Source of the DNA: an uncultured virus (IMG/VR IMGVR_UViG_3300021400_004415) | Taxonomy: Duplodnaviria; Heunggongvirae; Uroviricota; Caudoviricetes | Strand: one strand, 5' to 3' | Virus record (IMG/VR): IMGVR_UViG_3300021400_004415 | Length of the DNA: 20,000 nucleotides | Notes under the pieces: model-generated | Seen by the model: only the letters and a program-made list of their open reading frames with translations | Database searches by the model: none | What the model was told of the DNA's origin: nothing | Part shown: positions 1-20,000 of the stretch, one piece after another | Numbering within the stretch: the stretch's first letter is position 1 | How the letters are laid out: every line of letters begins with the position of its first letter | Made by a program: the position numbers and the translations under genes

Positions 1-734
1 TCATTATACTCTTTATTGATATCATTCTCCGGCAGGTCCGGACTGATGTCCGGATCGAAGTAGTACGGAGGTTCGTCGTAGTACGTGAGTTCCATGTCCT
101 CTGCGGGCTTTTCCTCTTCAAGGGTCGGTTCTCCTTCGTCCACGGGGGCGGTTTCGTTGCTAAGGTTGTATTTGGCGTACTCGCCGTAGAGCTGGGCCCT
201 GAGGACGTATTCTTTCAGGTAACGGAAGGAAGATGTCACGATGACTGTACTCATGTCATCGTTAGCGCAGATGAATCCTTCAGTCTGGACCTTCCTAATG
301 AAAAACTGTACTCGTGATGATAGCGAGTCGTCCTGGGACGGCCAGAGTAGCATCTTGATGTCGTCGTTCTCGTCACAGAAGCTGAGGAAGTCATGGAACT
401 TGAACTGTGAGCCGGGCTCCAGTGTTGGACGGAACTTGTTCAAGACGCGGAGCATCTTGATATAGTCACCGTAGTTGTTTCTCAGGATACTTTCTATCTG
501 GGCGCCAAGGCGGGGTTCACTGAGGAAGTAATACCCATCCCCGGCCTCCAGGGAGTAGCCAAGCTGAGCAAAGTAGGCATGGTATGCCTCGAAATGCTCC
601 TCAATCTTAGCGTACCAGTTCTTCTCCCGGTGGTTGAAGGTCTCCTGATTGATGAAGGCATTCGACTTCAGGCGTTTCCATATATCCTTGAGATAAGGAA
701 GGGCCGGTACTGTGTATGTGCTATTTTCTTCCAT
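1..734 (-). CDS. mksE: Condensin/Wadjet KITE subunit MksE-like protein (3' end runs off window)
   Basis: Hand translation from ATG at 734 gives MEENSTYTVPALPYLKDIWKRLKSNAFINQE...KIEEHFEAYHAYFAQLGYSLEAGDGYYFLSE... with an acidic tail. It is open to position 1, hence absent from the ORF track. The 'Y..YF..LG..LE.GDGYYFL' motif resembles Bacteroidetes MksE proteins. The start overlaps the end of the upstream gene. Confidence 0.7.
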   Translation of the reverse strand, partial: MEENSTYTVPALPYLKDIWKRLKSNAFINQETFNHREKNWYAKIEEHFEAYHAYFAQLGYSLEAGDGYYFLSEPRLGAQIESILRNNYGDYIKMLRVLNKFRPTLEPGSQFKFHDFLSFCDENDDIKMLLWPSQDDSLSSRVQFFIRKVQTEGFICANDDMSTVIVTSSFRYLKEYVLRAQLYGEYAKYNLSNETAPVDEGEPTLEEEKPAEDMELTYYDEPPYYFDPDISPDLPENDINKEYN

Positions 735-2028
735 TTGCGTCGTTCTTTTTAAGATATACTTTACGGACGTTGTAGACGCCGTCTGTGTCTTCGTAGGTCA
801 GGAACTCATCCTTGGATACGTTGAGCCTCCTGCGGTACTGGTTAAGGGCTTCCAGGAAAGATATCATCTTTTCTGGCATGGTTAGTTCCTTCCGGTATCC
901 GGTGTATGCCAGTGCAAAGTCTGAGAGCGGCATTTCGCCGCCGGACTCGCGGTATGCCTCGAACATCGTCCTTACGTCCTGCAGGAAGTAGTTGAGCGCT
1001 GACACCGGTGGCGAGTGGTGCAGCTCCTTGCGGGAGACCGGTACGGCGGTTTGTATGGGTTGACCCGTTTCAGGGTTGATACCTGCAAGGGCCCGTGCAT
1101 AACTGTCCTTGATAGGCTCCGCCGGGAAGTCCGTCACCAGGGACAGTTTAAGGTCACGTATCTTTGCTACGGGAACGGGGCTGCGCTTGAGTACCGTCTT
1201 GGCGTTACTGAAACTGAATAGTTGGCCGTTAAGGTACAGGTTGCAAATCTGCTCAATCTTACGGGCGGGCTTGTCAATCTTCTCCACTCGTCCGAGGTAA
1301 TCCCTCAGGTGCCGTAGGACGATACTGCGTTTCGTGTGGAAAAATGATGCCAGGTTCCTCTCAAAGCCCATGATAGCTGGGCGGAGGAGCATGGCGTCTT
1401 GGGTGGATTCTGAGCCGAGCTGACTGAGCTGGTCCCGCAGGTACGGGAGGATACCAACGATGTTCCCGTTCTTTGTGTTGCCGTTGACTTCATCGTCAAG
1501 GCGCTCCAGGTAAGACAGGTGGTCCTTGAGCTTCTGGACCTTGATTTCAAGGTCGGAAATGGTCATGTAGGTATCGCGGATCTCGAAGTCAAGGTTTTCC
1601 AACGTTACGCGGATATTCTTGAGCATACGCCGTAGCTCAAGGCGGATAGTGTTGGCGAAGCGAACCTTGTCATCATCAGAGGAGGTATCTTTCAGGTATC
1701 TGATGTTTTGGAAGAGGTTTTCCTTGTTACCGACGATAGTCTGCACGTTTACCTCTCCGCCTGTTCCGACAATGCGTTCAACGAAGTCTATGACTACCAG
1801 TTCAAGGCACCATTTGCCTTCATCGTAATCAATGAACCCTGCCCGCTTGAGCTCTGCCAGACGTTGCGGCGAGCCCTGGGCCCGCTTTTTCTCCGGCAGA
1901 CGGTCAATGGGATTAGCAAGCCCACCGTCCTTATGATGTGCGTACAGTAAACGGATAACCTCCGTGTTCTGTGAGAACAGCTCGAGTTTATCCTTTACGG
2001 TTACAAGTGTGGAATCGTTAATCGCCAT
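721..2028 (-). CDS. mksF: MksF/JetA-like kleisin subunit of an MksBEF/Wadjet-type SMC complex
   Basis: 435 aa. An N-terminal winged-helix-like segment (LAELKRAGFIDYDEG) is followed by helical heptads (EVNVQTI...LDFEIRDTY...LEIKVQKL). Size and position directly upstream of the mksE-like gene fit. Assignment is by recalled similarity and synteny. Confidence 0.6.
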   Translation of the reverse strand: MAINDSTLVTVKDKLELFSQNTEVIRLLYAHHKDGGLANPIDRLPEKKRAQGSPQRLAELKRAGFIDYDEGKWCLELVVIDFVERIVGTGGEVNVQTIVGNKENLFQNIRYLKDTSSDDDKVRFANTIRLELRRMLKNIRVTLENLDFEIRDTYMTISDLEIKVQKLKDHLSYLERLDDEVNGNTKNGNIVGILPYLRDQLSQLGSESTQDAMLLRPAIMGFERNLASFFHTKRSIVLRHLRDYLGRVEKIDKPARKIEQICNLYLNGQLFSFSNAKTVLKRSPVPVAKIRDLKLSLVTDFPAEPIKDSYARALAGINPETGQPIQTAVPVSRKELHHSPPVSALNYFLQDVRTMFEAYRESGGEMPLSDFALAYTGYRKELTMPEKMISFLEALNQYRRRLNVSKDEFLTYEDTDGVYNVRKVYLKKNDANGRK

Positions 2029-2051
2029 ATATGTGTTTTATTTTATATATT

Positions 2052-2070
2052 TTACATTTTACAAATGTAA
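2052..2070 (-). promoter_or_regulatory. Bacteroidetes -7 box (TACATTTG) overlapping an 8-bp inverted repeat upstream of mksF
   Basis: CAAATGTA at 2062-2069 reads TACATTTG on the minus strand (TAnnTTTG). Inverted repeat TTACATTT (2052-2059) / AAATGTAA (2063-2070). Confidence 0.5.
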
Positions 2071-2081
2071 CAAAATTTATC

Positions 2082-2495
2082 CTACACGCCTCCAAGGTTC
2101 TTCATCTGTTCTTTAATGTAGGATATCTGGGTTACCAGATCTTTTGTAAGGTGTCGGATAGTTTCATACATGGTGTCAATCCTGTCATACAGGATGTTAT
2201 AGTCTTCCATGTGGGCTTTGATTATCCTGTTGGAAGCCGTGGCGGTGAGTTTGTTGATGTCTTCCCTCTGGCTGACGAAGGCGTTCTCCGCACGGCTTCT
2301 GATGGCCTTTGCAACGACATTCATCTCTCCGAGTCGGGACATGTAAGCGTCGAGCTTACATAGTCTTTCTGTCATCGAGTTCGGGTCTTGTAGGTTGCAG
2401 GGCTCATCCATGAAAGCCTGGATGATATTTGCTTCGTCGTGAAGTGCCTGGATGGAATTGTTGTCACTCTTGAATACGTTTTGAAGGTTTTCCAT
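2082..2495 (-). CDS. Hypothetical alpha-helical protein (137 aa)
   Basis: The ATG overlaps the recD2 stop (TAATG at 2493-2497). The sequence has an amphipathic helical pattern. Confidence 0.8.
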   Translation of the reverse strand: MENLQNVFKSDNNSIQALHDEANIIQAFMDEPCNLQDPNSMTERLCKLDAYMSRLGEMNVVAKAIRSRAENAFVSQREDINKLTATASNRIIKAHMEDYNILYDRIDTMYETIRHLTKDLVTQISYIKEQMKNLGGV

Positions 2496-4681
2496 TATGC
2501 TTCTGAGGTTTGTATTAGTAAATCAAACAGTTGTGTTTTTCTCTTTGCGGAGTCTATCTGGGATGCGGCGCATCTGACGGCCTTGGCCTGTCCGATAAGG
2601 AGGAAGTATTTCTTTGCACGGGTGATGGCCGTGTAAAGGAGGTTCCTCTTCAGGAGTATGAACTGGCTTATATGAAGCGGCATGATGACGACCGGGTACT
2701 CTGAGCCCTGGCTCTTGTGCACGGTCGTGGCGTAAGCCAGGTCCAGTTCATTGAGATCCTGTGCGTTGTAGTTGATTTTCCCGATGTCTTCGCCGTAGTC
2801 CACGGAGAGGACGGGTGGGTTGTCTTCGTCGTAGTCTTCGCTTTCAGGATCCTGGGGGAGGGGGAGCGCCACTTTCCCGATATCCCCGTTGAAAACTCCT
2901 TTGTCGTAGTTGTTTTTCATCTGCATCACGCGGTCACCGAGACGGTATTCTTTTGAAGGCAGTCGTGCAAGCACCTTTCCCTCGGGGTTGATGGCCGCCT
3001 GCAGGGCTTTATTAAGCTGTATGGTTCCGACGGGGTCCCAGTCTCGCTTCATCGGAGCAAGTACCTGGAATTCCACCCCGCGTTTATTGCAATAGACTGC
3101 CTTTGATACCACCTCTTCCGCCACGTCTTTCGCTTCATCGAGCGAGATGAAGGCGAACTCCTTGGAGTCCTTGGGTGAACGGAGGAGGGGTGTGCGTCCG
3201 TGGTTGACGTCATGGGCGGCCATGACTATCTGTGACCCTTCCGCCTGTCGGTAGACTTTCGTGAGCGCCGCGACGCTGTTGCCGAAGAAGTGTATCATGT
3301 CGTTGAGCACGTTTCCTGCGCCGACGCTTGGCAGCTGGTCCGGATCACCAACGAAGACAAGTTTCATTCTGTCCGGAACGGCTTTCAAGAGGCTTCGCAT
3401 CAGCATGGTGTCAATCATCGAGCATTCGTCCACTATGAGGACGTCACCTGTCAGGGGATTGTCTTCGTTGCGCTGGAACCCTTCGCGGTTGAACTCCAAC
3501 AGGCGGTGTATTGTCTTGCAGGTTCGTCCGGATACCTCTGTGACCCTCTTGGCGGCGCGTCCTGTGGGAGCTGCCAGGAGGAGTTTATAGCCAATGCTTT
3601 CGAAGGTACGGATGATGGCGTTGGTGGTCGCCGTCTTACCCGTACCGGGACCTCCGGTGAGGATGGTGACGCTTTGGCGTAAAGCCTTCCGGATAGCGTC
3701 CGTCTGTTCGTCGGAGTAATGCATACCTGTGAGTCTGTACAGGGCTTCCGGATCCGGTTCGGCTCCGGGTATCTTGAGTCCTTTCTTGTTGACGGCGAGA
3801 AGGCGTTTGGCTATGGTCTGCTCTGCGTAGTAGTACTTTGGCAGGGCGGCGCGTCCGTCATCGGTGACTATGGCTTCCGTGACGGTCGGGTCGTTAAGGG
3901 AACGGGTGACAGTTTCTTCATCCTGGAGGTTGATATACTTATCGGACATCACCAGGTGGACGAGTTTGTCTGCCTCGAGATAGGTGTGTCCTTCGTTGGC
4001 GGCGTCCTCTAGGGCGGCGTTGATGGCGGAGCCGATGCGGAAGGGACTGTCCTCCGGCAGTCCGAGTTTCAGTGCCACTTCGTCCGCTTTCTTGAATCCC
4101 ACGCCCTTGATATCGTCGGCAAGGCGGTAGGGGTTTTCCTCCAGCCTTGCGACGGAGTCGTCGCCCCAGGTCTTGTAGATTTTCGTTGCGAGGCCGTTCG
4201 TCAGGTCGTAGCGCTTGAGCCAGACCATAATGGAACGGATGGCCCTTTGGCTACGGACGGCCTCGATGATGTTGCGGACACGTTTTTTGCCGATGTTCGG
4301 CACTTCCATTAACCTTTCCGGCTCGTTATCCAGCACGTCGAGGGTTTCTTCGCCGAAGGTGTCGACGATGGAACGGGCGAGGACGGGCCCGATTTTTTTG
4401 ATGAGGCCGCTGGCGAGGTACTTGTATATGCCTTCTATGTCGCTGGGGCGTCTTTCAATCATCGAGGAGACTTCGAAGCAGGGGCCATACTTATTCTTGA
4501 TAAGGGTTCCTGTGAAGTCATACTTCTTTCCCGTGCAGACGCCCGGCATGATTCCTTTCATGGAGAGCGGCGCCACGGTGCCGTCGGATTTGACGGCATC
4601 GGTCCGGATGACGCACCAGTTGTTGACCGGGTTTTTGTATGTGATTCCGAGGATGGTGGCTGTTATAGTTCTTGTCTGCAT
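2495..4681 (-). CDS. recD2: ATP-dependent RecD-like DNA helicase (RecD2, SF1B)
   Basis: Has an N-terminal OB-like region, HhH motifs (KKIGPVLA, PNIGKKR, KGVGFKKAD), Walker A GGPGTGKT, APTGRAAKR, DECSM, VGDPDQLPSVGAG, YATTVHKSQGSEY and LYTAITRAK. Likely start is MQTRT at 4681, a TAATG overlap with the upstream ORF; 728 aa. Confidence 0.95.
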   Translation of the reverse strand: MQTRTITATILGITYKNPVNNWCVIRTDAVKSDGTVAPLSMKGIMPGVCTGKKYDFTGTLIKNKYGPCFEVSSMIERRPSDIEGIYKYLASGLIKKIGPVLARSIVDTFGEETLDVLDNEPERLMEVPNIGKKRVRNIIEAVRSQRAIRSIMVWLKRYDLTNGLATKIYKTWGDDSVARLEENPYRLADDIKGVGFKKADEVALKLGLPEDSPFRIGSAINAALEDAANEGHTYLEADKLVHLVMSDKYINLQDEETVTRSLNDPTVTEAIVTDDGRAALPKYYYAEQTIAKRLLAVNKKGLKIPGAEPDPEALYRLTGMHYSDEQTDAIRKALRQSVTILTGGPGTGKTATTNAIIRTFESIGYKLLLAAPTGRAAKRVTEVSGRTCKTIHRLLEFNREGFQRNEDNPLTGDVLIVDECSMIDTMLMRSLLKAVPDRMKLVFVGDPDQLPSVGAGNVLNDMIHFFGNSVAALTKVYRQAEGSQIVMAAHDVNHGRTPLLRSPKDSKEFAFISLDEAKDVAEEVVSKAVYCNKRGVEFQVLAPMKRDWDPVGTIQLNKALQAAINPEGKVLARLPSKEYRLGDRVMQMKNNYDKGVFNGDIGKVALPLPQDPESEDYDEDNPPVLSVDYGEDIGKINYNAQDLNELDLAYATTVHKSQGSEYPVVIMPLHISQFILLKRNLLYTAITRAKKYFLLIGQAKAVRCAASQIDSAKRKTQLFDLLIQTSEA

Positions 4682-4944
4682 TAGCTGATGTTGCTGAATA
4701 TTCTCTGTCGGTAGATTTTTGCGAGTTCCTTTATCTTGTTGTAGACGTCGTCTTGCATCTTGCCGGATTTCTCGTGTGCGAGGAACCATGCTATCGCGTC
4801 AACGAAGAAGTATATTGGTTCATACTCGTCGTTATTGAAGGCGTCCACCATGACTTTTCCGAGAAGGTAAGGTCCTTTCTTTGATTCGAAGGTCAGGTCT
4901 ACGTTTCCGTTTTTATCCTCTACGAGTTTAAGGTATTCTTTCAT
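4681..4944 (-). CDS. Hypothetical protein (87 aa)
   Basis: ATG start, protein-like composition, and its stop overlaps the recD2 start. Confidence 0.75.
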   Translation of the reverse strand: MKEYLKLVEDKNGNVDLTFESKKGPYLLGKVMVDAFNNDEYEPIYFFVDAIAWFLAHEKSGKMQDDVYNKIKELAKIYRQRIFSNIS

Positions 4945-5049
4945 AATGGATAAGGTTGTGTATCATTTCGCCTATTCGGGGTTTTGCGAAATGCCCCGGC
5001 AGGGGAGGGTGAAACTTCTTTTTGGGGCTGAGAATTGAGAAAATGCCTA

Positions 5050-5382
5050 TCAGACGAGCGAGTCTGCTGAAATTCTTGATTCTCGTGCCACTTCCACGGG
5101 GCCGTACTTCTCCTCATATAGGTCGATGTACTTTCGGATTGCCGCGTCAAGTAAATCCTTGTTAGTCAATCCGTTAATCCGTGCTATCTCACGTAGTTTC
5201 TCGTAGTTTTCACGGTTCAGATACAGCGACGTATAGACGCTGGATTCGTGGGCACGCACGCGGGTGTCCCCTCGTGCCGGTCTGCCGGGCCTTCCTGCGA
5301 AGGGCTGGCGTTTTAGGATTTTTTCGCCCTCCTGATTGAGGACGCTTTCAAGCCCGGACTTGATGTCATTTTTCTTTGCCAT
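5050..5382 (-). CDS. Small DNA-binding protein, probable ribbon-helix-helix partition adaptor for ParA
   Basis: A flexible basic N-terminus (GRPGRP) is followed by a beta-alpha-alpha pattern, YTSLYLNRENYEKLREIARINGLTNKDLLDAAIRKYI. It lies downstream of parA. Confidence 0.7.
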   Translation of the reverse strand: MAKKNDIKSGLESVLNQEGEKILKRQPFAGRPGRPARGDTRVRAHESSVYTSLYLNRENYEKLREIARINGLTNKDLLDAAIRKYIDLYEEKYGPVEVARESRISADSLV

Positions 5383-5415
5383 AACTCTTTTATTATTATA
5401 GTTATTATCTTATAG

Positions 5416-5446
5416 AACAGACTTTGTTTTAAAAACAGACAATGTT
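5416..5446. promoter_or_regulatory. Tandem imperfect palindromes, candidate operator/centromere
   Basis: AACAGACttTGTT (5416-5428) and AACAGACaaTGTT (5434-5446) sit in the AT-rich spacer upstream of the RHH gene. Confidence 0.4.
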
Positions 5447-5470
5447 ATGGTTGTTTTGTAATAAATATAA

Positions 5471-5677
5471 CTACCATTCTTTTGTGCTTTGGTCAAGGAT
5501 TTCAAAGTGAAAAGTCATATCCCTGAGAGCTTGACAGTAGTTTTTTCCCAGGCGGAAGCATGGTTCACGGAGTGAGCAGCACGAACAGGTTGCAATGGCT
5601 CCACCCTTGTTTTCTGTGATGATATGGAAGGCTCCATTTAGGATTATTCCTTCCTGTGTCGGCTGTACGTTTATCAT
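5471..5677 (-). CDS. Small Cys-rich hypothetical protein (68 aa)
   Basis: MINVQPTQEG...CSCCSLREPC...NYC...EW. The ATG at 5677 overlaps the parA stop (ATGA). This is the C-terminal part of the 159-aa track ORF. Confidence 0.6.
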   Translation of the reverse strand: MINVQPTQEGIILNGAFHIITENKGGAIATCSCCSLREPCFRLGKNYCQALRDMTFHFEILDQSTKEW

Positions 5678-6480
5678 ATCATGAAGCGTTTTTTGAATTC
5701 TTCGTAGAATTTTTCGTAGTCTGCGGCTCCGTTGCTCTTCGGAGCGTAGTCGAAGACGCTCTGGCGGTGCTGCGGGCATTCCGCCAGGCGCACGTTCTCG
5801 CGGATACGGGTCTGGAAGACCGTTTCTCCGTAGTGTGAGCGGAGGGCCTCGTCGACGGCCCCGTGCAGGTTCTTGCTGCCGTTGTAGTGTGTGATGAGGA
5901 TGCCGTCGATGCCTATCGAGGGGTCGAAGTAGTCCGCGAGTTCCGCGCACTTCGCCTGGAGTTTCTGGAGGCCCATGAGGGGCATGTATTCAGCCGTGGT
6001 AGGCACCACGAGGCCGTTCGATGCGACGAGGGCGTTCTGTGTCAGGAGTCCAAGGGACGGCGGGCAGTCGAGCAGCACTGCGTCGTAGGTCTTTTCCAGT
6101 TGGAGGTTCCGGAAGATGCGGCTCAGAAGCATCTCCCGGCTGGTCTTGGCCGTGAGTATGCTTTCCAGTTCCCCGGCATCGGGGCTTGACGGGATGAGGT
6201 CGAGGTTCGTTTCGGGGTGCTCGAACTCCTCTCCCCTGATGATTACGTCCGGCAGGGCGCCGAGCGGCGAGGACATGAGGGACAGGATGCCTCCCCTGTC
6301 GGCGGCGGGTTTCACGAAGCATTCCGTGAGCGAGCACTGTGCATCGAGGTCTACAAGGAGGGTCCGGTAGCCTTCCCTGGCAAGGAGGGTGCCGATGGCG
6401 GCCGTGGTGGTGGTCTTGCCTACGCCGCCCTTGTTGTTTGCGAAGGCTATGATTGCCGTTGCTGTTTTATTCTTTCTCAT
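5674..6480 (-). CDS. parA: ParA/Soj family partition ATPase
   Basis: Deviant Walker A NKGGVGKTTT, LVDLDAQ, LDCPPSLG and IRENVRLAE. Probable start MRKNK at 6480 (268 aa). No N-terminal HTH. Confidence 0.95.
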   Translation of the reverse strand: MRKNKTATAIIAFANNKGGVGKTTTTAAIGTLLAREGYRTLLVDLDAQCSLTECFVKPAADRGGILSLMSSPLGALPDVIIRGEEFEHPETNLDLIPSSPDAGELESILTAKTSREMLLSRIFRNLQLEKTYDAVLLDCPPSLGLLTQNALVASNGLVVPTTAEYMPLMGLQKLQAKCAELADYFDPSIGIDGILITHYNGSKNLHGAVDEALRSHYGETVFQTRIRENVRLAECPQHRQSVFDYAPKSNGAADYEKFYEEFKKRFMI

Positions 6481-6499
6481 TGTCTTTGAGTTTTTGATT

Positions 6500-7501
6500 T
6501 TAAAAACTGTTTTCCAGCAGGTCTTCCGGAGCGTGCTGGAGCCTTTCTTCATCCTCAATGGAGGCGGTATAAATCATCGAGGTGTTGACGGAAGAGTGTC
6601 TGAGCGCTCTCTTTACATCCATTATGGTCCCGCCATTCTTGATGATCTGCGTCGCTGTGGTGTGTCTGAGTGAGTGTGCCGAATATTCGTGGGAGTCGAG
6701 CCCTATGGCGCGTAATCCCTTCTTTATTATGAGCTGGATAAGTCTCGGCGTCATCGGTCCGCCTCTGTGCTCCTTTCCCTCTCCTTCACCCGTTTTCGAC
6801 GGGTGTCGGCCCTTTCCTTCAGTGGCAAAGAGGGGTTCTTCCTGGAGGGTGTTACCTCTTGTGTCAAGATAGGTCTTGATAGGTATCCACGCAGAGTTGG
6901 TAAGAACGACATACACGGAGTGGTCCGGGGCGTCCATTCCTTTTCCCCATACATATAGGATTCTTCTTCCGTTGCGGAAACTGATATCCGATATCTTCGC
7001 TCTTGACACCTCAATCGTCCTGAGACCCGTCCTGAGCATGAGGTTTACCATTGCCTTGTCCCTGGGGTTTTTGTACTGTTCAATCAGCTCTTTTCCCTGG
7101 AGGGTGGTGAGGTGCATTTTGATGAAATGCTCTTTCGTTCCTCCCTGGTTGACTCTCGGGGCCTTTACGCCGGCGGCTATGTTCGGATAGAGTTTCCTGG
7201 ATTCAGCCCACTGATAGAAGCGGTGAAGGGCTATGATATAAGCCCTTGTTGTGAGTACCCTGTGTCCGCTTGTGAGTAGGTATTGTTTGTAGATGATGAT
7301 GTCTTCGGCCTGTACTTCCGCAAGTTCTCTTCCGGTCTTGTCGAGCCACTTGAAGTATTGTCTTATGGCGTCGCCGTAAGTTTTTCTTGAGGTGTTTTTG
7401 ACATCAAGGGATGCAAGGAACGCCTTTATAACGGTGTCCTTGTCAAGTGTTACTTTTGCTACAGTGTTGTTTGACGATATTTTAGTTATATCTGTTGTCA
7501 T
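6500..7501 (-). CDS. Tyrosine recombinase (Xer/integrase family), probable multimer resolvase
   Basis: SAM-like N-domain plus catalytic motifs TGLR, WGKG, HSLRH, RHSS and TSMIY. Probable start MTTDI at 7501, just downstream of a promoter. Confidence 0.92.
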   Translation of the reverse strand: MTTDITKISSNNTVAKVTLDKDTVIKAFLASLDVKNTSRKTYGDAIRQYFKWLDKTGRELAEVQAEDIIIYKQYLLTSGHRVLTTRAYIIALHRFYQWAESRKLYPNIAAGVKAPRVNQGGTKEHFIKMHLTTLQGKELIEQYKNPRDKAMVNLMLRTGLRTIEVSRAKISDISFRNGRRILYVWGKGMDAPDHSVYVVLTNSAWIPIKTYLDTRGNTLQEEPLFATEGKGRHPSKTGEGEGKEHRGGPMTPRLIQLIIKKGLRAIGLDSHEYSAHSLRHTTATQIIKNGGTIMDVKRALRHSSVNTSMIYTASIEDEERLQHAPEDLLENSF

Positions 7502-7520
7502 AACAAAAATAATTCTACAA

Positions 7521-7551
7521 CAAAGATAACAGTTTTTGTTATAAACACAAA
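7521..7551 (-). promoter_or_regulatory. Bacteroidetes sigma-A promoter for the recombinase-parA operon
   Basis: Minus strand TTTG (7551-7548), 19-nt spacer, TATCTTTG (7528-7521). Confidence 0.75.
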
Positions 7552-7884
7552 ACTTTTTATTTGTTGTGTGTGAATTTCTCGAATTCCGCTTTCGCGTCAA
7601 GGAACACGTTGTCGTCTTCTGATAGCGCCACTATGTCTGCGGCGGTGTACTTCCCAGTGGCTTTCTTTAGTGTTGTGGTGTAGAATACGGTTCCGACAGG
7701 GTATTTTGCCCTGGCGTTCTGGACACACGTACCGGAGCGTTTGTCTGTGACGAGGGCGTTATCCCTGATTGGGGTGCGGCCGAGCACCTGACCGGGCATC
7801 ACGGTCATCATCTTCTTGTCATGGAAGGAAGATATGTGCAGGAAGTGCAGTTTTGTTTTCATTACTTCAAAAAGTTTTGTGTTT
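7543..7884. repeat. Perfect 16-bp inverted repeat pair plus outer 10-bp inverted repeat
   Basis: AAACACAAAACTTTTT (7543-7558) / AAAAAGTTTTGTGTTT (7869-7884). Outer pair ACAAAGATAA (7520-7529) / TTATCTTTGT (7897-7906). Confidence 0.9.
7557..7862 (-). CDS. Hypothetical protein (101 aa)
   Basis: ATG start with protein-like sequence (MPGQ...YPVGTVFY). It fills the space between the inverted repeats. Confidence 0.65.
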   Translation of the reverse strand: MKTKLHFLHISSFHDKKMMTVMPGQVLGRTPIRDNALVTDKRSGTCVQNARAKYPVGTVFYTTTLKKATGKYTAADIVALSEDDNVFLDAKAEFEKFTHNK

Positions 7885-7905
7885 GAAAAAAATGTATTAT
7901 CTTTG
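7876..7905 (+). promoter_or_regulatory. Bacteroidetes sigma-A promoter for the ncRNA/tRNA transcript
   Basis: TTTG (7876-7879), 18-nt spacer, TATCTTTG (7898-7905). Confidence 0.75.
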
Positions 7906-7910
7906 TCTTC

Positions 7911-8013
7911 GGCTAAAGTTTTGTAAGCTGAATCGTTTCAGCGTCCAGTTGTTTCCTGTCACAGGGTCAACGGTCATTCTGGCCCTGTGGCGCAACTGGA
8001 GACTTTGCTTAGT
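7911..8013 (+). ncRNA. Candidate structured RNA of unknown family
   Basis: Predicted three-way junction: AAAGTT/GACTTT closing stem, a GCTGAA-TCGT-TTCAGC hairpin, and a long hairpin (TCCAGTTG/CAACTGGA plus TGTCACAGGGTC/GGCCCTGTGGCG). It begins right after the -7 box. Confidence 0.5.
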
Positions 8014-8043
8014 GATGCAGTTCTTTATTGGAGTTTTGTTGTT

Positions 8044-8125
8044 AGTCTGATGGCGGAACGGGTATACGCGACGGTCTCAAAAGCCGTTTCCGGAAGGATT
8101 GAGGGTTCGATCCCCTCTCAGACTA
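8044..8125 (+). tRNA. tRNA-Leu (anticodon CAA)
   Basis: Acceptor stem AGTCTGA/TCAGACT, anticodon arm ACGGT-CTCAAAA-GCCGT, long variable arm, T arm GAGGG-TTCGATC-CCCTC, discriminator A. CCA is not encoded. Confidence 0.92.
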
Positions 8126-8133
8126 CAAGACAT

Positions 8134-8205
<72 letters not shown>

Positions 8206-8295
8206 CAAAGCAATCATTCTCGCTTTTTTGCAGTGCAAGTGCAGCTGCGATGATGATTTCTTTTTTCATTGTGTTTCATCAAGGTATTAACGAAA

Positions 8296-8328
8296 CAAGG
8301 GCACCCGGGAGGGTGCCTTTGCTTTTTT
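8296..8328 (+). terminator. Rho-independent terminator of the tRNA transcript
   Basis: CAAGGGCACCC-GGGA-GGGTGCCTTTG followed by CTTTTTT. Confidence 0.85.
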
Positions 8329-8348
8329 GAAGTATTGGAAGTAGTAGA

Positions 8349-8384
8349 TTAAAGGGCTTCCCCGAAGGAATCTCCGGGGAAGTC
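8349..8384 (-). terminator. Rho-independent terminator after the histone-H1-like gene
   Basis: Minus strand GACTTCCCCG...CGGGGAAGCC followed by CTTTAA, about 11 nt after the stop codon. Confidence 0.65.
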
Positions 8385-8395
8385 ATCGTCAACCG

Positions 8396-8569
8396 TTATT
8401 TCGAGAATTCAACGGAGATTTTGCGGAACTCCTTGAGTTCCTTCATCAGTTCGAGGGCGACCTTGCGGGCGCGTGCACCTGCGGCCTTGTTGCCTTTTTC
8501 GAGCTGTGCGGCGGATTCCTGCTGGAAGGCTGCCATGTCGGCATTGATTTTTGCTACGAGTTCTTTCAT
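8396..8569 (-). CDS. Histone H1-like (Hc1 family) nucleoid-associated protein, 57 aa
   Basis: Hand translation: MKELVAKINADMAAFQQESAAQLEKGNKAAGARARKVALELMKELKEFRKISVEFSK. The GNKAAG.RARK..LEL.K.LKEFRK.S signature matches Bacteroidetes histone H1-like proteins. It is below the ORF-track size cut-off. Confidence 0.9.
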   Translation of the reverse strand: MKELVAKINADMAAFQQESAAQLEKGNKAAGARARKVALELMKELKEFRKISVEFSK

Positions 8570-8611
8570 GTTTGAAAAGTGTTTAAAAGTTAATGTATAA
8601 GGTGTTTTATG

Positions 8612-10657
8612 TCATTCCGGCATGTCTTCCGGTATGATTTCATCAAGGAATCGGCTGGGGTCCGAAGGCTCTGTCTTTCCGTATTTCCAGCGGTTTTCGC
8701 AGGAGGTGATGATAAGTTCGTTACGGGCTCGTGTCATGGATACATAGAACAGTCTTCGTTCCTCTTCGAGGTCGAAGGGCGTAGAGTCGTTCCTGAGGGC
8801 CGGGTAAAGCCCCTCTTCGGCTCCGGCGATGAAGACTGTGTCGTACTCCAGTCCCTTGGCTGAGTGTGAGGTCATCAGTGAGACGGAGTCCCCGTCATTC
8901 TCTTGACGGTCAACGGCCGAAAGGAGGGCGATGTTCTCAAGATAGTCCCCAAGGGAGGTTTTTGGTACGCCGCCCTCTCCGGAGGAGTAATCCTGTTGCT
9001 GCTCGTCAAGGAAGTAGGAAATACCGTTCATCAGTTCATCGATGTTATTGCTTCTTTTTTGCCCGTCAGTGTCTTCGTCGTCTTTGTATAGGGCATAGAT
9101 ACCCGTCTTGTTGATGATGTCCGTAGCGGTCTCGAAAGCGTTGTTCCCGGCGTTTGCCGTGTCAAGCTGCTCGATCAGCGAGACAAAGGTTTTCAATGCT
9201 GCAATGGGCTTCGGCTTAAGTCCGCATTCGTCGTGGTCGAGGTCTTTGGCTTGTTCGAAGAGCGAGAGGCCCGTGAATGAGGTCCGGGCAAGGAGAGTGT
9301 TCAGCGTCTCGTCGCTGATTCCCCTGGCGGGTTTGTTGCAGATTCTCTTGAAGGACTCGTCGTCGTTGTGGTTGATGACGAGTTTCATGTAGGCCAGCAC
9401 GTCCTTTATTTCCATTCTTTCGAAGAAGGACATGCCAGAGTATATGACGTAGGGGATATGTTTTTTCAGCAAGGCGTCCTCCAGTTCCCTCGCCTGGGCG
9501 TTGGTCCTGTAGAGGACGGCCATGGTGTTCCAGCCCTGCCCTTTATCGTGGGCCGCATTCATCCGGTCTGCAATGAAACGGGCTTCCAGACGGTCGTTCT
9601 TGACGAACTGGATTTCCACTTCGTTTCCCCCGGAACGGGACGCGTAGCAGTGCTTGTCAAGACGGCCCTCGTTGTTTTCGATGAGGGCGTTGGCGGCATC
9701 TACGATGAACGGAGTGGAACGGTAGTTCATCTCGAGGCGGAACTGCCGGCAGCCGGGATGGTCCTTCTGGAAGTTAAGGATATTCTCAATCTTTGCCCCA
9801 CGGAAGGCATAGATGGACTGCGAGTCATCTCCGACGACGCATACGTTGCCGTGCACTGCGGTGAGCATGGTGAGTATCTTGTACTGGATGACGTTGGTGT
9901 CCTGATATTCATCCACAAGGACGTAACGGAAACGTGAGGATACTTGTCTTGCGATATCCGGGTAGTTCTTGAAAAGGAAGAAGGTATAGACGAGGATATC
10001 ATCGAAGTCCATTGCGTTGGAACGTTTGCAGCGTTTCATGTAGGCTTCGTAGATCTCCGGCATCCTGTCTCGTCCGAGATGGATATCATAACTTACAAGT
10101 TCACTGTCCGAACGATAGTCGGAAGGGACGATGAATGCGTTTTTGAGAAGGGATATCCTTGAAGAGACGTCTTTGATTTTATAGACCTTCTCAAGCATTC
10201 TCTTTCGGGCTTTCTTCTGTTCGTCCGACAGGCTTTTGACATAAGCTTTGTCTTTCCACTGTGGCCCGTAGAGCGTTTCGCCGATGATGTCCTTGAGGCA
10301 ATTGTCGGCATCTTCCTTATCGAAGATGGTGAAGTTCGACGGGAAGGTGATATAATCGTGGTATTCACGTAGGAACCGGATAAAGACGGAGTGGAACGTG
10401 CCCATTACGAGCTTTTTAGCTTGGGGGCCTGCGAGTTTTTCTATTCGTTCACGCATCTCACCCGCAGCCTTCTTCGTGAAGGTAAGGGCGAGTATCTCCC
10501 AGGGTGCGACCCCGTCGAGGAGGTGCATGGCTATGCGTGAGGTCAGAACACGTGTCTTTCCGGAGCCTGCTCCTGCGTTGATGAGGATGGGACCGTCTTT
10601 TGCCAGTACAGCGGCACGCTGTTCATCATTAAGGTTTTCAAGTAGCTTCTCGTACAT
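8612..10657 (-). CDS. pcrA: UvrD/PcrA family SF1A DNA helicase
   Basis: Motifs AGAGSGKT, LTFTKKAA, LVDEYQD, VGDDSQSIYAFRGA, NYRST, YRTNAQ, HSAKGLEY and EERRLFYVSMTRA. Confidence 0.95.
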   Translation of the reverse strand: MYEKLLENLNDEQRAAVLAKDGPILINAGAGSGKTRVLTSRIAMHLLDGVAPWEILALTFTKKAAGEMRERIEKLAGPQAKKLVMGTFHSVFIRFLREYHDYITFPSNFTIFDKEDADNCLKDIIGETLYGPQWKDKAYVKSLSDEQKKARKRMLEKVYKIKDVSSRISLLKNAFIVPSDYRSDSELVSYDIHLGRDRMPEIYEAYMKRCKRSNAMDFDDILVYTFFLFKNYPDIARQVSSRFRYVLVDEYQDTNVIQYKILTMLTAVHGNVCVVGDDSQSIYAFRGAKIENILNFQKDHPGCRQFRLEMNYRSTPFIVDAANALIENNEGRLDKHCYASRSGGNEVEIQFVKNDRLEARFIADRMNAAHDKGQGWNTMAVLYRTNAQARELEDALLKKHIPYVIYSGMSFFERMEIKDVLAYMKLVINHNDDESFKRICNKPARGISDETLNTLLARTSFTGLSLFEQAKDLDHDECGLKPKPIAALKTFVSLIEQLDTANAGNNAFETATDIINKTGIYALYKDDEDTDGQKRSNNIDELMNGISYFLDEQQQDYSSGEGGVPKTSLGDYLENIALLSAVDRQENDGDSVSLMTSHSAKGLEYDTVFIAGAEEGLYPALRNDSTPFDLEEERRLFYVSMTRARNELIITSCENRWKYGKTEPSDPSRFLDEIIPEDMPE

Positions 10658-10662
10658 ATCAG

Positions 10663-10840
10663 AATTTTTGTTTCAGCCGTGGCAGTTCTTAATTTTGCAC
10701 TGCCCTACCGCATTAGATGGGCGCGACGCGACCATAGCGCGGCAGGACAGTGCGGGACAGGAACTGCGCTTCCGGGACGTCAAGGGAGAAAAGCGTCAGG
10801 CGCACCCTTGACGCTCCCAGGAAAGGCTGTTTCAAAATTT
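10663..10840 (+). promoter_or_regulatory. Candidate single-stranded-DNA promoter/primer site (Frpo/ssi-like fold-back)
   Basis: Branched fold-back that pairs the TTTG box (10667-10670) and leaves the TAATTTTG box (10690-10697) mispaired. The spacer is 19 nt. Confidence 0.6.
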
Positions 10841-10864
10841 TGTCACTTTTCTGAAAATTTGACA

Positions 10865-11698
10865 TTATTTTGATGTTTTTCTGTATGGAACTGGTTCCAT
10901 GCCGTGCAGTTTGTAGAAGTACACTGTATAGAGTGCCGCAAGGAAGGCTGGCATGTAGCCCCTTGTCTCCGAAGGAAGGTATTGGTAGATTGTCCAGTAG
11001 TCGTCGGTCTCTGCTTTCCTTACGGCTTTCATCACGTTACCTGAGCCGCAGTTGTATGCGCTGATGGCGAGCGGCCACGAGCCCCAGCGACGGTAGGCGT
11101 CCCGGAGGTATTTCGCTGCCGCCCTGGTGGACGGTTCTTTCTCGAAGCGTTCGTCAATGAGTTCGTTGCATTCAAGCCCGTAACGCCTTGCTGTGTCCGG
11201 CATCAGTTGCCACAGGCCCGCTGCGCCAGCCGGGGAGACGGCGTTGGGGTTGAGAGCGGACTCGACTATAGCCAGGGCGGTCAGGTCCTCCGGCACGCCG
11301 TAGGCGCGGAAGATGCTGCGCATCTGCCCTTCCTCGGCGAGGTACTTGCCGAGGATTCGGAGGAGCTGGCGGCGGTGGTTGACTATATAATCCGCTATCT
11401 GCGCTTCAAGGATGTCGTTGTATGGAACGAGGAACTGTTGCGGAAGGAGGTTGATACGTGCCCCCAGTACGCTTTCGGACGGGAGGTCTGTCGGGGCGTA
11501 CGGAACGACGGGTTCCGGAGCCTCCGCCGGGGCAGGCTCCGTCGGGGCTTCCTCTTCGGCGAACTTCCACGTATCGAGGCTTGCGATATTCCCCTTCCAT
11601 TCCGTGATGGGTTCTTCGTCCAGGGAATGAATTATCTGTGCCCCCATAGGGAGGCACAGTGTGAGGAAAAGCGTGCAGACAAGGAGATTTTTTATCAT
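10865..11698 (-). CDS. Secreted lytic transglycosylase (SLT domain, MltD-like, no LysM)
   Basis: Signal peptide plus motifs LAIVES, AVSPAGAAGLWQLMP, AYNCG and ETRGY. Confidence 0.92.
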   Translation of the reverse strand: MIKNLLVCTLFLTLCLPMGAQIIHSLDEEPITEWKGNIASLDTWKFAEEEAPTEPAPAEAPEPVVPYAPTDLPSESVLGARINLLPQQFLVPYNDILEAQIADYIVNHRRQLLRILGKYLAEEGQMRSIFRAYGVPEDLTALAIVESALNPNAVSPAGAAGLWQLMPDTARRYGLECNELIDERFEKEPSTRAAAKYLRDAYRRWGSWPLAISAYNCGSGNVMKAVRKAETDDYWTIYQYLPSETRGYMPAFLAALYTVYFYKLHGMEPVPYRKTSK

Positions 11699-12460
11699 TT
11701 ACGGTTGCTTTGGTTGTGAGTAATCTTGAGTTTCTTTATATTCGAATTGTACTATTTCTCGTCCGGGAAATTTTTTCTCAAGATACTTTTTTGCTTCTTC
11801 TTTGTTTTGGATTTCTGGAGGAAAGTCGCATGTTGTTCTTGTATTGTCATTGATATAGTAGAAGTATTTCCATTCAGGCCCGTTTCCGAAGTCATGTATG
11901 TAATAGGCTATACTGCGGTTGAGCATGATTATGTGTTCTTCCATCTCATCTATTGAGAGGCTTTTAAATGACATCATGGGTTGTTCTTCTTCTGAGCCGA
12001 AATGTTCTATGATGTTGTATTTTATTTCTTCAAACATTCCTTGAGCATCATCATAGCTGCTTTCTTCAAACCATTTTAGTTCTCGTTTCCAGTGATGATG
12101 TTGGTCTTCTTCCCAGCCTTCTTTTTTTAGTTTTTCTTTCAGTTCTAGGTAGTGTTCGTAATCTTTATAGCTTATCTTATTGAGAAGCCATTCTGTATTT
12201 GTTGAAGCACAGTATATTTTTATTCTTTTGCCTGGTTGTTCTTTATAGTTTACTTTGAGGAACAGGAAGTCTCCGTCTAAACAATTCGGCGGAGTGTATG
12301 GTGATAAATCTGAAATATCTGTCGGGAAGTATGCAATATTATCCGGATTATTGAAATAGTCCGGATCTTCAAAGCTCAAGCGTCCCGGGAAGCGGTTTTT
12401 AATCCATTCGAGAAAATTATACTCCGCTTTTATTTTTTTTCTTTGTAGAAGGGTAAACAT
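11699..12460 (-). CDS. AT-rich hypothetical protein (253 aa)
   Basis: Probable start MFTLL at 12460, 8 nt after the topB stop. The stop abuts the SLT start. Confidence 0.75.
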   Translation of the reverse strand: MFTLLQRKKIKAEYNFLEWIKNRFPGRLSFEDPDYFNNPDNIAYFPTDISDLSPYTPPNCLDGDFLFLKVNYKEQPGKRIKIYCASTNTEWLLNKISYKDYEHYLELKEKLKKEGWEEDQHHHWKRELKWFEESSYDDAQGMFEEIKYNIIEHFGSEEEQPMMSFKSLSIDEMEEHIIMLNRSIAYYIHDFGNGPEWKYFYYINDNTRTTCDFPPEIQNKEEAKKYLEKKFPGREIVQFEYKETQDYSQPKQP

Positions 12461-12468
12461 ATAGTGTA

Positions 12469-14658
12469 TTATTTTTTGTTGAACTGTAGTTTGGCGTTGG
12501 CGTATCTTCGCCCGTCTTTTTCGCTCAGTTCGAGCTTCAGCCAGGCGTCGAAGGGTTTTCCCGTCTTGGTGGAGATGAAGCCCTTGACGAGCCCCGTATA
12601 GCCTTTCTCGAAGAGATGCTTCACGGTCGTGGTTCCGAGTCTTTTCTTGAACACTGTCCGGTTGAAGTACAGCCCGCATTCGCGGTTGGAACAGATAGCC
12701 TTGTCATCCCATACCCGCATCACGGAGTGGCAGATGGGACAGACGATGGCGTCGGCTGCCGCCGCCCGGACGATCTCGTTACCGATGGTGAGGTTGCTCA
12801 GCTGATTGGTTATCTTCTCCGTATAGGTGCGGATATTCGTGTCGAAGCTTCGGGCTTCCATTTTAGCGTCGGCAATGGCCGTAAGGGCTATCTCCCAGCG
12901 CCCGGTCATCTCCACGTCGGCGATAGTCATGTCCTTGACAAGGTTATACACTTCAAGGCCCGTCTCAGTGGGGATGATTTTCTTGCCTTCTTTCTTGAGG
13001 AACTTACGCTGGTTGATAAGGATGGCAAGTATCCCGGCACGTGTTGCCACGGTGCCGATACCGCATTCCTTGAGGGCGTCCTTCACTTCCTCGTCCTCGA
13101 CCTCCTTGCCCGCGTACTTCATTGCCTTGATAAGGCTGTCGTAGGTATAGAGAGGCTTCGGCTTGGTCTTGCCCTGTACCGTCTCTGCTTTCTTTACGGA
13201 CAGTATATCACCCTGCTGGAGCGGAGGTACTTCCTGAACGGGTTCCTTGTCAGGGTCGTTCTCTTCCGTTTTTTCCGCTGTGTCCTTCGCACCTTCACCA
13301 AGCACGGCTTTCCAGCCGGGCTTCTCTACTTTAGTGGAGGAGGCGGTGAATTCTTCCCCGCCGCAGGTGAAGCGATAGGAGGACACCAGCGTCTCGCAGT
13401 TGGGAGAGAACGCCTGGAGCATCCTTTCCGCCACGAGCATGTAGATGTTAGCCTCCTTCTGGGGCAGGCCGTCAGGCCCTTTCCCTTCAAGAAGGAGTGC
13501 GTGGTGGTCGGTCACCTTGCCGTCGTTGACGCTCCGTTTGTTGAGTTCGGCGTAGGGCGTTGCCTTGAGCCCTGCGGCGTATTGCTTGAGCGGCCCGTCA
13601 GGGAGACTGGAGGCAAGCTGTGCGAGCCTCCTGGGTATGGTCTTCATCATGTCCCAGGGGATGAAGGTCGAACCGGTACGGGGATAGGTAACCAGTTTCT
13701 TCTCGTAGAGACTCTGTAGGAGTGACAGTGCCTCGTCCGGCGAGTAGTCGTAACGTCTGGAAGCCTCCTGTTGCAAGGACGTCAGGTCGTGCAGCAGGGG
13801 CGCTTTCAGCGTGACCGGCTCCGTCTTTGCTTCCGTCACTTTCACGAGGGTGTTCTCGCACCTCTTGACGACGGAGTTGGATTCCTCGAAGGAGGTGAAG
13901 CGTTTGACGGACTGTATCTGGAAGGCTTTGCCTTTTGATTCGGTCTTTATCCTTACCACCCAGAATGGTGTGGAGACGAACTGTTTGTTCTCCATGTAAC
14001 GCTTGCACACCAGCGCTAGCGTAGGTGTCTGCACCCTTCCGAGCGAGAAGACGCGGCGGTCGGCGGGATTGGCTTTCCTTATGGCGAGGGTTAGAGCCTC
14101 GGTGGCGTTCAGCCCGACAAGCCAGTCCGCTTCGTTGCGGGCCTTCCCCGCAAGGAAGAGCGGTTCATACTCGCTCGCGGGACGGAGCGAAGCGAGGCCC
14201 GTGCGGATGGCTTCATCGGTGTTGGACGACACCCAGAGGCGGAGGACGGGCTTGCGGCACCTTTCGTTGCGCTCGCAGACGTATTCGTAGATATACTTCT
14301 GTATAAGCTCGCCCTCGCGTCCGGCATCACCGCAGTTGATGATGCGGTTGGAGTTGGCGAAGAGCATCTCTATGATGGAGAGTTGCTTGGCTTTGCCCGG
14401 ATCGGGCTTCCCGTCTTTCTGCGCCACCCGCAGCTTGAAGGCCGGAGGAAGGACAGGCAGGCTCTCGGCCTGCCAGTGCCTGCTCCGGTACTCTTCCCCT
14501 TCGTCCAGCTCCACGAGGTGACCGAAGGCCCAGGTGACGGCTGCGCGTTCGCCGTTAAGGCTCCCGCCGTCGATGTAACCGTCGTGTCGTTCCTTTGCCC
14601 CTATGATACGGGCGAGGTCGGCTCCGAAGGACGGTTTCTCTGCTATGAGCACTATCAT
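12469..14658 (-). CDS. topB: DNA topoisomerase III (type IA)
   Basis: TOPRIM AEKPS / DAGREGE, GRVQTPTL, catalytic TYPRT, DHHA, GIGTVATRA, and a C-terminal Zn-ribbon (CPIC...CSNREC) with a GFIS..GKPFDA repeat. Confidence 0.95.
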   Translation of the reverse strand: MIVLIAEKPSFGADLARIIGAKERHDGYIDGGSLNGERAAVTWAFGHLVELDEGEEYRSRHWQAESLPVLPPAFKLRVAQKDGKPDPGKAKQLSIIEMLFANSNRIINCGDAGREGELIQKYIYEYVCERNERCRKPVLRLWVSSNTDEAIRTGLASLRPASEYEPLFLAGKARNEADWLVGLNATEALTLAIRKANPADRRVFSLGRVQTPTLALVCKRYMENKQFVSTPFWVVRIKTESKGKAFQIQSVKRFTSFEESNSVVKRCENTLVKVTEAKTEPVTLKAPLLHDLTSLQQEASRRYDYSPDEALSLLQSLYEKKLVTYPRTGSTFIPWDMMKTIPRRLAQLASSLPDGPLKQYAAGLKATPYAELNKRSVNDGKVTDHHALLLEGKGPDGLPQKEANIYMLVAERMLQAFSPNCETLVSSYRFTCGGEEFTASSTKVEKPGWKAVLGEGAKDTAEKTEENDPDKEPVQEVPPLQQGDILSVKKAETVQGKTKPKPLYTYDSLIKAMKYAGKEVEDEEVKDALKECGIGTVATRAGILAILINQRKFLKKEGKKIIPTETGLEVYNLVKDMTIADVEMTGRWEIALTAIADAKMEARSFDTNIRTYTEKITNQLSNLTIGNEIVRAAAADAIVCPICHSVMRVWDDKAICSNRECGLYFNRTVFKKRLGTTTVKHLFEKGYTGLVKGFISTKTGKPFDAWLKLELSEKDGRRYANAKLQFNKK

Positions 14659-14673
14659 AAGCTTGAGTTTTTA

Positions 14674-15195
14674 TCAGTTCGTTTCAGTTGCGTTCTGGAC
14701 CATTATGCGGGTTATGTGCTGGCATACGATAGATGCTGCGTCCACATCCCGGAAGGTCTTCTTATATCCGTCCTTTGTTATGATGGCGATATCACCGTCC
14801 TCGGGACGGCTGATGGATACCTGCCGTTCGGAGTAACCGAATTCGATGTCTTCCATGGGGATTTCATCGTACTTCGGGGACAGGGAGTATTGATAACGGA
14901 CGAGTCTTTTATCGGTAAGGATAATCCTTTGCGTAATGAGCCTTACGATGTCGTTGATGTAGTACACTATCATCACGCCCATTAAGGCGAACAGGAGGCC
15001 CTTGCCGATGGTCACCATGAGACCGAAGGTGGAGACCGGGTCAAGGTCTTCCTCGGTGAACCATAGGTTCAGCACGAGGTAGACCGTCACTGCGGACAGG
15101 AGTACGAGGTAGATGATGTCTTTGATGATTGCGGGTTGTGATGAGCGTCTTTCTTCGAGGACGGTTTCATCCTGATGTTTGATAAACTGTTTCAT
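14674..15195 (-). CDS. Membrane protein with bacterial PH-like domain
   Basis: Two hydrophobic helices followed by ILTDKRLV...EIPMEDI...GDIAIIT...F.DV, a bPH-like pattern. Confidence 0.6.
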   Translation of the reverse strand: MKQFIKHQDETVLEERRSSQPAIIKDIIYLVLLSAVTVYLVLNLWFTEEDLDPVSTFGLMVTIGKGLLFALMGVMIVYYINDIVRLITQRIILTDKRLVRYQYSLSPKYDEIPMEDIEFGYSERQVSISRPEDGDIAIITKDGYKKTFRDVDAASIVCQHITRIMVQNATETN

Positions 15196-15215
15196 GGTAT
15201 GTGTTTTTTAAGTGA

Positions 15216-17453
15216 TTATTCTTGTTTCCCTTCAAGGATTTTCTTTATCGGGTCTTCGGACTCCTCCTCTTCTATCTCAGTCTCGTCCGTTATTTCTTCG
15301 TCCTCCGGCAGTTCTTCGTGAATGAGGTCACGTATATCCTGTTTGATTTGTTTGTAGTTCTTGTCTACGACGATGGCTACATTCTCTTCAATCATCTTTT
15401 CGGCCTCTGCCATAAGGAGTTCTTCTATCTTGCCCTTTGACAGGGTCTTTATGAGGGCCTGTTTCCTGAGTTCCATTTCCTCCGTATCGGAGATGATTCC
15501 TTGTTCAAGGAGTTGCCCTGTAGCCCAGTCATCTAGGATTTGGTTACGAAGCTGGTCTTCGTGGACCGATTCGATGATGGCGTCATCGTCAAAGGAGGTG
15601 ATAAGCGGGAGTTTCTTGAATTTCTTTTCCTTTGCAATCCATTCCTTGACATTGATGTCCACTTCGCCACAGAAGAACTTGCGTTTGATTCTCTCTTTCT
15701 TGTTGTTGTTATCAGCTACCTTGCCGAAGAAGATACCCTGTGACAGGGTCTCAATCTTCGATACGGGCATGATATCCTCCTGGTGGAAGGATATCTGCAA
15801 GGATTCGGAGTCGACGTTTTGAGTCTGGCTCTGAGTCATCCGGTATTCCTTACCGAGGGAGTGGGAGAGGTCCTGGGCTGTCTTGCCGTTGACCTGTCCC
15901 GCTATGATGGTACCGACGGTATTGAAGATGACGTCGGCTTCCTTCTGGGTGTAGTCTCGTATGAGCTGTGTCTTGTCCTGTGCTCCGAAGACGATGGCTA
16001 CCTTGTTGGAACGGGCCGTTGCAATGAGGTTGTCGAGGCCCTTAAGGAAGATAGTCGGCAGCTCGTCGAGAAGGATGCCGCACTTGCGTTTATGCTTGCG
16101 GTTGGCAAGCTTGAACAGGCGGCTGGTATAGAGTGCCAGTACCGTTCCGTAGATTGCCTGGCGGTTGGGGTCGTTGCCGAGGCAGAGGATTTTCGGAGCG
16201 TCCGGCTCGTTGATGTCGAGGGTGAAGTCGTCTCCGGAGAGAACCCAGTAAAGGGCCGGGGATGACATCTTGTTAAGCACGATCTTCGCCGAGGCGAGCT
16301 GGCCCTGCAGCTGGTCCTGTGCTCCGCCCTCCAGGGCGTCGATGAAGGGGCCTATCTTGGTCTCCAGTTCTTCGTACTGTGATACGATGGCGAAGACTTT
16401 TTTGTAATCCTGTCCAAGGAGTTCGATAAGATGCGGGAAGGTGCAGTAGATACCTCCCTTATAGATAGACAGGAAGTAAATCAGGATATCCACGAAAAGG
16501 GTTGCGGAGCGGGAGAAGAAGTCCGGCTTTTCGAGGGATTCCGGAGAGACGTTGGTCCAGATGACTTCCGCTATCTCTGCGGAGTCGGCTGGATCCGTGA
16601 TGTAGTTACGGTGTATGGGGTTGCATCTGTGCGAGTAACGGGGGTTGTTGAAATTCAGCACGAAGAACTCCGGGGCCTTCGGGTCACGGATGTACTTCGG
16701 CGCGTCTTCAATCTTGCCGTAGGCGGGGTTCTTGACGGGCGGGTACTTCTCCAGGTACTCGTTATAGAGTATGGTTGACAGGTCCGGGAACTTGTAGTCA
16801 TACACGCACATGGTATAGTCCTTCTGCATCATCTGGTGGATGACGGGGTTATATATCGAGAAGGACTTACCGGAGCCGGGGGTGCCGAGAATCATCACGG
16901 CCCTGAAAGGGTTCACAATGTTTATCCATCCCCGATGCATCTTCTGCTTGTATTGGAATTTCGTCGGGAGGTTGATGCTGTCCGGTGTGTCAATGAGGTA
17001 CTCTGTTTGCTCGAAGGTCTCGTCTACGTCGTTAAGGGGCTTCTGGAAGCCCATGAGGTTACGGCTGATGGCTGCTATCGCCCAGCTGGAAAGGATATAC
17101 CCCGATACGGTCGTAAGGAAATAGAAATACGGGTTTTTCGGCCACACGAAGAAGAGGGCGATGCCGGCGGTGAGCCCTATGATTATGGCCGCCCAGCTGG
17201 TCTCCTTTCCTTTTCCGCTTCGCGTTATATGGGTGAGTGCCACCAGCAGCAGGATGATGACCTTCGACTGGAACGGCGTCTTGAAGATGCCGCTCTTGTG
17301 AAGTCCGATCATCAGGGAATCCACCACGGGATGATGGAGGCCGTAGGAGGCAAAGACCGGGTGGCAGTAGTAATAGATATTGACCAGCAATATCGCTGCC
17401 GCGAAGACGATGATGTAGTTGAACGTCTTTTCGTATTCTTGTTTGTTTGACAT
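15216..17453 (-). CDS. mobC: Type IV secretion coupling protein (VirD4/TraD-like, Bacteroidetes MobC/YWFCY family)
   Basis: N-terminal TM helices with IYYYC, GWINIVNPFRA, Walker A GTPGSGKS, YDYKFPDL, SHRCNP, Walker B LLDELPT, LIATARSNK and an acidic tail. Confidence 0.9.
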   Translation of the reverse strand: MSNKQEYEKTFNYIIVFAAAILLVNIYYYCHPVFASYGLHHPVVDSLMIGLHKSGIFKTPFQSKVIILLLVALTHITRSGKGKETSWAAIIIGLTAGIALFFVWPKNPYFYFLTTVSGYILSSWAIAAISRNLMGFQKPLNDVDETFEQTEYLIDTPDSINLPTKFQYKQKMHRGWINIVNPFRAVMILGTPGSGKSFSIYNPVIHQMMQKDYTMCVYDYKFPDLSTILYNEYLEKYPPVKNPAYGKIEDAPKYIRDPKAPEFFVLNFNNPRYSHRCNPIHRNYITDPADSAEIAEVIWTNVSPESLEKPDFFSRSATLFVDILIYFLSIYKGGIYCTFPHLIELLGQDYKKVFAIVSQYEELETKIGPFIDALEGGAQDQLQGQLASAKIVLNKMSSPALYWVLSGDDFTLDINEPDAPKILCLGNDPNRQAIYGTVLALYTSRLFKLANRKHKRKCGILLDELPTIFLKGLDNLIATARSNKVAIVFGAQDKTQLIRDYTQKEADVIFNTVGTIIAGQVNGKTAQDLSHSLGKEYRMTQSQTQNVDSESLQISFHQEDIMPVSKIETLSQGIFFGKVADNNNKKERIKRKFFCGEVDINVKEWIAKEKKFKKLPLITSFDDDAIIESVHEDQLRNQILDDWATGQLLEQGIISDTEEMELRKQALIKTLSKGKIEELLMAEAEKMIEENVAIVVDKNYKQIKQDIRDLIHEELPEDEEITDETEIEEEESEDPIKKILEGKQE

Positions 17454-17477
17454 ATCGGGGTATGTTAAGTCTGATAT

Positions 17478-17870
17478 TTATTTTTCGAGGATAACCAGCG
17501 CCAGTTCCTCCTTGCCGTTCTGGGGCTTTCCTTCGGCGTCCCAGCAGCACGGCATGTTGTCCGGGTCAAGCCCCACGACGGGGTAATCGCCGGCTGCGCT
17601 GGCGGTGTAGAGCTTGACCGGGCGTCCGTCAGTGGTGGCGAACTGGACGTTTCCGAGTTTCCTTGAGGTGAACTGTTTCGCCTTTTCTATGTCGAAAGGC
17701 TGTTCCTCCTTGCCGTTATCGGCCTTGAGGAGGACGATGACGGAATCACCTTCCTTGAGGTTGAATCGTTTTGCAAGGTAGGTGGCTGGGTTGACGGTCT
17801 CGCCGTCCTTGGTGGTGTAGATACACTTCTTGTCCTTTACTGAAAGGAGCATTTCGAGTTTTAGTCTCAT
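17478..17870 (-). CDS. Hypothetical protein (130 aa) with a phage/MGE-type 'T.DGR.V...GDYPVV.L' motif
   Basis: ATG start and tight operon spacing. The C-terminal motif TTDGRPVKLY...GDYPVVGL...W...G is recalled from Bacteroidetes phage hypotheticals. Confidence 0.7.
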   Translation of the reverse strand: MRLKLEMLLSVKDKKCIYTTKDGETVNPATYLAKRFNLKEGDSVIVLLKADNGKEEQPFDIEKAKQFTSRKLGNVQFATTDGRPVKLYTASAAGDYPVVGLDPDNMPCCWDAEGKPQNGKEELALVILEK

Positions 17871-17875
17871 GGCGT

Positions 17876-18157
17876 TTATCTTTTAATTGTGTTAAAGAGT
17901 TCTTTGAGCGAGTTGTCATCGAGATGGAGTGTTGTATAACTCTCGGCAATCTCGAATTCTTTAGCGTCCGGAACTTGCTCCTTGATGTAACGTACCGTTA
18001 TCGGTATCTCACCGAAGAGGTCATCCACGAAGACGGTGACGGGAGCGCCGAGGCGGAGGCAGCCCCCCTGCTGGCGGACAGCGTTGCCGATGTCTGCCAG
18101 CAGGTTCTGCCGGAGGCTGCGCCCCGAATCATGATGGGTCTTTCGCTTGAAGAGCAT
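17876..18157 (-). CDS. Hypothetical protein (93 aa)
   Basis: ATG start 18 nt after the nrdD stop, and 5 nt to the next gene. Confidence 0.7.
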   Translation of the reverse strand: MLFKRKTHHDSGRSLRQNLLADIGNAVRQQGGCLRLGAPVTVFVDDLFGEIPITVRYIKEQVPDAKEFEIAESYTTLHLDDNSLKELFNTIKR

Positions 18158-18175
18158 AGTGTGTCGGTTTATCTG

Positions 18176-20000
18176 TTATTCGTGGGTCACCCTGTCACGG
18201 AGCTCCGCTTTTTTGGCGGAGTTCCAGCGTTCGGTGGTACCGACGAGGTAACCGGTGATGCGCTGCAGGAGGTCGATGTTCTTGCTCCCGCACTTGGGGC
18301 AGACGGTGATGCCTTTCTGCCCCGTCTCGTAGCCGCAGTCAAGGCACCTGGCCCTGTTATGGTTGACGCTGCCGTAGCCCATGTTGTATTTGTCCATGAG
18401 GTCGACGATCTGCATGATGGCCTCAGGGTTATGGGTGGCGTCGCCGTTCATCTCGATATAGAAGATATGTCCGCCTCTGGTGAGGTCATGATAAGGGGCC
18501 TCGATACGGGCCTTCTCTTCGGGCGTGCAGTGGTAGAAGACCGGAACGTGGTTGGAGTTGGTGTAGTACTCCTTATCCGTCACGCCGGGTATCTGTCCGT
18601 ACCGCTTGCGGTCCACCTTAGTGAATTTCCCCGACAGGCCTTCGGCAGGAGTGGCAAGGACGGAGTAGTTGTGCTTGTATTTCTCGCAGTAACGGTTGAC
18701 GTTGTCGCGCAGGAACGTTACTATCCTCAATCCCAGTTCCTGTGCCTGCGGGCTTTCGGCGTGATGCTTGCCCGTGAGGGCCACAAGGCACTCGGCAAGG
18801 CCGATGAAGCCTATACCCAGTGTACCTTGGTTGATTACTGAGGCAACGGTGTCTGTCGGCTTGAGGTTTTCCGAACCGAGCCACATGCCGCTCATCAGCA
18901 TGGGGAACTGCTTGGCAAGGGCGCTGGACTGGAACTCGAAGCGCTGGTGAAGCTGGAGGGCGGTCACGTCCTCAAGTTTCTGGAGCCTGTCAAAGAAGGC
19001 TTCTATTACCTCCGGACGGTTACTCCCGAACTCCGCGCCCATTTCCTTCACGGTCTGGATAGCCAGGCCGGGGAGGTTAAGCGTGGAGAAGGACAGGTTA
19101 CCTCGTCCGATGGATGTCTTCGGACCGAAACGATTTTCATAGACACGGGTACGGCAACCCATGGTTGCCACCTCGTGCTCGAAACGGCGGGGATCGTCGG
19201 CTTCCCAGGCGTCGTCCTGGTTGAAGGTTGCGTCGAGGTTAAGGAAATTAGGATAGAACCGTTTCGCGGTGACCTTGCAGGCGAAGCAGTAAAGGTCGTA
19301 GTTGGGGTCGCCGGGAAGGTAGGAGACTCCGCGTTTCTTCTTCCATATCTGTATGGGGAAGATAGCGGTCTCTCCGTTGCCGATTCCCTCGTAGGTTGTG
19401 TTAAGTATCTCGCGTATGATACAGCGTCCCTCCGGGGAGGTGTCGGTACCGTAGTTGATGGATGAGAATACGACCTGGTTGCCGCCACGGCTATGGATGG
19501 TGTTCATCTTATGGACGAACGCCTCCATGGTCTGATGGACGCGCCTTACGGTGCGGTTGACGGCGATTTGGCTGATTCGGGCGGCAAGTACGTTGTAATA
19601 GTTGTAATCATCGGTGGCCATGATTTCCTCGTCTACGTCTTCCTTGATATAATCGTCTATTGACGTATTCTTTATCATATCAAAGAATCTGTCGTATGAA
19701 ACCGTGACGATGCTTTCCTCATCCGAAGGATCTTCCATTTCTATGTCTGAATTTATACTTGTGGTAGGCATTATGCCCCGCAGGTCAGCCCGCAGCCTGT
19801 CCACTTCTTCCTCGTATGTTTTCCGTACATACGGGGCAAGGTAGAAGTCAAAGGCCGGGATGGCCTGTCCGCCGTGCATCTCGTTCTGTACGGTCTCCAT
19901 TCCGATACAGGCAAGATCGGCGGCCGTCTCAAGGTGCTTTGCCGGACGGTGTGCGGCGTGCCCTATGACGGCTCCTTCACGAAGAAGCTTGTCCGTGGGG
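18176..20000 (-). CDS. nrdD: Anaerobic (class III) ribonucleoside-triphosphate reductase, 5' end outside window
   Basis: Motifs QNEMHGGQ, SRGGNQVVFSSINYG, TMGCRT, GRGNLSF, ATPAEG, YYTNS, CLDC...CPKC and the glycyl-radical loop RITGYL. The frame stays open from 19900 to 20000 (PTDKLLREG...RPAKHLETAA). Confidence 0.97.
   Translation of the reverse strand, partial: PTDKLLREGAVIGHAAHRPAKHLETAADLACIGMETVQNEMHGGQAIPAFDFYLAPYVRKTYEEEVDRLRADLRGIMPTTSINSDIEMEDPSDEESIVTVSYDRFFDMIKNTSIDDYIKEDVDEEIMATDDYNYYNVLAARISQIAVNRTVRRVHQTMEAFVHKMNTIHSRGGNQVVFSSINYGTDTSPEGRCIIREILNTTYEGIGNGETAIFPIQIWKKKRGVSYLPGDPNYDLYCFACKVTAKRFYPNFLNLDATFNQDDAWEADDPRRFEHEVATMGCRTRVYENRFGPKTSIGRGNLSFSTLNLPGLAIQTVKEMGAEFGSNRPEVIEAFFDRLQKLEDVTALQLHQRFEFQSSALAKQFPMLMSGMWLGSENLKPTDTVASVINQGTLGIGFIGLAECLVALTGKHHAESPQAQELGLRIVTFLRDNVNRYCEKYKHNYSVLATPAEGLSGKFTKVDRKRYGQIPGVTDKEYYTNSNHVPVFYHCTPEEKARIEAPYHDLTRGGHIFYIEMNGDATHNPEAIMQIVDLMDKYNMGYGSVNHNRARCLDCGYETGQKGITVCPKCGSKNIDLLQRITGYLVGTTERWNSAKKAELRDRVTHE

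Follow-up and report, generated by a model that had tools for sequence, protein, structure and literature searches.

In Escherichia coli, 3′ETS-leuZ, a transcribed spacer of a tRNA operon, reportedly persists as an RNA and acts as a sponge, and the tRNA cluster of phage T4 is said to encode small stable RNAs designated species 1 and 2. The sequence of tRNA genes is also a classic target of integrases, which use the 3′ part of these genes and duplicate it upon integration. Permuted tRNA genes are present in the red alga Cyanidioschyzon, and a frequently discussed role of tRNAs on mobile elements is to counter defences that cleave tRNAs. Here, we compare with these systems a structured sequence from the uncultured virus record IMGVR_UViG_3300021400_004415, analysed as a stretch of 20,000 nucleotides (the window; all coordinates refer to it). 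We find this structured leader to be real, derived from a tRNA and an orphan, any independent function being putative.

RNAfold predicts for the + strand of positions 7911–8013 a three-helix structure of 36 pairs, five of them G·U, with a minimum free energy of −44.9 kcal/mol. According to this fold and its pair list, the structured leader extends over 7911–8009. Helix P1 (7911–7920/8001–8009) includes the pairing of AAAGTT (7915–7920) with GACTTT (8001–8006), and P2 is a hairpin (7927–7942) formed by GCTGAA (7927–7932) and TTCAGC (7937–7942). In the lower part of P3 (7944–7951/7993–8000), TCCAGTTG pairs with CAACTGGA. The upper part (7957–7969/7980–7992) is set off by a 5-nt bulge (7952–7956), includes TGTCACAGGGTC (7957–7968) opposite GGCCCTGTGGCG (7981–7992) and ends in a 10-nt apical loop. 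The original prediction had drawn the stems of this structure, and every one of them is recovered at the same coordinates by RNAfold.

The fold is more stable than expected from dinucleotide composition. None of 200 dinucleotide shuffles (mean −26.7 kcal/mol, s.d. 3.4) is as stable as the + strand of 7911–8013 (z −5.37), and the reverse strand folds with −31.7 kcal/mol (z −3.59). In a GC-corrected scan of 7960 sliding 103-nt windows, taken from both strands of the 20 kb, 7911–8013(+) ranks fourth (residual z −3.35), behind loci at 15801(+), 8286(+) and 11276(+). The sequence is a folding outlier within the window, yet not a unique one. Two of these three, 15801–15903(+) and 11276–11378(+), with GC-adjusted residual z values of −3.78 and −3.42, lie antisense to protein genes (those of the coupling protein and the SLT protein).

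All non-Watson–Crick pairs of the stems are G·U on the + strand. This observation of the original prediction is correct, but its interpretation as a sign of RNA-level selection fails a control for strand composition. Over its full length, the window is rich in G+T on the + strand (G 28.5%, T 29.1%, A 18.9%, C 23.5%), so that G·U pairs are expected on this strand anyway. On average, 103-nt windows of this strand fold 5.8 kcal/mol (s.d. 5.4) better than their reverse complements, and the strand difference of 13.2 kcal/mol at the leader is equalled or exceeded by 148 of 1990 windows. Since one of the wobble pairs is, in addition, inherited from a tRNA acceptor stem (see below), the G·U argument carries little weight.

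The leader begins 6 nt past a Bacteroides-type −7 promoter box, TATCTTTG (7898–7905, + strand), and ends 34 nt ahead of tRNA-Leu(CAA) at 8044–8126, confirming its noted position a few nucleotides after this sequence and before this tRNA. Because TATCTTTG fits the Bacteroides −7 consensus TAnnTTTG, as given in PMC4747536, the predicted transcription start falls on the first paired bases of the structure. The box is invariant across four variant haplotypes, and TTTG motifs are found upstream of it at 7876–7879 and 7882–7885. A sigma-70 scan detected no promoter at 7898–7905, as expected for this phylum. In two metagenome runs (X9 and X13), the depth rises over 7848–7909 owing to extra contigs that match the promoter region only; similar promoter sequence therefore occurs elsewhere in those communities.

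Downstream of the leader, a weakly structured, U-rich spacer (8010–8043, + strand) extends as far as tRNA-Leu +1, where RNase P is predicted to cut. tRNA-Leu(CAA), on the + strand, is called by ARAGORN and scores 54.4 bits with the Rfam tRNA model. It has an unusual A1–U72 acceptor end and a D-arm that differs from those of host tRNA-Leu genes; its matches in 400 other genomes of the order are partial only and 74–89% identical. The second gene, tRNA-Met (8134–8206, + strand; ARAGORN, Rfam 61.4 bits with a non-pair mark at position 1), is initiator-like, with a U1×U72 mismatch and an anticodon stem that has three G–C pairs (GGG/CCC) at its base. A tRNA-Met from the nearest genus (L073) shares 87% identity with it. 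Conjugative elements do not usually carry an initiator tRNA. An intrinsic terminator of the tRNA operon is located at 8296–8331 (+ strand), with an 11-bp stem containing seven G–C pairs, followed by CTTTTTTG. The terminator scan found no site within 7911–8043 on either strand, and the leader is not of the terminator or attenuator type. Its assignment to the tRNA operon is positional only: the −7 box, the tRNAs (8044–8206) and the terminator are all on the + strand.

Two further features are observed beyond the tRNA genes. The trailer of tRNA-Met, 8253–8331(+), matches the FopS sRNA family of Bacteroidetes below threshold (24.6 bits, the gathering score being 56; E 0.17), over the whole model and with the terminator hairpin included; no canonical −7 box is present just upstream. 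FopS sRNAs are described in PMC11697453 as repressing translation of SusC-like transporters in B. thetaiotaomicron. In a metagenome contig of run X11, the 74 nt of 8322–8395 are replaced by 22 other letters, and many small insertions are found in this segment in runs X5 and X9, which makes the spacer between the tRNA terminator and the gene for an Hc1-like protein a hot spot for insertions and deletions.

The origin of part of the leader can be recognised. Positions 7981–8000 (+ strand) are an exact copy of nucleotides 1–20 of tRNA-Arg, comprising the 5′ acceptor strand, U8, the 5′ strand of the D-stem and the D-loop. This 20-mer has 38 exact matches in the genome collection, and tRNA-Arg(ACG) begins at the match in 10 of 12 loci scanned. 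Among 40 loci matching the 20-mer, ARAGORN identifies 38 tRNA-Arg genes with 11 distinct sequences, mostly from Flavobacteriaceae, and a phage tRNA-Arg(CCT) opens with the same 20 nt. What had been noticed as a likeness to the first 20 nt of an Arg-like tRNA is the exact start of real tRNA-Arg genes.

We find a second match, which goes beyond the 20-mer likeness of the original prediction. On comparison with tRNA-Arg sequences, 7955–7969 (+ strand) resembles the 3′ end of the same tRNA-Arg, and CAGGGTC together with the following A (7962–7969) equals the 3′ acceptor strand, with U71, and the discriminator A73 of the same genes. One tRNA-Arg variant ends in CCTGTCAGGGTCA; the window has CCTGTCA-CA-GGGTCA, in which 13 of 13 bases agree apart from the 2-nt CA insertion. 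The wobble pair G7982·U7967 therefore corresponds to G2·U71 of those tRNAs. Thus, the top seven base pairs of P3 and the next A are a tRNA-Arg acceptor stem with its discriminator, the two strands standing in reverse order, an arrangement expected of a permuted copy or of two tandem copies where they join. Together, the 20-mer and the reversed acceptor stem lead us to read the leader as a tRNA-Arg relic.

Outside these two segments, the leader does not resemble a tRNA. No remnant of tRNA positions 21–75 is detected in 8001–8043, whose score is equalled or exceeded by 496 of 500 shuffles. A decayed-tRNA reading of the interior was rejected on comparing 7911–7961 with tRNA-Arg positions 21–65 (p 0.06–0.74 over 11 variants). 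The generic Rfam tRNA model has no match in 7906–7975 or 7976–8043, even at E ≤ 10. Accordingly, it is the two ends that carry the relic reading, the interior not being tRNA-like and the generic model scoring neither half. Of the two tRNA genes that ARAGORN calls in the window, neither lies in the leader, and within 7800–8350 only the two known tRNAs match RF00005, for which a cloverleaf has to score at least 29 bits. A pattern for a tandem tRNA-Arg junction had 23 matches in viral contigs, none of them inside tRNA genes; this result, the missing match to the generic model and the comparison of the interior all speak against a simple decayed tRNA.

The nearest genome, G001 (65% complete), contains an identical copy of the leader on a 2.9-kb contig. 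Across 101 genomes of the nearest genus, the 20-mer is never within three mismatches of a tRNA; the 13 three-mismatch matches are all outside tRNAs, and a reversed-pattern control gives 10. Searching 400 further genomes of the order yielded three matches within two mismatches, in a tRNA-Arg(TCG), in a coding sequence and elsewhere. The tRNA-Arg(TCG), at two mismatches, is the closest tRNA in the order and the only tRNA-Arg of these 400 genomes within that distance. The one-mismatch match in the order (L226) was discarded, as it lies inside a protein-coding stretch reading ...GPVYGAQWRNW..., presumably a thymidylate-synthase motif. The tRNA-Arg of the presumed host clade hence does not match the 20-mer, and the tRNA-Arg piece appears to have come from elsewhere and not to be fitted to the present host. 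An imported relic agrees better with these data than does an agent directed at host tRNA, and the proposal of a decoy or of an antisense RNA against host tRNAs is weakened, given that no tRNA of the genus lies within three mismatches and a single tRNA-Arg of the order within two. Complementarity of the leader to the rest of the window is at chance level, the longest run being 13 nt, on an unlikely transcript.

No family of RNAs could be assigned. With the 4227 models of Rfam 15, among them Y-RNA-like and Bacteroidales motifs, the leader has no match at the gathering score or at E ≤ 10; narrow Rfam scans returned chance-level rows only (mir-722, 13 bits; uup, 9.7 bits). This bears out the description of the leader as unassigned, for which a strong Rfam hit would have been damaging. 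Its suggested membership in the Y-RNA class finds no support: a scan of 16 ORFs of the window against Pfam revealed no TROVE (Rsr/Ro60) domain, which speaks against a Y-RNA or YrlA-type RNA.

Relatives are equally scarce. BLAST searches with 7860–8045 against PLSDB plasmids gave no match, and those with 7850–8260 against phages gave tRNA-Met matches only. Among 61 relatives, 7880–8045 is found at full length in G001 only; seven others have 22–31-nt fragments, in six cases in the promoter part. A covariance model built on the leader (R1, one distinct sequence) detects G001 only in 151 genomes of the genus. With tRNA-Leu as an anchor, there was no match in viral contigs, and the only close match in 401 genomes of the order was in G001. 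The same anchor located six loci in metagenomes, of which only one (L096) is homologous, at 100% identity. A hairpin-shaped pattern had 116 matches in viral contigs, all of them unrelated palindromes. BLAST and the covariance model each return one match in G001 (genome 65% complete), indicating a single leader copy. A MITE or REP-type repeat was rejected, as there is one match in G001 and no second copy in the window. In the searches made, the leader is an orphan, represented by identical copies and gut-metagenome variants only.

The window belongs to a conjugative, plasmid-like element of animal-gut bacteria of the Bacteroidales type. It encodes a type IV coupling protein (T4, YWFCY domain), topoisomerase III, an SLT transglycosylase, UvrD- and RecD2-like helicases, an Hc1-like protein and NrdD, as well as ParA, an ORF56-like copy-control protein and an Xer-like tyrosine recombinase. 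The coupling protein, topoisomerase III, SLT, UvrD, ParA and the recombinase substantiate the mobile-element context that had been proposed. The recombinase gene (6500–7498, − strand) lies about 400 bp from the leader, with ParA (5674–6558) beside it and the ORF56-like protein (5050–5382) beside ParA; the three look like a plasmid maintenance module. The nearest plasmid recombinases, from Flavobacterium and Tenacibaculum, share 39–41% identity and are encoded beside DnaB-like and ParA genes. Flavobacteriaceae plasmids with a related recombinase have no leader-like intergenic sequence beside the gene, and the recombinase as an anchor had no match in viral contigs. In the Flavobacterium plasmid NZ_CP092372.1 (L224, 2400–2480), iteron-like direct repeats GCTATCAGACTTAAAAGTTTA and a repeated palindrome are observed upstream of the recombinase. 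They are probably a plasmid origin or operator and are unrelated in sequence to the window.

Between the recombinase and the tRNA operon lies a divergent gene for a 101-residue protein of no known family (P0001; 7557–7862, − strand). It is a real gene, since 9 of its 11 variable sites are synonymous third positions. No family was found in Pfam, NCBIfam or PHROGs, and the protein atlas gave no usable match. The gene occurs in 2 of 401 genus genomes, with a 38%-identical relative in G008 that has no adjoining tRNA operon; as an anchor, it found one 30%-identical viral locus without tRNAs, and no plasmid match. Its upstream region has no recognisable TAnnTTTG box. A 24-nt inverted repeat with 88% complementarity (7535–7558 and 7869–7892) is present here, and two similar A-rich promoter upstream regions flank the gene, facing outward, one to the recombinase and the other to the tRNAs.

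The leader is present in 20 public runs from eight studies, mostly animal-gut metagenomes; it was present in none of the public runs labelled as RNA, which contained at most 0.06 of the sampled leader words. To describe its variation, we used contigs from four runs of four studies, with one leader-spanning contig per run. These show 14–22 differences over about 470–580 nt (94–97% similarity), and three of the four have a 1-nt deletion. Six leader positions differ. Two changes are in the unpaired loop of P2 (7934 C>T in two runs and 7935 G>A in all four). In P3, 7945 C>T (one run) turns C–G into U·G, 7963 A>G (four runs) turns A–U into G·U, and 7990 G>A (four runs) turns U·G into U–A. In P1, 8004 T>C (two runs) breaks an A–U pair. 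Hence, of the four changes at paired positions, three are one-sided and preserve the pair and one breaks it. P2 and P3 are kept in five of five haplotypes, from at least five studies, and P1 re-pairs in the two with 8004 T>C. The haplotypes fold with −44.9, −44.8, −44.8, −42.0 and −39.1 kcal/mol.

The original prediction looked to homologues for RNA-level selection, and the variants do not bear this out. No compensatory change is found in the four variant haplotypes, whose divergence is too low for a fair test. Five of the six leader changes are compatible with the structure; as 68 of the 99 possible transitions would be so too, this proportion lacks significance (p 0.39). Variable sites number 6 of 99 in the leader versus 6 of 34 in the spacer at 8010–8043 (Fisher p 0.075), the spacer being the most variable part; the promoter region has 3 of 48, the neighbouring gene 11 of 263 and tRNA-Leu 3 of 83. 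Since all four variants have A at 7990, the majority haplotype matches tRNA-Arg at 19 of 20 positions, and the exact 20/20 identity is limited to the haplotype of the window and its identical copies.

Taken together, the two tRNA-Arg ends, the absence of relatives, the single copy and the near-neutral variation favour a tRNA-Arg relic that now forms the 5′ leader of a tRNA operon and has at most a role in cis, a reading to which we give about even chances of being correct. Judged by position, transcription as an operon leader is very likely. The stretch would be transcribed as the 5′ leader of the operon of tRNA-Leu(CAA) and the initiator-like tRNA-Met, with a predicted start about 6 nt past the TATCTTTG box, at the first paired base. 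The head of the operon may once have been occupied by one or two tRNA-Arg genes, which a rearrangement, through tandem copies or a template switch followed by deletions, could have turned into a stable hairpin. This hairpin would be co-transcribed and removed by an RNase P cut at tRNA-Leu +1. Its present role, if any, would most likely be in cis, as a self-contained leader that shields the 5′ end and spares the folding of the tRNAs. A neutral relic is expected to decay, and the intact 20-mer and the fit of the three helices therefore count against the relic reading; the undecayed identity to distant tRNAs and the fitting helices could reflect selection for an unnamed function.

Alternatively, the leader might be an independent, stable small RNA of the mobile element, freed from the tRNA precursor by RNase P and trimmed to P1. 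It would act in trans as a tRNA mimic or decoy, for example for a nuclease that targets tRNAs or an enzyme that binds them, or as an antisense RNA to tRNA-Arg. Both ends are paired in P1, as in many stable RNAs, and the three-way junction has a z of −5.4. Furthermore, P2 and P3 are retained in the five haplotypes from at least five studies, and the leader contains genuine acceptor and D-region sequence of tRNA-Arg and adjoins element-borne tRNAs. However, compensatory changes are absent, the substitutions could be neutral (p 0.39), the change 8004 T>C disrupts P1 in two of the four variants, and the searches made found no relative outside this element lineage. Moreover, no tRNA in the 101 genomes of the nearest genus is within three mismatches of the arm, complementarity in the window does not exceed chance, and no tRNA-like or Y-RNA-like Rfam match exists. 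We regard a trans-acting RNA of this type as improbable, and a conserved trans-acting RNA as less likely than a leader with a role in cis. A more specific variant invokes an ‘inside-out’ tRNA-Arg mimic with an authentic acceptor stem (G2·U71, A73), loop-closed and extended by the D-region, which would be expressed from the tRNA promoter at the level of tRNAs. A tRNA-processing enzyme or a tRNA-directed defence enzyme could recognise this mimic, RNase P cutting its apical loop or an enzyme binding it as a decoy. If true, it would protect the element's own tRNAs or the host tRNA pool after conjugative entry; we consider it very unlikely. It is also conceivable, though we think it unlikely, that the leader has no function at all and is an accidental, rearrangement-derived inverted repeat in an intergenic, G+T-rich strand, unselected and not necessarily transcribed as a unit. 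In agreement with this, the + strand folds 5.8 kcal/mol better overall, 148 of 1990 windows have as large a strand difference, three other loci of the window are equal or stronger GC-adjusted outliers, and homologues of the leader are absent; it varies at the same rate (6 of 99) as the promoter region (3 of 48) and the mostly synonymous sites of the neighbouring gene (11 of 263). Yet a sequence placed directly between a canonical −7 box and tRNAs could hardly escape transcription, the adjoining spacer is more variable than the leader (p 0.075), and three nested helices exceed a simple inverted duplication.

The neighbourhood of the leader also raises the possibility of a site acting at the DNA level, either a recombination (multimer-resolution or att) site for the Xer-like recombinase, whose gene in the ParA/copy-control module is some 400 bp away, or a hairpin that forms in the single + strand during conjugative transfer or replication, of the priming or single-strand promoter type. 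The element is conjugative, as indicated by its coupling protein, and single-stranded DNA tolerates G·T pairs, which means that the strand asymmetry is not specific to RNA. The geometry is atypical, however. Sites of the Xer/Cre type (dif/lox) have inverted arms of 11–13 bp around a 6–8-bp spacer, whereas the arms 7957–7969/7980–7992 are 13 nt long, have a 10-nt spacer and are identical as DNA repeats at 9 of 12 positions. The substitutions 7963 A>G and 7990 G>A leave this DNA symmetry at 9/12, while all 12 RNA pairs stay. The tRNA piece is the 5′ end, not the 3′ part on which integrases act, and no matching tRNA is found in the nearest genus. In addition, the structure opens exactly at the predicted transcription start, two extra helices would be useless to a core site, and nothing similar is found next to the recombinase genes of the related Flavobacteriaceae plasmids. 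A DNA-level site thus appears doubtful to us. As a whole, the original interpretation is partly supported, and the case for an independently selected RNA is weak.

A tRNA-Arg relic at this position would still be instructive. If it is only a relic, the leader shows how dead tRNA genes on mobile elements can become hairpins that mimic new non-coding RNAs, a caution for structure-based RNA discovery, above all on G+T-skewed strands. If it accumulates as RNA, it would be an unusual small RNA derived from tRNA fragments and expressed from a tRNA promoter, beside an initiator tRNA on a conjugative element of Bacteroidales, and would bear on how plasmids cope with host defences directed at tRNAs or with translation in a host they have just entered.

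Among known systems, the leader resembles 3′ETS-leuZ and the T4 species 1 and 2 RNAs in being structured, about 100 nt long and, by position, inside a tRNA primary transcript, from which tRNA-processing nucleases would free it. In contrast to these RNAs, which are 3′ or internal spacers, it is placed as a 5′ leader, contains tRNA-Arg fragments, has neither a known partner RNA nor a sequence relation to them, and would accumulate only hypothetically. With att-site remnants and tRNA pseudogenes it shares an exact tRNA segment outside a functional tRNA gene, on a mobile element and beside a tyrosine recombinase gene. Unlike att-site remnants, it has the 5′ end of the tRNA (nt 1–20), paired with an upstream complementary arm, and no matching host tRNA in the genomes searched. 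As in members of the Rfam tRNA family RF00005, U8, A14 and G18G19 are present in its 20 nt, which equal those of real tRNA-Arg; unlike these, the leader has no cloverleaf, no score at E ≤ 10 and no ARAGORN call. As in permuted or tandem tRNA genes, the acceptor 3′ strand and discriminator stand upstream of the 5′ strand, with a short linker and a stem that is ‘inside out’, whereas a T arm, an anticodon arm and the closure of the D-stem are not statistically recognisable, and there is no sign of maturation. Both the sequence and the arrangement of the leader are new, but it is ordinary in kind unless expression and function emerge.

Follow-up and report, generated by a model that had tools for sequence, protein, structure and literature searches.

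What is a sizeable, strongly folded non-coding gap doing in a stretch of DNA whose genes are otherwise tightly packed? The window analyzed here, by which we mean the whole stretch of 20,000 nucleotides, carries all of its 19 protein genes on the minus strand, and the 207-nt gap at 10658-10864 is the sole sizeable one within this long gene run. In the direction of the genes, the order is NrdD, a MobC-type coupling protein, topoisomerase III, an unknown ORF, an SLT-domain lytic transglycosylase (SLT), the gap, uvrD, and an Hc1-like ORF, beyond which lie two + strand tRNAs, a Xer-like recombinase, ParA, RecD2, and an MksE-like gene. In its gene content, the window is typical of a large conjugative element of a gut Bacteroidota. 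The genes to which we refer most often are as follows.

10865-11698, minus strand: SLT-domain lytic transglycosylase, upstream of the gap (Pfam SLT, E 5.5e-29)
8612-10657, minus strand: uvrD, an accessory UvrD/PcrA-type helicase (Pfam UvrD-helicase, E 3e-81; UvrD_C, E 3e-73)
8396-8569, minus strand: 57-aa histone H1-like (HctA-like, Hc1-like) ORF, a weak match below the cut-off (NCBIfam NF051889, E 0.0018)
minus strand: MobC-type coupling protein (NCBIfam Bacteroid_MobC, E 1e-193)

The UvrD of the window is not the host's own copy: no UvrD in 30 related genomes exceeds 51% identity to it, and the genome G001, which has the window-type uvrD on a short contig, carries a second UvrD as well. Relatives of the SLT subfamily in a protein collection (P0004-P0010) show 64-97% identity. 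The anaerobic ribonucleotide reductase NrdD (18176-19900; Pfam NRDD, E 7e-158) adjoins the coupling protein on the same strand. At positions 3-2495, an MksE-like protein (PF21980, E 2e-19) follows ORFs of 435 and 137 aa with no or weak SMC-like matches, and this region may be a Wadjet/Mks-type condensin module on a mobile element. The sole + strand genes of the window are tRNA-Leu(CAA) and tRNA-Met(CAT), at 8044-8206.

Folded with DNA parameters, the + strand of the gap forms a three-way junction of -47.9 kcal/mol, compared to -28.7 ± 3.3 kcal/mol for shuffled sequences (z -5.76; none of 200 shuffles equaled it). The stems and motifs that a sequence-only reading of this locus had named were all found in place, and the fold lies well beyond chance. 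It is made up of the following parts.

10674-10829, + strand: core three-way junction (P1, long hairpin, and side hairpin), 156 nt, the conserved unit
10674-10678 (CAGCC) with 10825-10829 (GGCTG), + strand: P1, closing the core
10682-10767, + strand: long imperfect hairpin, with P2 (10682-10690 paired with 10759-10767), the box region, inner helices, and an apical loop at 10725-10727
10770-10823, + strand: side hairpin, which includes CGTCAAGGG (10778-10786) paired with CCCTTGACG (10805-10813) and has a conserved 18-nt loop region, AGAAAAGCGTCAGGCGCA
10666-10670 (TTTTG) with 10833-10837 (CAAAA), + strand: outer stem, specific to the window sequence
10842-10863, + strand: a small hairpin, rich in A and T, that separates the core from the SLT stop codon; the homologous locus L218 (see below) lacks it

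In a GC-corrected sliding scan of the 20 kb, the segment 10651-10860 was the best on the minus strand and the second best on the + strand. As DNA, the minus strand reaches -49.5 kcal/mol (z -7.6); with RNA parameters, the values are -88.3 (z -7.9) for the minus strand and -88.2 for the + strand. Because the element is nearly palindromic, both strands fold equally well, and the fold alone does not tell which strand is functional. A search of Rfam gave nothing credible up to E 10 in 10400-11100, and the two tRNAs alone reached the gathering score. The 156-nt intergenic structure is real and conserved, and it is matched by no known family. An intrinsic terminator was ruled out, as the element contains no terminator-like site on either strand in the window or in L218.

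Homologues of the locus were obtained from a metagenome scan with A2, an alignment of the N-terminal parts specific to the SLT subfamily, which yielded the four loci L218, L219, L220, and L221. L221 is 99.97% identical to the window across 3,461 aligned bases, and L220 is an upstream piece that matches the window exactly over the shared part. L218 and L219 come from two separate metagenomes and have gap sequences identical to each other. The order in L218 is topoisomerase III, an unrelated ORF, SLT, a 169-nt gap, and UvrD; compared to the window, the SLT shows 55% protein identity, the uvrD region about 76% DNA identity, and the gap about 70-75% identity. The other neighbors are unlike those of the window, with HNH/RRXRR upstream and Cas12a downstream. 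Since the order of SLT, gap, and uvrD is kept while these neighbors differ, the three travel as a module.

As to those neighbors, the HNH/RRXRR nuclease occupies 1-981 of L218, upstream of topoisomerase III, and the Cas12a (8627-10375; Cpf1 REC1/REC2 domains, E 1e-42) lies two genes downstream of uvrD. Topoisomerase III and SLT appear to flank a cargo slot: the interval holds ORFs that have no similarity to each other (11699-12679, 326 aa, in the window; 3197-4957, 586 aa, in L218), that match no Pfam family, and for which the Atlas gave no lead.

We next turn to the pairing itself. A covariance model built on the window alone with the + strand structure (R1) matched L218 at 6000-6152 on the minus, that is, the antisense strand (64 bits, E 1.4e-13). 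Among the 37 R1 rows, two distinct sequences, the window and L218, were retained; the identical copies in L221 and L219 were left out, as were 33 weaker rows (31 at E of at least 0.34, and two at E 2.7e-6 in which the window and L221 match themselves on the reverse strand). Between these two lineages, in an alignment fitted to the structure, 14 of the 59 pairs were changed on both sides, a number that fell to 1-4 when the partners were slid by 1-3 columns. Standard pairs were formed by 110 of the 116 cells in this two-sequence alignment, none of 500 shuffles was as good, and the shuffles had a mean of 6.9 two-sided changes.

P1 reads CAGCC/GGCTG in the window and TCGGT/ACCGA in L218, with two of its five pairs changed on both sides. 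The long hairpin (helix 2) has 26 pairs, of which four changed on both sides and whose cells are paired to 94%, and there are two compensatory pairs in its outer stem. In the side hairpin (helix 4), 8 of 17 pairs changed on both sides around a loop that is nearly identical in L218. With DNA parameters, L218 itself folds to -42.7 kcal/mol in the + orientation (z -4.57) and to -40.0 kcal/mol on the opposite strand. The compensatory changes relative to L218 argue that the fold is under selection. The sequence-only reading had called for a covariation analysis across homologues; between these two sequences covariation is present, and L218 keeps both the same fold and a TAnnTTTG box.

Closer relatives are found on contigs from animal-gut runs that are 89-96% identical to the window and whose flanking genes vary mainly at third codon positions. 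For the X5 contig, 37 of 42 differences are listed, and a single one of these falls in the 156-nt core, at 10814 in a bulge, compared to about 5 for an even spread; these counts for close variants refer to the listed differences and leave out 116 others, among them most of those in X14 (89% identical). Among 20 listed runs, none that carries the locus is an RNA run.

The two promoter-like boxes of this structure are the following.

10690-10697, + strand: TAATTTTG, a match to the Bacteroidota -7 box TAnnTTTG, in the 5' arm between P2 and P3
10667-10670, + strand: TTTG, a candidate -33 box with a spacer of 19 nt to the -7 box, not conserved

The -7 box had been proposed to face non-Watson-Crick partners, and this holds on the + strand of both relatives. 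In the window, its partners are A10759, a C10758 bulge opposite AA, A10757, and GGG 10754-10756 as T.G wobbles. L218 has the box TAAATTTG at the aligned columns and in the same structural place, and the T.G wobbles at alignment columns 24/84 and 25/83 are common to both sequences. In each of them, TT(T) of the box faces GG(G) and AA(A) faces a short bulge, and no conserved block of the 5' arm is longer than the one that contains the box. In the modeled folds, this would be a region of the "pre-melted" type, the box facing mispaired or unpaired partners in both sequences.

TAnnTTTG occurs four times on the + strand and three times on the minus strand of the window. Three sites in the 20-kb window combine it with a TTTG 17-21 nt before it: one precedes the tRNA pair by about 140 nt, one lies at the start of the recombinase (integrase) ORF, and the third is the fold-back box. 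The 10.4 kb of L218 have no TAnnTTTG on the sense strand and four on the antisense strand, among which the fold-back box alone has a TTTG 15-23 nt upstream. The box near the tRNA pair is TATCTTTG (7898-7905), with TTTG at 18 nt. The region 7381-7650, at the 5' end of the Xer-like recombinase ORF, is AT-rich (GC about 0.31-0.36) and folds as strongly as the core element on both strands; it holds TAnnTTTG boxes at 7451-7458 (+) and at 7504-7511 and 7521-7528 (-), the last with TTTG at 19 nt, and may be a divergent promoter or a recombination region.

The upstream half of the proposed promoter fared less well. A TTTG 19 nt upstream of the -7 box is indeed present in the window, but a T>C change at 10668 in the contigs of all four relative runs (89-96% identity) abolishes it, the X5 and X9 contigs additionally having T>A at 10666, and the nearest TTTG in L218 stands at a spacer of 17 nt, unpaired and outside any stem. 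Likewise, the outer stem TTTTG/CAAAA exists in the window but is broken by 10668 T>C and has no counterpart in L218, where the SLT stop codon abuts P1.

The position of the box within the fold limits what the folded molecule can be. Five compensatory pairs lie in P1-P3, and their 5' arms are upstream of any start from the box; the folded molecule thus contains the box and cannot be an RNA initiated at it. If the structure were nevertheless a non-coding RNA of the + strand, antisense to the operon, its start would have to lie upstream of 10674, inside the 5' end of uvrD. Such an RNA, which we consider unlikely, could possibly act as an antisense or protein-binding RNA or even as a promoter mimic that binds RNA polymerase. 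It would agree with the covariation of the fold, with the conserved sequence of the loops, and with the behavior of L218, which with RNA parameters folds 18 kcal/mol better on the + strand (-89.0 versus -70.6 kcal/mol on the sense strand) and has 10 G.U pairs there versus 2. However, there is no TAnnTTTG upstream of 10674 on the + strand and no conserved candidate in L218, neither homologue has a terminator-like site after the element (in L218, the SLT stop directly abuts P1), Rfam gave no match up to E 10, and the window shows no strand preference (-88.3 versus -88.2).

The structure could also belong to the sense mRNA between SLT and uvrD, as a processing or stabilizing element or as a leader controlling uvrD translation, in which case the + strand box would be a coincidence or a part of a conserved internal loop. 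Given that all genes share the minus strand and leave little space between them, transcription probably runs through the gap as well. The distance of 16 nt between P1 and the uvrD start codon is the same in L218, and in the window the sense strand folds slightly better (RNA -88.3, z -7.9; DNA -49.5) and has two internal G.U pairs. In L218, however, these two pairs are lost, and the sense strand is 18 kcal/mol weaker with RNA parameters because six G.T pairs of the + strand become A.C mismatches on it. The structure has no Rfam family, and an mRNA element would leave the conserved consensus box on the opposite strand unexplained. On balance, we regard an mRNA element as rather improbable.

We also assessed what base composition says about the strand. 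On the common structure, the + strand has 11 G.T cells versus 3 A.C cells. Three of the 11 G.T cells are common to both sequences, and the lineage-specific events number five G.T versus three A.C, so that this + strand wobble bias appears weak once shared ancestry is counted. G.U-type pairs are as typical of RNA as of DNA, the difference between the strands of L218 with RNA parameters (-89.0 versus -70.6) would suit a + strand RNA as well as single-stranded DNA, and the DNA-parameter energies favor neither strand (-47.9/-49.5 in the window; -42.7/-40.0 in L218). At four-fold sites, the C>G bias of the coding strand (-0.23) is the same as in 60 chromosomal ORFs of the genus (-0.215) and thus reflects codon usage. 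The coding strand of the window also prefers A over T at these sites (+0.13), and the reverse holds for the 60 chromosomal ORFs (-0.16); the composition of plasmid and host confounds any use of this A/T bias to infer which strand is transferred.

The conjugative context would also suit a site on single-stranded DNA that is not read by RNA polymerase, either an oriT or nick-site hairpin or a priming signal of the primase/primosome type. A three-way junction of 59 pairs is much larger than the usual oriT inverted repeat. The loop of the side hairpin contains, on the minus strand, GTGCGCC, which is conserved in L218 and corresponds to seven letters of the MOBQ oriT consensus NWACCNNTAAGTGCGCCCTYNN, as quoted in a passage of PMC3832669. 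The likeness was noticed after the fact and is confined to these 7 of 12 core letters, the rest of the consensus being absent. Moreover, no relaxase family was matched by 18 ORFs of the window searched against Pfam or by 15 searched against NCBIfam, no oriT was found within the window, and the functional strand would have to be the minus strand, contrary to the wobble bias. We therefore think a site of this kind quite unlikely.

In duplex DNA, the -7 box points away from uvrD and is antisense to the genes, and no consensus sense-strand box for uvrD was found in the gap of the window or of L218. This arrangement, with a box that is backward in the duplex and redirected on the folded + strand, is exactly what a fold-back promoter on single-stranded DNA predicts. 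Its geometry is self-consistent, the + strand being the template of the neighboring genes and uvrD having no consensus promoter of its own in the gap. The best single reading, which we favor tentatively, is an RNA-polymerase entry site on single-stranded DNA similar to Frpo, ssi, or sso; the conserved fold with its box fits such a promoter without proving it to be one. The conjugative context, with a MobC-type coupling protein, topoisomerase III, and SLT nearby, would count in its favor. Of the fold-back promoter as originally interpreted, the fold, which is under selection, the -7 box, and the orientation are supported; the -33 box is doubtful, the outer stem is not conserved, and no further copy was found.

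As an entry site for RNA polymerase, the element would be a strand-specific signal that acts when the + strand is single-stranded, as in conjugative entry, with the + strand as the transferred one, or in replication of the rolling-circle type. The + strand DNA would fold into the three-way junction, with P1 stacked on P2 to give a quasi-continuous duplex. This duplex would end in the weakly paired region, where the non-template -7 box TAnnTTTG, of the type used by the housekeeping sigma factor of Bacteroidota, is presented. At this box, the host's RNA polymerase would bind, begin transcription some 7 nt beyond it, and use the 3' arm as template; it would then round the apical loop and continue down the + strand into uvrD. 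The outcome would be sense mRNA for the UvrD/PcrA helicase and the Hc1-like gene, preceded by a leader of about 90 nt, or a primer from which the complementary strand is synthesized, or both.

The closest known counterparts would be Frpo and ssi. A mispaired or unpaired melting region, equivalent to the -10, was reportedly described in Frpo by Masai and Arai in 1997. In the account given in parts of PMC11541004, Frpo and ssi are fold-back promoters that mimic a duplex on the T-strand and drive leading-region genes before complementary-strand synthesis, and new candidates were called there by structure plus the -35/-10 consensus; BLAST similarity to known elements also served as a criterion. 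The element of the window resembles those of IncF and IncI1 in several ways: a non-coding gap of a conjugative element folds back on itself over a long, imperfect stem; a host promoter element lies in the 5' arm, with a melting region that faces non-Watson-Crick partners; the genes downstream have the folded strand as their template; and the downstream gene has a part in establishing incoming single-stranded DNA (UvrD here; SSB/PsiB there, according to PMC11541004 and PMC10085688).

The differences from Frpo and ssi are nevertheless considerable. The element has a Bacteroidota -7 box instead of -35/-10 hexamers, its upstream -33 box is not conserved, and it forms a three-way junction with a conserved side hairpin instead of a single stem-loop. 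By blastn, it has no sequence similarity to any plasmid in PLSDB. Finally, it is present in a single copy in the sequences searched, whereas F-like plasmids have several; PMC11541004 gives 13,089 Frpo/ssi copies in 6,006 elements, several per leading region.

Single-strand origins offer a second comparison. These sso are strand- and orientation-specific, non-coding, and highly folded, with a length of about 150-200 nt and with the conserved motifs RSB and CS-6; at origins of the ssoA type, RNA polymerase recognizes the fold and makes a primer. The element shares with the sso of rolling-circle plasmids and with sso1 of ICEBs1 its non-coding nature, its high degree of folding, and its similar size, but Pfam and NCBIfam searches of the window revealed neither a rolling-circle Rep nor a relaxase gene. 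PcrA/UvrD helicases are functionally linked to such replication, as stated in parts of PMC10085688.

The element is rare. The search for additional fold-back copies that the sequence-only reading had suggested came back empty: the models R1 and R2 found none in the window or in L218-L221 (46 kb), and among 151 genomes of the genus, G001 was the sole match of R2, with a single copy. At the DNA level, G001 alone was matched among 401 genomes of the order, with none in the 400 others, and a dispersed repeat or miniature mobile element was ruled out on this basis. G001 was also the sole close match of the SLT protein in 401 genomes of the family and of A2 in 401 genomes of the order. A scan of genome contigs with the UvrD protein found relatives of at most 50% identity (best segment) and no matching element. 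In PLSDB (72,556 plasmids), window positions 10500-11000 gave no match by blastn with the 'distant' setting, and a protein search gave none either. Four scans of IMG/VR viral contigs were without a related match, and a 9+9 hairpin pattern matched viral contigs 78 times, all unrelated by blastn.

Thanks to promoters on single-stranded DNA, plasmids can express protective genes minutes after they enter a cell. To our knowledge, the characterized cases all come from enterobacterial plasmids, and a few other elements have yielded some proposed candidates. The primary sigma factor and the promoter of Bacteroidota differ from those of such hosts. No Bacteroidota single-stranded DNA promoter or single-strand origin was found in the literature that we searched, and the main text of the 2024 Nature survey (PMC11541004) has no mention of Bacteroid*. 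It is possible, albeit doubtful, that the locus described here is such a Bacteroidota promoter, in which a three-way DNA junction turns a backward promoter forward for uvrD, and only while the DNA is single-stranded.

If this is true, the incoming DNA would switch on a helicase that aids its own conversion to duplex and would switch it off once converted. Parts of PMC10085688 report that the recipient's UvrD is needed for the single- to double-strand conversion of incoming plasmids and propose a model in which UvrD clears single-stranded DNA and thereby lets hairpins of the Frpo kind form. The connection of our locus to a UvrD carried on a plasmid agrees with this need for recipient UvrD and leads to a testable model of self-limiting early expression. 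Given the different sigma factor and promoter of Bacteroidota, the principle of the single-stranded DNA promoter would then be general, and the element would provide a pattern by which leading regions could be sought in gut conjugative elements, the vehicles of resistance and defense genes.
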